A stretch of DNA of 64,000 bases, taken from IMG/VR virus record IMGVR_UViG_3300036770_008353; one strand, given 5' to 3'. Numbering within the stretch: position 1 is the stretch's first letter; each line of letters starts with the position of its first letter. The notes beneath the pieces are model-generated. The model was not told the DNA's origin and searched no databases. It worked only from the letters and a program-made list of their open reading frames with translations. This document shows, piece by piece, positions 1-64,000 of this stretch. The DNA is from an uncultured virus (IMG/VR IMGVR_UViG_3300036770_008353). Taxonomy: Duplodnaviria; Heunggongvirae; Uroviricota; Caudoviricetes. Both the position numbers and the translations under genes were made by a program.

Positions 1-30
1 CAGATTCGCCCAATCGATAGGCTTTGTCAT
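1..30 (-). CDS. 5' end of a gene running off the window (MTKPIDWANL...)
   Basis: ATG at 30, open to position 1, preceded by a -10-like TAGGAT 6 nt upstream. Confidence 0.5.
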   Translation of the reverse strand, partial: MTKPIDWANL

Positions 31-46
31 GTTCTTATCCTAACAT

Positions 47-412
47 TTAATATCCATTCTTTACACGCTGAACGTTGATTGCGCCTTTCTTCATGAAAGC
101 CTCATGAAGTTCTTCGGCCGAAATTCCGCTATAAATTACAATGCCGAAGAAGTAGTGTAGGGCGTCGACGAGCTCTTCCTTGTAGGATTCACGATCGAAA
201 TCTTTGATGTCTGTGACGCGGTGGTTCTTACTGTTCTTTAGCAGGTGATTTGCCTCAAAGAGCTCATGCATGCATTCGTGGGCGAGTCCCTTGAGGATCT
301 GCTGGTTCTTTTTCAGAGAAAGATCCAGTGGAAAATCTGGATACTGTCTCTCGTCACGAAGCAGAATGTTGAAGTCCCGCTGCTGATTGTACATCTCTTC
401 AAGCTTATCCAT
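47..412 (-). CDS. MazG-like / dimeric dUTPase-type all-alpha NTP pyrophosphatase
   Basis: ExxE...EExxD acidic motifs (HELFEA...KEELVDALHYF), 121 aa helical protein. Confidence 0.75.
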   Translation of the reverse strand: MDKLEEMYNQQRDFNILLRDERQYPDFPLDLSLKKNQQILKGLAHECMHELFEANHLLKNSKNHRVTDIKDFDRESYKEELVDALHYFFGIVIYSGISAEELHEAFMKKGAINVQRVKNGY

Positions 413-441
413 GTTGCTATTGTACTCCTAATCTTTAATTT

Positions 442-1446
442 TTACATCACCTGGGCTGCGATTAAACATCCACGAGCAACGGCATGTAGGGGATCTGCTG
501 CGTGGCGTACCTCTTTGACAGGAAGTGGGAAGCCATTGTCCTTCAACTTTGAAGCAAACATGTCGACGAATCCCTTGGCCTTGGATGTACCACCTGCAAC
601 CACGACTGGAAGATCACCCTTGAATTTTGGAAGTGACTTGTGGCCGTCCATCGCCGCTGCAAGTTGCTTCGTAGTGTAGTCGATAAGACGTTCATAATAG
701 GCTGCCACAGCGGCGAGGACCTGGTTATCGTTGGGTTGACCGACGGTGAACTCTCCTGACTCTTTTTCGGCCTGGACAATTGAATCTGTCTCACCTGTCG
801 CGACTGCGGACATACGATCGACCCAATCACCGGACTTTGTGGTGGAGAACTTGACCACAGGTTCACCGTTGAGCATGACGCAGACGTTGACCATACCTGC
901 GCCCCATGAGAGGCAGACACCTGTGTAGTCATCCTTGTCGAGTTCAGAGTAGCAAAGCGCCTCGGCCTCGTTGATGGCACGAGCATCGTAACCGACCTCG
1001 GCGAGGAGCTTGACGATGACGTCCTCATGGTAACCAACGTCGAAATCGTCGTCTTCTTGATCGATTGGTTGAGCAGGGACGCAGAAGACTAGCTTTTCAC
1101 CGGGCTCGGAGGGTGAGGCTGCGACCTCCTTGAGGATGTATGTCAAAATGCGACGGGCATCCTTTTCCTTGGATGATACGACACCACGGTACATTGGACG
1201 CTTCGCCGAGTCGTTTCTCTCCACGGCCTTTTCGATTGCGTCGGAGCCGAGGAGGATGAATGAACCATCAGTGTCCTTGACAAATGTCTTGCCAGCCAAA
1301 CCCTTTTCGATCATCTTGGCGGCGATCGGTGTTGTTGGCTTGAGGACGTAGAATGCGTCCCGGAAGTCCTTGTAGACCACCTTGCCCTTTGAACCCTCAG
1401 ATGCAAGAACGATGAATGATGTACCGACGTCTAAACCTTTAGCCAT
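442..1446 (-). CDS. Actin-fold ATPase (MreB/FtsA superfamily), volactin-like
   Basis: Phosphate-1 GLDVGT, connect-1 INEAEA, phosphate-2 SWGAGMVN, adenosine VVVAGGTS, connect-2 DPLHAVARG. Confidence 0.9.
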   Translation of the reverse strand: MAKGLDVGTSFIVLASEGSKGKVVYKDFRDAFYVLKPTTPIAAKMIEKGLAGKTFVKDTDGSFILLGSDAIEKAVERNDSAKRPMYRGVVSSKEKDARRILTYILKEVAASPSEPGEKLVFCVPAQPIDQEDDDFDVGYHEDVIVKLLAEVGYDARAINEAEALCYSELDKDDYTGVCLSWGAGMVNVCVMLNGEPVVKFSTTKSGDWVDRMSAVATGETDSIVQAEKESGEFTVGQPNDNQVLAAVAAYYERLIDYTTKQLAAAMDGHKSLPKFKGDLPVVVAGGTSKAKGFVDMFASKLKDNGFPLPVKEVRHAADPLHAVARGCLIAAQVM

Positions 1447-2269
1447 TGTTTTCTCCTAATTTACTTTCTATAAATTTTACGTCAAGCCCTGTAAACCTGT
1501 TGCGCATTGTTTGGATTGCGTCTGGGCTTGAATCACCTGTAATGAATTTTCTATTTGCTTCCATAGCCGCGGCCGCTGTTGAACCCGACCCTCCAAAAGG
1601 ATCAAGAACAATGTCTCCTTCATTTGACGATGCAACAATTGCACGCTTCATTAATTTAATTGGTTTCTGGTTGGGGTATCCTATTCTCTCTTTGGACGCT
1701 GTTCCTACGATGCTCATGCTCCACACGTCTGTTGGAACCTGACCTTCAGCTATTCTTTTCTCTGCCTCTTCCCTCGATCTACCAACATACTGTAGCTCTG
1801 GTGCGGCATATGGAATCCTGTCTATATCTTTCCAATTGAAAGTGTGCTTGCCCATCTCCTTGGTGTAGACAAGGATGGTGTCATGCTTCTGAGGCCAACG
1901 ATCCTTTCCTCGTCCACCAAAGTTGTAGGACCAAACAACCTCGTTGAGGAAGTTTTCCATTCCAAAGATTCCATCACACATCACCTTAGCATAGTGTACC
2001 CACCTCCAGTCCATGTGGAGGTACATGGTACCAGTAGGTTTCAGAACCCTGTGCATTTCAATCAGGTGAGGCTCAAGAAAATCGAGGTAATTCTCGTACT
2101 TATCGCTATACTCAATTTTAGAGACGGTTTTCCCGGCCTTCTTCCGGTCCATCGTCTGTGTGTTTCCTGTGCCGAACGGAGGATCGGTGTAGATAAGATC
2201 GATTGATTCATTAGGAATCGAACAAAGCAAGTCAAGGGCTGTGCCCCTGTGGACAACGTTTAGATCCAT
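1439..2269 (-). CDS. N6A/N4C DNA methyltransferase (beta-class motif order)
   Basis: Catalytic TDPPF precedes YPNQKP and SAM-binding LDPFGGSGST. Confidence 0.9.
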   Translation of the reverse strand: MDLNVVHRGTALDLLCSIPNESIDLIYTDPPFGTGNTQTMDRKKAGKTVSKIEYSDKYENYLDFLEPHLIEMHRVLKPTGTMYLHMDWRWVHYAKVMCDGIFGMENFLNEVVWSYNFGGRGKDRWPQKHDTILVYTKEMGKHTFNWKDIDRIPYAAPELQYVGRSREEAEKRIAEGQVPTDVWSMSIVGTASKERIGYPNQKPIKLMKRAIVASSNEGDIVLDPFGGSGSTAAAAMEANRKFITGDSSPDAIQTMRNRFTGLDVKFIESKLGENNG

Positions 2270-2282
2270 TGAATTGCTATTA

Positions 2283-2585
2283 TTACTTACGTTGCTTCAG
2301 TTGTGCAAGCCTAGAAACAGATGAACCTATGTCATCATCGACAGCGGAGGTCTTGCCTAGTTCGTTTCCTGTCTTGACGAATTTGTCGTCTGAAACTTTT
2401 GTGACGTACCTTGCTTCATCGATCTTCAAAATCTTCATTTTCGTCATCGTTTCATTTCGACTACCAAAACGCACCTTAGGCTCTTCTTGCGAATTCGAAG
2501 AACTATTTTTTGTAATACGACTAAGCACAAAACCAAGGAAAAAACCACATTGAAAAGCAGCGAAAATAATCAGCTCATGCGTCAT
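2283..2585 (-). CDS. Small membrane-anchored protein, possible partner of the actin-like ATPase
   Basis: N-terminal hydrophobic helix (LIIFAAFQCGFFLGFVLS), soluble tail ending in amphipathic SSVSRLAQLKQRK. Confidence 0.6.
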   Translation of the reverse strand: MTHELIIFAAFQCGFFLGFVLSRITKNSSSNSQEEPKVRFGSRNETMTKMKILKIDEARYVTKVSDDKFVKTGNELGKTSAVDDDIGSSVSRLAQLKQRK

Positions 2586-3528
2586 TGGTCGCTCTCATGT
2601 ACTCGATCATTCGATCCAATCCAATATCTAGGTCAATTCTTGGCTCCCAATCCAGTATTTTTTTGGCAAGCGTTATGTCAGGTTGTCGTTGTTTTGGATC
2701 GTCTTTTGGAAGAGGAAGAAATTCTATGCTTCCTCCCAATCTTAATTTGATTTTTTCAGCCAATTCAATGATCGTAAATTCGCTAGGGTTACCAACATTT
2801 ATAGGTGTGTTCGGATTGCTTGAAAGATTGCCTAACGCAAGAATGCCTCTAATCATGTCAGTGACATAACAAAAAGAACGTGACTGGAAACCATCTCCGT
2901 AGATTGTCATCGGCTTTCCCGCCAATGTTTGGCCAATCATATTTGTTATGACTCTGCCGTCGTGAGGGTCCATCCTAGGGCCGTACGTATTGAATATTCT
3001 AACTAGCCTCGCGTCGATGCCTCGTTTATGTGTGTGATCAAAGCATAAGGCTTCAGCGGCACGTTTACCTTCATCATAACATGATCTGGGCCCATATGAG
3101 TTGACACAGCCCCTATAGGCTTCTGGTTGAGGATGCACCATTGGGTCGCCGTAGACCTCCGACGTCGACGCCTGAACAAAGACGGTTTTGGCTGACGCCA
3201 AAGACAGCGCGTTGTTTGTTCCTACGACACATGTCATCATCGTTTCAATTGGAACATTTTGATAGATAGGCGGTGAGGCAGGACAAGCAAAATTATAGAT
3301 CAGGTCAAAAGACAGATGTGCATGCGTTTGAATAAATGCAGAAGATGCTATGTCCTGCCTGCTGAACGTATAATTCTTGTTAGAAACAGCGCTTCTGTGA
3401 TGCCTTGAGACAGGGCTAGAAGAACAAAAATTGTCAACTCCATATACTTTATCGCCTATCTGTAAGTGATGCTCTACAAGATAGCTGCCTATGAAACCTG
3501 CAGCACCTGTCACTAATATAGATTTCAT
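2575..3528 (-). CDS. UDP-glucuronate decarboxylase-like extended SDR (UDP-xylose synthase family)
   Basis: TGAAGFIG, ACPASP, STSEVYGDP, YDEGKR, RIFNTYGP, DDPKQRQPDI motifs. Confidence 0.9.
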   Translation of the reverse strand: MKSILVTGAAGFIGSYLVEHHLQIGDKVYGVDNFCSSSPVSRHHRSAVSNKNYTFSRQDIASSAFIQTHAHLSFDLIYNFACPASPPIYQNVPIETMMTCVVGTNNALSLASAKTVFVQASTSEVYGDPMVHPQPEAYRGCVNSYGPRSCYDEGKRAAEALCFDHTHKRGIDARLVRIFNTYGPRMDPHDGRVITNMIGQTLAGKPMTIYGDGFQSRSFCYVTDMIRGILALGNLSSNPNTPINVGNPSEFTIIELAEKIKLRLGGSIEFLPLPKDDPKQRQPDITLAKKILDWEPRIDLDIGLDRMIEYMRATNDA

Positions 3529-3575
3529 AAGAAATATTATAACGTTTTTTTAGATTCTGTCTATATTTAAGGGAC

Positions 3576-4193
3576 ATGAAAGATTACAGCAGCCTTTTAA
3601 ATGAAAAATTTGGTACACCTATCGGCGAAGTGCCAGGCATAACCTCCGTTGGAGCCGTAGGCGTTCGTGATGAAGAAACATGTCCTGACTGTGAAATGCC
3701 TGTCGTTGAAGGCATGTGTGGATGTGATGAATCTAATGAAGGTTATGAAGATGAAGAAGGCGTGCTTAGCGTCGGAGAAGATGACTCCGATTGTTGCGAT
3801 GATTGCGGAATGATGGTTGTAGACGGCTCATGTGGATGTGGTGAAGAATGTCCGCACTGCAACCAAATGCCTGCAGCAGGATCGTGTGGATGCAGCGATA
3901 CCTCGGATTCAAATTGGTATACTATGGCTTCTGAAGAAGCATCAGAAGAGTACTTAAAAGAGGCTGATAAGGTCTGTGATGAGTGCGGAATGAATGAATC
4001 CATGTGTGAGTGCGGAATGAATGAATCAAAGAAAAGAAAAGGTCCTTCAAAAAAAGCGGCACAAAAAATACTTAAAGGAACAAAAACTTTTGCTCAAAAG
4101 ATGCAAAAAGTTTCAGGTTGGGCAAAAGAACCTGCCGCAGCGGCAGCATGGATGATGCATAAAGCTATAGGTAAGTGGCCATCTGAAAAGTAA
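3576..4193 (+). CDS. Cys-rich acidic protein with four CxxC..CxC units and a basic C-terminus
   Basis: 17 Cys in repeats such as CPDCEMPVVEGMCGC, CDDCGMMVVDGSCGC, CPHCNQMPAAGSCGC; ATATTTA motif just upstream. Confidence 0.7.
   Translation: MKDYSSLLNEKFGTPIGEVPGITSVGAVGVRDEETCPDCEMPVVEGMCGCDESNEGYEDEEGVLSVGEDDSDCCDDCGMMVVDGSCGCGEECPHCNQMPAAGSCGCSDTSDSNWYTMASEEASEEYLKEADKVCDECGMNESMCECGMNESKKRKGPSKKAAQKILKGTKTFAQKMQKVSGWAKEPAAAAAWMMHKAIGKWPSEK
3981..4027 (+). repeat. 20-bp perfect direct repeat (GAGTGCGGAATGAATGAATC x2, 27-nt period)
   Basis: Copies at 3981-4000 and 4008-4027; encodes ECGMNES twice. Confidence 0.95.
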
Positions 4194-5276
4194 TCAAGAA
4201 TTCTTACCGTGTGATCCATTTTCTCTAACACCGCTTGAAGAAACGCCAATAAATTTTGCCTTGGCCCGAAGTTCTCTAATGGTCCTGGCGCCTGAATAAG
4301 ATAGCCCTGATCGGACTCCATCCATCAATTCGATCAGGGTTTGTCTCATTGAGCCCTTATATGGTACAAGCGTTGAATCGCCTTCAACAACGGAAACCTT
4401 TCCACGCCATTCAAGCTGCGCTTCGCGTGAAGCCATTCCTCGAAATTTTTTGAAAAGCGGAATGTCATTCTTCCAGTTAGGACTGTGCGGAACACCGCGC
4501 TTATCAACAATCTCACCTGGGGATTCATCATGGCCTGCAAGGATTGAGCCTAGCATCACCATGTCGGCACCGGCTGCGAGGGCTTTCACTGCGTCACCAG
4601 AGTTTCGAATGCCTCCATCGGCGATTATGTAGACGTCACGATCCGACTTTGCGCAATCGATTACTGATTGCAACGTTGGAATCCCGTGACCTGTCCTGAC
4701 ACGAGTCGTGCACATTGAACCACCGCCTACCCCAACACGAATCGAATCAGAACCCCAGTCGGCCAATGCGTTGAATGCCTCGAGGGTCGCGACGTTGCCT
4801 GTCATGATATGAACAGATTTGCCAAATCTTGATCGAAGAGCGGAAAGCGCATTCTTTACATTTACGTGATGGCCGTGTGCAACATCAACACAAAAAGCGC
4901 GACACCCAACAGAATATAAAGCAGCGGCGCGTTCAAGATAATCGCCTGTTGCACCAATCGCCACCATAACGTTGTTTGATGATGTCTTGCCCATCGATGT
5001 CGTTTCAAGATACGCCTGGCGTGTTTCTTCGATCGAGCAATATCGATGCAAGACACCGAATCCTCCCACATCCGCAAGGACGGCAGCTGCAACTGGACCT
5101 ATCACCGTGTCCATTGGTGATCCGACAATTGGACACGTAAGATGAGGCTTTCCTTCAACAAGGTTCATAAATGACGTATCAAATCCAGGAACTGACAGAT
5201 CAACGCTTGAGCGTGATTCAATTTCTGAATACTGCGGGACCAAAAGAACATCGTCAAAACAAACTGCCCTGTTCAT
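4194..5276 (-). CDS. IMP dehydrogenase / GMP reductase family protein without CBS domains
   Basis: [36 protein letters not shown] (catalytic Cys), [21 protein letters not shown]. Confidence 0.92.
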
Positions 5277-5301
5277 ATGATGATATTACATCCTCACGAC
5301 G

Positions 5302-5871
5302 TCATTTACAAGACAAGAAAGCTTCTTGCACTGACATAAAATTTGAAAAAAGAGCATGCGACTTGATGGCATTTTTGGCCGAGACGGGAGTAAAATTATT
5401 TCTGTCGACGGCGACATTGTAATGATTCTCAAACTCGTCGATGTCACACCTGTGAACATGCCCGTGCACGACTTGCTCAACGACACCAAGTTTATCAGGA
5501 ATAAATCCTCTAGAAAAAGCTTCATGTAACGGATAGTGAATCAGCAGCACTCCACCAAGATTCAACGAGTCATGGACAGACCTAAATCCTGCCTGCACAT
5601 ACCAGTCATCTGGCTGGTGATCATGGTTGCCTCTAATGAGGATTTTCGTTCCTTTTAGGGATCCAATTAGTCTGCACAGATCGTTTTCGCGTCCTTTTAG
5701 TCCCGCCGAAAGATCGCCGAGATGAAACACGACATCGTCATCACCTACAGTAGAATTCCAATTGCTGACCATCGCGGTGTTCATCTCGTCTACACTAGCG
5801 TGTGGTCTACCGCAGTATTTAATAATGTTTGCATGAAAGTAATGATTGTCAGACGAGAAATAAACATTCAT
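5302..5871 (-). CDS. Calcineurin-like metallophosphoesterase (phage type)
   Basis: SDNH, LGD, GNHD, HYP, HGHVH motifs. Confidence 0.88.
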   Translation of the reverse strand: MNVYFSSDNHYFHANIIKYCGRPHASVDEMNTAMVSNWNSTVGDDDVVFHLGDLSAGLKGRENDLCRLIGSLKGTKILIRGNHDHQPDDWYVQAGFRSVHDSLNLGGVLLIHYPLHEAFSRGFIPDKLGVVEQVVHGHVHRCDIDEFENHYNVAVDRNNFTPVSAKNAIKSHALFSNFMSVQEAFLSCK

Positions 5872-5920
5872 TTAAGAACAATGATACTTCATGCAGCAAC
5901 AGGTTTGCACGAACAGGTTT

Positions 5921-7174
5921 TTAACTAATCAACAAAGAAATATAGGCCCTGAGCAGCGATTCCTTGCGAATCTTGTAAGATCCATAATAAGCATCAAGAA
6001 CCTGCTGATCAACTTCAGGCAGAAAAGGGAATGTTTTTCTAAACATCTCAACGGCTCCCATTTTTGCAGCTCGATCTACGTCAGGACTTTTTGCATCCAA
6101 TCGTTGAGCTCCTCGACCAAATAGCTTTTCATACACAAAATCTTCGTAAATTGCAGCGACTTGATCATCGGTGAAATATGTTGACATGACGTCAAGAACG
6201 CCAGTAAAAGAACCGAAAGATGCGACCTCGGCAGGGGTAGGTTCTTTGCCGAACAGCAAAGAAAATATCTGTGAAAGATTAGTCACGTATGAAGATTCGC
6301 CTGTGGACGTTTCTTTGTATGCTAACTTTCCATTTATAACAACAGGTTTACCCACCAACCTGGGTGGAACTTCAGGCAAATCTGGGTAATGCTGTAGCTC
6401 TACTGCTGATCTTAGCCCATACTGAACTGCGAATGATAACAACTTCACAGCGCTTGTCTTCTTAGCTATTTTCACAGCTGAAGGAGGATAAAGTGGGCTG
6501 TTGGAGGCCAACAATATGGCATCGGGCTGCGCTGAAGATGTGGTCAAAGATCTCAAGAGATACTTGTGAAAGACTCCCTTTATTCCTTGCTGGATATCTT
6601 CCCATGAAGAAGAATGACTAAACTTGGCAAACTGTGTAGGTTTGCCCTTCTCATATTCGACGGCCTCGAAGTCCACCTGAAGAAACAACGGCGGTAGCTT
6701 CGGCGCATACTTGTAAGCAAACAACGAATTTATCTGTTCGCCTGAATGCGATTTCTTATTCTGTCCTATGTACCATATTTTTCTTGGTATAATTTGCGCC
6801 TGCTCAAGCGATGCCAGTAGCTCAAACAACGTCTCGGCTTTTTCTGCAGGAATCGTTAGATCGATGTCACCAACCAATGGTTTGTATTTTGTGAAATCCT
6901 TATCGGAGATCTTGCTATTGAACAAGTGCTCAGAAGATCCATTGAAAGCTTGCCCTGATGATAACAAAGAATCTCTTTTCTTTGGATCCCAGATTGGTTC
7001 ACCATAATTTTCTTCATGTAGTTTATCAAGTTTTTTAAAGGCAGCAATAACATCGGCACGAAAAGTGTCTCTGTCTATCTTAGTAAAATCGACTTTATCG
7101 GCATACCCAGGCCGTCCCATGAAGTCGACGACCTTGCCTGTGGTCCTATCGATTGCTGTTGTATTGCCACCCAT
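5921..7174 (-). CDS. Hypothetical protein with putative Pol-beta-type nucleotidyltransferase motif
   Basis: NGSS...GDIDL...QVDF arrangement resembles hG[GS]...DxD...D, with a longer than usual spacer. Confidence 0.5.
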   Translation of the reverse strand: MGGNTTAIDRTTGKVVDFMGRPGYADKVDFTKIDRDTFRADVIAAFKKLDKLHEENYGEPIWDPKKRDSLLSSGQAFNGSSEHLFNSKISDKDFTKYKPLVGDIDLTIPAEKAETLFELLASLEQAQIIPRKIWYIGQNKKSHSGEQINSLFAYKYAPKLPPLFLQVDFEAVEYEKGKPTQFAKFSHSSSWEDIQQGIKGVFHKYLLRSLTTSSAQPDAILLASNSPLYPPSAVKIAKKTSAVKLLSFAVQYGLRSAVELQHYPDLPEVPPRLVGKPVVINGKLAYKETSTGESSYVTNLSQIFSLLFGKEPTPAEVASFGSFTGVLDVMSTYFTDDQVAAIYEDFVYEKLFGRGAQRLDAKSPDVDRAAKMGAVEMFRKTFPFLPEVDQQVLDAYYGSYKIRKESLLRAYISLLIS

Positions 7175-7182
7175 AAAAAACT

Positions 7183-7677
7183 CTACAGGTCTTCTGGTTC
7201 AGAATCATCGCCTTGGACATAGCCCCAATCGCCATTTTTCCAAGCCTGCATTTCTTTTTCTGTTATTCTTGCGAAGCTCTCAGTAAGCCTGCTAAACTTA
7301 CGCATGTAAGCCTCACTGGCAACCATTGGAACAGTTGTCGGCATTGGATTGGGCTGCATCTGCTGCTTGGCTTTTTTGTCACGCATTTTTTGATCGCCTA
7401 GCATATAATCCTTGACGTGTTCAAGATCGCGGTGGGCACCTGCGACGAGGTCTTGACACCACGCTGGCACTTGATCACCGTTTTCAAGAAGATCGCAGAT
7501 TGTCGACGCCATGTCCTTTATGTTAGACATTCTTGATTTTAGCATGGAGCCTTCATCATCCATGGGATTACCGGAATCAAAGCCATGAAGAAAACGCTGT
7601 GGATCTTTGTCGTTAGTTTTAGCTAAAGAAACCTCTTCAGCTATTAGTTGTTTTAATTGATTCAATGTAATTTTCAT
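7183..7677 (-). CDS. Hypothetical protein with N-terminal MKITLNQLKQLIAEE motif
   Basis: 164-aa ORF in operon context; shares an N-terminal motif with several other ORFs. Confidence 0.7.
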   Translation of the reverse strand: MKITLNQLKQLIAEEVSLAKTNDKDPQRFLHGFDSGNPMDDEGSMLKSRMSNIKDMASTICDLLENGDQVPAWCQDLVAGAHRDLEHVKDYMLGDQKMRDKKAKQQMQPNPMPTTVPMVASEAYMRKFSRLTESFARITEKEMQAWKNGDWGYVQGDDSEPEDL

Positions 7678-7680
7678 TTT

Positions 7681-8235
7681 TCACACCGCTGGCTTTGAGC
7701 ATCTCTGTTTTAGCAGATAAACATGCCCTTCATGCTTATCAGCAATGTCCTGAAGCATGTTGTCTACTCCATTCGATAGCATTCCACACTCTTCCAATGA
7801 CGACCTGCAGCTGTCAATCACTTTCAAAAAGTTCATTTCGGCAACAAGAGATTTTCTTGCAAGATCAGACGATTGGGGAATCATAGAAGCAGAGCCGACA
7901 CCAGAAAGAAGCTTCACGATCTGCGAATGAATGATCAGCGGATCAACGTTTGAAGTGCTGGCCAGTCCGACTGCTTTTTCAGCAACAGGATCAATTTCTG
8001 CGTCGACCGCTTCGTATAGTCTTGAAAAAAGAAGATGATCACCATAAAAGGGATCTCCCATACATGTCCAATGATGATTCTCATGAAGGGTCGCAAGAAA
8101 CTTCAAATGTGACAAAACGACAGACAGCTGACAGTAAGGTAAACCTTTCCACTCAGCCATCATGTTATCGAATATGACATCGCTGTTCGGTTCGATAACG
8201 ACATAAACATCCTCAGAAAGCTGCTTTCGTTTCAT
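7681..8235 (-). CDS. Dps/ferritin-like protein
   Basis: HHW..GDPFYGDHLLF..LY...D..AE ferroxidase-like pattern; start placed at ATG 8235, which overlaps the upstream stop (ATGA) and follows GGAGG. Confidence 0.75.
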   Translation of the reverse strand: MKRKQLSEDVYVVIEPNSDVIFDNMMAEWKGLPYCQLSVVLSHLKFLATLHENHHWTCMGDPFYGDHLLFSRLYEAVDAEIDPVAEKAVGLASTSNVDPLIIHSQIVKLLSGVGSASMIPQSSDLARKSLVAEMNFLKVIDSCRSSLEECGMLSNGVDNMLQDIADKHEGHVYLLKQRCSKPAV

Positions 8236-9401
8236 ACGACCTCCAAGTGAAACTTCACGCTTGATGCAGCGGCAGGGGACCATGATATCTTGTAAGGTTG
8301 ATTCTTTAACGACCGCTGCAAATTCCAATTCTTTACATACGCATTCAAGGCTTTTTCATCAACAGCTCTTAAATTTCCATATGGAACCGTAGCTGTTGAA
8401 GGAGCGATAACCTTGGAGTAACCCTCATTTATGCCTTGTTTTTTTCCAACGTTATAAGTTGCTTCCTTGGTGACTTCAAAAAGCTCTTCAAATTTTTCAA
8501 TGTAATTCCTAGAAGGCATTACCGACTCAACCAAAGACTCGACGAGGTCTATTTCTTCTGATATGATAGGCATAAAAGGCTCGTCAAGATTCTCGTGTAA
8601 TCGAAGACTTCTAACGATGCCTTTTAGCACGGACTCATCAACGCTGCCTCCCGATGAACCTCTTCTGTTCTCGCTGGCCTTTATTATGTCGGCGTCGCGC
8701 ATCTCCATGTGGTCATAGACGGCATCTAATAGCTTTTCATGATCAACCTCAATGCCTTGAGATTTGTAGCTATCACAAATGTTCTTCGCTATCTTTTCTT
8801 CCCAATTGCCTTCAAGATTGTTTCCGTAGGCAGTTGGACCATTGATAATCCTGTGGGCCAGTGTATTATACCATTCGTCTGTCAGACCAGGATGTTCGAG
8901 GCCATCAAAGGCGTCTTCGACATGCATGTCACCATACATGTCAAATTCTTTGTCGTCGACCTTGACTGACTCTGTCAGTTTTCTTAAACGATACTGCGTC
9001 TGAACATTGTCGTCAGACTTGTGCCTCGTTGCGAGCTTCGAAGCAAGGTCAAGAGGCAATCTTTTGACCAAGACAGCCCGTACTGCTGGGTGTCGATCAT
9101 CGATCATCGCTTTGACATGGCTTTCAGGAAGTAATCTTGCAACAAGCTTTCTTACTTCAACGCTGTCAGAATTCACGTGTTTCAGTAATATAGAAGCCTT
9201 CGCGTGAGGCATTGACCTGCCTGTCTTCTCAAAAATGTCAAGCTGGTAGTTGGCGCTCTCGGCCATGACAGTTACGCTATGCGTCGTAACGACCTTTGCT
9301 CCAACAGCACGGCTAATCTCTTGCTTCAGCGCATGAGAATATTTTTCGTCGTTTACGACGCTTTTAACGACTTTCTGTAGCTCTTCAAGCTTCAATTGCA
9401 T
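8232..9401 (-). CDS. Hypothetical protein with LRV/HEAT-like repeats
   Basis: SDSVEVRKLVARLLP / DDRHPAVRAVLVKRLP repeats. Confidence 0.6.
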   Translation of the reverse strand: MQLKLEELQKVVKSVVNDEKYSHALKQEISRAVGAKVVTTHSVTVMAESANYQLDIFEKTGRSMPHAKASILLKHVNSDSVEVRKLVARLLPESHVKAMIDDRHPAVRAVLVKRLPLDLASKLATRHKSDDNVQTQYRLRKLTESVKVDDKEFDMYGDMHVEDAFDGLEHPGLTDEWYNTLAHRIINGPTAYGNNLEGNWEEKIAKNICDSYKSQGIEVDHEKLLDAVYDHMEMRDADIIKASENRRGSSGGSVDESVLKGIVRSLRLHENLDEPFMPIISEEIDLVESLVESVMPSRNYIEKFEELFEVTKEATYNVGKKQGINEGYSKVIAPSTATVPYGNLRAVDEKALNAYVKNWNLQRSLKNQPYKISWSPAAASSVKFHLEVV

Positions 9402-9458
9402 GAAAAAATGACTCCTACACGACTAAATATGTTTTAGCGTTGTTATTTTTGCAAATAA

Positions 9459-9995
9459 TTATTCATTGAAAGACACAAACAAAGTCCAGTCGCGGTGCCA
9501 AGCAGAAGACTTTAGCATATCCCAATAATGAAATGCTGTAGGTTCTGTAGGAACCTTGAGCAATCTCATACCTACCTCTTCAAGAGTTTTGTCACCCTTA
9601 AAACTATTACATTTTTTACATGCTACAACGCAATTCTTCCAATTAGTCTTTCCGCCTCTTGAAATTGGATGGACATGGTCAATCGTTATCATCGGATGTT
9701 GTAACTGTAATCCGCAGTATTGACATTTCCAAGAGTCACGATTAAAAAGAACTCTTTTTTGAAATCTAGGTGGTCTTTTGTAGGTTCTTTTGTTGACATA
9801 GTATTTTAGCCTAATGACGGCCGGCAACTTAAAGCCATATGAAGGTGAAGAAACAACATCATCCCAAAATGATGGTTCACCTGTAATGCCCGATGCGACT
9901 TCGACTCTGCCTTTCAGCATCAATTTGATTGCACGTATTCCGTCAACGAAATGAAGAGGTTCACCGTTACAATTCAAGAGAAGTGCCTTCTTCAT
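9459..9995 (-). CDS. HNH endonuclease (McrA-like)
   Basis: RDSWKCQYCG, TIDHVHPISRGG, NCVVACKKCNSFKG; start at ATG 9995 after AGGAGG. Confidence 0.9.
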   Translation of the reverse strand: MKKALLLNCNGEPLHFVDGIRAIKLMLKGRVEVASGITGEPSFWDDVVSSPSYGFKLPAVIRLKYYVNKRTYKRPPRFQKRVLFNRDSWKCQYCGLQLQHPMITIDHVHPISRGGKTNWKNCVVACKKCNSFKGDKTLEEVGMRLLKVPTEPTAFHYWDMLKSSAWHRDWTLFVSFNE

Positions 9996-10014
9996 GGCAT
10001 TTCCTCCTTGAATT

Positions 10015-10845
10015 TTAAGTATCGATATACCCAACGATCTGTGGCGCTCCATACTGTGATTTCCCAACTTTTGCATGCAAATTATGAAAGATGTTTCCTT
10101 CAAATGGGCTATGAGTGTGCCCGGACAAAACTGTAAACTGTATGTGCTGATATGTTTTAGCCGCAGAGCGTAACATCTCACCCATGATTCGAGATGTGTA
10201 CCACGGCACAATGTTTTCGTCGGGTGATCCTTTGAACTTTGAGTTGGTGTAAGATTCAACAAAAGGAGGCACGTGCGTGATGATTATGATTTTATCAACA
10301 TCGTTCACAACTGATTTTATTCCTCTTGCTATGTGATCAACCGACGCCTTGCAAATTTGTCTTGCGACATGTGCCACAACATTTCTGTCGATTGATTTTC
10401 CTCTTAGGTTGTTTTTAATCGACAATTTAAAATCAGCAATCATTAGCCAATCATTCATTATTAGTTCGCTGCTATCAGGGTTGCCGTTCAACGCATCGTA
10501 CCATCCGTCTGATCCAACAATTGCAGTAGATCTACCGACGTTAATATATGAAGTCGATCCCAAGTACCTACAGAAAGGTAGGTTACGACATACTTCTACG
10601 ACACGCTTTCTTGTCGAGATAATGTCAGAATAATAATAATCATGATTGCCTAACACGAAATAAATTGGTTTTTGTATGCAATCATTTAATAACCTTAAGT
10701 GATCTACGATCAAAGGGCTTGTAGATAGGTCGCCTGAAATAACGACTCCATCACAACCCATTGATGATTCTGCCAATTTTTCAACACATGCAACTGCATC
10801 GTTAACACAATCGAGGTGTATATCTGTTGCCCATGCTAATTTCAT
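10015..10845 (-). CDS. Metallophosphoesterase (Icc/CpdA-like)
   Basis: TDIHLD, SGDLS, LGNHDYY, THVPP, SGHTH motifs. Confidence 0.88.
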   Translation of the reverse strand: MKLAWATDIHLDCVNDAVACVEKLAESSMGCDGVVISGDLSTSPLIVDHLRLLNDCIQKPIYFVLGNHDYYYSDIISTRKRVVEVCRNLPFCRYLGSTSYINVGRSTAIVGSDGWYDALNGNPDSSELIMNDWLMIADFKLSIKNNLRGKSIDRNVVAHVARQICKASVDHIARGIKSVVNDVDKIIIITHVPPFVESYTNSKFKGSPDENIVPWYTSRIMGEMLRSAAKTYQHIQFTVLSGHTHSPFEGNIFHNLHAKVGKSQYGAPQIVGYIDT

Positions 10846-10846
10846 A

Positions 10847-11809
10847 TTACTTTATTGCTGGTGACATTCTAAAGTCAAACTCTAACTGACCCGTATCGGC
10901 GTCCAGTCTGACATGCGAACCTATAGGAATAGGGCACGTATAATTTCCATGAGAAAAGCTATATCCATACGAGCAAGGAGGACCATCGGCGAAATACTCT
11001 TTTATCACGTTCTCATACACGTAATTTTTTGACTTTGAAGCATCAGATTTCGCAAATTCTCCCAAAACAATACCATTGACGCTGTTTAAAACACCTGAAA
11101 GCTTCATGTGTAAAAAAATCTTTGACAAAGAGCCTGCAGTTTCATCTACATCCTCCAAAAAAAGAATGGCACCATTTAGCTCAGGGAGATAGTCAGTTCC
11201 AATTAATCTTGAAAATGTATCGGCGTTACCTCCTACGGCTACACCTGTAGCGATTCCTGATGACACCGTCCTGGCAAAGTGTTGATTGTGTTTTAAAGGT
11301 TTATCGTCCCATTGTTCACTGGACATGAGAAGCTCCAACGTCCATCTTAGTGATTGATAATCTGACTCTCTGATCTCTGCCCCTTTGTCGCATCGAATCG
11401 CAGCTCCCCGCGAGCAAACAGAGATTAAATTAGACTTAGATAAGAGCCCCATTGAAATCGAAGTGTTGTCTGACTTGCCAACGAAAACTTTTTGTGATTT
11501 CCTAATCATGCCATAATTCAGGTGCGGCAGCACGGCAGCCGACCCTTCACCACCTCGAACAGCTATAACAGCCGACATGTCGGGTGTCATAAATGCCCAA
11601 TTTAATTCATCGGCTCTTTCCTGAGGAGTCGCCGCACGTTGATACGACACAGTTCTTAAGTTTCTTACGCAAGGACCAGCGACAGGCTCCAATCCAGCTT
11701 CTCGAATTGCGTCCATTCCTGCTGCAAGTTCTTCAGTTGAAAATGTTGCTGAAGGAGCTACAATGGCAACCCTGCTCCCAACTCTTACTCTTTTTGGTGA
11801 AAGATACAT
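10847..11809 (-). CDS. Peptidase S66, LD-carboxypeptidase/MccF family
   Basis: VAIVAPS, RADEL, RGGEGS, GKSDNT (catalytic Ser), GGN, LFLED (Glu), FSHG (His). Confidence 0.88.
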   Translation of the reverse strand: MYLSPKRVRVGSRVAIVAPSATFSTEELAAGMDAIREAGLEPVAGPCVRNLRTVSYQRAATPQERADELNWAFMTPDMSAVIAVRGGEGSAAVLPHLNYGMIRKSQKVFVGKSDNTSISMGLLSKSNLISVCSRGAAIRCDKGAEIRESDYQSLRWTLELLMSSEQWDDKPLKHNQHFARTVSSGIATGVAVGGNADTFSRLIGTDYLPELNGAILFLEDVDETAGSLSKIFLHMKLSGVLNSVNGIVLGEFAKSDASKSKNYVYENVIKEYFADGPPCSYGYSFSHGNYTCPIPIGSHVRLDADTGQLEFDFRMSPAIK

Positions 11810-11820
11810 GTCTTTAATTA

Positions 11821-12075
11821 TTATAGCCGGCCGAGCTGATTCTTAATTTGGTCGATAATCTCGAATGACTGTTCATATTCCAGTCGAGCCTGTTCTAAAC
11901 GCTGTTGAGACTTCTTAAACTTTTTTTCGTCCCACCGCTTTGAGCCTTCTCTTTTTAATAAGTCTTCATATTTTTCTATCTTGCTTTTTGATGCTGCCTG
12001 AAGCTTTGTAAATTGCTCCAACAAATTCTTGAGATAAGTTTTTTGATCGACTTGTTTGTTCTTTACAGTTTTCAT
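11821..12075 (-). CDS. Hypothetical basic coiled-coil protein
   Basis: 84-aa ORF whose start overlaps the upstream stop. Confidence 0.55.
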   Translation of the reverse strand: MKTVKNKQVDQKTYLKNLLEQFTKLQAASKSKIEKYEDLLKREGSKRWDEKKFKKSQQRLEQARLEYEQSFEIIDQIKNQLGRL

Positions 12076-12839
12076 TACAGCCTCTCAATCATCTTGCCAA
12101 AGATCTCTTCATCTTTTTCAATCACAATAAATTTTCTATTCAACCTTCTTGCAGCGAATGCAGTCGAACCGCTACCGGCAAAGGGATCGAGGACGATGTC
12201 ACCTGGATCTGTGTGGACTTCGATAGGGATCTCAACGACCCTGTCGGCCTTCTGGGTGGGATGAAGCTTACCCTTGAAGATCTCGTTGATGTCCATCCAG
12301 ACATTGGTTCGACGGTAGAACTCGCTCTTGGCAGGATACTTTTCATTGTACCCTGCGTAACCTCGTTTGGTTTCAAGGAGAGGAATGTTAAACTTTAGCG
12401 GCTTTTTTGGGTTTCCCTTGGTGAAGTAGGCGAGTTCTTCACGCGTAAAGAGATAGTTGTTCTGGACTCCATATGCGCGCTTCTTGCTCCAGGTAATGAG
12501 ATTGGCCATCTTAAAGTTATCATCTTCAACACGTGTGAGGTATTTGATAAAAGGCCTGAAATTAGGAAGTCCAAGACCTCCCCAGACATAGAATGCTCCT
12601 CCTTGTAGCAGGACCTCGGACCAGAGTCGGGTCCATCCAATCATGTAGTCGGCGTACTGATCGTCGGTCATCTTCGTCCGATCCCAATGCTGCATGACGA
12701 TGTTGCCATACGGAGGATCGGTTGCGATGAGAGGTACGCCGCCCGCTTCACCTACCCATTTTTTGACTTCTTCAACGACATCTGTTGAAGTACTATCGCC
12801 ATTAATAGCAATTCCATCTTTGAACTCAACCTTTCTCAT
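12075..12839 (-). CDS. N6A/N4C DNA methyltransferase
   Basis: TDPPY, HPTQK, LDPFAGSGST; start at ATG 12839 after GGAG. Confidence 0.9.
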   Translation of the reverse strand: MRKVEFKDGIAINGDSTSTDVVEEVKKWVGEAGGVPLIATDPPYGNIVMQHWDRTKMTDDQYADYMIGWTRLWSEVLLQGGAFYVWGGLGLPNFRPFIKYLTRVEDDNFKMANLITWSKKRAYGVQNNYLFTREELAYFTKGNPKKPLKFNIPLLETKRGYAGYNEKYPAKSEFYRRTNVWMDINEIFKGKLHPTQKADRVVEIPIEVHTDPGDIVLDPFAGSGSTAFAARRLNRKFIVIEKDEEIFGKMIERL

Positions 12840-13260
12840 TTTGTCTCCATGCACGTTTTTCAAAGCATGGATCGCAGGAGGTGTGTATCCATGTGCCTAC
12901 GTTTTTTTGGGTCGCAGAATTTCCGCATGTTTCGCAGATCTTGAAGGACATGGTTTCTGCGAAAGAGATGAGGGCATCGGTGATGTCATCTCCACCTGAA
13001 ACATAGAAACGTAGACCACCGAATTTTTCCTTGACCTGCTGAGCGACGACTTGCACGTTCTCAAGTTCAGCCGCATCTTGGGTGGCTGCAGCTCGGCGGT
13101 CTACATGCTTTTGTATTTTGTTGCAAAGAGAATCTATGAGATCATGCCATCCGTCTCCACATTCAAGACCCCACAGGTCAATGGGCTCTTTTTCGTGTTC
13201 AGATCGTGTGAATATCTTTGGATATTTGCCTCGGAGATAAGCATCTTTTTCGGGAGTCAT
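12826..13260 (-). CDS. Conserved phage hypothetical protein (QVKEKFGGLRFY family)
   Basis: ECGDGW, QVKEKFGGLRFY, CETCG and CDPC motifs. Confidence 0.7.
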   Translation of the reverse strand: MTPEKDAYLRGKYPKIFTRSEHEKEPIDLWGLECGDGWHDLIDSLCNKIQKHVDRRAAATQDAAELENVQVVAQQVKEKFGGLRFYVSGGDDITDALISFAETMSFKICETCGNSATQKNVGTWIHTSCDPCFEKRAWRQNEKG

Positions 13261-13290
13261 GAGGCTGATTATACACAGTTGACCTCATTT

Positions 13291-13903
13291 TTATTTGTTC
13301 TTTTTTCGTTTTTTTCCACGATGTTTTTGAATCTGTTTCCACTGGGCGTCATCGACCTTTCTCGCTGGGCCGCCTGCCAAAACGCTATTGACGCGTCCCA
13401 TCGCCCACTGGTGAGGAGAAGTTCCTGGTCTGTGGCCTGTTCTCCAGGCCGCAAGCCCTTTGTTATAGATGGCACGCAGAGCTCCCATCGGAGCTCCAGT
13501 TTTTTCTGCCTTATTTTTTAAGGCCTTCGTTGGGTTAGAGCCGCCCTTCTTCTTTTCGCATAAAACTTCTTCTATAAACTCACGAAGGAGCAACGCATCG
13601 TCTTCGAACTCCTCCAGCAAAAAGTCTTCTATGGATTCTAAAAGTTCATCTTCAAGATCAAGGTTTTCACCGTACATGTCTTTAAATTTCCTCGTCCACT
13701 TTGATGTCTTCGTTTTGTATCTTTTCCCCGGATGGCGAATAATCTGCCTTCCAATCGCCTTTTGGATGTGATTTGTAAGCCGAAGAATCACCAGGATCCT
13801 TGTCGGCCTGCTTTTCGATCTCATCTTTCATCTTGTCGGCATCTTTGGTGAGATACTTTGGATTGATCTTTTTTTTCTTCTTTTTTTCCTGCAGATCTTC
13901 CAT
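13291..13903 (-). CDS. DUF5824-like protein split by a +1 frameshift at a G4 run
   Basis: ORF 13682-13903 joins ORF 13291-13824 if one G of TCC GGG G AAA (C4 at 13726-13729 on +) is skipped; C-terminus GLAAWRTGHRPG..QWAMGRV. Confidence 0.65.
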
Positions 13904-13927
13904 CGCATTAATTATAGGTGAGGAAAA

Positions 13928-14710
13928 ATGATTTTATTAAAAAAGGGATCCACAGGACACGATGTGGAAAGATGGCAGGCGTTTCTTAGAGGCGTCAATG
14001 ACGGCAGCGACGTTGTCATCAACGGTATCTTCGATGAAGTGACGCTGACCGAAACAGTGGAATTTCAACGGGCTCAAAAACTCACTGCTGACGGTATCGT
14101 CGGGCCCAAAACATTTGAAATGGCCAAAAGGTTTGAGTATCCTGAAGCGTACGACGACGACAATGTCGCCAATCCACATTGGCCTCAAAATCCTGGCGTA
14201 AAAAATCTTTCTTTTATCGAACGAAGAAACATGTTCGGAAATTTTTCATACATTCCTACGCCTATCAAGGGTAATCCTGAAGCGATCAGGATCACAGACA
14301 GCTGGGCTACAAACAACATCACGTCGATTATCGTACCTCAACTGTCAGGAGTCACAGGTGCAAGCAAAAGTGGGATGATACAGATGCATTCAAAAATTGC
14401 CAATCAAACTGTTGCTCTTTTCCATGCATGGGAAGATGCGGGCTTAACTGACAGAATCATCACGTGGGGAGGTTCTTGGGTGCCTCGTTTCATTAGAGGC
14501 TCCAGAACATCGCTGTCAAATCATGCCTGGGGAACAGCATTCGATATCAATGCGCAGTGGAATGGGTTAGGAATGAAGCCAGCGATTGTTGGTCAAAAGG
14601 GTTGCGTTAGAGAGCTGGTCGACATTGCCGTTCAATTTGGATTTTATTGGGGAGGGTGGTTTCCTAATCGACCTGATGGCATGCACTTTGAGGCATTTAA
14701 AATACTATAA
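13928..14710 (+). CDS. Endolysin: peptidoglycan-binding domain plus M15 Zn peptidase
   Basis: LKKGSTG..V..WQ..L, DGIVGPKT (PG-binding); SNHAWGTAFDIN and DGMHFE (M15). Confidence 0.88.
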   Translation: MILLKKGSTGHDVERWQAFLRGVNDGSDVVINGIFDEVTLTETVEFQRAQKLTADGIVGPKTFEMAKRFEYPEAYDDDNVANPHWPQNPGVKNLSFIERRNMFGNFSYIPTPIKGNPEAIRITDSWATNNITSIIVPQLSGVTGASKSGMIQMHSKIANQTVALFHAWEDAGLTDRIITWGGSWVPRFIRGSRTSLSNHAWGTAFDINAQWNGLGMKPAIVGQKGCVRELVDIAVQFGFYWGGWFPNRPDGMHFEAFKIL

Positions 14711-14737
14711 AGGTTCGGCACCTGTCCGAACCTTTAT
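14707..14737. terminator. Putative bidirectional hairpin terminator
   Basis: ATAAAGGTTCGG-cacctgt-CCGAACCTTTAT, 12-bp perfect stem between convergent endolysin and Hsp20 genes. Confidence 0.7.
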
Positions 14738-14760
14738 CAAGGTACAGTCGATTATGCACT

Positions 14761-15111
14761 TTACGTGACAGTAATTTTTCTTGCCTTTGATTCAAGCTTT
14801 TTTGGAAGCTTAATCTCAAGCAGGCCATCTTGTAACTTGGCCTCAATCAAAGACTCATCAACAACGTTACGTAAAGAGTAGGTGTATGAATACTCTTTGC
14901 CGTGTCTTGATTTGCCAGCTATCTTAAGCGTACGACCCTCAACTGACACATCAAGATCGTTTGATCTTACACCCGGCATTTCTATCTTAATACCTTCATC
15001 GTCGATGGTGTCGCTGCGAGTACGAGAAGAAGTTAGATCGCTAAAAAGACCAAAAGAATCAAACAAATCTAATGTTGGTGATCGAAAGGTGTCATGATAT
15101 CTTGTAAGCAT
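14761..15111 (-). CDS. Small heat-shock protein (Hsp20/alpha-crystallin)
   Basis: IEMPGV...LDVSVEGRTLKI...IEAKLQDGLLEIKLPK. Confidence 0.9.
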   Translation of the reverse strand: MLTRYHDTFRSPTLDLFDSFGLFSDLTSSRTRSDTIDDEGIKIEMPGVRSNDLDVSVEGRTLKIAGKSRHGKEYSYTYSLRNVVDESLIEAKLQDGLLEIKLPKKLESKARKITVT

Positions 15112-15202
15112 TTTTTCTCCTTTGTATTAGGCAACCTCTAGTGCCTCAACAAAATTATGATAAACACCTTTCAAGATTTGGTAACCCCCTAACGCATCTT
15201 TT

Positions 15203-15274
15203 TTAATCTTTTGGAGGAAGAAGCAATCTAACAATCATGACAAGAAGACACAAAGAAAGAATATACCAGTTCAT
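15203..15274 (-). CDS. 23-aa hydrophobic small ORF (MNWYILSLCLLVMIVRLLLPPKD)
   Basis: Not in the ORF track; begins 1 nt after the upstream TAA, with ATAATTA motif immediately 5'; single TM-like helix. Confidence 0.5.
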   Translation of the reverse strand: MNWYILSLCLLVMIVRLLLPPKD

Positions 15275-15275
15275 T

Positions 15276-15536
15276 TTAATTATCAAATGTTAATTTGACT
15301 ATGCTTTGATCGTCTAACTTTGACTTAAGAGCTTCTGCTTCTTCAAGGTATTTTTGATGCATATCAAACACTTGCTTCTCGTACTGAGGGTCAAGAGTAA
15401 GCACACCAGCGTCTTCAGGCGAAACGACAAGCCTGACTTGACGCATCAAATCTGCACCGTCAACTCCTAGAAGCAAAGCCTCTTGAAAAATTTGAATCAT
15501 ACGCATAGCAACGGCATCTGAAATTTTATAGCTCAT
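15276..15536 (-). CDS. Hypothetical protein
   Basis: 86-aa ORF coupled to tmk by ATGA overlap. Confidence 0.65.
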   Translation of the reverse strand: MSYKISDAVAMRMIQIFQEALLLGVDGADLMRQVRLVVSPEDAGVLTLDPQYEKQVFDMHQKYLEEAEALKSKLDDQSIVKLTFDN

Positions 15537-16138
15537 ATTTTCCTCATTTCAATAACATCAACATCTAAAAGACAATCAATTATGTTGTCAAAAATCTTTT
15601 CACGTGAATCATTGCAATCTATAATCGTGGTTTTTCCTGGTCGGGATTCTGCCCATTGACGATACAACTCTTTTACTTTTAGTTGCAGCTCTGTGTCTTT
15701 TTCATAGACGTCTTCAGCAACATGCTGGTGTGCTTTGCCTAACAGCACAATCGTATGATCAGGCTCACGTAACATCCTATATAGATTTTCAGTAAAATTT
15801 GTATTCACGCCGCTGGCTGCACCATAGATGACAGTTGATAGACTCCACCTATCCATTATCAGATAATCATAATCATGATCTAGCTTTTTTAGACTTTGCC
15901 ATTGGAATAAGTGCCTATTACAATGCTGCGTAACCTGAAATATCTTTGGGAATTTTTTTGCTAAACCATTTCCAAGCATCCAATAAATTACGTTGTATGT
16001 AAAATTGTCATGAACAGGCACCTCGATTACCTTTGATTTTAGTCCTGATTTTGTAAAATAATCATGAAGAAGCTTGCACTGCGTAGCTTTACCGACTCTA
16101 TCAGGTCCTTCAATTACTATGAACTTCGCCATTGACAT
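15533..16138 (-). CDS. tmk: Thymidylate kinase
   Basis: FIVIEGPDRVGKATQ P-loop, MDRW motif, PDHTIVL. Confidence 0.88.
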   Translation of the reverse strand: MSMAKFIVIEGPDRVGKATQCKLLHDYFTKSGLKSKVIEVPVHDNFTYNVIYWMLGNGLAKKFPKIFQVTQHCNRHLFQWQSLKKLDHDYDYLIMDRWSLSTVIYGAASGVNTNFTENLYRMLREPDHTIVLLGKAHQHVAEDVYEKDTELQLKVKELYRQWAESRPGKTTIIDCNDSREKIFDNIIDCLLDVDVIEMRKI

Positions 16139-16147
16139 CTACTCACA

Positions 16148-16810
16148 TCAAGAATCAAAAGGTTGCCTAGGTCGATCATTTATGACAAGGTTAAAAGCAG
16201 ACAGAGTGTGAGAAAATTTGCCTGTCTCATGCACCAAATATAGCATGTCTCTTGCTATATTTCTAATTTCAAGCTGAGCATGCTCAGAATATCTTAATTT
16301 TAAGAAATGATAAAAACTTCTAAAATTAAACATGACGTCAGCTGTTAGTTGATTTCCGTATGGAAGATATAGCCTGGCTGACTCTTTTGCCCTTTTTCTT
16401 GAAAAGCCTTTGGCTACCAATCGATTTAACACCGTGTGATATCTTTTAAGGCTTTCTTCCATATGCTGAGTGTATTCCTGCATTTCTTCATCATCCCAGT
16501 CACATGGGACGTAATACTTGTCATCCTTCAGCTCCTTGTATCTCGCAGATTCAGCATTGACAGAAACACCAATTCTGTGTTTAATCAAATGGATGTGTGA
16601 GCTGATATCAGACGTCACAAGAAAATGTAAAGAAGATTTCTCAAATGGTGTTTCATGTCCATTTTCAGCTAACATCTTTAATAAAGAAGGAATTCTATTC
16701 TTCTTGTCGTTAGTTAGATCACGTGAAGTGGATGTCCAGGCTGACATGGCATGAATGTCGTCTGATCCATAAATTCCTATAAGCTCAACTTTATTTGAGT
16801 TGGAGGGCAT
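16148..16810 (-). CDS. thyX: Flavin-dependent thymidylate synthase
   Basis: GHETPFE, KHR..S.NAESARY, ARLYLP, LRYSEHAQLEIR. Confidence 0.92.
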   Translation of the reverse strand: MPSNSNKVELIGIYGSDDIHAMSAWTSTSRDLTNDKKNRIPSLLKMLAENGHETPFEKSSLHFLVTSDISSHIHLIKHRIGVSVNAESARYKELKDDKYYVPCDWDDEEMQEYTQHMEESLKRYHTVLNRLVAKGFSRKRAKESARLYLPYGNQLTADVMFNFRSFYHFLKLRYSEHAQLEIRNIARDMLYLVHETGKFSHTLSAFNLVINDRPRQPFDS

Positions 16811-16861
16811 ATTATTGCATTATATGCCTAGTAAGCATACAAGTATAAGCAGCGTAATCTT

Positions 16862-17155
16862 TTATACTTCATCAAAAAATATAAGAAGCTTCTCTTTTAA
16901 CTTATCTTCTATTACTTTCGTAAATTCACGGTCACGACGCAACGCTGCCGCTATTCTGTTGGCGGCAGCATATCTTGCGTTTCTTGCCTGAGGATCTCGT
17001 GAAGTTTGATTGATGTGAGCAACGAGACATTTAATCAAGTCGTTCACTAATAAATCAACAGCATTCTCAACGGGTCTCACAAAGGCATAATCAGGTATGC
17101 CTCTAGCAAGCTCCTCTTTTATTACTTTTCTTATTTGTTTGTCGTTGACTTTCAT
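16862..17155 (-). CDS. Hypothetical protein with N-terminal MKVNDKQIRKVIKEE motif
   Basis: Start reassigned to ATG 17155, just after an ATACTTA motif. Confidence 0.65.
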   Translation of the reverse strand: MKVNDKQIRKVIKEELARGIPDYAFVRPVENAVDLLVNDLIKCLVAHINQTSRDPQARNARYAAANRIAAALRRDREFTKVIEDKLKEKLLIFFDEV

Positions 17156-17174
17156 TGTCTGCGATAAGTATTCA

Positions 17175-19757
17175 TCAACACTTACTCCAGCCACACGATG
17201 CGCAAGTTACACAACCTTCCTTGTAGACAAGAGAATTAGACGTACATTCAGGGCAAACCTTGTCAGACGTTGACTTGACACCATCAGGAATGTATCCCTT
17301 CAGCACCCTTGCAAGGACCCTAGAGAAGCTCTGCATGTCGCTGAGTTTGTCCTTCTGGAGCTGTTCAACGACATATTGAACAGGAACACCGTGGCGAAGT
17401 GCGAGTGAAAGTGACCTTGTGAAGGCACCATGATTTGGGTTGGAGAATAGCTCAACGATGTCCTTGAAGACAAGTTGATCATCGTCGCCGAGGGGGATCT
17501 GAAGGTTGTATGTCGCAACGCCATCCTTCTTACCGTTCTTGACAAGGAGTCCGCTCTTGACCTTCTTCGGTACCTCAACATGTGATGATAGGCCGCAGAA
17601 GATCTCGTAGGGCTTGTCCTCGAGCTTGCCGACGAGGACGAGGTATGATTCCTGACCCTCAGAACCCTTCACATTTATTCTGTGAATATCACATGGTAGT
17701 TCCTTCGGGCGCTTTGGAGCGTGGTTTTCTACCATGGTCTCGGGTTGGTCATCGACTGCCTTCTTTTCTTCCTTCGGTGGATCCTGGACTAGGACACCTG
17801 TGCGGCAACCATCGCGGTAAACTGTGAATCCCTTGCAACCTGCCTCCCATGCGGTCATGTAGACGTCTGCAACAACCTCACGAGTTACGTCATTAGGAAG
17901 GTTGCACGTCTTGGAGATGGCATGACAGACCCACTTTTGTGCGGCGGCTTGTAGCTTGACAGACATGGTCCAGTCAACGTCATTGCTTGTTGCCTTCCAG
18001 TACGGAGACTCGGCAATCTGTTCATCGGTCTTGCCTGTGGCATCCATCCACCTCTTGAAGCCGTGGTGGTAGACCTTGTACTCCTGCCACTTGTCACCGA
18101 GTTGATCTACGAAATCGACTCGAGATGCCGTATCGTTTGGATTGATCTTCTTACGACGGGTGTAGGAAAGAAGATATGCGGGTTCGATGCCACTTGTGGT
18201 TTGTGTGAGGCAAGAGACTGATCCTGCCGGTGCTGTAGTAAGAAGGGCGATGTTTCGACGACCATGTTTCATCCAGTCAACGAAAAGACCCTTGTCAGCC
18301 TCCATGAGGCGTTGCAAAAATGGGCTATCATTTTCAAGCTGCCAATCATAGACCGGGAATGAACCACGATCCTTGGCCATATCAACTGATGATCGATAGG
18401 CAGAAAGAGCTAATGTCTTGTAGATTTCTTCGGTCTTGCTCACCGACTCCGGAGTGCCATAAACAACATTGATCGATGCCAATGCATCACCAATTCCTGT
18501 GATGCCAAGACCAGTTCGACGTGCTCCGCTTGCCGCTGTCCGAATCTTCTTCCAAAGATTAACCTCGGAAAGCTTGACGTCGGGTGACTCTGGGTCTGCT
18601 TCAATCTTTGCAAGGATTGCATCAACTGCCTCGATCTCAAGGTCGACGAGGTCATCCATCAGCTTCTGCGCCTTCGCTGAGACCTTCTTGAACCTATCGA
18701 AGTCAAACGACGCTGTAGGAAGATATGTGTCCTTAACGAACTTTGCGAGGTTAACGAGGAGCAGACGACAAGAGTCATATGGGCTAAGGATGAGTTCTGC
18801 ACATGGATTGGTGGAGACGTTTGCATAGCCCTTTGAAGCGTACGCTTCAGTGGGCGTCATCTTCTTGACTGTGTCCCAGAAGAGAAGGCCGGGTTCGGCT
18901 GATGTCCAGGCTGCATCGATGATTTGACTCCAGATCTCCCGGGCCTTGACGACCTTGGTGACCTTAGCCTCCTCAACTGAGGATTCAACCGGCCAACGTA
19001 GCGTGAAGTCAGAATCAGCCTTGACCGCATTCATGAACTCGTCGGTGAGACGAACTGAGATGTTTGCACCTGTTACCTTCTTCAGGTCCCTCTTAATGTT
19101 GATGAAGGTCTCTACCTCTGGGTGCATCACCGAGATCGTAAGCATCAATGCACCACGACGACCTCCTTGCGCCACCTCACGGCAGGTGTTGGAGAAACGT
19201 TCCATGAAGACACCGATGCCATCGGTTGTTCCTGCGGCGTTGGCCGTCAACATCCCCTTCGGACGAATAGTCGAAACGTCGAAACCGACGCCCCCGCGCC
19301 GCTTCATGATCTGCGCTTGCTCCTGATCGGCAAAAAGAATGCCTCCATAAGAATCCTGAGGTGATGCAATGACGAAGCAGTTTGAAAGAGACTGCAGCTT
19401 ATATGGATTGCCCATGGCGGACATAGGAGACCCCTGCGGAACAACCGCACCAACACCGCGTGACGCCGAGGCAAGTTGCTCTAAGGTCATCACGGCACGC
19501 TCAGAAATGTCGATGTGATCGACATCAGCAAGAAGACAAAAGATTTCTTTTTCAGAAAGCGGATTAGGATACTTCGCTTCGATTCGAGCAAACTCACGGG
19601 CGAGGCGGAGGTGCATGTCTGTTGGAGTCTTTTCAAGAATGTTTCCTTCGCTGTCACGCAAGGCGTACTTCGACACGAAAACTGAGGCAGCAAGCTCGTC
19701 ATCGTTGAAGTACTTTAAAGACGCTTCGTATGCTTCGTTGTATGTGAACGTGTTCAT
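17175..19757 (-). CDS. nrdJ: Class II (adenosylcobalamin-dependent) ribonucleotide reductase
   Basis: QSLSNCFV, RRGGVG, QGGRRGALM, TNPCAE, TAPAGS, TVYRDG, C-terminal KRPKEL domain and CPEC..EGCVTCASCGWSKC; no beta subunit nearby; start at ATG 19757 after GGAG. Confidence 0.88.
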   Translation of the reverse strand: MNTFTYNEAYEASLKYFNDDELAASVFVSKYALRDSEGNILEKTPTDMHLRLAREFARIEAKYPNPLSEKEIFCLLADVDHIDISERAVMTLEQLASASRGVGAVVPQGSPMSAMGNPYKLQSLSNCFVIASPQDSYGGILFADQEQAQIMKRRGGVGFDVSTIRPKGMLTANAAGTTDGIGVFMERFSNTCREVAQGGRRGALMLTISVMHPEVETFINIKRDLKKVTGANISVRLTDEFMNAVKADSDFTLRWPVESSVEEAKVTKVVKAREIWSQIIDAAWTSAEPGLLFWDTVKKMTPTEAYASKGYANVSTNPCAELILSPYDSCRLLLVNLAKFVKDTYLPTASFDFDRFKKVSAKAQKLMDDLVDLEIEAVDAILAKIEADPESPDVKLSEVNLWKKIRTAASGARRTGLGITGIGDALASINVVYGTPESVSKTEEIYKTLALSAYRSSVDMAKDRGSFPVYDWQLENDSPFLQRLMEADKGLFVDWMKHGRRNIALLTTAPAGSVSCLTQTTSGIEPAYLLSYTRRKKINPNDTASRVDFVDQLGDKWQEYKVYHHGFKRWMDATGKTDEQIAESPYWKATSNDVDWTMSVKLQAAAQKWVCHAISKTCNLPNDVTREVVADVYMTAWEAGCKGFTVYRDGCRTGVLVQDPPKEEKKAVDDQPETMVENHAPKRPKELPCDIHRINVKGSEGQESYLVLVGKLEDKPYEIFCGLSSHVEVPKKVKSGLLVKNGKKDGVATYNLQIPLGDDDQLVFKDIVELFSNPNHGAFTRSLSLALRHGVPVQYVVEQLQKDKLSDMQSFSRVLARVLKGYIPDGVKSTSDKVCPECTSNSLVYKEGCVTCASCGWSKC

Positions 19758-19818
19758 CTTGATCTCCGCTTTTTGGTTTACTTGAGGTTGATAACTATAC
19801 TTCAAAAGTTGCTGATTG

Positions 19819-21228
19819 TCATGATTTGTTGGGGGTAAATTCCGACTTAAGTTCCCTCCACTTCGCGCGTAAGGCTTTCTTCTGCTCTGCTTCATCGGTG
19901 GCAGCTATCTCTTCAGGTGCATCGGCTGAACCCGTAATCTCAAATTTACTCTGTGCTGTATTGATCTTGGCTGGGTAGACGAGACCGTCGCGGCCAGCAC
20001 GATTCTTTGCCACGAAAAGTCGACCCCATCCGCTGGCCTTCTCGTGGGCACGCCTAGAGACTGAGATGATGAAGTCACAGATCATGGCCTTACCATATGC
20101 TTCAGACATGTTGGTCATGTCAATGACTTCAGCATTGGCACCTTCCTTGTTGGACTGTGAAGCTGTCCAGATTGGAATGCCTATTTCCATGGCCAGACCT
20201 CTAAGCTCTTCATATACTAACTTGAGCTCGTGTCGAAGAGAATCGAATTGTCGTGAAGACCTCATGATGTCGGCGTAATCAATGATGACGATATCGGGCT
20301 TGAATCCTTTGAGGTCAAGCCTTTCAATGTGTGATCTGACTGTAAAAACTGAGGCAGTATTAGTTGGATACTCCTTGATGAATAGACGACCAAGCTTCAT
20401 GTTCTTGTATTTTTCAACGATCTCGTCCTTGTGGTCCATGACCTCGTTTGAATCCATGTCACAAAGGTTCGAATCGTAGCGAATACCGACAGCTGTTTCA
20501 GACAGCTCAAAGGTGTAATGAAGAACATTCTTTCCTTCCCGAAGGGCGTTTGCCCCAATCATTGTAAGCCAGTGGGATTTGCCTGAACCGCTACCACCAA
20601 CGACGCAGAGCAGCTCTCCCTTGCCTGACCCGCCGTTGAGGATTTCTTTCTTGTCAAGATCAGGAATACCTGTCGGAATGGTGTCCCGCTTCAAGCGGGT
20701 GAACCTGGCATCCATCTCATTGAAGAAGTCGTGACCAACTGAAGGGGCGGTACCAACCTGAACAGCTTTTCGAATCGATTCGACGATGGATTCGTATTTA
20801 TTGGCCTGCATTTGATCAACGGCATCTTCAAGGGCTTTCTTGAGGGCCTGCTTTCTGCAGAACTCCAAAGACTTTTCCTTGACGAACTGAAGGTCACCTG
20901 GGTCAGGATTCGCCTTCATTCGCTGAAGGTACTCAATGATTTGATCACGAAGAATAATGTCGGTTCCTACCTTTAGGTCTTCTCTAATGATAGTGACAAG
21001 AAGCTGCAACGTTGGGAACACCTTGTACTTCTTTGAATATGAAAAATACCTGTCAGCAAGGAATTGTAGGTACTTCAGCTCAAAATACGAAGAATCAAAG
21101 ACCTCCATCATCTGTTCGGCCCACTTCGGATCGGTCAGTAATGCCTGACCAATCTTTTCTTGAAAAGATTTTCCATATGTACCGAACGTTTGCTTTGCGC
21201 CGTTGCTTGTCTTGTCATTTTCTAGCAT
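19819..21228 (-). CDS. SF4 replicative DNA helicase (DnaB/T4 gp41-like)
   Basis: Walker A GGSGSGKS, TFELSE, IIDYADI, WTASQSN, AKNRAG. Confidence 0.92.
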   Translation of the reverse strand: MLENDKTSNGAKQTFGTYGKSFQEKIGQALLTDPKWAEQMMEVFDSSYFELKYLQFLADRYFSYSKKYKVFPTLQLLVTIIREDLKVGTDIILRDQIIEYLQRMKANPDPGDLQFVKEKSLEFCRKQALKKALEDAVDQMQANKYESIVESIRKAVQVGTAPSVGHDFFNEMDARFTRLKRDTIPTGIPDLDKKEILNGGSGKGELLCVVGGSGSGKSHWLTMIGANALREGKNVLHYTFELSETAVGIRYDSNLCDMDSNEVMDHKDEIVEKYKNMKLGRLFIKEYPTNTASVFTVRSHIERLDLKGFKPDIVIIDYADIMRSSRQFDSLRHELKLVYEELRGLAMEIGIPIWTASQSNKEGANAEVIDMTNMSEAYGKAMICDFIISVSRRAHEKASGWGRLFVAKNRAGRDGLVYPAKINTAQSKFEITGSADAPEEIAATDEAEQKKALRAKWRELKSEFTPNKS

Positions 21229-21229
21229 T

Positions 21230-22201
21230 TTATTCTCCGATTCCAAAGCTGAGACCTTCGACGCAGTTGAATGCGTAGAAGAACGACTCGGCGTCAAAAT
21301 CACCTATTCCTTCTTTTACTAAAGACTTGATAAGGCCAATCTTATTAACCTTGGGTCTGAATGTATCTATCGCATGTTGCACCTTGGAAACTTGTGAGGC
21401 AGAGAGCATGCTGCCATCGAGGTAAATCAGCCTCCAATTTCTTTCCAGGTCTGCCTTGCAATCGACGACACGTCTGTATGCTGTCGACTCTGAGATGTGT
21501 GCTTGACAAAAAGAAATGACGTCCTCGAGCAATATCTCAGAGTCACCACCTAAAAAAGGAAATTTTTTTGCAACTGTCTTGAAACCTAACCCTTTGATGC
21601 CAGGAATGTTGTCGCCGTCGTCGCCACATAGAGATTTCGCCATAGCGAAATTGTGAGGTCTGATCCTGTACTCTTCAAATATGTCATCATTAGTCAATAC
21701 CTTCTTCTTGTGAAGGGAGTAAATGTAGGTTTTGTCATCGAGTAGTTGATACATGTCTTTGTCCGATGAGACGATAACCTTATTGTCACGAACATATGGA
21801 CCTTTGCAAAGGTAAGCGATGATGTCATCACCTTCGCAGTCAGAAGCATAAATCTGACAAACGGGCGCAAACTTCAACATCTCCAACAGAGAGACCAACT
21901 GGTGCTTTCTATTCTCTTCAGAATCAGGAATGTCATCACCGTAAAAACGGTTTAACTTTTCAGGTCGTCGACCAAGCTTATAGTCAGAATATATCGCCCT
22001 TCTTCTCTGGGAGCCGCCGCCTTCCCAAGCGACACAGATCTTCAAGGGTTGCAACTCATTCACGATTCTACGAAGAGTCTTGAGAAATCCAATGCAACCC
22101 CCCATCTGATAGCCATGAGACGACATCTGAGGATAAGCCGCCCATGATCTAATGAATAGGTTTTGTCCATCTATGATCAGAACAGGACGTTGTGATGTCA
22201 T
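21230..22201 (-). CDS. 5'-3' exonuclease / flap endonuclease (T4 RNase H / PolI N-domain like)
   Basis: LIIDGQN, YKLGR, EGDDII, SSDKDMYQL, GDDGDNIPGIKGLGFKT. Confidence 0.92.
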   Translation of the reverse strand: MTSQRPVLIIDGQNLFIRSWAAYPQMSSHGYQMGGCIGFLKTLRRIVNELQPLKICVAWEGGGSQRRRAIYSDYKLGRRPEKLNRFYGDDIPDSEENRKHQLVSLLEMLKFAPVCQIYASDCEGDDIIAYLCKGPYVRDNKVIVSSDKDMYQLLDDKTYIYSLHKKKVLTNDDIFEEYRIRPHNFAMAKSLCGDDGDNIPGIKGLGFKTVAKKFPFLGGDSEILLEDVISFCQAHISESTAYRRVVDCKADLERNWRLIYLDGSMLSASQVSKVQHAIDTFRPKVNKIGLIKSLVKEGIGDFDAESFFYAFNCVEGLSFGIGE

Positions 22202-22266
22202 AAATTCATTTATACACAAACTGACTACCTAGTACAACCATGCAAAATTGAGGAATAATTAACGAT

Positions 22267-23067
22267 ATGAATCACGAGCTGTTACAGGAATATCTTCAAT
22301 TGATAGTAGAAAAAATTCGTTCAAAGAGAAAGATAAAAACCCGTTTTGGCGGTCGGCGTTTCGATCTAAAAGATTTTAGATCTCTGCCAAATGAATCAAT
22401 CATGCAAGCTTATGCGATGAATTATCTAGAGCCATTAGGTCAAGGTAGCTCAAGAATCGCATTCGTTTTGTCATCAAAGAAAGTCTTAAAGATTGCCAGG
22501 AATGAAAAAGGCATCGCTCAAAACAAAGCTGAAGTAGAGGTATACGCAGAACCCACGTCGGCCGACGTGGCGGCCAGAATTTATGACGCTGACAAGGAAG
22601 GAAAATGGGTCATCTCAGACCTAGTAAAACCTATTACATCGACGAATGAATTCAAAAGCCTAACCGGAGTCGATTGGCAGGAATTCGTTCAAGATTTGAC
22701 AGCGTCAGTGTCAACATTCGCCAGAAAAAATAAGATGTCCTTACCCAGCGGGGCCCATGAATTCACAAAGAAAGTTTACGATATGGCCGAAAGAGGTTCG
22801 AATAAACTAAAGTTAGGAAATTCATCGTCGACCGCGAAACATTCTGCGCCCGGAGAGGCCGAAAAAGGTTCGAATAAACTAATGTCAGCAGATCTAACCG
22901 TTTTAGACCACTGGGGCAAGACGCCTGATGGGCGGGCCGTAATTCTTGATTATGGATACACTGAGGATGTTGCAGCAACACATTATCCAAAGACCCCAGC
23001 AGTGGATGCGAAGAAAACAGGAGCTTCATCCCCTACCGCACCCGATGAAGCTCCCACAGGTCGCTAA
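22267..23067 (+). CDS. Protein-kinase-like fold protein
   Basis: LGQGSSRIAF (Gly loop), KVLKIA (Lys), QNKAE (alphaC Glu), ADL..DHWG, ILDYG (DFG equivalent). Confidence 0.7.
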   Translation: MNHELLQEYLQLIVEKIRSKRKIKTRFGGRRFDLKDFRSLPNESIMQAYAMNYLEPLGQGSSRIAFVLSSKKVLKIARNEKGIAQNKAEVEVYAEPTSADVAARIYDADKEGKWVISDLVKPITSTNEFKSLTGVDWQEFVQDLTASVSTFARKNKMSLPSGAHEFTKKVYDMAERGSNKLKLGNSSSTAKHSAPGEAEKGSNKLMSADLTVLDHWGKTPDGRAVILDYGYTEDVAATHYPKTPAVDAKKTGASSPTAPDEAPTGR

Positions 23068-23514
23068 TCAAGCTCTTCCTGTAGAACCAAATCCTCCTTC
23101 AGCACGTTCAGTTGAAGTCAACGCTTCTTCCTTCTTGAAGATGGCACGAAAAACCTGAGAAAAAACGAGCTGTGCAATCCTATCACCTTTTTTGATGATA
23201 AAATCTTCGTCACTTGTGTTCAACAGGATGACCTTTATCTCACCTCGGTAGTCGCAGTCAACTGTTCCTGGTGTGTTTAGGACAGTGATGCCGTGCTTTG
23301 CCGCCAAACCGCTGCGAGGTCGTACCTGACCTTCGAAGCCTACAGGTATTTCTACCTTTAGGCCAGTGGGTACCATCTGTCTCTTTCCGGCAGGAATGAC
23401 CGCATCGATTGATGAGCGTAGGTCACAACCTGATGAACCCTGTGTCTGGTACTTTGGTAACAGGTCGGGGTCTTCAATTTCATAGTTTACCCAAAGAACG
23501 TATGTATCACTCAT
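23068..23514 (-). CDS. dut: Trimeric dUTPase
   Basis: SSGCDL, RPRSGLA, GTVDCDYRGE, GDRIAQL, RAEGGFGSTG. Confidence 0.95.
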   Translation of the reverse strand: MSDTYVLWVNYEIEDPDLLPKYQTQGSSGCDLRSSIDAVIPAGKRQMVPTGLKVEIPVGFEGQVRPRSGLAAKHGITVLNTPGTVDCDYRGEIKVILLNTSDEDFIIKKGDRIAQLVFSQVFRAIFKKEEALTSTERAEGGFGSTGRA

Positions 23515-24694
23515 CTGACATTCCTCCCTCTCCGTCACCTTCACCAGATGGTTCACCACCTGAAACAACCAACGCCGCATCGATCGCCGTCAACAGGTGG
23601 CTCCTGTAGCTTTGATCCTTCAACATTGCACCGAATTCAGACTTGTAGAACTTCTTTTCTACAATCATCTCACCTGTCTTTGTGCTCATGACAGTGAGTT
23701 CCTTCCATGCTCCTTCGCCGCTAATGTTGATCTCAAGGCCGTCACGCTTTACAGGACCATTTGCCTTGCAGTGTGACCTGACCTCATCGAAGAGGTATTC
23801 ATCTTCAACGATGCCCTTTCCAAAGATGATGTCAAACTCACACTTGCGGAAAGGGGCGGCAACCTTGTTCTTCTTGATGGTGACTGTTGTGTGGATACCG
23901 ATAGGATTACCTGCCTTGTCCTTGACTTGATTACCACTGCCGAGGCGAATGCGGACCGATGAATGGAATGGAATCGCCTTTCCACCGGGTGTTGTAGCTG
24001 GATCGCCATGCATAACGCCGATGTTATCACGAAGCTGATTGATGCAGAGGAGCGTCACGTTATTCTGACCGATGACACCTGTGATCTTTCGCATGCCCTT
24101 TGAGATTGCACGCGCCTGAAGACCGATGGAGTTTTGGTCATAGTCGCCGTCCAGCTCGGCCTTGGGTGATGTTGCTGCCACCGAGTCCCAGATGACGAGG
24201 ATGGGGATGTTCTTCTCCAGGATCTGCTTTGCTTTTACGATGGTCGACTCGATGATGGAGAAGACCTCCTCTGTGCAGTGTGAGTCGCAATAAACAAATC
24301 GCTTGCGAACATCGACGCCCATGTCTGCCAGCTTGGAAACGGGAGTGGCATTTTCTGTGTCGATATAAACGACAAGACCGCCCTGTTGTTGAACCATAGC
24401 TGCGGCGTGGTAGGCAAGGTGAGACTTGCCAGAGGAAGGAAGGCCGCTGATCTCAATGATGCGGCCCTCAGGATAACCACCTTCCATGGCGTTTCTGATA
24501 GCATAGTTTAGTTGAACTGAACCAGTATCAATCCAGCGCTTAACAACCGTTGGAGCATCCATCTCAGACAAGTTGTAAGCTATACGCTGACCAAATTCCT
24601 TATTGATAGAGGAGATTAGGTCTTTCATCATGCTGTCGACTTCAGACTTTTTGGTTGAAACTTCGGCTTCTTCTGTTTTTTCTCTTCTTGCCAT
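23507..24694 (-). CDS. recA: RecA/UvsX recombinase
   Basis: GYPEGRIIEISGLPSSGKS, YIDTE, WDSVAA, GLQAR, INQLR, TTPGGKA, KNKVAAPF. Confidence 0.92.
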   Translation of the reverse strand: MARREKTEEAEVSTKKSEVDSMMKDLISSINKEFGQRIAYNLSEMDAPTVVKRWIDTGSVQLNYAIRNAMEGGYPEGRIIEISGLPSSGKSHLAYHAAAMVQQQGGLVVYIDTENATPVSKLADMGVDVRKRFVYCDSHCTEEVFSIIESTIVKAKQILEKNIPILVIWDSVAATSPKAELDGDYDQNSIGLQARAISKGMRKITGVIGQNNVTLLCINQLRDNIGVMHGDPATTPGGKAIPFHSSVRIRLGSGNQVKDKAGNPIGIHTTVTIKKNKVAAPFRKCEFDIIFGKGIVEDEYLFDEVRSHCKANGPVKRDGLEINISGEGAWKELTVMSTKTGEMIVEKKFYKSEFGAMLKDQSYRSHLLTAIDAALVVSGGEPSGEGDGEGGMSDE

Positions 24695-24728
24695 ACTCAA
24701 TTATCCTATCTTGATTGGAAATAGTACA

Positions 24729-24759
24729 AAGCGGCCGGAAGATTTACCTCCGGCCGCTT
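24729..24759 (-). terminator. Putative intrinsic terminator downstream of the SSB gene
   Basis: AAGCGGCCGGA-N9-TCCGGCCGCTT 11-bp GC-rich stem, short T-rich tail on the minus strand. Confidence 0.7.
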
Positions 24760-24771
24760 CTTCAAGGACTA

Positions 24772-25620
24772 TCAGTCTGACATCAGATCAGCGAAAGCGT
24801 CGTCGAGTGACTTCTTCTTAGGCTGTTCTTCGTCATCGGCCTTCTTTGGCTTTTTTGCTGCGACCACCTTCTCAGGAGATCCTTTGACCTCAGCAACCAG
24901 ATCAGCTAGCGCATCGGGTGGAGCTGGTCCTCGTGTCACTTCAACGGATGATGGTTCATCCGGAACTCCTCCGTTAAGCCAATTGTTGAGAACAGCCTCA
25001 ATCTCCTGCGTCGACTTTAGACGATACATGTCGTCGAGATTAGGAATTGCCTCGAGCCAGCCTGAGGCAACCTTTTGATCCTCATGAAGCTTTGAAGGTC
25101 GACGAGCTGGATCGACCATCGTGTCATTGAATTGCTTACCCTGCGCCTTTGAGATGGTAACCTTGAGGTCGAATCCCTGTGATGGATCGAGGATGTCACC
25201 GACCTCCTCATCGAGGAAGAAACCTAGCATGCGTTGATAGACGATCTTACCGAATGCCCAGACCTGAACGCCCTTGTCTTCCTCACCGCGGACGATGACG
25301 GGGGCATAGCATCGCATCTTTGGTGCCAACTTCTTTGCTAGTGTCCTATCGTCAGGCTTACCGCTGCTGTATAGCTTACGAATCAAATCATTGATGGGAT
25401 CAGGCTTACCAAATTGGTTTGGTGCCAGGAGGCCTGCATTCTCGCCGATGTAATAGAACCACCTCTCCATGAAAGGTTGTCCCTCCCCAGCATTCTTCCA
25501 AGGGAGACACCGAATCTTATACTCACCTAGGCCAGGCTTCCACATCTGAACAGATGAGGTCTTCTTCACACCGCTGAGCTCTGCCACACGTCGCTTGATT
25601 GCTTCTAGATCGATTGCCAT
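24772..25620 (-). CDS. Single-stranded DNA-binding protein (T4 gp32-like)
   Basis: WKP..GEYKIRCLP, DPI, GVQVWAFGKIVY, DILDPSQGFDL, acidic tail LDDAFADL; adjacent to recA. Confidence 0.8.
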   Translation of the reverse strand: MAIDLEAIKRRVAELSGVKKTSSVQMWKPGLGEYKIRCLPWKNAGEGQPFMERWFYYIGENAGLLAPNQFGKPDPINDLIRKLYSSGKPDDRTLAKKLAPKMRCYAPVIVRGEEDKGVQVWAFGKIVYQRMLGFFLDEEVGDILDPSQGFDLKVTISKAQGKQFNDTMVDPARRPSKLHEDQKVASGWLEAIPNLDDMYRLKSTQEIEAVLNNWLNGGVPDEPSSVEVTRGPAPPDALADLVAEVKGSPEKVVAAKKPKKADDEEQPKKKSLDDAFADLMSD

Positions 25621-25862
25621 GATATTTTCCTTTTCCGTTTCCGCTGTGAACCTCTAATCGAGGTGGAACCACCGCATGTGGTTCGCCACATCAGTTAGAC
25701 ATCCAAGTCTGTTGTCAACCTACATCAGTGTCGGTTGGTTGTATTGTTATAATATTCCTTGCGTCAACTTTGCACGGTGTCGGGACCGACAGAACAAACG
25801 TTGTTGTTTTTCATTCCTAATCCTATTCCGCGTCGAAGGGTCGACATGTTAAATATTAGGAA
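25621..25862 (-). promoter_or_regulatory. Long structured 5' leader or ncRNA upstream of the SSB gene
   Basis: About 240 nt non-coding with several hairpins (GAACCAC/GTGGTTC, CCTC/GAGG, AGAC/GTCT, CAACC/GGTTG, GTCGG/CCGAC, GTCGA/TCGAC) and an ATATTTA motif at its 5' end. Confidence 0.5.
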
Positions 25863-25870
25863 GGTGAGGA

Positions 25871-26179
25871 TTATGCCGCCATCATTGCGACGCCGATGAG
25901 TGAGACGATGAAGCCGGCAACCTGAAGAGGTGTAAGGCGATCACCGAGGATGATGAAACCTGTGACGAACGCCGCCGTGTAGATGACGTCGACGAGGACC
26001 GACATGAGGCTGAGGTTTTGGGAACGACGAGAGATGTAACCCCAAAGAAGACCGCTGACGATTGATGGACCGATGGGAGCCCATATCGGAAGTGATCCAC
26101 CTTGGACCTTCTTTGTGACAAAAGCGCCGATTACACCCGTCGTAAAGAGGGCGGTATAAGGAAGGATTAAATTTTTCAT
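25871..26179 (-). CDS. Small 4-TM membrane protein, SMR/EamA (DMT)-like
   Basis: Four hydrophobic segments; C-terminal GDRLTPLQVAGFIVSLIGV resembles the DMT G-E-x-L...G...G motif. Confidence 0.6.
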   Translation of the reverse strand: MKNLILPYTALFTTGVIGAFVTKKVQGGSLPIWAPIGPSIVSGLLWGYISRRSQNLSLMSVLVDVIYTAAFVTGFIILGDRLTPLQVAGFIVSLIGVAMMAA

Positions 26180-26419
26180 TTATCTCCAGCCGGGTTTCTT
26201 TTTCTTCCCTGGTGTCTTCATTGCAAAAGGAAGCATCGGGCCGACGATGTGGGCTGTGACATTCATCTCGTCTACTTCTTTCTCATTCTCATCATCGTTG
26301 TCATCTCCGCTTTCAGGTGAACCATCGGCATTTTTTAGTTGATCACCCACACGTGGGGTATCTCTAACCTCTTCAATAAGGTTCCTGATGTACTTGCGAA
26401 GAATATCGTCGGCCGACAT
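26180..26419 (-). CDS. Hypothetical protein with N-terminal ILRKYIRNLIEE motif
   Basis: 79-aa ORF preceded by ATATTTA. Confidence 0.6.
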   Translation of the reverse strand: MSADDILRKYIRNLIEEVRDTPRVGDQLKNADGSPESGDDNDDENEKEVDEMNVTAHIVGPMLPFAMKTPGKKKKPGWR

Positions 26420-26430
26420 GACTTTAAATA

Positions 26431-27027
26431 TTAGCCACCAAGCGTTTCCTTCTCGTGCTTTGTTGCAAGATAATCAGCCGTCTGAACAACGCTCACGAGG
26501 GTTCCTTCCTTTAGACAATATGCCTTGTTTTCCTGAAGGACCCAACCGTCGTTGAGCATGATGGCAAGCCATTCATCCTGGGTGAGCTTCAGACCAAAGT
26601 GTTGGCACAACCAGACACCGCGGTGTGGGACGGTCATGTACTTGATGTCCTTGTTGTGTTTGTACATCTCACCGAGCTTGTCGCGGTGCCAGTCCGAATC
26701 CTGTGGAAGGTAGTATTCTTGCTCTAGGTCACCGAGCTTGCCGATGTCGTGAAAGAGACAAGCGATGATGAGAGAATCCTTGGGAAGATTGTACTCAAAA
26801 GCCTTGCACAGCTTCATTGCATTGCCGAGGACCCGAAGGGAGTGGTCCACCAGACCGCCTGGTTCTGCAAGGTGATATTCCTTACGGCCCGAGGCTGGAC
26901 ATAAAGCTAATCTTTCTGCAAAGTGATCGACGAGCGCGAGGGCAGCCGTTGATCTATCGGCTAGCCTTTCGCAAAGTGAACGAAACTTATCAAAATTTGC
27001 AGCGATCTCTTCGGGACTTAATGACAT
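26431..27027 (-). CDS. HD-domain phosphohydrolase (YhaM-like HD)
   Basis: CPAS...YH...GGLVDHSLRV, LFHDIGK, QTAD. Confidence 0.85.
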   Translation of the reverse strand: MSLSPEEIAANFDKFRSLCERLADRSTAALALVDHFAERLALCPASGRKEYHLAEPGGLVDHSLRVLGNAMKLCKAFEYNLPKDSLIIACLFHDIGKLGDLEQEYYLPQDSDWHRDKLGEMYKHNKDIKYMTVPHRGVWLCQHFGLKLTQDEWLAIMLNDGWVLQENKAYCLKEGTLVSVVQTADYLATKHEKETLGG

Positions 27028-27069
27028 AATTCCCATTTTAACATGGAAATGGGGTCATTGTTCAATCAG

Positions 27070-27342
27070 TCAAATTCCGTGTTGTTTTCTTAGCTGGGCT
27101 GCGAGCGATGTCAGGTCCTGTGCCTTGTTTACTGATCGTGTATTTAAATCAGCGTTTTTCTCGTTTGCCCACGCATAAACAGCAGAAATAACGCTGGCGA
27201 CGCTATATCTCTTGTACTTGACAAAGTTGTCCAGGACATTCGACACGTCACTCTTGATGGTCTCTAGGTTGGCGTCAGACTCGGCAAGATTTTGTATTTC
27301 TTCTTTGATCAATCTTCGAAGCGCTGCGTGTGTAAGTTTCAT
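27070..27342 (-). CDS. Hypothetical protein with N-terminal MKLTHAALRRLIKEE motif
   Basis: 90-aa ORF preceded by ATAATTA. Confidence 0.65.
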   Translation of the reverse strand: MKLTHAALRRLIKEEIQNLAESDANLETIKSDVSNVLDNFVKYKRYSVASVISAVYAWANEKNADLNTRSVNKAQDLTSLAAQLRKQHGI

Positions 27343-27351
27343 GAAGTTTAA

Positions 27352-28584
27352 TTATCCAATAACCTCTGGCTTTATGGAAAAGCCATGATCATAGCCTGAA
27401 ATGTTTATAGATGTAATGGATTCCACGTCACGTAATCTATCAGGTCGAACATCAAGGATAAGGGCATCGTGAAGAACGAAAAGCGGACGAATGCCGTCAG
27501 AGCCTAACGCCTCTGTGATCTTAGAGAATCCCAGCAAAGAAATGTCCGCACCCGTGCTTTGAGCGTATGTGTTGACAAGAAGATAATCAGAATTTTTTGA
27601 ATCGATGAACAGAGGCCTACCAAACTTGTTGGTAATGTTACCTTTTTTTTCGAACTCTTCTTTTAAGCGTGCTTTCAGGATTGCCGTTTTGAAGTAGGAT
27701 TTGATCGACTTTATGAAAACGTCAAGGTCAGCTGACGGCATGTTCAACCTGTGATCCAAAGAAGCACGAGAAGCCCCATACAATTCACTCAACACGGCCA
27801 CCTTGATGATGGATCTTTCAACCCTGCCTTCAAAAAGATCTTTGGAAATCTGTGTGTAGATGTCGCTAGAGGTAGGCTGATGACCGGCTTCAAAAAGAAG
27901 GACACGGGCCTCGAGGGCTGCGAAATCGAGTGAAACTATGCGTCCGTCTTGGTAATAAGACTTTATGATCTTTTTATGCTCTTTTTTCAACGTCAAGATC
28001 TGTGGACCTGACTCAACGGTCAACCTTCCGGTACGCGTTCCAAAACGATCATACACCACCTGAGAAGCGTATCCTCCCGACGATGGTTTGAAGGTCTCCA
28101 ATGCACCGTTTCCATGCCCTTCGGCGTCAATGATGCTTTTGTATGTCGATGTGTCGATCTTGGCCGGTCGCAACCTGCGAAATATAGCACCGCATGGATG
28201 CCACGTGTTTCTATAATATTCTTGAGAAATGTCTTTTGATTTGGCAATGACAGATTTTATTAGATTTTTTACATGAAGCTTGTATTGACTCGGCGGCAGA
28301 ACCTTTGACCATGGAACATCCTCAACACAGCCGACGGATGCCATCATGTTCTTCCATCTTTGATCAGGTTGAGAATTGAACCAGACACCATGGAGCTTCA
28401 GTAATGTGTCTAAGCAAAGATGATCATCGTTTCTAAAATGTCCAGAGAGCAACCAGCAGTCGTGAGGAGGCATGGTGCTAAGGCTGATGCCATCAGAGTC
28501 GATCGTCATGTGATGATCGGAACCAAGAACCCCTGCAGAAATACAAAACCTGTCTATGGACATCGTATCATCATGATGTATCAT
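27352..28584 (-). CDS. Minimal family-A DNA polymerase (polymerase domain only)
   Basis: TRTGRL, motif A SLDFAALEARVL, motif B RSIIKVAVLSELYG, NTYAQSTGAD, motif C LHDALILDV; exact start uncertain. Confidence 0.85.
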   Translation of the reverse strand: MIHHDDTMSIDRFCISAGVLGSDHHMTIDSDGISLSTMPPHDCWLLSGHFRNDDHLCLDTLLKLHGVWFNSQPDQRWKNMMASVGCVEDVPWSKVLPPSQYKLHVKNLIKSVIAKSKDISQEYYRNTWHPCGAIFRRLRPAKIDTSTYKSIIDAEGHGNGALETFKPSSGGYASQVVYDRFGTRTGRLTVESGPQILTLKKEHKKIIKSYYQDGRIVSLDFAALEARVLLFEAGHQPTSSDIYTQISKDLFEGRVERSIIKVAVLSELYGASRASLDHRLNMPSADLDVFIKSIKSYFKTAILKARLKEEFEKKGNITNKFGRPLFIDSKNSDYLLVNTYAQSTGADISLLGFSKITEALGSDGIRPLFVLHDALILDVRPDRLRDVESITSINISGYDHGFSIKPEVIG

Positions 28585-28604
28585 ACCATGACCGTAGTTT
28601 TCAT

Positions 28605-31600
28605 TTATTTGCCATTTGGAGGAATTTTATTTTGCTTAGACTGTCTTTGCTCTGTGAAAATTTCAGGAGGTTCATTCGATGATGTGTCGGTCGGCGTCGT
28701 TCCTGGGTTCGTAGAACCCGCGACCTGCTTCATCAAATCTCCCATGGTTTCAGCTCCATAGAACTTACCATATCCATCGGAGTAACCAAAGGTCCAGCTG
28801 GTATCGAACTTCCCAGGAGAGAAGTTGTGGACGATCTGCGTGACCCTGTACGTCGTGTCGATGGAGGTTCCCGTACCGAAGTTAACAAAGAATTCTTGGT
28901 AAAGCTCGGCGATCGGACAGCCCATGGAATTCATCGTCAATTGTGCAGGCAAAAATCTCATCGGAAGATTGTTCTCAGCCATCGTCAAGCCGTTAGGAGA
29001 AGGCTGTGTGTCGACCTTAAAGGTCGTCCCAAGCATCGCCATAGAACCTGCGACGCCGTCGACCTTCGATGCCAGCGTCGCGTTGCTTATCATGGTGCCA
29101 TTGGTCGCAAAATCAATCGTTGGAATGATGCTTTGAACCAACTGAAGAAGGGCGTCCTTACCGCCGGTGACGATTGCCAACCCACCAGGTAACTTGGCTG
29201 TCTTTCCTTCCATGGTGGCGGTAGACTGCTGGCTCTGTCTCCAGTCCAAATAAGCCTGTTTTTCTTGGTCGGTTCCATAGACGACGTAGCTTCCGTCTTC
29301 TTGCTTGATCAGGTTCTGCTTCAGTAAAGAGTACTGCTCAAGAGAATCGTCAAAAATATGTATTCGTTTTACCTTTCCAATATTGACATTGGGACCGCTG
29401 TTGACCGGGGCCACGGTAGAAGCTAGCGACAGCAACAGGTCAGATCTGGACGCCGGGTCTTCTCCTGCTTTCATGCAGTCGACTGCAATCGTTAGGGCAG
29501 GCAATTTCCATTCCTTGTACTTGAGGAACCACTTCGCCATCTTCGATTCAAATTCCTTCGCATCACCGTTCCACGCAACTGGTTCTGGGCTGTCCCTGTT
29601 CCAGGCGTTATAATACGTCTTCATTCCATAACCAGGCGCTCTTTTATCGCTGATGACGTACGTTGAGATGAACTCCATAAATTCGTTCAAGGTGATGACG
29701 TCACCTCCTCTTTTCAGGCAATAGAAGCCGAACTGATCGATAAAAGAATCAAAGTCTATTGGAAACTCGGCGATATTGTGAAGTGATAATGGTCCACACG
29801 ACTCGTTGAATTGATAAAAATTAATCTGAACCTCTGTTATTCCTTCTTCTTTGGCGGCTCCAAGAATGGCGGGAAGACACAGGGCACAAAAAAGCTTTCC
29901 TAACGAAACGATACGTCGTTGAAAAGTCGTCGGTGCTGTGCTTTCTTTTGCGGCGACATTTTTTCCTTGCGCAGATTTCGAAGGAGATTTTATCGGCGTG
30001 ACGGGTGAAGATAGGCCGAGCGAACCCGTCAAATCTCCTGAAATTTTCAAACTCTCCAATGTGACGATCGGCACTGCGGCCTGCTCAGGTTTCTTTTTGT
30101 CAAGCTCTTCCTGTGACAGCTGCTTGACACCGCCTTCGGGATTATTTTCAGCTGTCGGCACCTTCGACATGTCGGGCTTCTTAGGCAACCTATCCTTCTT
30201 GTCAGGTATAGGCGGAATCCTTTCATAAGTTGATCTGACAAGATCGTTGGAATAAAAAGGAATCTTTTCGGCTCCTTTGTTGAAAAATTTATCAGGCAGA
30301 GGAATGAACGGATCAGGAGAAGAACCGTCAGAGCATGATTTCAGTTTTTCTTGAACGTAAGATGAGGCAAGGTTTTTGACCTTGTTCCAGTTTTCCTCTG
30401 AAGCCAACGCCCGGATCGCCTCAACAGCCTTCAACGCTTCTGCTCTTTCGTTATCGCTAAGACCATTGTCCTTCGCTTCGATCGCGACTTTCATGTTGTC
30501 GCTGATCTCGGCTAACTCTTCTGGTTTTAAGCCAAATTCGACAGCACCGCCAGCGGCAGCGTCAAGGACCTGATACATTCGAATGTCCTTTGTTCCTTCA
30601 TTCGGTTGCCCAAAATACTTTCTTGCCTTGGATATCTTGTTGCGAATCCTTTTTAGATCTCTATGGTATTGCGACATGACGTCCTTACCCTTTAAGTCGG
30701 ATGCCAACGACTGCAGTGGCTCGTTGACTATCGACGATCCACCCTGGGTCACGAGACCTAGTTTGACCGTGACCTGACCCGTTGGATCAAAAGAAAAGCT
30801 TGAGTTCATCAGGCTGAACGCTCGCTTGACCAACATGTTCTCGTTTATGAACTGAGCGTAAACGTCTTCTGAACCTCGAGACCGAGGTGCCAACCAACCA
30901 TAAGTTATCCACGTGGTTATGTCCTTCGTGTATTTGTCTTGCCTTAAAAACTCTGAGAATTCTGCAAAACGGGCGCGGTCGTGCACCTTGAATTCAACGT
31001 CGGCATAAGTCATGGCAAACGTTCCTGCTCCGGCGTTGACCATTCTAATGCTTCCGTTCGTCAAAGTGGCAGGAGGAAGAAATGGCTGCGCAGGATTCAA
31101 TCTGACCGTGTTGGGTCCGCTGAGCGTATCCATGTTGATAAGGGTTTGTGGTGATGTAAACATCTCGGTGCCGGCGAAAACCGACGTCAAATACCTTCCA
31201 TCGTCTCCCTTCTTTTTTGTTTTGAATGGAGCGATCATGGCGAGGTCAGCAGCCGTTAACGGCATTTTCGTGACATCTATTTCTGAACCCAATAAAAAAC
31301 GAAGCAATGAGGGTCTATTTAGGAACCTGATCGAAGTTTCCCCGCGCTTTGCTCCGTCTGGTATTCTTGGAAACTCAAACTCAACCTCAAAGTACGGCAC
31401 CATCTGGGACGCGAACAGAGACGGTATCGCGTTCATGAAGAGGTCAACGGACTTAACATTTCTGCCCTTGGGATTCAACTTTGGCGACCTTAAAAGGTTG
31501 ACGGTCAAATCGATGGGAGGACCGCCCCCGCCGCCGGGAGGAGGGTCAGCGCCGCACAGCCTCGCATAAAAATCGCCCTCAAGAGGCGTCAGCTTTGGGA

Positions 31601-31949
31601 CGTCGCCGTCGCCGTCGAGATACTGCCAATAATCCTTGTTGTTCAAGACCTCTGCCTTCAGCTGGCCGGCCTTTTGATAGAACGTGTTGAAGACAAAACC
31701 TAAATCCTTTGCGAACTCAGCGTCAAAATTTTTACTGTCAGGAGTCGCATAATCGATGAGGCCTTTGATTATTTGCTCTCCTGAGCACATCTTCTCAACG
31801 TACAGCTTCTTGATCTGTTCGCCGAATTTCGCTGATGCGTCTGTCTGGCTGATTTTATCGCCCTGCTGTTGTCTCAGCTTAAATTTGTTGTCGAGCGTGC
31901 CTTCACGTAAAAAGGTATAAAACGAATTTATGTCGTTGAAATAAGACAT
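28605..31949 (-). CDS. Large putative baseplate/hub protein
   Basis: 1114 aa, follows a LysM/X-like gene; C-terminal MGCP...FFVNFGTGTSIDTTYRVTQIVHNFSPGKFDT resembles hub (gp27/D-like) ends; function inferred from position. Confidence 0.5.
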   Translation of the reverse strand: MSYFNDINSFYTFLREGTLDNKFKLRQQQGDKISQTDASAKFGEQIKKLYVEKMCSGEQIIKGLIDYATPDSKNFDAEFAKDLGFVFNTFYQKAGQLKAEVLNNKDYWQYLDGDGDVPKLTPLEGDFYARLCGADPPPGGGGGPPIDLTVNLLRSPKLNPKGRNVKSVDLFMNAIPSLFASQMVPYFEVEFEFPRIPDGAKRGETSIRFLNRPSLLRFLLGSEIDVTKMPLTAADLAMIAPFKTKKKGDDGRYLTSVFAGTEMFTSPQTLINMDTLSGPNTVRLNPAQPFLPPATLTNGSIRMVNAGAGTFAMTYADVEFKVHDRARFAEFSEFLRQDKYTKDITTWITYGWLAPRSRGSEDVYAQFINENMLVKRAFSLMNSSFSFDPTGQVTVKLGLVTQGGSSIVNEPLQSLASDLKGKDVMSQYHRDLKRIRNKISKARKYFGQPNEGTKDIRMYQVLDAAAGGAVEFGLKPEELAEISDNMKVAIEAKDNGLSDNERAEALKAVEAIRALASEENWNKVKNLASSYVQEKLKSCSDGSSPDPFIPLPDKFFNKGAEKIPFYSNDLVRSTYERIPPIPDKKDRLPKKPDMSKVPTAENNPEGGVKQLSQEELDKKKPEQAAVPIVTLESLKISGDLTGSLGLSSPVTPIKSPSKSAQGKNVAAKESTAPTTFQRRIVSLGKLFCALCLPAILGAAKEEGITEVQINFYQFNESCGPLSLHNIAEFPIDFDSFIDQFGFYCLKRGGDVITLNEFMEFISTYVISDKRAPGYGMKTYYNAWNRDSPEPVAWNGDAKEFESKMAKWFLKYKEWKLPALTIAVDCMKAGEDPASRSDLLLSLASTVAPVNSGPNVNIGKVKRIHIFDDSLEQYSLLKQNLIKQEDGSYVVYGTDQEKQAYLDWRQSQQSTATMEGKTAKLPGGLAIVTGGKDALLQLVQSIIPTIDFATNGTMISNATLASKVDGVAGSMAMLGTTFKVDTQPSPNGLTMAENNLPMRFLPAQLTMNSMGCPIAELYQEFFVNFGTGTSIDTTYRVTQIVHNFSPGKFDTSWTFGYSDGYGKFYGAETMGDLMKQVAGSTNPGTTPTDTSSNEPPEIFTEQRQSKQNKIPPNGK

Positions 31950-32248
31950 CAGGCGACCAGCCCCTCGACGGACTTGATGTCAGGCACCAATATGACTGTC
32001 CCGGGTGGAACCTGTAATCCCCATCCTATATTTGAAGCAGCGGCCAAAACCCACCAATATCTGCTGTCATTGTACAGGGCTGCCGCAAGGCTGTCAAGCC
32101 TGTCTGCCTGAGTCGTCGTCAAAGTTTTAACGATCGGAACGTCGCCTGTCTGAATCGCAGATCTAATGACGGCGATGGCGCCTGACGTCGCCAATCCTTT
32201 GCCGTCTGACGAAACCCTGTCCCTTAGGTATCTACTAAATGCTGGCAT
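31949..32248 (-). CDS. LysM / tail X-like baseplate protein
   Basis: DRLDSLAAALYNDSRYWWVLAAAS...VPPGTVILVP. Confidence 0.75.
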   Translation of the reverse strand: MPAFSRYLRDRVSSDGKGLATSGAIAVIRSAIQTGDVPIVKTLTTTQADRLDSLAAALYNDSRYWWVLAAASNIGWGLQVPPGTVILVPDIKSVEGLVA

Positions 32249-32266
32249 GCTTCCTCGTGGTAATTA

Positions 32267-35200
32267 TTATATCTCATTTTCGCTTATCAGCGTCTTTAAG
32301 TCAGCGTTGTGTGGGCCCACAGGATACACCGGTGCACGATTGTAGCCATCTGCTGCAAGTCCTGGAGATATGTCGTGTATTGGTGCGAATGCCATCGTCA
32401 CCTTGCACAGCTTCGGAGCCCTCTTGCCTTCTTTCGTCTCCCATGTGGCGCTGTACCAATCAAAACTGAGGCTTTCGATGAAGCCTGCTATGCCCTTTCC
32501 ACCGGCTGACCTGAATGACCTAGTTATGGCATTGTTTTTTTCGTTGATAAAATCTTTCACGTTGGCAACATAATCAGCATTCGCTTTCAATCCCATGCCG
32601 TTAGCTTCCTTATATTTTTTGAACGTCGAGGGTGACATTTCGAGTAAATCGCTGATTGAAACTTTAAAAAGCATGTTGTCGTCGCCAATTTTCAGCACGT
32701 TATTTAAAGGTTCACCATCTTCATCAGCCTCTAACAATGTTACTTCATACTGTCCATACGCTGCCCTTGATTTAGTGTCTTCAACGTCAGGCTCAACGAA
32801 TTTAGCTTCAATATATGACTGACCTGTCTCCTTGTCGTTAACAAGAGGATTAGTTATCTCGAGCATGAATGCTGGTGAGACGCCAAATGTATATGGATTT
32901 ATTTGTGAAGGTCTGTCTCCTGAGGCCGCTGGGTCGATTAAATTATACGTTCTGTCAGCTGGCTTGAACCTGTAACCTTGCTTGACCTTGAAAGCAGGAT
33001 CAGTGATAGTTGGAAGCTTTTGTAGATTACCGATGTCTGTCGTCGCGTTCGCGGCGGCCGCACCTTCATCAAATACCTTGCTTTTATTGGGTCCTCCAAC
33101 AGAAGCACCTGGTTCTATAACTCCAAATATCCTTGCGATGTTGAACTTTGAATAATTACTGCGGAATAGTTCGCCTAATCGAAGCCTAATCATTGGTGCA
33201 GCAGATATCTGCTGGGTAAAAGGTTTGGTGAACTGATAAGTTCCTTTTTCTTTAATTTCAACACCCAGCCTTTTGCCTTGTGTGTACTGCGGATAGACCA
33301 TCGTTGTCAATTTATTAATTTTAAGCCACATCGAATCAAAGTCAAGTTCATCGAGGGCGGCGATGATGAAAGAGATACCGATTTTTCTATTCGTGTTTTT
33401 ATAAATCTTTACCGGGTCGACGCGTCCAAAACCATCAATTGACTCATAGTTGGCCGTGTAATCATCATTTAGCGACGTCAAAAATGCATGAAAGCCTAAT
33501 ATCTCATTCGTCCTCAAGTCGTGAAAGTAAAACGGCATGAACTCTGAGTCGAATTTTTTCTCAATCTCTTCACGTTTTTCAGTCGATATCCTTGAATTAA
33601 ATGCATTGGTCGTCATTTCAAAGCGTGTGGTTGCCAAAGGATCTTCAACCAAAAGACGACCCGAACCTAAATCGTCATCAAGCGATAATTCGTGAACATT
33701 TGCAGGAAGCATCAACGCGTCGGGTGTTCTGTTCGTTGCCCACGCTAACTTGTTTGGATTGCCTAAAATAACATTTTTTGCTCGTATTCTGCTCTTGCCA
33801 TAAGCTTTTTCAGCGGCGTCGAGCTCAGAAATCTTTCTTCCTGCGTCGAGTGTGTCGATGGTGACATCGGGCCCTGTAAGGTTATTGCCTATCTGGGCAA
33901 AGATATTAATGGCCGCAAAGAAGCGTGATGTCTTCATGGTCTCAAGGACCTCAAATATCTGCTCAATGCTTGAGGCAAAATTGCCTGTTGCGATCAGCTC
34001 AACGAGATCCTTAAAGGCAAGAACGATTGCGACCGCTGACCTCACCAAGGAGCGGGCCATGACCGTGTAAAAACCTGGACTCTGCATCGTCTTCAACGGA
34101 TTCAAGTCTTCATCGACAGCAAAGAATGTTAGCATACCTTTGCGGGTGGCCTCACCAAGACCAACCCTGGTCGGCATGATTCCAAAAAAACGAAGAAGCA
34201 GGCTAGAGTCACCAATGGGTGTAAATGCACTGATGATATCGTCTGCTGAGGCAGGTCCGACGCCATTGCCATAAAAAGATCCGATACCAGGTCGTCCTGC
34301 TCCGCCTGCTTCTCTTTTTACTTGAAATCCTTCAACCTTGCCGTCACCTAAAATCAAGCTCAAGGCTCCAAAAGCCACAAGGACAGCGGCGAGCAAAGCT
34401 AGGCATGTCGCAAGCATGCCGATCGCGCTGAATCCTGAGAACTTGTCGAAGACGTTATTTATCACACCTTCAAAAGTGTTCATCAGAATCAACTCTTTGT
34501 TGTATATCTTCTTTTCATTTCCATCATCGGTGCCCAACTCTGCAATGATGTTTTCAACGTTGAGATATTCGCTGGTCAGCGGAACACCTGCACCAAATTG
34601 ACCAAGGCCGGGAGCCAAGGCGCTAAGCTGAGCCAGAGGGTCCCTGGTGTCGGTTATCGGATTACCCCCGAGAAAGTTGAGCTCGCCCGTTGCTCTCATT
34701 TGAAGAACGTTACCTATCCTTGTCAAGCGTCTAAAGTCGTAACCTCTTGCATCATCGTCGATAGGTGCAGAGACACCAAACTGAAGCTGAGACGGCGGCA
34801 TGAATCTCGCACGTTTCTCAAAGACCTCTCTTGGATCTTTGGACGAAGGATCAGAAAAAATTGAAGGAGACTCTAGCTTGGTGTGTGGTTGCAGCATTTC
34901 GTCTGGGGCGAAATTGGTCGACGCGTTGAACCTGTTCTTTTCAAGCACCTTTGAGACGTAAGGTCCAACAGGATTTCCTGGTGCGTCCCCGCCTGACTTC
35001 TTTACGTGTCCGCCGCTTAAGCCGGCGGGAGCAGGCTTTGTGGCGTCTTTCAGAAGCTTGTTGCCATCCGTTCCTGTCTTTTTGGTTTTACCTCTTTTGA
35101 AATCAGAAAGAGAGGTGACGTCGTCAGAATAGGCTGTCGGAAGATCGGAACCTTTTATGAAGAAGCCTGATTCTTTCTGCGAAGCTTGCTCGTCAGTCGC

Positions 35201-37804
35201 TGACCGAGGATACCCATCGTCGACGACCTTGGCCAGCTCAGAAGGCAGAAGAGGTTGATCTTTTGGTCTATAAACGTTAGGAACACCGCCTGCAGGACCT
35301 TCTCCTCCCATCATAAAAGCGGCCTTTGCTTGGGCTATCTCCCTTGTCAACTTCTTGCTGTCCGGGTTGGAACGAATTTCTGCCGAAGTTCCAAGATCGT
35401 TTTTGCTTGTCGGCGTGTGGGGTGTGATTGGGTAAAATTCGTTCTTCTCAGCGTTGCCATCGTCGGCGGGATCACCGGGCTTGTGAATGTTTTTACCTAA
35501 AACATTCACCGTGTACGCTGAAACGTGCGGTCTAAGCTTCTTAGCCTCAGAGGCGGCGGGAGGTTTTCCATCTACGCTTTTGCCCACGCCTCGGCCGTAA
35601 GCCGTCTGCAGAAATGTGTGTCCATCAGGGCCGACGTCATTGGACTTTCCTCTCTTGATCAAGAGGTCCTTGGAGGCGTCAGAGTACGTTTCCAACACGG
35701 ACGGATCCAGGTCTTCTGAATTTGTGAAATACTTGGAGTTAGCTATCGGTTCTGGTCCGACGGGCAGCTTCGTCGCAGGATCTGTGTGTGATATCGTCTG
35801 AGACGTCTCGTCCACGGGATATGCATTGGGAATATCGGTCGTGGGAGCTGAGGAGGTTTCTTGACCTGCCTTCTTCGTTGCATCGCTAATTTGAATGAGG
35901 TTCTGTGGACTGTCGACCGTCAAAACATTTTTCGATGTGCCACCGTCGATAGACAAGTTTGAAGGAACATGAAGAGGCCAGGCACCGTCCCCAAGAGGAG
36001 GCAGGTCGCCGTCCTGCATTGAGATCAGCTCGGGATTTGCCTGCGACGTTGGATCAGGCGTACGAATGTTGGCGTCGAGGACCTTTGAGAGGTAAGTCTT
36101 CATCGGCGGTGCTAGATCACCGGCCGGTTTGATGTAATCGCCGCCGGACAGCCCAGGACTTGCAGCTGATGAAAGCAGTGTGTGTCCATCAGGCGTTCCT
36201 ACAACAGGTAAGTTTTTTCCTCTGCTTATCGTAAAACGATCTGCCTGGGATGGATCAGAGGCCGCTGCGAGATCGTCAGTGTAGGTAGAAGCTACGTTCT
36301 TGTCCTTCGTGAAATAGGTAGAGTTGACAGGAGTCGCCGGGTCTATCGGAAAACCAGAAGGATCTGTCAGCCTAGACAGCTTCGTTGGATCGAAAGGCGC
36401 CGGGGCCGAGTCGATCGGATACCTGTTGGCGACGGCGCCCGGTGCTCCCATCACCGGCAAATTGTCGGCCGTTGATGGCGTCTGCGCCGCTGTTTGAATG
36501 TGGGCCAACTTGGCAGCTTTTTCAAGAGTCAACAGGTTCTTTTCAGCGGGATTCATCAACGTGTAGGAACTGCCTACGTTCAACGGTGTCTGATCGCTTG
36601 GGCCGAGGTAGGCAACGTCCTTGATGCCGTTGGGTATGACGTTGCCTCCGTCACCCACGGTCGTCTTTACGAACGCAGGATTTTCCTGCAGAGGATCGTT
36701 CTTGTTGGAGGCGAGATGCTGTTGGACGTAGTTGGCAAGACCAGCGTTCAATTGTGCAGTGGAGATGTTGTCGTTGATGACCTGAGACGTCGCCGAGGTC
36801 GCATCGGGAAGCAGGTCGTTGCCTCCGACAGCTCCAGGGCCTGCAGCCGTCCTTCCTCTTTTTATGTTCAGGGCGGAGGAGGCCAACCTGTCGCTGTAGG
36901 TCGAATCGATGTCATTTGAAAAAATGTCAGAGTTAAGAGGATTGGCCTGGGCGTCGGTCGACGACAGAGGAGTTCCTGTCACGGGATCAAACGTCTTGCT
37001 GGTCACAACAGGATTCGCTGGTGGGTCCACCTTGAAAAAGTTTCCGCCTGTTGTGTTGGAAGGTTGCTCAGCCGCCTTCTTCAGCGTCAACTCATATCCT
37101 GAATTGACACCCAGAATATTCTTTGAAGTGCCTCCATCTGATGCTATGGATGCATTGTCAGGAATTATCTTGATGATACGTGTGTTCTGCGGAGGGCTAT
37201 TTAAAGTGCCGTCAGAAACTATGACGTTAGGGGTCGACGGCGTATCCAATGGGCTGTGAAGATTCGGATCGAGGATGCCTTTGGTGTAATCCTTGATCGG
37301 ATTGAGAAGCTCGACGGCTGGTTTGATGTAATTGCCGCCTGAGGGTGCCGGTGTCGCCGCCTCGGGAAGCATTTTGTTGCCATCAGGACCAACGGCGTTG
37401 GATAGGCCTTTTTTGATGGCTATGGGAGAACCAGCGGCGACTGAGGTGTTAAATTGTTGGTTGAACTTGGATTCATTTGGCTGCACGCCGGGTTTTGCAG
37501 GCAGACCGGCGGGGGTCTTCAATGAGGTCTCTTGGACCGTCGTCGAGTCTCCTGCCGCCACAGGATAGACGTTGCTGTGAGGAGAAGATCCAACCTGACC
37601 CAGCGTCGATTTGCTGAGATACTTGGCGAAAGTGACCTTCGTTGGATTGGTAATGTCCTTGACAGAGTTGTCAACCGCAATGTCACCAGGAGACCACGGA
37701 CCTTGGGACCCTCCTTGGGCATCCGGCAGGCCGACGTCCATGGCATAAACCTCACCCTGTATGTTTATGCCACCTGTTCCGGTGTCCTTGCTTTTGTCCG
37801 TCAT
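32267..37804 (-). CDS. 1845-aa tail-associated protein: N-terminal repeats, TM-like helix, C-terminal tube-initiator-like domain
   Basis: Five IKRG..GPDG..LL repeats; AIGMLATCLALLAAVLVAFGALSLIL; C-terminal GRVDPVKIYKNTNRKIGISF...APMIRLRLG...IESLSFDW. Confidence 0.55.
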   Translation of the reverse strand: MTDKSKDTGTGGINIQGEVYAMDVGLPDAQGGSQGPWSPGDIAVDNSVKDITNPTKVTFAKYLSKSTLGQVGSSPHSNVYPVAAGDSTTVQETSLKTPAGLPAKPGVQPNESKFNQQFNTSVAAGSPIAIKKGLSNAVGPDGNKMLPEAATPAPSGGNYIKPAVELLNPIKDYTKGILDPNLHSPLDTPSTPNVIVSDGTLNSPPQNTRIIKIIPDNASIASDGGTSKNILGVNSGYELTLKKAAEQPSNTTGGNFFKVDPPANPVVTSKTFDPVTGTPLSSTDAQANPLNSDIFSNDIDSTYSDRLASSALNIKRGRTAAGPGAVGGNDLLPDATSATSQVINDNISTAQLNAGLANYVQQHLASNKNDPLQENPAFVKTTVGDGGNVIPNGIKDVAYLGPSDQTPLNVGSSYTLMNPAEKNLLTLEKAAKLAHIQTAAQTPSTADNLPVMGAPGAVANRYPIDSAPAPFDPTKLSRLTDPSGFPIDPATPVNSTYFTKDKNVASTYTDDLAAASDPSQADRFTISRGKNLPVVGTPDGHTLLSSAASPGLSGGDYIKPAGDLAPPMKTYLSKVLDANIRTPDPTSQANPELISMQDGDLPPLGDGAWPLHVPSNLSIDGGTSKNVLTVDSPQNLIQISDATKKAGQETSSAPTTDIPNAYPVDETSQTISHTDPATKLPVGPEPIANSKYFTNSEDLDPSVLETYSDASKDLLIKRGKSNDVGPDGHTFLQTAYGRGVGKSVDGKPPAASEAKKLRPHVSAYTVNVLGKNIHKPGDPADDGNAEKNEFYPITPHTPTSKNDLGTSAEIRSNPDSKKLTREIAQAKAAFMMGGEGPAGGVPNVYRPKDQPLLPSELAKVVDDGYPRSATDEQASQKESGFFIKGSDLPTAYSDDVTSLSDFKRGKTKKTGTDGNKLLKDATKPAPAGLSGGHVKKSGGDAPGNPVGPYVSKVLEKNRFNASTNFAPDEMLQPHTKLESPSIFSDPSSKDPREVFEKRARFMPPSQLQFGVSAPIDDDARGYDFRRLTRIGNVLQMRATGELNFLGGNPITDTRDPLAQLSALAPGLGQFGAGVPLTSEYLNVENIIAELGTDDGNEKKIYNKELILMNTFEGVINNVFDKFSGFSAIGMLATCLALLAAVLVAFGALSLILGDGKVEGFQVKREAGGAGRPGIGSFYGNGVGPASADDIISAFTPIGDSSLLLRFFGIMPTRVGLGEATRKGMLTFFAVDEDLNPLKTMQSPGFYTVMARSLVRSAVAIVLAFKDLVELIATGNFASSIEQIFEVLETMKTSRFFAAINIFAQIGNNLTGPDVTIDTLDAGRKISELDAAEKAYGKSRIRAKNVILGNPNKLAWATNRTPDALMLPANVHELSLDDDLGSGRLLVEDPLATTRFEMTTNAFNSRISTEKREEIEKKFDSEFMPFYFHDLRTNEILGFHAFLTSLNDDYTANYESIDGFGRVDPVKIYKNTNRKIGISFIIAALDELDFDSMWLKINKLTTMVYPQYTQGKRLGVEIKEKGTYQFTKPFTQQISAAPMIRLRLGELFRSNYSKFNIARIFGVIEPGASVGGPNKSKVFDEGAAAANATTDIGNLQKLPTITDPAFKVKQGYRFKPADRTYNLIDPAASGDRPSQINPYTFGVSPAFMLEITNPLVNDKETGQSYIEAKFVEPDVEDTKSRAAYGQYEVTLLEADEDGEPLNNVLKIGDDNMLFKVSISDLLEMSPSTFKKYKEANGMGLKANADYVANVKDFINEKNNAITRSFRSAGGKGIAGFIESLSFDWYSATWETKEGKRAPKLCKVTMAFAPIHDISPGLAADGYNRAPVYPVGPHNADLKTLISENEI

Positions 37805-38049
37805 TTGTCGGCTTCGTCCTTCTTCTGATTATGTATCTTCTTCTGCAGCGCTTCGGCCACCTTTTCAGGATTGTCATTCAAAAACTTTTTTATCTCACTT
37901 ATTCCTTCTAAGAATCCAACAAAGACGTCTTCTGACAGGCCTTTGATCTTTTGGTGCTCGTCCTTGTCCTGTATTTTTTTAAGCGCGTTATTGTATAACT
38001 CGTTCTTATGAAGTATGTCCAATAGGGTCTGCTTCGTTTTTGCGTCCAT
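37801..38049 (-). CDS. Hypothetical protein
   Basis: ATG 38049 after AAGGA; stop overlaps the next start. Confidence 0.6.
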   Translation of the reverse strand: MDAKTKQTLLDILHKNELYNNALKKIQDKDEHQKIKGLSEDVFVGFLEGISEIKKFLNDNPEKVAEALQKKIHNQKKDEADK

Positions 38050-38079
38050 GGTATTTCCTTTTCGTAACAAGAAAAGACG

Positions 38080-41000
38080 TCAGTTATCATACTGCCCTTG
38101 ATCAGTAGGAGTGCCAGCAGAATACAAAGCTGCTGAAGATAGATACTGTTTTGCAGAATCAGTTTTTTGTGCGTCTCCGGAGACAGCGTCAAGAAGAAGG
38201 TTGATCCTCTGTTTGATGACAGATTTGCCGTTGGAGACCATTATTCTTTCAAGCTCGCTGGAGTCTAGGGCTATCCTAAAGTTAACATGGATATTAACAT
38301 CCTTTGCTTTAACGGTGTAGGCACCACCCTTGCCGAGTGATTTTCCAAACTTGGTTGCGAACGCCTGCAGCTTCGCATCGATGTTGAGCTTTTGTCCCGC
38401 TTCGAGAGCCTTTTCGATCCTCTGAGCGGCGGCGACCATCTCCTCTGTCGTCTTGACGGCACCCAAGACCTGCGACCCAACGCCGTCTGTGATCGCTCCA
38501 GCCGCGGCGCCGAGCCCCTTCGTTTCAACCTTTTTGGGCTTCTTGCTCAACGGGTTGGCTACCTCTAAGGCATCGTTCTTTCCTAATCCTAGGTTGTTGA
38601 TGTGTGACGCCAAGCCCTTAGAGTAAGATTCGAATTGGCCCGCGACACGTTTCATGTCAGCCTCTGACAAGTTTAAACTCTCACCGACTTTAAGGCTATA
38701 TTTGGGGTCTTGTTGCATTTTTTGCATTTCCCCTATGACATCTGTAAAGATTGCCTTCTTTTTCTCTGCGTCAGCTTTCGCAAATTTATCAGAGTCGACA
38801 CCCATTGCATGAAATACTTTTTTAAGCTCGTCAGGGATGCCGTCCATCGGTAGCATCATACCGTCAGCCAACGCTTGTCCGATCAACTGAAAGTCGTCTG
38901 ATGGCGAATGAATGCCAAGGGCATCTTTGGTGGATTCTATTATCTGTTCGGCGCTGCCGCCGACGAGGTCAGGCATCTTGTCCACCTCCGACATGAGTCC
39001 ATCATTGATACCTTTTCCTAACCTTTGAAAGACTCGAGATGGTGATTTTGTTTCAGTTTCATCCTTAAAAACGTCTATCATCTCTTTGGCGGCGTTCCTG
39101 ATCGCCTCAGGAATCTTTTTAAAGCTGTCGATGAAACCGTCGATGACGCCCTTGGCGACTTCTTTAAACTTTTCCCAAGTAAAGTTTTCATTAAAATAGG
39201 CCACCGAATCTTCCCAAGGTTTCTTGAGCTTATCACCTAATCCTGAGAACCATTCACCTATCTTCCCAGGAAGCTTTGAGACCTCTTCTTTCAGATATCC
39301 ATAGGCTTTTTTGATTCTGTCCCATGCCTTGGTGTGAGGGTCAGAAAGTATGGTGATAAGGGCTTCGCCTTTCTCGTAGATCCAGTCACTGACCTTCTGA
39401 AAACCTTCTTTGATGTAATTAAAGATCGGTTCGACAGCCTGCCATGCTTTTTTAAAGGCAGACGAGATCGCGTCGTAAATTTTGGTCGCACCCTCAATGA
39501 TAAAGTCGAAGACAGGTTTGATAATGTTATTCCACAACGCATTGAAAATGCCCATCGCAATGTTCTTGACTGTGACCAAGAAGGAAATTATAGGTTGTAT
39601 AACGTTTTGATTGATCCATGAAGCGATTGGTGCTATGATCTCTTCATAAATTGCCTCAATGACGGTCTTTATCGTATAATATGCCAATCTAATCGGCATC
39701 GTAAATCTGGCCCATGCTTCAGAGGCACCTTCAGCAGTGGATGTAAAAAATTCTTTTATTTTAGTGATGGTTTCATCAATATACTTCGTGATGTTGACCT
39801 GCTTCATTATGTCGGCGATCTGTCCCCAAGCTTCGCCTGCCTCAGTAAAAAACTGTCCTAAGGTCTTGAATGCCTCTCCTACCCATTCAAAGATTGGACC
39901 AACGAGAGGAAGATCCTTAAGCGATAAGAAGATGTCGCCTATTTTGTTAGATATCCAGCCCAATGCTTTGTACAGGTATTCAAGTATTATCGGTCCAATC
40001 TTCAAAAGAATATTGGCGTACATCTCGAATTGACCTATCCACATATCAAAAAGACCGTTTACCATCTTGCTCAAGGCGTCGTTGACACCCTGCGAGTCTC
40101 CGTTCCACATGGCGACGAGAAGGTCGCCAAATCCTGAAAAGACATCGAGGTAACCACTCATGTAGTTTTTCATGGAGTCTGAGAAACCAGGTCCGAACCA
40201 TTGATCAACAGCCTTGAATAGTTCATCTGCAATTTTAGCAATTCCTGTCGCGATCTGCGCTTGCAGCCCTTCAGGAAGAAGACCAAATGTCAACGTATTA
40301 ATCAGTCCTGTGGTACCGGCAGCTATCTTTGCTGTCGCTGGATCGAAGCCCTGCGCCTGTAAATCATCACTGAACTTGTTTATTGATTTGCTGACATTTA
40401 TCGCGGCATCGGCAATTATTGCGACGATGAAAGCTTTCCCAAATATGCTATTGAAGAATTTGCTTAACAGATTTTTGGCCGTAGTAAGCAAGCCGCCGCT
40501 AGCAAATCCCTCAAAGGCGCCGAGGACCATGCTTTTTAACGCTCCCCATAGGGCTCCGGCCAACGTTGACCAAGCTATCCTTAATAATGCACCCTTCAAC
40601 CACCAAAGTAATACTGGCCATATGTAAGGCCATGCCTCATCGAGGCGTTTGAAGGCCTCAACAAAAAGTTCAATTAAAGCTGCCTTTAGTTCAGGCAGCA
40701 CCTCTTTTATCTTCGCAAATGACTCCTTGAGTATCTCGATGAATTGACCTCCGCCGCCCGTGCCTCCGACCTTATCGAGGTACTTCTTTGGATCTCTAAT
40801 GAAATCTGCAAGGGTCCTTGCCAATTCAGCTATCTTTCCCATGATCCACGGAATAGAATCACCAATCACCTTGACAAACAGCAAGAACAGCTTCTTGACG
40901 CCGCTAAGCAGCCCCTTACCTTCTTGACTTTCAGCATCAAAGAAGGCCCAAAACTTCTTATAGATTCTCTCAAGCACGGCGCCAAAGTCAGCCTTGCCTC

Positions 41001-42798
41001 CTGCATTAAAGATCGTTAAGAATGATGTTATTTCTGATGCTATGGCCTTGAACAGAGGTGCGATCTTCGTTATCATGTCTCCTATTGAGTTCATGATAGA
41101 CCCAAAGATTTCACCTAACTTATAGCCTAGACTCTTTCCCGACTCAAACACATTTCGAATGGTGGTCATCGTGCGCTGCATGAGCTTTTGAAACTGAGGC
41201 GACAATCTCATTCCTTCAGAGATTCCATTCAGAAATGCACCTAACATGCCTCCACCGCCCGTCAACCCAGTTCGAGGCTTCTGCAGTCTTTCCATCGCGT
41301 CAGCAAGCTTCGTCAGGGCTTCTTCCTGGGTCATCGTCTTTTTGGCGGCCTTTTCGGATTCCTGCTGCATCTCCTTGAGTGAGATGTTCTTCTTCTTCAT
41401 GTCAAATGCAGCAATGATCTCAGCATCACCCAACCCTGTCGACGAGGCCACAAGCTTTCTTGTTAGATGATCCATCTTAGATCCGTCGATGCCAGCCTTG
41501 ATGAACTCTTTCCGCAAGACTTCAAGTTTTTTATCAGGCGTTGACGCCTTCATTATCTCCATGGTGTCGATGTTGAGACCCATGACGGAGTTCAGCTTCG
41601 CGACGTTCTCAGACGCGCTATCAAAAGTGTCGAATGAATCTGACAAACCGGTGATCTTTTCAAGGCTGACACCTAGTTTTTGTGAGAAAGCCACCGCGGC
41701 GGCGAGCTCTTTCTTCGATATGTTGCCAAAGTGCTTGAAGTCTTGCGATGCCTTGCCCATCTCCCTTGATATCACTTTGGCGTCTAGTTTATAAGCACGT
41801 GCCATGTGATCCGCCTGCTTCGTCATGTCGACCAAAGAGTCTGTGATGCCCTCACCTGATGCCTTTGCACGTTGGGCCATTATCTCCATCTGCTCGTTCG
41901 TCAAGCCTAAACCTTTTTGCATGGCGACGGCGGCGCCGTTGGTCTTTTCAATCTCACTTGCAAAACCCCTGAGTGCTGGTCCGCTCTGTTCATAAAGCTC
42001 AATCAGGTGATTCTGCATGTCGGCCAGCTGAACCATCGGATTGTGAGATGCGCTGAAGACGGCTGCCGCGGAGGTCCCTTCTATCTTCAACTGGTTCATT
42101 GCTTTGGCGGTACCTTGAATTGCAGTGTTTGTTGGACCACCAAGGGTGCCGAAGGCTTTTCGCATCTTTTGGGCAGATTCCCACAACGCTTCTATGCCTT
42201 CGTTGGCTTTATCAGCCTCGTCGACGATTTTTCTGAATATTTGAAGCGGAATGCTAATGAGGGCTTTAGCGACGTTAAAGATGAAACCACCTAGACCCGA
42301 TATGATGCTACCAGCGAGGCGTGCCTGCGCAGCCATCATTTTTAAAGCCGCCGAAAAACCATTGACAGCACCGATGCCAGCACCCATGGCCACGTTTGCC
42401 ATGCGACTCTTCTTTTCAAGCTTAGGCAACTCACCGCTGAGGTTTCTGGTCGATCTGTTGGTTCTGTCTACGTGTGTGCTTAGATCCCGGATCCTTCTGG
42501 AGTCTATTCTGTTTAACGACCCTCCGGCGGCGCCTGCTGCGCCTTGCAGAGAGCCTAGTAAAGTATTTATTTGTGTTAAAGAGTTTATGATCTGAGGATC
42601 CTTAAGACATTGCATCGCGGCACACAGCTCTTTTAAAGCTTGCGTCTGCGAAACAAAATTCGCCTCAAGAATTTTGGTGGCCTCAGAGAGGCCCTGCATG
42701 TGCTTGTTTAGATCTCTTATGAAATCTATCTGTCCTCGGTCCGCGCCGCCTGCGCCCGGACCACCACCGCCTCCACCACCAACGCCAGGACCTGCCAT
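38080..42798 (-). CDS. Tail tape measure protein
   Basis: 1572 aa, helical, Trp/Phe periodic region, hydrophobic segments, TKSPSR and LGIHSPS motifs; downstream of tube and chaperones. Confidence 0.8.
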   Translation of the reverse strand: MAGPGVGGGGGGGPGAGGADRGQIDFIRDLNKHMQGLSEATKILEANFVSQTQALKELCAAMQCLKDPQIINSLTQINTLLGSLQGAAGAAGGSLNRIDSRRIRDLSTHVDRTNRSTRNLSGELPKLEKKSRMANVAMGAGIGAVNGFSAALKMMAAQARLAGSIISGLGGFIFNVAKALISIPLQIFRKIVDEADKANEGIEALWESAQKMRKAFGTLGGPTNTAIQGTAKAMNQLKIEGTSAAAVFSASHNPMVQLADMQNHLIELYEQSGPALRGFASEIEKTNGAAVAMQKGLGLTNEQMEIMAQRAKASGEGITDSLVDMTKQADHMARAYKLDAKVISREMGKASQDFKHFGNISKKELAAAVAFSQKLGVSLEKITGLSDSFDTFDSASENVAKLNSVMGLNIDTMEIMKASTPDKKLEVLRKEFIKAGIDGSKMDHLTRKLVASSTGLGDAEIIAAFDMKKKNISLKEMQQESEKAAKKTMTQEEALTKLADAMERLQKPRTGLTGGGGMLGAFLNGISEGMRLSPQFQKLMQRTMTTIRNVFESGKSLGYKLGEIFGSIMNSIGDMITKIAPLFKAIASEITSFLTIFNAGGKADFGAVLERIYKKFWAFFDAESQEGKGLLSGVKKLFLLFVKVIGDSIPWIMGKIAELARTLADFIRDPKKYLDKVGGTGGGGQFIEILKESFAKIKEVLPELKAALIELFVEAFKRLDEAWPYIWPVLLWWLKGALLRIAWSTLAGALWGALKSMVLGAFEGFASGGLLTTAKNLLSKFFNSIFGKAFIVAIIADAAINVSKSINKFSDDLQAQGFDPATAKIAAGTTGLINTLTFGLLPEGLQAQIATGIAKIADELFKAVDQWFGPGFSDSMKNYMSGYLDVFSGFGDLLVAMWNGDSQGVNDALSKMVNGLFDMWIGQFEMYANILLKIGPIILEYLYKALGWISNKIGDIFLSLKDLPLVGPIFEWVGEAFKTLGQFFTEAGEAWGQIADIMKQVNITKYIDETITKIKEFFTSTAEGASEAWARFTMPIRLAYYTIKTVIEAIYEEIIAPIASWINQNVIQPIISFLVTVKNIAMGIFNALWNNIIKPVFDFIIEGATKIYDAISSAFKKAWQAVEPIFNYIKEGFQKVSDWIYEKGEALITILSDPHTKAWDRIKKAYGYLKEEVSKLPGKIGEWFSGLGDKLKKPWEDSVAYFNENFTWEKFKEVAKGVIDGFIDSFKKIPEAIRNAAKEMIDVFKDETETKSPSRVFQRLGKGINDGLMSEVDKMPDLVGGSAEQIIESTKDALGIHSPSDDFQLIGQALADGMMLPMDGIPDELKKVFHAMGVDSDKFAKADAEKKKAIFTDVIGEMQKMQQDPKYSLKVGESLNLSEADMKRVAGQFESYSKGLASHINNLGLGKNDALEVANPLSKKPKKVETKGLGAAAGAITDGVGSQVLGAVKTTEEMVAAAQRIEKALEAGQKLNIDAKLQAFATKFGKSLGKGGAYTVKAKDVNIHVNFRIALDSSELERIMVSNGKSVIKQRINLLLDAVSGDAQKTDSAKQYLSSAALYSAGTPTDQGQYDN

Positions 42799-42813
42799 AA
42801 TATCACCTCAAAC

Positions 42814-43101
42814 TCAAAGTGGCCATGGAATGCCAAGAACTCTTTCAAACTGCGAAGCAGTCATGTGCTTTATGCCTAACTTTTGAATGACTGATTCAAC
42901 GTCGGCACCCGGTTTATTAAGCTCATCTTGAAACCTTTTCGATGCGGACAAAGCAGCTACGACAGCCTGTATCTGCTCCCTGGTGCCTCTTAGTCTTGTA
43001 TTGACGGCTTTACCAAGCATCCACGCTGCTAGCGTGCCGACGAATATCTTCCCAAAGAGGCTCATTTGAAGACTCTCTTCTAGCTTTTCATGTTTTTTCA
43101 C
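42814..43101 (-). CDS. Hypothetical protein
   Basis: Likely GTG start at 43101 after GGAG; 95 aa. Confidence 0.55.
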   Translation of the reverse strand: MKKHEKLEESLQMSLFGKIFVGTLAAWMLGKAVNTRLRGTREQIQAVVAALSASKRFQDELNKPGADVESVIQKLGIKHMTASQFERVLGIPWPL

Positions 43102-43170
43102 GATGTCTCCACGGTCAGTTAAATAAGCTTTGCCACACCTAAATATTAGATGTGGCAAAATAAAGACACC

Positions 43171-43443
43171 TTAAGTAAAACGACGGAGACGAGAAGGTGA
43201 TTCAGTCCTTGTCTTTCCTTGTAAGGAACGAACATCAGGTGTATTTTGATGCAAAGCCCTTGACTGAGCTGAGCCCGATTCATCAGACGTTCTGTTGATT
43301 TCTTTTACAATCCTATCGATGAACCATCTTTTGTAAGTGACAGGCATGTTGATTGTCTCACGCCAGACAAAACCTCCGTAGTACATCAATAAAAAAGAAG
43401 GTTCTAGTATTAAGGCTTCTTTATCTTCCGGACTGAGGCCAAA
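43171..43443 (-). CDS. Tail chaperone extension ORF, probably reached by frameshift from the upstream gene
   Basis: Overlaps the end of 43421-44305 in the +1 frame; no SD-preceded start; LMYYGGF...MPVTYKRWFI motif. Confidence 0.6.
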   Translation of the reverse strand, partial: FGLSPEDKEALILEPSFLLMYYGGFVWRETINMPVTYKRWFIDRIVKEINRTSDESGSAQSRALHQNTPDVRSLQGKTRTESPSRLRRFT

Positions 43444-44305
43444 GAAAGTTGACGCCGAGTGGCATGCTGACCTCCTCTGAGTGACCACAAGAGGGGCAAG
43501 AAGTCTCCTGCTTCATGATGACACCAGGCTCATTGTCCTTGATGTAGTTACGAAGGGCCAGAGAATCCCTTGCAGGCATGTGCTTGATGAAATTGATGAT
43601 CTTTGACCTATCCTCAACTCCATCGACCGAGATAATAGAATGAATCAAGTTGGTTGTCACGGTAGACTCGTTTGCCGCTAATCCCAATTTCTTCTGCTTC
43701 TCAGCGGTAGCCATGATTTCTTCCTCATCTCTGCCCGTAAGAAAACGGAACTTGACGACCTTCTTACTATAAGGTAGCTGGAACTGAAACTGATTGGTTC
43801 CTGCGATGATTGGCTCTAACTCCAACCTTTTGATGGGAAGTTCCGCAAGGTTGAACGCATGGGGAGCCTTGTTGTTACACTCTTCACAGGTTATTTCTGC
43901 AGCGTATTCGGGTCCATAGCCTGTAATCCTGATCGCAACCATCAGGGCATTCCTGTCACCACCTAAAAGCTCATTAGGACTAATGGTCTTGTCGACGAGA
44001 CAGGACTTGATCAACTCGGTGATGACAGTTCCCTTCTTTAACAAGGCTCGGCTTGTTAGAATGTCCTCTTCACGAGCCGTCATAGGCCTGATCTCAACTG
44101 TCTCAGCGTTGTACAGCGATGAGTTAGAAGGATACACCTTTCCTGAAGAAGGAAGAGGCACGACCTCCATCGGTATATCGAGTCCAAACTCTGCCTTAAC
44201 CTTGTCGACTGCAGACTGCATTGGCATCCGTGGATCCACACCAGGAGGCATTGGTTGCTGTGTTGAAGAAAACACGGCATTTCGCTGTTCACGATCTTCT
44301 GACAT
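43421..44305 (-). CDS. Baseplate hub / tail assembly chaperone (T4 gp26-like)
   Basis: LPSSGKVYP, IRPMTAREEDIL, GDRNALMVAIR, two CxxC motifs, C-terminal NFLWP. Confidence 0.75.
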   Translation of the reverse strand: MSEDREQRNAVFSSTQQPMPPGVDPRMPMQSAVDKVKAEFGLDIPMEVVPLPSSGKVYPSNSSLYNAETVEIRPMTAREEDILTSRALLKKGTVITELIKSCLVDKTISPNELLGGDRNALMVAIRITGYGPEYAAEITCEECNNKAPHAFNLAELPIKRLELEPIIAGTNQFQFQLPYSKKVVKFRFLTGRDEEEIMATAEKQKKLGLAANESTVTTNLIHSIISVDGVEDRSKIINFIKHMPARDSLALRNYIKDNEPGVIMKQETSCPSCGHSEEVSMPLGVNFLWPQSGR

Positions 44306-44433
44306 ATTTTTGATAATCTCCTACATCTTGAATTGTATGTGGCTAAATACAAATTGTAAAAAATATCATACCATATTTGTGTTCAAGCAAACAAATATTC
44401 TAAGATCGACTATTTACAGGAAGAGGATTCTCA

Positions 44434-44823
44434 ATGCCAATCAACCACGTTTACCAAGGAGAAGGATATGCGCCGGCGTATCAAATATCAGCGACGCCGT
44501 TCGTGACGTCTTCTCAGGTGTCTTTAGGACAAATAAAAGAGATTAGGTTTGAGCACGTCACAAAGTTCGTGTCGATAAAAAACTCAAGCCCGTCGACGGT
44601 CCTCTCTGTCGCATTCACAAAGAATGGTCTAAAGTCTCAAAAGTCGAATTACTTCTTCCTTAGTGGATCTGAGTCATTCTCTGCAGACGTGAGGGTCGAC
44701 AGGATCTTCGTGTCAGGAAGTTCAGGTACCTCAAATTTCACAGTCGTAGCCGGAGTCACGACGATAGATCCCAAGAACTTTTTGATCGTCACCGGTTCCA
44801 ACGGTCACTCAGGCGTAGGATGA
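44434..44823 (+). CDS. Putative virion structural/decoration protein
   Basis: 129-aa beta-rich ORF (AYQISATPFVTSS...SGVG) on the opposite strand; CTATTTA upstream. Confidence 0.5.
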   Translation: MPINHVYQGEGYAPAYQISATPFVTSSQVSLGQIKEIRFEHVTKFVSIKNSSPSTVLSVAFTKNGLKSQKSNYFFLSGSESFSADVRVDRIFVSGSSGTSNFTVVAGVTTIDPKNFLIVTGSNGHSGVG

Positions 44824-44824
44824 C

Positions 44825-46240
44825 ATGTCTGGCAACGGTTTTGGAAAAGGTTTTTCGTCTGCGGCCAGCACCAGTGGATGGAACATAGGATTTCATGTAC
44901 CGCCTGTTTCCTCTTCTTCCATAGATGAGTCCAAGCTAGTTCTTTATTACAACATCGCAAACGCCGCATCATATCCTGGCAGCGGAAACACCGTGACGGA
45001 CCTAAAGGGAAGCAGCAACGCTTCTTTGGTCAACTCACCCACATATGCAGGCGGGTATCTGACATTCAACGGTACGAACCAGTACCTAATCACGTCTACA
45101 AACCTAGCATCCAAAGTTCCAACTGACGTCACCACTATTTCTATGTGGGCATATCCGATGGACAACGGAGTCCTGCTGTCTGAGAGAGGTAGTAGCAGCC
45201 TCCTGGCTGGATGGCACGATTCGCAGATGGAGATGGTAGGAGGGGTGATGAAGTTCTCCACATGGCCCTATAGTCCTGGTAGCGCCAGGATCACTTCATC
45301 CATCACCACACCGTTGAATAGATGGTATCACTTCACTATAGTGTACGACGGTACCAAGCTAACAGCATACATCAACGGCGTCTCCGCCGGCAGCGCAACT
45401 TACGTCAGAGACAATCCGATCGAGGGCGGTGCGGGAGTGTTCTACACCATCGGAGCCGCCGACTCCACAAACCTAGGTGACGGCACCTATGCCAAGATGA
45501 TGTTGGGTGAATTCAAGGTGTACAACGCAGCGTTGACCCCATCTCAGGTTCTCAGCGACTACAACTCTACCAAGAGCAAGTATGGAGTGGTGACTGACGG
45601 ATTACAGCTGTATCTCAATGCAGGCAACAAGGACTCCTACTCAGGTAGCGGAACTTCTTGGACCGACCTATCATCCAACGCTTATGTCGCCACCTTGACC
45701 AACGGAGTCGGCTACTCAAGCGCGGATGGCGGAGCATTGACGCTGGCCAGCACACAGTACATCGACACCAATCAGAGCCTAGCGTCAGAGACATTCACGA
45801 TCGGGGCATGGTTCAAGTCCTCGGCAGCCGGCATCAAGATGATACTATCGAAGGAGTCTGCTGGTGGCAATCCATGGAACTACAGGGTATGGTTGAACGG
45901 TGGACAGATTGTCGCCGATATGAGTCAAGTCACGACACAGGCGAACCTCAACAGTCCGCTCACCAACTACAACAACGGTGGTTGGTACCAGGTCATGTTC
46001 ACGAGGGACGACAGCAACTGGTATCTGTATGTCAATGGTGCACAGGTCGCCACCCGGGCTGATCCCTACACAGGATCGGTCGTCAACTCTCAGGAGTTAT
46101 GGATCGGTCTCTCCGCCTATCTAGGTGGAAGCTACCAGTTCATCGGAAGCATATCTGAGGTGATGGTGTACAACCGTGTGCTATCATCAACGGAAGTGCT
46201 GAAGAATTACAACGAGACAAAGGCGAGATTTGGATTGTAA
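44825..46240 (+). CDS. Tandem LamG/concanavalin-A-like lectin domain protein
   Basis: Two repeats of L.LY.NA....SY.GSG...TDL...W.H....D...YING...YN..L...V..Y...K..FG. Confidence 0.8.
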   Translation: MSGNGFGKGFSSAASTSGWNIGFHVPPVSSSSIDESKLVLYYNIANAASYPGSGNTVTDLKGSSNASLVNSPTYAGGYLTFNGTNQYLITSTNLASKVPTDVTTISMWAYPMDNGVLLSERGSSSLLAGWHDSQMEMVGGVMKFSTWPYSPGSARITSSITTPLNRWYHFTIVYDGTKLTAYINGVSAGSATYVRDNPIEGGAGVFYTIGAADSTNLGDGTYAKMMLGEFKVYNAALTPSQVLSDYNSTKSKYGVVTDGLQLYLNAGNKDSYSGSGTSWTDLSSNAYVATLTNGVGYSSADGGALTLASTQYIDTNQSLASETFTIGAWFKSSAAGIKMILSKESAGGNPWNYRVWLNGGQIVADMSQVTTQANLNSPLTNYNNGGWYQVMFTRDDSNWYLYVNGAQVATRADPYTGSVVNSQELWIGLSAYLGGSYQFIGSISEVMVYNRVLSSTEVLKNYNETKARFGL

Positions 46241-46287
46241 AATCGACCACGTTGACTATCGGGGATTTTTTGAAAGATATTCTTGGG

Positions 46288-47070
46288 TCAAACGTGGTGG
46301 GCAGTGTCATGGCAACTAACACAAAGCACAATTCCTGAAACGTTGTTCTCGATGTGATAGTTGGTGACCCATTCAGAAATCAACGACTTCTTTTCGAAAG
46401 AATCTTCAGGTTCACCGAGAGATTCGATGGCTTTTCTGAGGATGGTGGCAAATCTTTCCCCGTTATGGTGCACCTCTAGATCAGCGGTTGCCCCGCAAGA
46501 AGAACACTTAAAACCGCTTTCCTTTAATTTAGGAAAAGTCCAGCGGCTGTGCAGGTGAGAACGAACCATGGGTTGCAAGGCTGAAGTACCCCCTCTCCAT
46601 TGAGGATGCGAAGAACCGGTAAGAGATGGTACAACTCCTGAAAGCCTATTTTCTTTCATAAGATTTGCATAACGTAAGCCATGCTTTTCTTGAATTTTTT
46701 TACCAATATTAGCAACTCTTTCATCATCCTCTTTAGTTTTACCTCTATTCCACGGATTCCTTGACCACAGGCCTTCATCCCTTCGTTTCTTTAGGCTTTT
46801 TTCCTGCGCGTCCTTGTTGTGGCCCCAGTTGTTTTTTACTCGAGAAGAGTGACCTAGGATATATTCTGAATACCCTTTCGTCAATGTTAAAAACTTTGTT
46901 GTTTCACCACACCCGCAGGCGCATGTAGGTTGTTTTCCGTCTAATAAAAACAATTTAGAATAAAGGTCTTTTGCGGATAGATTATGCTTTTTTTGGCAAT
47001 GGATTCTAAGAGAATCGAGCTTGTTAATTTCATAATCGCATTTTGGGCATTTAAATGTCGAAAGGTCCAT
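46288..47070 (-). mobile_element. Free-standing HNH homing-endonuclease-like gene
   Basis: N-terminal C2H2 finger (CPKC..H...H), CACGCG, NUMOD-like PWNRGKTKEDDERV, HPQWRGG, C-terminal CSSC..LEVHH...LCVSCH. Confidence 0.75.
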
Positions 47071-47118
47071 GGTAATAAATATACCACAGACCTCTTGACT
47101 TGTAAACTCGGCAATCGC

Positions 47119-47610
47119 TCAAAATTGAAGTACGCAGTTGTCAAATCGGAGTGTCATTGAGATCTCCATCGGACCGCCGTCCTCGTATGTGACCTCGCCG
47201 AAGTTCGCCTCGGTGATGAATGCACCCTTGATGTCCCAGAGCTCAACGACCGTACCGACGGGATCGAGCATCTTGAGCTGTATATCGCGCTTGTAGAAGT
47301 CGGCATAGCCTGCACGGCCGGAGACCGACTCGAAGTGTGTGCGGACCCACTCCATGACCTGTTGGGCACCGGATGGTGCGATGGGGTCGTGAAGGGTGAC
47401 CGCCATCGTTCCGAAGGTGGTCTTACCGGCGAGGTAGCGACGGGAGTTGATGAAGGGAACCTCCACCTCTTCGGTTGTGATTGTTGGGCGTGCCGAGGTC
47501 TTGATGATGTAGGCATCGATGCCTTCGATCATGAGGACCCAGCGGTTCTTGCGCTTCGGCTCGAACTTGTTTGGAATCATCGATGTAACGTCAAGTGTCT
47601 CTGCGGCCAT
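47119..47610 (-). CDS. Tail tube protein (T4 gp19-like)
   Basis: FEPKRKNRW, VTLHDPI, V.EW, GYADFYKRDI.L.MLDPVG.VVELW.IKGAF. Confidence 0.88.
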   Translation of the reverse strand: MAAETLDVTSMIPNKFEPKRKNRWVLMIEGIDAYIIKTSARPTITTEEVEVPFINSRRYLAGKTTFGTMAVTLHDPIAPSGAQQVMEWVRTHFESVSGRAGYADFYKRDIQLKMLDPVGTVVELWDIKGAFITEANFGEVTYEDGGPMEISMTLRFDNCVLQF

Positions 47611-47693
47611 TTTTTATTCTCCTGTTATTCCTTGGAATGTCTTTAAATATCTGCATCGAAAAATTATTTATTGTTGATTGCAAATTGTGGCGA

Positions 47694-48041
47694 TCAATAC
47701 ATCGTGGGATCTGTCACGCTTGGCTCTTGGGCAGGCATATAGTTGCTGATCGCGTCGTCTATCTGTTGGTTCATGCCGCCGAGGGCTGCGTCGATTGCCT
47801 CCAGCTCTTCCTGGGTGACATCGGCTTCTGGGCCGTTGTCCAACAGGTCGTGAAGCTGCATGGTCAGGCCTGCATCGGCCAGCCCGGCATATGCCTTTGC
47901 AAAAGCTAACAGACTCTCGGCATCGACAGAGAGCAAACCTTCATGTGCTTCCTTCACCAGCCTACGACGATGAGACGCCGATCGTGATTCGGTGATCGCT
48001 TCTCGTATCATCTTCCGCAAGTGCGTCCTTGTCAGCTTCAT
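47694..48041 (-). CDS. Hypothetical protein with N-terminal MKLTRTHLRKMIRE motif
   Basis: 115-aa ORF between sheath and tube genes. Confidence 0.65.
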   Translation of the reverse strand: MKLTRTHLRKMIREAITESRSASHRRRLVKEAHEGLLSVDAESLLAFAKAYAGLADAGLTMQLHDLLDNGPEADVTQEELEAIDAALGGMNQQIDDAISNYMPAQEPSVTDPTMY

Positions 48042-48077
48042 TGTCTGTTCCTTTATCTCTTGCTTGACGTCAGAATA

Positions 48078-48123
48078 TTCCTCGTAAATCCGATCTGTAA
48101 AACCATCATTGATTTACGAGGAA
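48078..48123. repeat. 13-bp perfect inverted repeat with 20-nt spacer
   Basis: TTCCTCGTAAATC (48078-48090) / GATTTACGAGGAA (48111-48123). Confidence 0.85.
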
Positions 48124-48139
48124 CTTTCCTGCATCAACC

Positions 48140-51100
48140 TCACTGTACCTGCTGCAGGTTGTTGGCCACGACGAAGTCGAGTGAGACGAACTCGATGCTC
48201 TTCGTCGGCTGGACGAAGATCTTGCCGCGGACGGTGTTGTTCTCCACGTCGACCTGGGTCGTCGTCGAGGAGTCGATGATGACCCTGAACCTCTCGAGGC
48301 CGGCGAGTGCCTGGATCCTCTGGAGGCGTGGTGTGACAGCCGCAGAGAACCGGGCGAGCGTTGCCTCACGGTTCGGCTCGAAGATGATCGTCTGGGCGAT
48401 CTCACGTACCTGGCGCCTGATCTCGATGAGGAGGCGGCGGACGTTGACGCGGTCGAGGGCCGAGGCTGCGATCTGAAGCGTCTTCTGACCCCAGACGACC
48501 AGCGTTGAAACGTTGGTGTTGTTGCTGGGGATCTGGAAGGCAACGAGCGGGTTGATCCTGTCGTTATACAGGGCGTCTAGGTCCTCTTCCTTCAGCTGCG
48601 TCCTTGCCTCGATGGCAACGTCACGTGGCACCGCACCGCGTGTGAAGCCTGCGGGGGCAAACCAAGGATGACCAACGGCGTCGTTAAGTGCCATGGCTCC
48701 AAGGACAAGAACCGAAGGCGGAACGAAGACGTTGTTACCGTCAGGTGCCTTGTACAGGATGTCAGGGAAGTATGCCGCTGCGAATGATGAATCGACGTTC
48801 CTATCGCGGAAGCTTGAAAGCGTGTTGTAGACCGATGTGATGTCTGTCTGCTTTCTGACCTCGTTGATGGACTCTGTTCCATCTTGTGTAAACTGCTCGA
48901 TGTCCATGACATACAGGGCATCGAAACGATCCTCTGTGGCCACGGTGGCGTAGTCTGTCACGATGGGATGCCTAATTCCAGGTATCGCCAACAGTTGAAT
49001 GTCCATGTTGACGGTGTTCTTCATGATGTCGACGGCCTTGACGTATGTTTTGACGTTAGGACCGTCATTCAAGAAGCGACCATTGCCGAACACCATGTCG
49101 TCCGAGACGGCGCTGTTGCTTAGCGTGGCCTCGTCTTCATTGAAGATATTGACGCCATTGAATCCGCCTTGAAGCAAGAACGTGAACTTTGCATATGTCT
49201 TGTTGGCTGTCTCGGCCAAGTCCTTGATCTGGAATGGTCTTGTCTTGGCTGCAGAATCGACGCCTATGTTTCCGTTTCTTATGTACGTTGCGTCGACCCA
49301 TTTCAGCACGTCGGCCAATCCTGATGATCCTGTTACGACCTTGACGTTCTCAAGGCTGAAGACGTTCCTGTTGAATCTGTCGGAGTCGAGGATTCCGTTG
49401 GCAGCCGTGTCAGCAGCGCCGGCGTTGTCACCAACGATGAACGGCATGTCGACGGTTGCAAAATCAGGGAAGTACTTCGCGAAGCTCTTGATCGACGTGT
49501 TCTTGAGAATTGAAGCGTTCGGTTTTGTAACGTTTTCAACGTGCTCAAACTGAACACCCCAGTAATACTTGTTGTTTTGGGTCTCTTGAGGGTCACCAAC
49601 AACGCCGTCCGACACCTTCGCACGCATGGGAACTGGTGGTGTCACGGCTCGTCGGAAGGCATTAAGGCCGGCTGTGTCAACGCCACCCGCCGATGGTCCT
49701 GTCGTGTTGGGCAACGATGGAAAGATCGTCGATCCTGACGTGACGAGGTGTGCAATTCCACGGAAGCCCATTGGAAGAGCCGATGGATCGACGAATCCAT
49801 TCTCAACGTCGGGATGAACCTCAACGCGAACGTAATTCGACTTGTTGGGATAGTTTCCTTCAACGACGAGCTTTTGCTCTTCGTCGTCTCTGTCGAAGTC
49901 GTAGTAAGCGTGAACGTCTCCGATGACCTTTCCAATGTACCTGTTGGATACAGGGTTTAGGTCTACTGTGAAAGTTTCGTTTGAAGCGATGAGCTGTTGC
50001 TGCTGGTCTCTGTCTTCCCAGTTCCTGATCTTGATAGTAAAAGAACCATACTTGCTGTTTAGATCAGCAGAAGGCGTAATGTTTTCTATCGATATCTTGT
50101 AGAGAGATGAAATGTCTTGTCCTGCATCAAGAGCGTGCAATCTAAACAGGTTCTGAGGTTTACCACCAAATTTCTGTGATATTACCCACGGAGATTTAGC
50201 GTACGAGAACCTATCCTCAAAGTTTTCAAAGTTAGGAACTGTGCTAGTTCCAACATTTCTTGCCTGTGAGGATGTCAACAAGAAAGCTGAGTTTTCAACG
50301 CCTGTCTTGTCCAAGTAGAATGTTCCACCCGCGTCGGCTCCGTGTGAAGCCGACAAGATGCCAACACCAGTTATCGTCGCAAGGCTGGGATGGATATCCC
50401 AGTGTGCATACAGCAGGTGACCCTTTTCCTGAAGCTTGTATGGGTCAGTGTTCAAAACGTTGCCAAAGTAATTGTTGGAGATAGGATCAAAAGAAGCAGT
50501 GACGACGTTCGGACTGTTTGCATCGAGACCCTTATGGCCGTTCAGCAGAAGAACGAACTCTTGCTTCATGGCGGTACCGTCAGTCAGCGTCACTGTTCCA
50601 ATCGTTGAACCACGAAGGGGCTGGCTGATCGATCCTATCTGACCCGTAGTTGGCTTTGAAGAATCCGATGAGCCTGTGAGTGATGATGAAAGCCTCAGAA
50701 CGACGCCTGAAGCTGCCATTATAACACCTCTAACTATTGGAGCAGCGATGTTGTCGCCTACAGTCTGAAGACCTGCTTCGCTAAAAAACTTAGAGCCAGC
50801 GGACTCTGACATGAATCCGCCCAGGAAGTATGTCCTTCCAGAGTCGCCAAAAAGATTTGCGTAAGGATTGCTGTCCAGTTTGCCAGAAGATCCACTAGGC
50901 TGATTTTCACCTACAACGAAGCCTGCTGTGGTGACGGAACCAGGAACAAGACCACTGGCGTCTTGTCTTTCTTTTCCGTCGCCGACACCAAGAACTCGAA
51001 GAAAGACCACAGACTTTGCATTTCTTAGCCACTCAAGAACGGCCATCGGACCAAAATGCTTGCTGTCGACTGTGCCAAACTTGGCTTCGAAGTCCTGCCT

Positions 51101-51250
51101 TGTTCCTACGTTGATAGGAACGAATGCCGGACCTTTCTTTGCGGTTCCGACAACACCGGCAGGAATACCTGTCGGCGGTGTGGCTACCGGTCCTGAGATG
51201 TCAATCTCGTTAGCTGTTACTCCTGCTGCTCCTAATTTTAGCTGTGCCAT
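48140..51250 (-). CDS. Tail sheath protein (copy 2)
   Basis: KGPAFVP, WFAPAGFTRG, INPL, WGQKTLQ..SALDRVNVRRLL, IFEPN, IEFVSLDF. Confidence 0.92.
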   Translation of the reverse strand: MAQLKLGAAGVTANEIDISGPVATPPTGIPAGVVGTAKKGPAFVPINVGTRQDFEAKFGTVDSKHFGPMAVLEWLRNAKSVVFLRVLGVGDGKERQDASGLVPGSVTTAGFVVGENQPSGSSGKLDSNPYANLFGDSGRTYFLGGFMSESAGSKFFSEAGLQTVGDNIAAPIVRGVIMAASGVVLRLSSSLTGSSDSSKPTTGQIGSISQPLRGSTIGTVTLTDGTAMKQEFVLLLNGHKGLDANSPNVVTASFDPISNNYFGNVLNTDPYKLQEKGHLLYAHWDIHPSLATITGVGILSASHGADAGGTFYLDKTGVENSAFLLTSSQARNVGTSTVPNFENFEDRFSYAKSPWVISQKFGGKPQNLFRLHALDAGQDISSLYKISIENITPSADLNSKYGSFTIKIRNWEDRDQQQQLIASNETFTVDLNPVSNRYIGKVIGDVHAYYDFDRDDEEQKLVVEGNYPNKSNYVRVEVHPDVENGFVDPSALPMGFRGIAHLVTSGSTIFPSLPNTTGPSAGGVDTAGLNAFRRAVTPPVPMRAKVSDGVVGDPQETQNNKYYWGVQFEHVENVTKPNASILKNTSIKSFAKYFPDFATVDMPFIVGDNAGAADTAANGILDSDRFNRNVFSLENVKVVTGSSGLADVLKWVDATYIRNGNIGVDSAAKTRPFQIKDLAETANKTYAKFTFLLQGGFNGVNIFNEDEATLSNSAVSDDMVFGNGRFLNDGPNVKTYVKAVDIMKNTVNMDIQLLAIPGIRHPIVTDYATVATEDRFDALYVMDIEQFTQDGTESINEVRKQTDITSVYNTLSSFRDRNVDSSFAAAYFPDILYKAPDGNNVFVPPSVLVLGAMALNDAVGHPWFAPAGFTRGAVPRDVAIEARTQLKEEDLDALYNDRINPLVAFQIPSNNTNVSTLVVWGQKTLQIAASALDRVNVRRLLIEIRRQVREIAQTIIFEPNREATLARFSAAVTPRLQRIQALAGLERFRVIIDSSTTTQVDVENNTVRGKIFVQPTKSIEFVSLDFVVANNLQQVQ

Positions 51251-51298
51251 CTATGACTCCCGATCTACATGCTAACTATTCTGTTAGATTCAAATTTC

Positions 51299-54200
51299 TC
51301 AAACGAACTGCACGCCGGCATTTGTAACAATGAAGTCGATCGCTATGAACTCGATCGCCCTCGTGGGTACCACGACAATTCGACCATTGAGCTTGTTGAG
51401 GTCAACATCGTCCTGCGTGTTATTAGTCTCATTCATAACGACCTGGAATGCTTCAACTCCTGCTTGTGTTTGGATAAGCGAAAGCTGGAACACCGCCTGT
51501 GAAACGAACTGATTTCTAACCGCTGGTGTATTTTGCTCAAACACAATTCTCTGTGCTATTCCAATGATAATTCGCTTGACCTCGAGCAAAAGACGTCTAA
51601 CGTTGACCCTGTCAAGAGCAGACTTGTTTATTTGCAGCGTCTTTTGTCCGTAAATCACATATCCCAGACGTGGGAACGTTGCGATTGGATTGATCCTTGA
51701 ATCGTACAATCGATCTCTGTCACCCACATTCAGTCTAACACCGACGTTTGTGACGAAATCAAGGGCCGCCCTGTTGAAACCAGCAGGAGCAAACCAAGGA
51801 TAAGCAACCTTGTCATTGAAGCTCAAGGCACCGAGAGCGGCGACTGAGGCAGGAACCTTGATACGACGAACATTCGTAGCGTCATCTATGAAGACGTCTG
51901 GGAAGTATGTCGCAGCGTAATTGTTGTCTATCGCTCGGGCGTCGAATGCCGCCGCCGTGGTGCGAATATTCGGCTTGGTCGTCGAATCATCGTAAAGCCT
52001 GTTGCCTGAATCATCATACGATGGAATATCCATCAGATGAAGCGCCAAACCATAATCACGAACCTTCTTGGCGGTTTGATCCATGATGTATTCCTCGCGT
52101 ACGCCAGGCAACGTTAGGATGTTGATTCCTACCTTGAAAGGATCTGTCATCATGTCGACTGCTGACATAAACGATGCGACGCCATTGTTGTCTTTTCCTG
52201 TTCCTGAAACTACGCTTGGGAATCCTACAGGAACATAAGACGCTGCGGCGCCGCCGCCTGTCGCAGAATCGAAAGATAGCGATTTGTCATTAATTCTTCT
52301 TGCGTTTCTGTCGAGCATGTTGACGCCATCAAAACCGCCATACATCATGTTCGTGAACTTCAAGAAGGGTGAGAATCTATTGAAAGCAGCTGGGTTCAAT
52401 CCTGACTCTTTTGCGTTCGACTTCGCAAGAAGCGTAGCAAAAGTCACCCTGTTGATTCCATTATCTTCGACCGTGTAAGTTGTTGTATCTGGTCGTGCAT
52501 TTCTAATGTATGCCGTCTCCTTCATGTGGGCTGCGGCTGAACCCGTCACATCTGTCACGGTCTCATTTCTAAATGCAACTTTTGCCAATGTGAACTTATT
52601 GTTATTGAACATGTCAGCGCCACTGCCTGTGTGCAGCACGTCAAGTTTCATGATTCCCATAAAGTTTGTCAAAGAATCAAGCAACTTGTTCTTTTCGTTC
52701 AAGACGTTTGCATTAAGAACATCGTCTTCGGAACTAATGCCGTTTCTTTCAAACTTAATACCCCAGTACAAAGAAGGCAAAGTGACCTCTTTCGGACCAG
52801 CCTCACCGGCATAGTTTACACCCGATGATTTAACTTCTCCACGTGTGACCTTGTACCTAAACGGAAGAGGAGGAAGAACAGATCCTGAGAGCAGGTGCGT
52901 TCCTGCGTTTGGAAGAACTCCTGCCAAGCGGCCGCTGCCTGTAGGCATCATGTCAAGCGCAGACAAGTTGTTGTTCGTTTTTAGGAATGATGGTCCTCTA
53001 AAACCGAACGGCAGACATGTTGGAGGAACAAGCTTTTTACTGACAATGTCGGACATCACGACTCTGACATACTTTGACTTATTGTCGTAAGTTCCATTCG
53101 TGATAAGTCGACGCTCTCTAGGGTCGAACGCGTCGAAGTGGAAGAACAAATCCTTGTCACCAACCAGCTTCGCAATATAGTTTGGTGAATCTGGGTCAAG
53201 CGTGCAATTTGTGAACTGCTCGATGATGACAGGAGTAATGTCTGAGTCGCTCCAATCACGTATCTGAAGATTAAACGTTCCATATTTGTTCGAATCGTCA
53301 GGCGATGACTTGATGTTAGTGATAGAAATCTTGTAAAGCTTGTTGGCGTACTCTCCGTCGTCAAGTGACTCTACCCTGAAAAGATCGTACTCAGTGGCAC
53401 CATAAGGTTGTGATATAAACCATGAAGTAGATGGCGTTGTGTAACGAGTGTTATATGAACCGAATGCTTCACGGAACTCAAGCGAAGGGTCACCTGACAC
53501 AGCGCTAACTGCTGATGAACCGGAAAGCACAGCGACATAGTTTCCATCCTCGACTGTGGCAACCTGGTCGTCGACAGCAAAGTCTGCCGCGAGGTAATGC
53601 TGCGCTTCAAAGAATTTGTCGGGATCGGTATTCAAAACCTTTGCAAAATAATCATCAGCTGAAGGATCAAAAGAAGCAGTGAAGATTCTAATACCAGGTA
53701 TTCCTTCGTCATTGGCGAAAGTCGATCCCAAAGAAGAAGAGATGTAGATCTTGATCTTAGGCTTTCCATCAACGTCCGCTGCAGTCGCTTCATCTGTGAC
53801 AGCTGAAAAGACTGAAGGTGAACCCGTGACAGGAGTCGCATGGCTTCCTGTCAGGATCATCATTCTCGACGTATTGGTGGTCATCACCAAGCCTCTGACA
53901 AGATTGACAACATCCGTTCCAGGAGTTATTCCAGGAAATGTGTTGTTGTCACTGAACATCGGCATGCCAAAGTTTTCTTTGGTTCTCACGGTGTGTTCAG
54001 CCGCCAAGAACTGCACGGCACCAACATGTCGGCCCGGGTCGTCGTCACCAGCTACGCCTAACAGCTTGAATCCCGCGTTCTTGACGGTTCCTTTTGAAAC
54101 TGTGTCTGAAACGTCATTGATCGTTGAGTTAGCGCCTGCACCCAAAACCCTCATGTAAGTGAGAGCCGTCCTGTTCTTCAGGAACTCATTGACAGCGTAA

Positions 54201-54403
54201 GGACCAAAATACTTCGTGTCCAGACCGCCGAATGTCGTGGTAAACTCACCAAAATTTGCAACCGTGACCGGAACGAAGGCGGGACCCTTCTTTGAAAGAC
54301 CAATCACGCCCGCAGGCGTTCCAACGGGTCCTCCCGTGGTAGGTGCGGACAGATCGATTTCTCTTTCGTAAAAATTTGGAGATCTAAAAACTTGCTCGGC
54401 CAT
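51299..54403 (-). CDS. Tail sheath protein (copy 1)
   Basis: SPNFYEREIDLS, KGPAFVP, WFAPAGFNRA, INPIATF, GQKTLQ..SALDRVNVRRLL, IEFIAIDF. Confidence 0.92.
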   Translation of the reverse strand: MAEQVFRSPNFYEREIDLSAPTTGGPVGTPAGVIGLSKKGPAFVPVTVANFGEFTTTFGGLDTKYFGPYAVNEFLKNRTALTYMRVLGAGANSTINDVSDTVSKGTVKNAGFKLLGVAGDDDPGRHVGAVQFLAAEHTVRTKENFGMPMFSDNNTFPGITPGTDVVNLVRGLVMTTNTSRMMILTGSHATPVTGSPSVFSAVTDEATAADVDGKPKIKIYISSSLGSTFANDEGIPGIRIFTASFDPSADDYFAKVLNTDPDKFFEAQHYLAADFAVDDQVATVEDGNYVAVLSGSSAVSAVSGDPSLEFREAFGSYNTRYTTPSTSWFISQPYGATEYDLFRVESLDDGEYANKLYKISITNIKSSPDDSNKYGTFNLQIRDWSDSDITPVIIEQFTNCTLDPDSPNYIAKLVGDKDLFFHFDAFDPRERRLITNGTYDNKSKYVRVVMSDIVSKKLVPPTCLPFGFRGPSFLKTNNNLSALDMMPTGSGRLAGVLPNAGTHLLSGSVLPPLPFRYKVTRGEVKSSGVNYAGEAGPKEVTLPSLYWGIKFERNGISSEDDVLNANVLNEKNKLLDSLTNFMGIMKLDVLHTGSGADMFNNNKFTLAKVAFRNETVTDVTGSAAAHMKETAYIRNARPDTTTYTVEDNGINRVTFATLLAKSNAKESGLNPAAFNRFSPFLKFTNMMYGGFDGVNMLDRNARRINDKSLSFDSATGGGAAASYVPVGFPSVVSGTGKDNNGVASFMSAVDMMTDPFKVGINILTLPGVREEYIMDQTAKKVRDYGLALHLMDIPSYDDSGNRLYDDSTTKPNIRTTAAAFDARAIDNNYAATYFPDVFIDDATNVRRIKVPASVAALGALSFNDKVAYPWFAPAGFNRAALDFVTNVGVRLNVGDRDRLYDSRINPIATFPRLGYVIYGQKTLQINKSALDRVNVRRLLLEVKRIIIGIAQRIVFEQNTPAVRNQFVSQAVFQLSLIQTQAGVEAFQVVMNETNNTQDDVDLNKLNGRIVVVPTRAIEFIAIDFIVTNAGVQFV

Positions 54404-54481
54404 TACTGTTCTCCTTCGGAATCAGAACCTTTGCTGATTAATAAGTATCCTTGTAAAATTCAAAATTCAATCTTACGTCGA

Positions 54482-55756
54482 TTAATCGACGCTTATTAAC
54501 TTAAGACCTTCAAGGTCGGTGGCAGCATACACGGTTTCACCGCTTGTCTGATTGACATTCGTGATCCTTACGTACTTCGTCTCACCTCCGATCATGACCT
54601 TTTCGTATGGATAGGGTGACAGACCGCGAGGATACGACTTTGCAGCGGGATCATTTGCGTCATGCTCATCTTCTGAAGTCCTTTGTGTCCGACGGATATT
54701 CCACCCTGGTTCACGCTGATCGGGTCTAACATTGGCGTCATTCTGCAAAGGAAGTGTGGGATCGTCGCTCCCCAACATGAAGTTGTCAGTCACCTCATTG
54801 ACACCAGGGACATCAGGTGCATTTGGAACAGAAACATCGAATTTAATGATAGGATAAGACACGTAACGTTTGACAGGCACGGGAGCACCTGGGGATTTTG
54901 TCGCCCAAGCATATGCAGGAACACGAATGGATAGCTTCATCTTCATGTACCTTTCTGATGTCGACATGTCTTCAAAATTCGTCTCGGTCTCAAAGCTGGA
55001 GTCTTCAGCCATGGCAACAAACCAATATCCCTTTGGGGTCGTCAACTTCCAAGCGCGACCCTGCGGAAGGAATGACGACATGACTTTTTCAGCTATCTGA
55101 TTCATGTGCTGCATGTACTGCGCCCAAATCGATATCTCGTAGGTAGCTGTATAAAACTGTGGTGATGGAACGACGAGGGTCTCGAAGATGTTGTTTCTTC
55201 TATGCGATTGAAGCAGTCCTCCTCGTTTGACGAAAAGCTCGTTTTGAAGGTCACCGATCTTTCTTGCTGTCATCAGTTGATTTTCAACAGGATTGATGTT
55301 CACGGCGACATTTTTTTGGTTCTCTATGAACGTTTTGTTGATTAAATTCTGATAGTCCCTGTCGGACTCATCCAACCTTCTTCTGACGACGATCTCACCC
55401 GTTTGTTGATTTATTCCTCTTCCGACAATGTCGTCGGCGGGTTGCTGTGAGACCTGTGATCGCATGATGGTGACAAGAGGCAGTATCAACGTGTTGTTTC
55501 TGTCTCGTATTGGCTTGCCTTTTTTAAGAAGAGCCCATTTTTCACCTGCGGCGAAGATGACAGGAACCTTCTTGAAATCGTTGGCTTCGCCTACAGAAAG
55601 CTGTATCTCCTGGTCAAACAGGTTGAACATGGCGACGTCGACGTCTTCTATTCCGCACGAGGGAATGAACAGGTCGCTTTTTAGGCCGTCATATCCTGAC
55701 TTGACACCTTGAACGTTATAGTTTACAGCATCTTTAGCATTGAACCTGGTCGTCAT
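54482..55756 (-). CDS. Tail completion / sheath terminator-like protein (gp15-like)
   Basis: IEDVDVAM, KVPVIFAAGEKWA, LILPLVTIMR; located between neck and sheath genes. Confidence 0.6.
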   Translation of the reverse strand: MTTRFNAKDAVNYNVQGVKSGYDGLKSDLFIPSCGIEDVDVAMFNLFDQEIQLSVGEANDFKKVPVIFAAGEKWALLKKGKPIRDRNNTLILPLVTIMRSQVSQQPADDIVGRGINQQTGEIVVRRRLDESDRDYQNLINKTFIENQKNVAVNINPVENQLMTARKIGDLQNELFVKRGGLLQSHRRNNIFETLVVPSPQFYTATYEISIWAQYMQHMNQIAEKVMSSFLPQGRAWKLTTPKGYWFVAMAEDSSFETETNFEDMSTSERYMKMKLSIRVPAYAWATKSPGAPVPVKRYVSYPIIKFDVSVPNAPDVPGVNEVTDNFMLGSDDPTLPLQNDANVRPDQREPGWNIRRTQRTSEDEHDANDPAAKSYPRGLSPYPYEKVMIGGETKYVRITNVNQTSGETVYAATDLEGLKLISVD

Positions 55757-55763
55757 TGTTTCC

Positions 55764-56432
55764 TCAATCCTCGTCGTAGAAAGACGATCCTACACGTGAG
55801 ACATCACCTTTTGGCGACACCTCACGCTGTCCCGTCAAAGGTCCATCGAGCACGCCATTCTTGACTAGGTCTCTGACGTCACCGTTCGGATCGTTAGGGT
55901 TGTCATCGATGCCTCGTTGCTGAACGAACGTCTGTTGCACGGCGTCAGGATCAGTGTAGCTGATGTCTGTCGGGCCCACGACGGGAGCATCGAATAGACC
56001 TTGACGAGCCTTCGTGCCGATGATGCGTATGCCGTCTTTGTGCTCAGCCATACCATAAATGTTACGAATGAAAGACCTCTCAGTGATCTCATAAAAAATA
56101 TCTGAAAAAGAAAAGTAATCACCTATGCTAACATTTATTCCTTTTTCTATGAGATCACGATGTTGAATGTATACCTCAATTTTATATTGAGCATCGACAC
56201 CAAACTTGTCGATCTTCGTTTCTGTCTGAAACTCATTGTTGACCAAGGCATCGATGATTATCGGGTTGTCATATATCTTTTTGATGGCTTCGTTATAAAC
56301 ACCATGTGTCTTTGTCTTTATCTCAGAAATGGGATAATAAATGACCTTCTGGCCGATGACATCCTTCATTATCTCTTTGGTAATGTCGGATATGAAGTTT
56401 AGTTCACGAGGAGTTAAAAATAACCTTGCCAT
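55764..56432 (-). CDS. Neck / head-closure protein (gp14-like)
   Basis: IGQKVIYY, GVYNEA, KFGVD, IGDYF; position in the neck cluster. Confidence 0.6.
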   Translation of the reverse strand: MARLFLTPRELNFISDITKEIMKDVIGQKVIYYPISEIKTKTHGVYNEAIKKIYDNPIIIDALVNNEFQTETKIDKFGVDAQYKIEVYIQHRDLIEKGINVSIGDYFSFSDIFYEITERSFIRNIYGMAEHKDGIRIIGTKARQGLFDAPVVGPTDISYTDPDAVQQTFVQQRGIDDNPNDPNGDVRDLVKNGVLDGPLTGQREVSPKGDVSRVGSSFYDED

Positions 56433-56439
56433 TTTTACC

Positions 56440-57615
56440 TTAGCCTATTGTTATGGATTTTCCAAGAGGCATCGGAATAAACCGAAGCTGCTTGTTCAGG
56501 TTCTCGGCGGCGAGGGCATCAGACTCCAGCATCTTTGCATGCGTCATGTTGAGAAGGAACTCTTTCATCTGGGTGACAAGCTTGTCCTTGTCTTCTCTGC
56601 CTTGGCTGACCAATGCCTCTCCATTTAGCTGCAGATCAGCGTTCGGTATGGGAATGTTTTGAAACTTTGAACGAATCAATCCTAGCAGCTCTTTACAAAG
56701 CGCTAGCGTATATTGTCGTATCCATTGACGACCTGGTTGATTTATCGTCGCAAATGGCAAATTATCCAACGGGAAATTGTTTGGACCTGAGATACCATTG
56801 ATAGAGTCATCCGTGTAAGCCGTAGGGTTATACGGATCATGTGGCGGCATCAATTTAATGTATAGCTTGCCCGTTTGAAGATCTGTTGTAGGTATTGGAT
56901 AGATTCTTAGTTTTGAGCCTAACACCTCGTAGGAGTAGTTAGATCTTCTAACCCTAAACGCTGACTCCAGCATTCCACGTCGAAGAACGTCTTCAAAGAT
57001 CGGCAACACGTAAAAAACAGTCGAATTGACGTATGACTCATAGTTGAAGTTTGTCGCAAGAAAGTTTGTAACGTTGGATGCGTTGAGAAGAAACGTCTGT
57101 GCAGCCAAAGGTTCAAAATGAAATATTTCAACGATTTTTAATTTACCTTTTGATCCTGAAGGCAGAGAGTTGTAAACATTGCTTCCTGAAACGATGTCTT
57201 TTACCTCTGAGTAAATGTCATAATCTTGTCGACCGCTTTGCAATTCAAGATATCCTAGCGTTGCGTTGTATGAACCTCCAACGAAAGCCTCAGTCGCGTA
57301 TGGCTCAGCCATCCTAAGAAGATACTCAAGGGATTGTCTGGCGTATTTGTTTGTCAGGTTTGTCGATGTCGAATTGCCTAAAACATTCGTCAATTCTGAA
57401 GTAATCTTTGTTTCGTGTATAAGCCTGCTGTACTCGCAGACAGCCTCTTCGAAACATGCCCATATTTCTTTGCGTGTTAGCTCAACTGAAAGGACGTCAT
57501 CGCCTAGCTTTCTTTTGACGAAAGTAACCATCGCGTCAGCCTCAGTCTGAAACACGGTATCGCTGTCAAAGAAAGAAAAAGGAGTTGGATTTATCGTGTC
57601 GTTGAAGCTGGGCAT
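56440..57615 (-). CDS. Neck / head-tail adaptor protein (gp13-like)
   Basis: KRKLG...VELT, WIRQYTLALCKELLG.IRSKF, LNGEAL; start at ATG 57615 after GGAGG. Confidence 0.7.
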   Translation of the reverse strand: MPSFNDTINPTPFSFFDSDTVFQTEADAMVTFVKRKLGDDVLSVELTRKEIWACFEEAVCEYSRLIHETKITSELTNVLGNSTSTNLTNKYARQSLEYLLRMAEPYATEAFVGGSYNATLGYLELQSGRQDYDIYSEVKDIVSGSNVYNSLPSGSKGKLKIVEIFHFEPLAAQTFLLNASNVTNFLATNFNYESYVNSTVFYVLPIFEDVLRRGMLESAFRVRRSNYSYEVLGSKLRIYPIPTTDLQTGKLYIKLMPPHDPYNPTAYTDDSINGISGPNNFPLDNLPFATINQPGRQWIRQYTLALCKELLGLIRSKFQNIPIPNADLQLNGEALVSQGREDKDKLVTQMKEFLLNMTHAKMLESDALAAENLNKQLRFIPMPLGKSITIG

Positions 57616-57619
57616 GCGC

Positions 57620-57643
57620 TCCTCCACACATAAATATGGAGGA
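57620..57643 (-). promoter_or_regulatory. RBS-sequestering hairpin with an ATATTTA motif in the loop
   Basis: Minus strand TCCTCCA-tatttatgtg-TGGAGGA-gcgc-ATG. Confidence 0.65.
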
Positions 57644-57658
57644 AATCACAATCAAACT

Positions 57659-57982
57659 TTATTTTAATCTTGCGATCGCAACGGCAATATTCTCGTCATG
57701 AGAAAAGCATGGAGACTTTTTGCTATCATTCCACGTCAACACAGAAGAGCTCTTGTCAGGCAACAAAATATAAGGAACGCCAGGCTGTAGTTTATCGTTC
57801 TTTTTTATAGCAAACTTACACCCCTTGATGAAATCACCATAATTTTTCAACAAGTACTCGTACAACCTAGGCCAACCCGATTGCACATCTTCAGGCTGGC
57901 ATTTCTTCAATCCGAAAAAATAAACGCCTTTCAACTCTTCACGAATAAACTTTCTTATAGTCTTGGCGTTGGGCATGTTCAC
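57659..57982 (-). CDS. Hypothetical protein with N-terminal TIRKFIREE motif
   Basis: 107-aa ORF coupled to the upstream gene. Confidence 0.6.
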   Translation of the reverse strand: MNMPNAKTIRKFIREELKGVYFFGLKKCQPEDVQSGWPRLYEYLLKNYGDFIKGCKFAIKKNDKLQPGVPYILLPDKSSSVLTWNDSKKSPCFSHDENIAVAIARLK

Positions 57983-58578
57983 ATGTTCTTCTTGAATTTT
58001 TGCGCCAACGTAGACACTGACTTGTTAACTTTTACAGGATCAGCATTGTGTACGTTTTGCTGTTTTTCAATCAAAGAAGCATACTTTTGTTTTAACGTAT
58101 TGACGAGACTCAACGCTTCTTTTATCTCATTCTGCTCATCAGACGTCTGTCGACTCTGCTCGACGACGATGGGTTTAGGTTCATTCTTTTGTTGTACTGC
58201 GACAGGTAGGGCCGAAGCTGTAACCTTTATTTCAGGCTTCGACATGATTGGCTTGACCTGTATTGACTCTGCGAATACCTTCATGGCCTTCTTAAAGTTG
58301 ATCTGGAATTGCACAGGTGAAAAATATCTGTTTTCGATCAGTACTTCAACCTTGGCGGAGTATGTTCCTTCTGAAAGCTTCTCTTTCATCTGAGGAATGA
58401 CGAATTGTACAACACCGTCTTCTGATGTTCCTTTTCCATTGAACATATAAGACACGTCACCGCTTTCGCAGACAAGACGAACCTTTGCTGGGGATGATGC
58501 ACCTTCAACCTGTATCTTAAACGCCAACTCGTTGGCTTCTTCCATGTCAAGGGTTATTGTTTCAGTTAACTGTTCCAT
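57979..58578 (-). CDS. Hypothetical protein (beta-rich N-terminal domain)
   Basis: 199 aa; ATAATTA upstream. Confidence 0.65.
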   Translation of the reverse strand: MEQLTETITLDMEEANELAFKIQVEGASSPAKVRLVCESGDVSYMFNGKGTSEDGVVQFVIPQMKEKLSEGTYSAKVEVLIENRYFSPVQFQINFKKAMKVFAESIQVKPIMSKPEIKVTASALPVAVQQKNEPKPIVVEQSRQTSDEQNEIKEALSLVNTLKQKYASLIEKQQNVHNADPVKVNKSVSTLAQKFKKNM

Positions 58579-58590
58579 CGCTCTTAATTA

Positions 58591-58950
58591 TTACTTAATT
58601 CGACTAATTGTGACTTTTATGTCCTCCCACGTGCTTCTGACTCTAGAAGTTATGGTTCCCATCAGGTTCACGGCTATGTGACGTGCCCTATCTATTCCAA
58701 CTCGTATAAAACCTTCCACCTTCTCATCAGGCTTTTTATCGTTGACGCGGACCAATTTTGCCCAGACCACTATCTCCTCGAGGCCCTCAACCGCTCTTTT
58801 GGCTGATGACCTACCTACTTTGATAAGTTGACGGACGGCCTCTTTCGCAATCCTGAATAGACCACCATAACCTTGGGTGACCAAACCTGCCACACCGGCC
58901 TTGCCACGAGAAGCACCCATTCCGCGGGTGATGATGCGATTGACAGGCAT
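58591..58950 (-). CDS. Hypothetical virion-region protein
   Basis: 119 aa, coupled to the upstream gene. Confidence 0.6.
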   Translation of the reverse strand: MPVNRIITRGMGASRGKAGVAGLVTQGYGGLFRIAKEAVRQLIKVGRSSAKRAVEGLEEIVVWAKLVRVNDKKPDEKVEGFIRVGIDRARHIAVNLMGTITSRVRSTWEDIKVTISRIK

Positions 58951-59837
58951 TACAGTTTGACCCTATCGAAGACGGCGTCCATCGACGGGTTGCCGTTCTC
59001 ATCGAAGAGGTTGAACCTTGCCACCTCGGTGGTGTTGTCCTCCTTATAGAATATCATCTGATCATTGATGATGTGCCAGCGACCGTATTGAATGTCGATC
59101 AAACGATCTACCTTCGCCTCTATGCTGCCAAGCGTACCACTTATTTGAGAAAGATCTGCGATGGCGCCAGACAGCAAGCTAACGCTGCTACTGATGTAAA
59201 CAGCCGATGATGATATAATTTGGGCTGAGGAAGAAATTGCGTAAACTGACGAGGACAATATCTGCGCAGATGACGACAGCGAGTTAATTGTGCCTGACAA
59301 ATCAAGTATCGCGGCATAAACATCATTCAGGGTACCTGACATCTGCGTGACCTGTGTACCGATTGTCGTAACATCACCAAAGATCTGGTTTGTGGTGAAG
59401 TTTATTGCATCGACGTTGCCCGAGACAATTAACAACGTGCTACGTATATCATTTACAGTGCCTGAGATCTGGGTCACCTGTGTAGACATCGTAGAAAGCG
59501 TACCCGTGATGTCACCCACTGCGCCTGTGAGATATTGTACGTTGTTGTCGATCGTTGCAATTCGTGGATCGTTTTCTTCAACGTTGTACTGTTCTGTTGC
59601 GTATGACGCCGTGAGGAATGCTGTGCCAGTGTCCCATAACACCTGACCTCTAAAGTTATCAGGAAACGAGATGTAGGCAGCGTAGATTCCAGGGGCAGTC
59701 TGATACACACCCGTCGTCGTCCTTGCAACGATTACGCTTCCGACTTCGTTCAGCAATTGGTAGCCGACACCGGTCGAACCGGTGGCGTTCAATTTAGACC
59801 TACCAAAGTTTACGTTACGAAGCTGCTGAAGAGGCAT
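58950..59837 (-). CDS. Putative fibre-like structural protein with heptad Ser/Thr repeats
   Basis: Repeats ISGTV, LSGTI, LSSSA, ISSSA, ISSSV at 7-residue spacing. Confidence 0.6.
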   Translation of the reverse strand: MPLQQLRNVNFGRSKLNATGSTGVGYQLLNEVGSVIVARTTTGVYQTAPGIYAAYISFPDNFRGQVLWDTGTAFLTASYATEQYNVEENDPRIATIDNNVQYLTGAVGDITGTLSTMSTQVTQISGTVNDIRSTLLIVSGNVDAINFTTNQIFGDVTTIGTQVTQMSGTLNDVYAAILDLSGTINSLSSSAQILSSSVYAISSSAQIISSSAVYISSSVSLLSGAIADLSQISGTLGSIEAKVDRLIDIQYGRWHIINDQMIFYKEDNTTEVARFNLFDENGNPSMDAVFDRVKL

Positions 59838-59870
59838 ATCCTAAATTATACTTCCTCTTCAACAAATTGA

Positions 59871-60320
59871 TCAAACAGGTTGCTCAAACCATCGATACGT
59901 CACACCGAAAGATACATCATTGGAACCAACGTTGGTGTAGGTCATCCTGAGGTAGAGACCTGCAACCACGAGTCCTGCCGTTGGTGCTATGATCTCCGCC
60001 TGGTGGTTCCAAGGGGCCAACGGAAGGGTTTTCACATATTCAGCCAATACAACTCCTGCACCATTTCCGAGAATATTGTCCTTGTCAACGACGGACAAGG
60101 AAACGGTGTCTCCGATGGTCGGAGTGGCGGCCCAGTAGTGACCTCCCTGCAGTCGGACCGTCGTAGTGACGACCTCGTCGTGGGTAGATGTGCCGACGGG
60201 ACACGTGTAGAGGTGACCGACGAAGCGAGCATTCTCCTCCGTGTAGGCATAGGGCATCTGTGCCACGACCTGGGCACCGTCTGTCGTTCTTGGATTGCCG
60301 CCGCTGATGAAACCGCTCAT
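59871..60320 (-). CDS. Putative structural protein
   Basis: 149-aa beta-rich ORF in the GC-richer cluster. Confidence 0.6.
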   Translation of the reverse strand: MSGFISGGNPRTTDGAQVVAQMPYAYTEENARFVGHLYTCPVGTSTHDEVVTTTVRLQGGHYWAATPTIGDTVSLSVVDKDNILGNGAGVVLAEYVKTLPLAPWNHQAEIIAPTAGLVVAGLYLRMTYTNVGSNDVSFGVTYRWFEQPV

Positions 60321-60949
60321 GCTACTGACTCCTGGTATCCCCTGACGATGCAGCGGAAACTGTTGACTGTCGTGAGGTTGTCTCGTATCCTGACGATGAT
60401 GGAGTCACCGCCACCGGAGGCTAGGACCACCGGTTTGTCGAGGTCGAAATCGAAGGAGACGTAGTCGTCCTGGGTGCCGACCGCGTTGACGAGGTTGGTG
60501 AAGGAATCGGCGTATCGAAGGAAGTCACCGAGGGTCCTGATGGGTTCGTTGGCGACCGATATGGTCTCTCCTGATTGGAAGGTCTCGATCTGGACTCCGT
60601 TGGTGAGAGGGGTGCCTGCTCCTGTTGCGGTACCGAAGCGGCGGAAGTCGGCGGTGTTGAGTTCCATTGAGGCATCCTCGAGGAGGAACCTCATGCCTAC
60701 TATCCATTGGGTGCGGCTAGGAACCGATGAGATCTTGTATTCCACCGGTGTGACGGAACCGTTCACGTTCATCTCAAAGGCACCGGATGAGTCCTTGAGG
60801 TATTCCCTGAGGAGACGGAGATTGGCGATGTCGGCAGGTGAGGTTCCACGGCTCGTCTCGGAGATGGTCTGAACCTTGAGGGCGAAGTTTTCGGTGACCT
60901 CTGCGTGGCGACCGGATCCGGTTCCGTCTATCAGTTGTGATTTCAGCAT
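60317..60949 (-). CDS. Putative structural protein (IDGTGSG family)
   Basis: N-terminal LIDGTGSGRHAEVTENFALKV. Confidence 0.6.
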   Translation of the reverse strand: MLKSQLIDGTGSGRHAEVTENFALKVQTISETSRGTSPADIANLRLLREYLKDSSGAFEMNVNGSVTPVEYKISSVPSRTQWIVGMRFLLEDASMELNTADFRRFGTATGAGTPLTNGVQIETFQSGETISVANEPIRTLGDFLRYADSFTNLVNAVGTQDDYVSFDFDLDKPVVLASGGGDSIIVRIRDNLTTVNSFRCIVRGYQESVA

Positions 60950-60961
60950 TAGTTCACCTGG

Positions 60962-61546
60962 TCAGGCTGCCTGTGGATAGTAGATGCGTAGGACCGCGAT
61001 TGCGTTTGCGGCAGTGGTGCCTGTGGGTGGTGTGAGTCTGATTCCGATGGATGAACCGGTGGGGAGTATCCTGCCGAATGGGAAAATGATGATTCCGTCA
61101 CCGGAGGACTTGATGGGGAAAGCCGACACAGTGCCGTCAGTGAAGGTGGCACCTTGAACACCGCGGTAGAATAGACCGGTGGGTTCCTTGCTGGAACCGT
61201 GGTTTACGTTGGTGGGAGTTGCCGCAGTGGCGGTGGAGATGATTGTACCTGCGGTGGGGTTACGAACGATGCCGAGGGTCCAGTCTCCTGTGCCTGTGGT
61301 GACGGTACCAAGGTGAAGCCTGAGGCGGTCCACGATCATGTCACCGTCACCGGAGTTCTTGATGTAGAGGATTGCCGACTCAGTTGCGGCAGTGAATGAA
61401 ACGATGGCACTTCCTACCTGCCATGCCTCGCCTTCAACTGACGCGACTCGTTCTTCATCCACCGTTGCAGCGTGTACCTCGAGCCTGTTGGTTGAATCAA
61501 CTGCGGCCAAGTATCCATTACCTTTTCCATCTTCAATCTTTGCCAT
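60962..61546 (-). CDS. Putative structural protein (IEDGKGNG family)
   Basis: N-terminal IEDGKGNGYLAAVDSTNRLEV; ILYIKN. Confidence 0.65.
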   Translation of the reverse strand: MAKIEDGKGNGYLAAVDSTNRLEVHAATVDEERVASVEGEAWQVGSAIVSFTAATESAILYIKNSGDGDMIVDRLRLHLGTVTTGTGDWTLGIVRNPTAGTIISTATAATPTNVNHGSSKEPTGLFYRGVQGATFTDGTVSAFPIKSSGDGIIIFPFGRILPTGSSIGIRLTPPTGTTAANAIAVLRIYYPQAA

Positions 61547-61561
61547 TTTTGTCTCCTAAGT

Positions 61562-62137
61562 TCAGGCGATGAGGTACCCTGAGAAACCTGTGTAGATGTT
61601 TGCCGTTTGAGCACCGTTTAGTTGACAAGTAACGATGAGGGCGTTGTTTCGAGGAACTGTGATGTATACCTCGCCAAAGACCCTCGTGCTTGCGGTCTGT
61701 GTCTGGAATAGGGTGGGGGTGGTGGGTAGTGTGGCCGTGAGAGGTGTGCCGCTTGACTGTTTCAGGGTGGTGAAGTTGAATGACTTACCTGAACCGATGG
61801 TGCGGTTCACTACAATGGTTTCAACACCGCCTGAGACTGAGGTGGGATTGGGATAGACTCGTAGGAGTGCGTTTTCGGTGGGACTTCCACCTGCGACTCC
61901 GATGCCGATGAACCACGCAGCGATCACAACATCTGAGGTCTCGAGGTTCTTGAAGTAGAAGAGAGGAGTCTCGGTTCCGACCGTGATGGAAACGAACTCC
62001 GTGTTCACGTTGAAACCGAGGCCTGTTTGAGATGCCTCCTGGTATGAGGTATCGTTGATGCCTTGCACGGCCAACCTGTTATCGGATGTGACCTCTGTGA
62101 GGTAACCCCTGCCTTTTCCGTCCTGTATGAAGTTCAT
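61562..62137 (-). CDS. Putative structural protein (IQDGKGRG family)
   Basis: N-terminal IQDGKGRGYLTEVTSDNRLAV; LFYFKN. Confidence 0.65.
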   Translation of the reverse strand: MNFIQDGKGRGYLTEVTSDNRLAVQGINDTSYQEASQTGLGFNVNTEFVSITVGTETPLFYFKNLETSDVVIAAWFIGIGVAGGSPTENALLRVYPNPTSVSGGVETIVVNRTIGSGKSFNFTTLKQSSGTPLTATLPTTPTLFQTQTASTRVFGEVYITVPRNNALIVTCQLNGAQTANIYTGFSGYLIA

Positions 62138-62151
62138 GTTTTCCTCTTATA

Positions 62152-62580
62152 TTATTGCAAGTCTAGTTCGATGTTTTCTGCATCGGTGATTAATTGTAGG
62201 TGAGCGTTCATTTTCTTGAGCTCGAGGAGTATCTGCTGGAGGAGCGCCTGGGTCTGAAGGGATTCAGATAGGGCGACCTGTTGGTTGTTCCTCTCCACCA
62301 GGGTGTTGTTGGAGTTGCCATCGAAGGTTCCGGTGCGGCGGGGAGGTGTGTCCTTGAAGTTGTTCTCAAAGTCCTGGGTGTCTGGGGATGACGTTCCCTT
62401 CGGTAGGGAGATCTGCTGAGTGACACCGGCGTAGGGTTCGGTGACGACCGTATAGAAGTCACCGCGGTCGTCGTATTGGAAAGCCAGGGTCGCGATTGTG
62501 CCGTCGAGGTACTTCCTGAAGTCGGACCAGGCATCTATCCTGGAAGTTGTTACTTGATCGTAATCGAATGTGATAGTCAT
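62152..62580 (-). CDS. Hypothetical protein
   Basis: 142 aa, C-terminal helix LLQQILLELKKMNAHL. Confidence 0.6.
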   Translation of the reverse strand: MTITFDYDQVTTSRIDAWSDFRKYLDGTIATLAFQYDDRGDFYTVVTEPYAGVTQQISLPKGTSSPDTQDFENNFKDTPPRRTGTFDGNSNNTLVERNNQQVALSESLQTQALLQQILLELKKMNAHLQLITDAENIELDLQ

Positions 62581-63999
62581 TTATCTGACCTCCGTGAAGA
62601 CGATGGCGCCGCGGACCGAGGTGGAACCGGCTGCTTCGTTGCGGGCCACAATGGTGAGTGTGTCGACCCCTGTAGCGAATGCGTTCTGTCTGAGCTTCCT
62701 GGCGAGGAGACTGAAGTACTTCTCAAGGTCGGCAGTCTCGGAGTCGTTTGAGTTGGGTAGGAAGCCGTAAAATATCGTCTCGCCACCCGTGAAGGATGTG
62801 GAGGAGACGTCGAACTCGGTCCCTGAAGTGCTCGCCACCGATGTCCATGACGCACCTGTGAGGGTGGCGTTGGATATGATCCTGTAGCTGATCCTAGCTC
62901 CTTCTGTTGAGATGACTGACCGCTTCGGCAGGGTGACGATCCTGTTGGTGATGCCGTTGTAGGTTGACTTCGGCCGGACGCTGATGATGGGTATCTCGGT
63001 GGTGGAGACGCTGATGGCGGTGGAGTTGAAGGCGGCGAAGGAGTACTCCGGTGGAGGTTCACCATTGTCCGAGAGGACAGATGCACAGACGGTCGTCATC
63101 GCGCCTGAGGATGAAGAGAGGTTGTTTTTTACCTCCCAGGACAGGGGAAGCTGACCGGTCTTCATGTAGGGACCGGCGACCTTGTTGGCGTGTGGAATGT
63201 TGTGGACCCGATGACCGTTGATGTAGAAGTCGACGAAACCGACACCAAGCCACTGGAATCGAAGCTCGTAGATCTGGCTCTTCAGGAGGTCCAGCGTCTC
63301 TCCTGATTCTCCTGTGCCGTTGAGGGGGTCGACGTTCCACGATGCCTGTGGATAGGATATCTCGGTGGGTGATCCTGTGGTGGACTTGCGCTCGACGACG
63401 CTGAGGTTGGAGCCAGACAGCTGGAAGAAGAGGCCGTCGGAGTCGTCGAAGTAACCCCAACGCCTGACCTGGTTGGATTGACCGGCATCGTTGTGGTAGA
63501 GGGTCATCTTGATGTTCTGACCCTTGCCGGCCTGGTAGCGATAGAAGGTGTTGGTACGAAGCTTACCGAAGCTGCCGGAGGTGCCATCCACGGCCAGCTT
63601 GATGGCCGATTCGTTGGGCTGGTGTGTGATTGTTGGGGTGCCGACCGAGGAGGTGAGAGTACCGTATTCCGTGGGGGTGATCTCGTACTTGTTGACGAGG
63701 TCCGCCAGGGTGAATGGAAGGGAGACCCTGTCCTCGCCGAAGACCGTCTTGCCGTATGGAGACGGAGATGTTATTATTGGGTTCGCTACCGTGCCGAGTT
63801 CCCTGGAGCCTGATGCATAGCTCGACCTGAGGCTGACCCCGAGGACAAATTCCTCGCCGGCCTGGCTGCCTGAGGTGTTGAGGTCGTAGACGCGGGCAGG
63901 TTGCATCGTGACCCCATCGGAGAATCCTGCTGGCATTCCGGTGGTGGGGAAGGATGAGCTGAAGACGGCAAAAGTGCTGGCTATGCCTAGGGAGCCTGT
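62581..63999 (-). CDS. Putative virion structural protein, 5'-truncated by the window end
   Basis: Frame stays open from 63936 to the window end; YRYQAGKG, WGYFD..DGLFF, QASWNVDPLNGTG, FQWLGVG motifs. Confidence 0.65.
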   Translation of the reverse strand, partial: TGSLGIASTFAVFSSSFPTTGMPAGFSDGVTMQPARVYDLNTSGSQAGEEFVLGVSLRSSYASGSRELGTVANPIITSPSPYGKTVFGEDRVSLPFTLADLVNKYEITPTEYGTLTSSVGTPTITHQPNESAIKLAVDGTSGSFGKLRTNTFYRYQAGKGQNIKMTLYHNDAGQSNQVRRWGYFDDSDGLFFQLSGSNLSVVERKSTTGSPTEISYPQASWNVDPLNGTGESGETLDLLKSQIYELRFQWLGVGFVDFYINGHRVHNIPHANKVAGPYMKTGQLPLSWEVKNNLSSSSGAMTTVCASVLSDNGEPPPEYSFAAFNSTAISVSTTEIPIISVRPKSTYNGITNRIVTLPKRSVISTEGARISYRIISNATLTGASWTSVASTSGTEFDVSSTSFTGGETIFYGFLPNSNDSETADLEKYFSLLARKLRQNAFATGVDTLTIVARNEAAGSTSVRGAIVFTEVR

Positions 64000-64000
64000 G

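Follow-up and report, generated by a model that had tools for sequence, protein, structure and literature searches.

The window, that is, the whole stretch of 64,000 nucleotides analysed here (IMG/VR record IMGVR_UViG_3300036770_008353), has the gene content of a myovirus-type phage, with two tail-sheath genes, a tape measure, a tail tube and a baseplate hub. RNR, UvsX, SSB and ThyX are annotated as well, and a tRNA search of the window returned none. Searched against a phage database, a virion protein and the recombinase find their best matches at 31–37% identity, scattered over cyanophages, a Pelagibacter-type phage and phages of Microcystis, Bacillus and Mycobacterium; cultured relatives come no closer than this in structural or recombinase proteins. 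The genes considered here form a tight co-directional run amid genes of nucleotide metabolism and replication, with the following features:

442–1446, minus strand: Volactin-family actin-like ATPase, 334 residues (PF25216 over the full length; AF2 model)
1439–2269, minus strand: N6/N4 DNA methyltransferase between anchor and actin, outside the module (PF01555, E 9.5e-50)
2283–2585, minus strand: candidate membrane anchor or adaptor, 100 residues, unnamed family (upstream linkage to the actin, hydropathy, AF2)
2286–2351, minus strand: C-terminal tail of the anchor, residues 79–100, predicted actin-binding strand and helix (conservation, complex prediction)
2370–2432, minus strand: conserved middle motif of the anchor, residues 52–72, of the type K-I-x-I-D-[DE]-x-[KR]-[FY]-V-T (alignment)
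2520–2576, minus strand: predicted single transmembrane helix of the anchor, residues 4–22 (Kyte-Doolittle; pLDDT 91–96)
3536–3563, minus strand: tentative sigma-70-like promoter match (TAGACA-16-TATAAT, 11 of 12 matches)

The initial annotation had described the product of 442–1446 as an actin that carries the motifs of the fold and resembles volactin along its whole length, and both statements hold. The open reading frame starts with ATG, has AGGAG 7 nt upstream and contains every motif string that was quoted. The Volactin profile (PF25216) aligns end to end, with residues 1–331 on positions 1–321 of 321 (E 1.2e-64; 219.3 bits, cut-off 35). Salactin (PF25229) stays below its cut-off (23.6 bits, cut-off 27.1), as does MreB_Mbl (PF06723), which matches a partial stretch only (20.9 bits, cut-off 27). 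Neither ParM nor AlpC is among the PDB or Pfam matches of the protein, and PHROGs holds no family for the actin or for the 100-residue anchor. The phosphate 1, phosphate 2 and adenosine motifs are intact, and the invariant columns of a 73-sequence family alignment (D6, G8 and T9; G182 and G184; G285 and G286) lie within the nucleotide motifs of the actin fold. The product of 442–1446 is thus a genuine full-length member of the Volactin family.

The AF2 model of the 334-residue actin (pLDDT 95.7, pTM 0.92) shows the four-subdomain actin fold. The best Foldseek matches in the PDB are BeeR (8r2n, E 1.3e-15), MamK (5ljv, E 2.6e-15) and MreB (1jce, E 1.1e-14), with a probability of 1.00 and TM scores of 0.64–0.73, and a profile search of solved structures returned MamK (E 6.8e-17) and MreB (E 1.4e-8). 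By analogy with its relatives, the phage volactin most likely forms dynamic filaments by polymerising with ATP.

We found 310 relatives of the actin in the viral collection and, in the protein collection, 1792 matching proteins with E no higher than 1e-3. Relatives are 74–93% identical in protein while their synonymous sites are saturated; for those at 76–93%, dN is 0.05–0.18 and dN/dS, where defined, 0.02–0.06. At the same loci IMPDH is 67–73% identical and the other neighbours are 30–51% identical; the actin is far more strongly conserved than the genes around it. Inteins are present at the phosphate-2 region of several relatives. Outside viruses, Volactin-family genes occur in 112 of the 301 Planctomycetota genomes searched. 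Among 14 control genomes the Volactin model matched in four, once above the cut-off, and at E 1e-20 Haloferax volcanii was the sole match among them, above the cut-off. In a FastTree tree of phage, planctomycete and further sequences, which contains no haloarchaeal VolA, the phage actins with anchors form a clade of their own, separate from that of the planctomycetes (local support 100, from FastTree only). Judged from sequence, the volactin family occurs in large uncultured phages of an abundant clade. Two source assignments were rejected along the way: the most acidic representative (P0161), considered as haloarchaeal, lies in a Planctomycetia MAG, and the Chlamydiae MAG label of one close homologue was taken as a binning label and not as evidence of the host.

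The 100-residue protein encoded at 2283–2585 had been noted for one N-terminal transmembrane helix and a C-terminal helix, and this description is borne out by hydropathy and by the AF2 model. The Kyte-Doolittle maximum is 1.90, in a 19-residue window from residue 4, and a second hydrophobic segment is absent from this protein and from all of its 43 homologues. Among the homologues, 32 reach the usual threshold of 1.6, and the other 11 reach 1.41–1.56, so that some anchors may be peripheral rather than membrane-spanning. The model consists of a helix at residues 2–31, a middle part of low confidence and a helix at 86–99. Lysines and arginines after the hydrophobic segment number 17 in the window’s anchor and 14–21 across the 12 anchors inspected. 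I55, D84, L93 and K97 are invariant in the 43 sequences, and D56, L76, G77 and L96 nearly so. Pfam has no family for the anchor: across the 43 members we found no consistent family, no DNA-binding family and no helix-turn-helix, and the ESM Atlas gave no match at or above 0.9. An HMM built from the tail alone retrieved 106 open reading frames across all phage loci and the window, every one of them an anchor.

The anchor and the actin are tightly linked. The anchor profile, made from 43 homologues that all come from the first of the two locus sets described here, matches directly upstream and on the same strand in 80 of the 81 loci with an actin at least 74% identical; the lone miss has no upstream DNA. 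It also matches upstream in 28 of 34 further loci, where the actin is 65–77% identical and which contributed no sequence to the profile. Over the two sets, 108 of 115 related phage loci have the anchor beside the actin or a short way upstream, and in all three searchable exceptions among the 34 it is found 4.1–6.6 kb upstream on the same strand. The proposal of a membrane-protein gene linked to the actin therefore stands, since the linkage is conserved, while the remaining neighbours of the pair turn over between loci. No open reading frame of the anchor family was found near the distant phage actins (32–41% identical; loci L082, L083 and L119), which makes the pairing a feature of a single clade rather than of viral volactins in general.

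In the window, as had been noted, only the methyltransferase separates the two genes. Otherwise it occurs at this position only in the loci L001 and L002, both 100% identical to the window, and elsewhere the anchor abuts the actin; by this distribution the methyltransferase is a lineage-specific insertion. The promoter match at 3536–3563 lies in the sole intergenic gap of the co-directional run epimerase–anchor–methyltransferase–actin–MazG. We treat it as a lead only, because the region holds just as many promoter-like sites as expected from shuffles (6 against 6.0); the scan for promoters and terminators as a whole gave counts no higher than in shuffles.

Prediction of the complex, which had been proposed as a check, favours an interaction between anchor and actin. 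The score is 0.70 (0.67, 0.71 and 0.70 in separate runs), against 0.00 for the best of three controls. This mark is attained by 116 of 157 solved complexes and by 2 of 215 mismatched pairs, a calibration that is only roughly valid here because our own alignments were used. The runs share at least 84% of their contacts, with a partner pLDDT of at least 53. The predicted contacts involve anchor residues 68–99 and actin residues 166–174, 193–195 and 318–333, and D84, L93, K97, L76, G77 and L96 of the anchor all fall inside this interface. The prediction thus supports binding of the anchor tail to the actin, with the proviso that the score is the model’s own confidence and that a pair resembling solved actin-peptide complexes may pass because the model remembers them. 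Of the middle motif, only residues 68–72 are among the confident contacts, and the conserved I55 and D56 are left unexplained by the predicted interface.

Planctomycete volactins also have an upstream partner, and it ends in a tail that resembles the tail of the phage anchor in hhalign (P 0.0013, probability 18%). An HMM of the phage tail was used to search the six-frame peptides from 37 further loci (33 in planctomycete genomes, and L082, L083, L084 and L119); the best match was the C-terminus of a partner, at L133, with a non-significant E of 0.2. Conversely, an HMM of the planctomycete tail gave no match up to E 10 in 1399 peptides of the window, and among 17,749 peptides of the phage loci it matched the anchor of L097 only (E 0.084, non-significant). 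With the HMM tests non-significant and hhalign alone giving P 0.0013, a tail shared by phage anchors and planctomycete partners is suggestive, not established.

We consider it fairly probable that the locus encodes a two-part cytoskeletal module, in which a volactin-family actin is combined with a membrane anchor that binds its filament ends; the phage would then probably build its own membrane-tethered cytoskeleton inside the host. From hydropathy and charge, the single N-terminal helix of the anchor would insert in the host cytoplasmic membrane, with the lysine-rich remainder in the cytoplasm. A flexible linker would display the conserved C-terminal strand and helix. In the predicted complex the strand joins a hairpin of actin subdomain IA (residues 22–26), and the helix occupies the cleft that the 160–174 helix, the 193–195 hairpin and the C-terminal helix 322–333 form between subdomains IA and IIA. 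Since this cleft is the site of the ParR tail and of barbed-end binders, the anchor is more likely to sit on filament ends than on filament sides. The filaments may therefore be tied to the membrane by their tips, resembling the volactin filaments of Haloferax. Given its location amid nucleotide-metabolism and replication genes, the module is expected to act in genome replication or particle assembly, where it may organise or position phage material relative to the membrane; the filament could position DNA or capsids, or reshape the host.

We speculate further, and tentatively, that the tail is a portable and ancient volactin-binding element found in unrelated carriers (the single-pass anchors of a large phage clade, the long soluble partners of planctomycetes, perhaps others), which works like a ParR tail or a formin on the growing filament end, so that these phages build, at the membrane of the host, a tip-anchored, insertionally growing actin cytoskeleton that positions sites of replication or assembly. 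We regard this wider proposal as possible but on balance doubtful. If true, it would describe the equivalent of the PhuZ spindle made from actin, and a whole layer of cell biology based on volactin and its adaptors would become open to study, in bacteria as well as in their viruses; a tail possibly common to planctomycete partners would hint at a general adaptor code for the volactin family.

The phage actin might instead be directed at the host, co-polymerising with, capping or mislocalising MreB or a host volactin, or altering cell shape, size or division, with the anchor placing it at the membrane. Haloferax volactin acts in cell-shape transitions (PMC10869688), volactin genes are common in Planctomycetota, and the similar tail of the planctomycete partners makes cross-talk conceivable. 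The anchored phage actins are nevertheless a clade separate from the planctomycete one, and a host volactin cannot be presumed. Since the phage encodes the filament protein as well as the partner, the system looks self-contained, and we consider a host-directed role unlikely. It is also rather improbable that the two genes are merely co-expressed neighbours, with the small protein serving as a holin-like, superinfection-exclusion or other membrane protein that has no direct link to the actin. The small protein has no family annotation, and its architecture, a short N-terminal hydrophobic helix and a highly charged C-terminus, is superficially holin-like. However, the pair persists while its other neighbours change, even across insertions of 0.8–6.6 kb, the complex prediction separates it from the controls, and the predicted interface contains the best-conserved residues of the anchor. 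Placement of the anchor in a lysis cassette was rejected, as the only endolysin-like gene of the window (13928–14710) lies 11 kb away on the opposite strand.

A DNA-segregating or DNA-positioning system of the ParMRC or AlpAC type, with an adaptor that links the filament to phage DNA instead of to the membrane, would share the small upstream adaptor and the tail predicted in the IA/IIA cleft, which is the layout of ParR and ParM (PMC5016525), and AlpAC provides a prophage precedent (PMC4446434). We hold it to be very unlikely here: the N-terminal helix of the adaptor is hydrophobic, Pfam detects no DNA-binding domain in the 43 members, no iteron or centromere-like array occurs in 1–4300, where there is hardly any intergenic DNA, and the phage looks like a large lytic myovirus and not like a plasmid prophage. 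Equally far from probable is a non-polymerising actin-fold ATPase, such as a chaperone-like, kinase-like or PilM/EutJ-like enzyme. EutJ and PilM do appear among the lower Foldseek matches, at ranks 22–35, but the best matches in sequence and structure are all filament formers, and the type member of the family polymerises in vivo (PMC10869688). As a Volactin member whose nearest solved relatives form filaments, the protein does not group with non-polymerising enzymes, and conservation far above that of the neighbouring enzymes would suit a protein with many self-contact surfaces.

The favoured reading, an end-anchored volactin module, can be compared with several known systems. By profile and by fold, MamK and MreB are the nearest solved relatives of the phage actin. 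MreB, with RodZ, and MamK function at bacterial membranes, where their partners are single-pass or membrane-associated proteins. In RodZ an N-terminal helix-turn-helix domain in the cytoplasm makes the contact with MreB, whereas the phage anchor is predicted to use a C-terminal tail, and no helix-turn-helix was found in the anchor. PhuZ has a tubulin fold and the phage volactin an actin fold; PhuZ is not known to have a membrane anchor.

In ParM–ParR–parC and in AlpC–AlpA of prophage CGP3 there is likewise an ATPase of the actin type whose small adaptor is encoded immediately upstream. In the IA/IIA cleft of ParM the tail of ParR occupies a hydrophobic pocket, much like barbed-end binders on actin (PMC5016525), and the tail of the phage anchor is predicted at the same place. 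The comparison with AlpC drawn in the initial annotation is apt, as AlpC is a prophage actin with a co-transcribed adaptor, AlpA, and the pair is used early in phage replication (PMC4446434). ParM and AlpC belong to another actin family, however, and their adaptors carry a DNA-binding domain, where the phage protein has a predicted membrane helix and no centromere-like repeat accompanies it. In the parts of the literature surveyed, phage cytoskeletons have so far comprised PhuZ, a tubulin polymer that positions phage structures in large, nucleus-forming jumbo phages, and the AlpC of one prophage (PMC4446434, PMC8314001). Our literature search found no publication on a phage volactin. If filaments and tethering are confirmed, the module would represent a new kind of cell biology among viruses of bacteria.

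The closest comparison is with VolA of H. volcanii (HVO_2015), whose Pfam family (PF25216) the phage actin matches over its full length, the comparison being made through the family profile. Volactin has been studied in one haloarchaeon only, in the literature surveyed. VolA is archaeal and the present copy viral, and the role of VolA in the rod-to-disk transition need not apply to the phage actin. A two-protein system of this size (334 residues plus a tail of ~30) would, if confirmed, allow study of volactin nucleation and anchoring, a question left open by the archaeal papers. In both cases a gene for a membrane protein, a predicted one in the phage, lies near the actin gene; the haloarchaeal one, HVO_2016, is CdpA-like with four transmembrane segments (PMC12126565), and the phage anchor has one hydrophobic helix in 100 residues. 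VolA filaments, the only volactin filaments shown so far in vivo, polymerise dynamically and touch the membrane by their tips (PMC10869688), which fits a phage anchor that binds filament ends.

The ORF at 442-1446 encodes an actin that belongs to the volactin family. It matches the Pfam family Volactin (PF25216) end to end, covering profile positions 1-321 of 321 with 219.3 bits (cut-off 35 bits; E 1.2e-64). The Salactin and MreB_Mbl models both score below their own Pfam cut-offs, and no family was found in PHROGs. The full-length match, with MreB_Mbl below its cut-off, bears out the assignment to volactin rather than MreB in the initial annotation, and all eight motif strings quoted there occur in the translation. 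As a control of the PF25216 model, 14 named genomes were searched: Haloferax volcanii was the sole match at E 1e-20, above the cut-off, and at the default limit four genomes matched, one of them above the cut-off.

The AlphaFold2 model of the actin, based on an alignment of 73 family members, has a pLDDT of 95.7 and a pTM of 0.92. Its top fold matches in the PDB are filament-forming actins throughout, namely the BeeR filament (8r2n), MamK (5ljv) and MreB (1jce/4czm), with E values of 1e-15 to 1e-14; a sequence-profile search of the PDB ranks MamK (6.8e-17), BeeR, MreB and then FtsA. Columns that are invariant across the family alignment coincide with the phosphate-1 (D6, G8, T9), phosphate-2 (G182, G184) and adenosine (G285, G286) motifs. 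Outside the window, four of ten long volactin relatives scanned (P0122, P0133, P0151 and P0160, about 700 aa) are interrupted by inteins near residue 180-205, in the phosphate-2 region, with a LAGLIDADG or HNH homing endonuclease inside. Another relative from outside the window (P0175, 1160 aa) carries a volactin domain fused to Wzz/GNVR chain-length-determinant domains and a ParA/MinD-like ATPase; it is a BY-kinase-type membrane protein, and a further case of a volactin tied to a membrane machine.

The window belongs to a tailed phage, with genes for tail tube, tape measure, baseplate hub, RNR, ThyX, thymidylate kinase, UvsX/RecA and SSB, together with one resembling an endolysin gene. CheckV rates the nearest record, a 48.6-kb viral contig, as 14% complete, and relatives are found on viral contigs as long as 461 kb. 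The features discussed here are:

47-412, minus strand: MazG-like pyrophosphatase, an auxiliary metabolic gene flanking the module
442-1446, minus strand: volactin-family actin, 334 codons, ATG start with an AGGAG box 7 nt before it
1439-2269, minus strand: methyltransferase
2283-2585, minus strand: candidate anchor, 100 aa
2575-3528, minus strand: NAD-dependent sugar-nucleotide epimerase/dehydratase, an auxiliary metabolic gene flanking the module
3576-4193, plus strand: cysteine-rich acidic protein, 205 aa, with C-x-C and C-G-M-N-E-S repeat units and DNA repeats D1 and D3
4194-5276, minus strand: IMPDH/GMP-reductase-family enzyme, an auxiliary metabolic gene flanking the module
48140-51250 and 51299-54403, minus strand: adjacent tail-sheath paralogues, 1036 and 1034 aa, matching the sheath family mainly in the C-terminal 200-340 residues

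Epimerase, anchor, methyltransferase, actin and pyrophosphatase form a co-directional run, in which the methyltransferase is indeed the sole gene between anchor and actin. The anchor overlaps the stop of the preceding epimerase by 11 nt, the methyltransferase follows the anchor after 13 nt and overlaps the start of the actin by 8 nt. The run's sole intergenic gap, ahead of the epimerase, contains a sigma-70-like match (11/12), which we treat as a lead only, because promoter-like matches in the region are no more numerous than in shuffled sequence. The -10 box of this site (3536-3563) ends 7 nt before the epimerase ATG and leaves no room for a Shine-Dalgarno sequence; a genuine promoter here would make the epimerase, which opens the run, a leaderless gene. 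The cysteine-rich protein, which has no Pfam or PHROG family, is encoded beside the IMPDH/GMP-reductase gene in related phages as well (30-67% identity).

The anchor has no family in Pfam, PHROG or Atlas. It contains a single hydrophobic segment (Kyte-Doolittle 1.90 at residue 4), and its AlphaFold2 model consists of a helix at 2-31 (pLDDT above 90), a low-confidence middle and a C-terminal helix at 86-99, in agreement with the N-terminal membrane helix and C-terminal helix annotated initially. We predict one membrane helix with the C-terminus inside. Homologues in other loci are ORFs of 94-158 aa located 0-100 nt upstream of the actin and similarly built: an N-terminal hydrophobic helix with an F-x-L-G-Y-x-x-G-R-x-D-like motif at its end is followed by a variable linker, then by a block of the K-I-x-I-D-D-x-K-F-V-T type and the tail D-D-I-x-S-A-x-x-K-L-A-Q-L-K-K. 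In two loci (L072:4848-5996 and L075:4848-5996) an ORF of about 280 aa precedes the anchor in the same frame, with no stop between them; it starts with a hydrophobic segment and, by eye, contains serine-protease-like motifs. Were this a real fusion, the membrane helix would carry a domain on its outer side, consistent with an N-out, C-in topology.

Actin and anchor are retained together. We compared a first tier of 80 viral loci (actin 74-100% identical to that of the window), taken from 310 relatives found, and a second tier of 34 loci (65-77% identical) reached through two more distant representatives, 31 through P0121 and three through P0124. Of ten window genes searched by tblastn against the loci, just two recur, those for the actin and for the small protein, and the methyltransferase lies between them solely in the two loci with 100% identity to the window. 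A profile of 43 anchor proteins, searched against six-frame translations, matched upstream of the actin in 80 of 81 first-tier loci (L001-L081), the single miss having the actin at a contig edge, and in 28 of 34 second-tier loci, none of which was used in building it. For the six second-tier misses, the anchor was located 4.1-6.6 kb upstream on the same strand in all three whole records that could be searched (E 1e-26 to 1e-28). The pair therefore stays together despite insertions, of which the window's methyltransferase is the smallest observed, and the linkage proposed at the outset holds across both tiers. The profile matched none of four distant loci (actin 32-41% identical; two GenBank huge phages, a viral contig and a planctomycete metagenome-assembled genome, MAG).

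The actin gene is under strong purifying selection. Compared with 17 relatives, its dN is 0.05-0.18 with saturated synonymous sites, and dN/dS is 0.02-0.06 in the three pairs with defined dS; the anchor has a dN of 0.52-0.88. In loci with an actin 89-93% identical, IMPDH is 67-73% and the remaining neighbours 30-51% identical. In a FastTree phylogeny of 166 volactin domains (82% clustering, midpoint root, built without a named outgroup or H. volcanii VolA), the 21 anchor-bearing phage rows group with one unnamed representative in a single clade (local support 100) with a long stem and short inner branches. A planctomycete clade (support 98-99) unites 22 of 24 planctomycete rows with both rows of the MAG locus L084, which are planctomycete. 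The two GenBank huge phages and the viral locus L119 fall elsewhere in the half of the tree shared with them.

The proposed interaction of the membrane protein with the actin is backed by complex prediction. With the actin (73 aligned sequences) and anchor residues 28-100 (43 aligned sequences) as input, the score was 0.70 (runs 0.67, 0.71 and 0.70), and the best of three controls scored 0.00. Of 157 solved complexes 116 attain this score, as do 2 of 215 mismatched pairs; these counts are only a rough guide here because our own alignments were used, and likeness to solved actin-peptide complexes could help the pair to pass. At least 84% of the contacts agree between runs, with a partner pLDDT of at least 53. 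Confident predicted contacts join anchor residues 68-99 to actin 17-28, 50-66, 99-108, 166-174, 193-195 and 318-333; the tightest pairs place anchor 79-84 beside actin strand 22-26, and the tail helix (86-93) against actin 166, 174, 194, 329 and 332. Judging by where secondary-structure elements lie in the model and by standard actin topology, we read the predicted tail site as the cleft between subdomains IA and IIA. Outside the membrane helix, all invariant or near-invariant anchor residues except I55 and D56 lie in the predicted interface.

A similar tail may occur in other volactin partners. Volactin scores above the cut-off in 112 of 301 Planctomycetota genomes, and the volactin homologue of the planctomycete MAG is directly preceded by an ORF whose terminal tail is much like that of the phage anchor. 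An iterated search seeded with the last 60 residues of one partner found a conserved block (E-S-N-L-x-x-V-x-V-K-x-x-K-A-x-G-V-x-x-x-L-A-K-L-K-x-L) in 22 of 30 planctomycete loci among those listed, always terminal in the ORF upstream of the actin. The block and the window's anchor (I86, V90, L93, L96, K97) have the hydrophobic spacing [IV]-x3-[LV]-x2-L-x2-L-[KRQ] in common. Two one-way HMM searches between phage and planctomycete tails were both non-significant, and hhalign aligned the two C-terminus to C-terminus in register (P 0.0013, probability 18%); a shared tail is therefore suggestive only, the statistics being weak. The planctomycete partners (L084:2004-3008 and the upstream ORFs of L127-L154) have 240-450 aa and no hydrophobic helix, the resemblance residing in the last 30 or so residues; L084 also encodes two volactin paralogues in tandem, of which the second begins with a zinc-ribbon-like region. 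A tail of similar pattern ends a 207-aa ORF without hydrophobic helix (L082:3334-3957) in an uncultured phage of 485 kb (GenBank LR745208), where it lies upstream of a 37%-identical volactin and among neighbours that look like virion genes. In L119, the anchor's place upstream of a 41%-identical volactin is taken by a 463-aa protein (L119:1117-2508) in which a zinc-ribbon-like unit occurs at least five times and the end resembles a nuclease.

Most probably, we infer, the phage volactin forms dynamic, ATP-driven filaments, which the anchor would hold at the membrane by their ends, and the module would act during replication or assembly. Binding to filament ends is suggested by the predicted site, by the precedent of ParR and ParM (PMC5016525), and by Haloferax volactin filaments, which are reported to meet the membrane only at their tips (PMC10869688). 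That paper, which describes volactin, does not mention phage or virus. For phage-encoded actin, only the AlpC paper and a plasmid-prophage paper were found within coverage that leaves subscription journals aside. Among the jumbo-phage matches listed for actin-like proteins, titles and abstracts concern PhuZ-type reviews and other topics, and in one paper the term belongs to a ParMRC citation; the huge-phage literature examined contains no whole-word actin, MreB, cytoskeleton or tubulin. The methyltransferase insertion, the split pairs and the planctomycete tail resemblance are additions of the present analysis. In Haloferax, according to PMC12126565, a CdpA-like protein with four transmembrane helices is encoded beside volA, and a pull-down of CdpA showed enrichment of volactin (log2FC 2.5, p 0.06); a membrane partner therefore appears to be a recurring theme, even though the CdpA-like family and the phage anchor showed no homology to each other.
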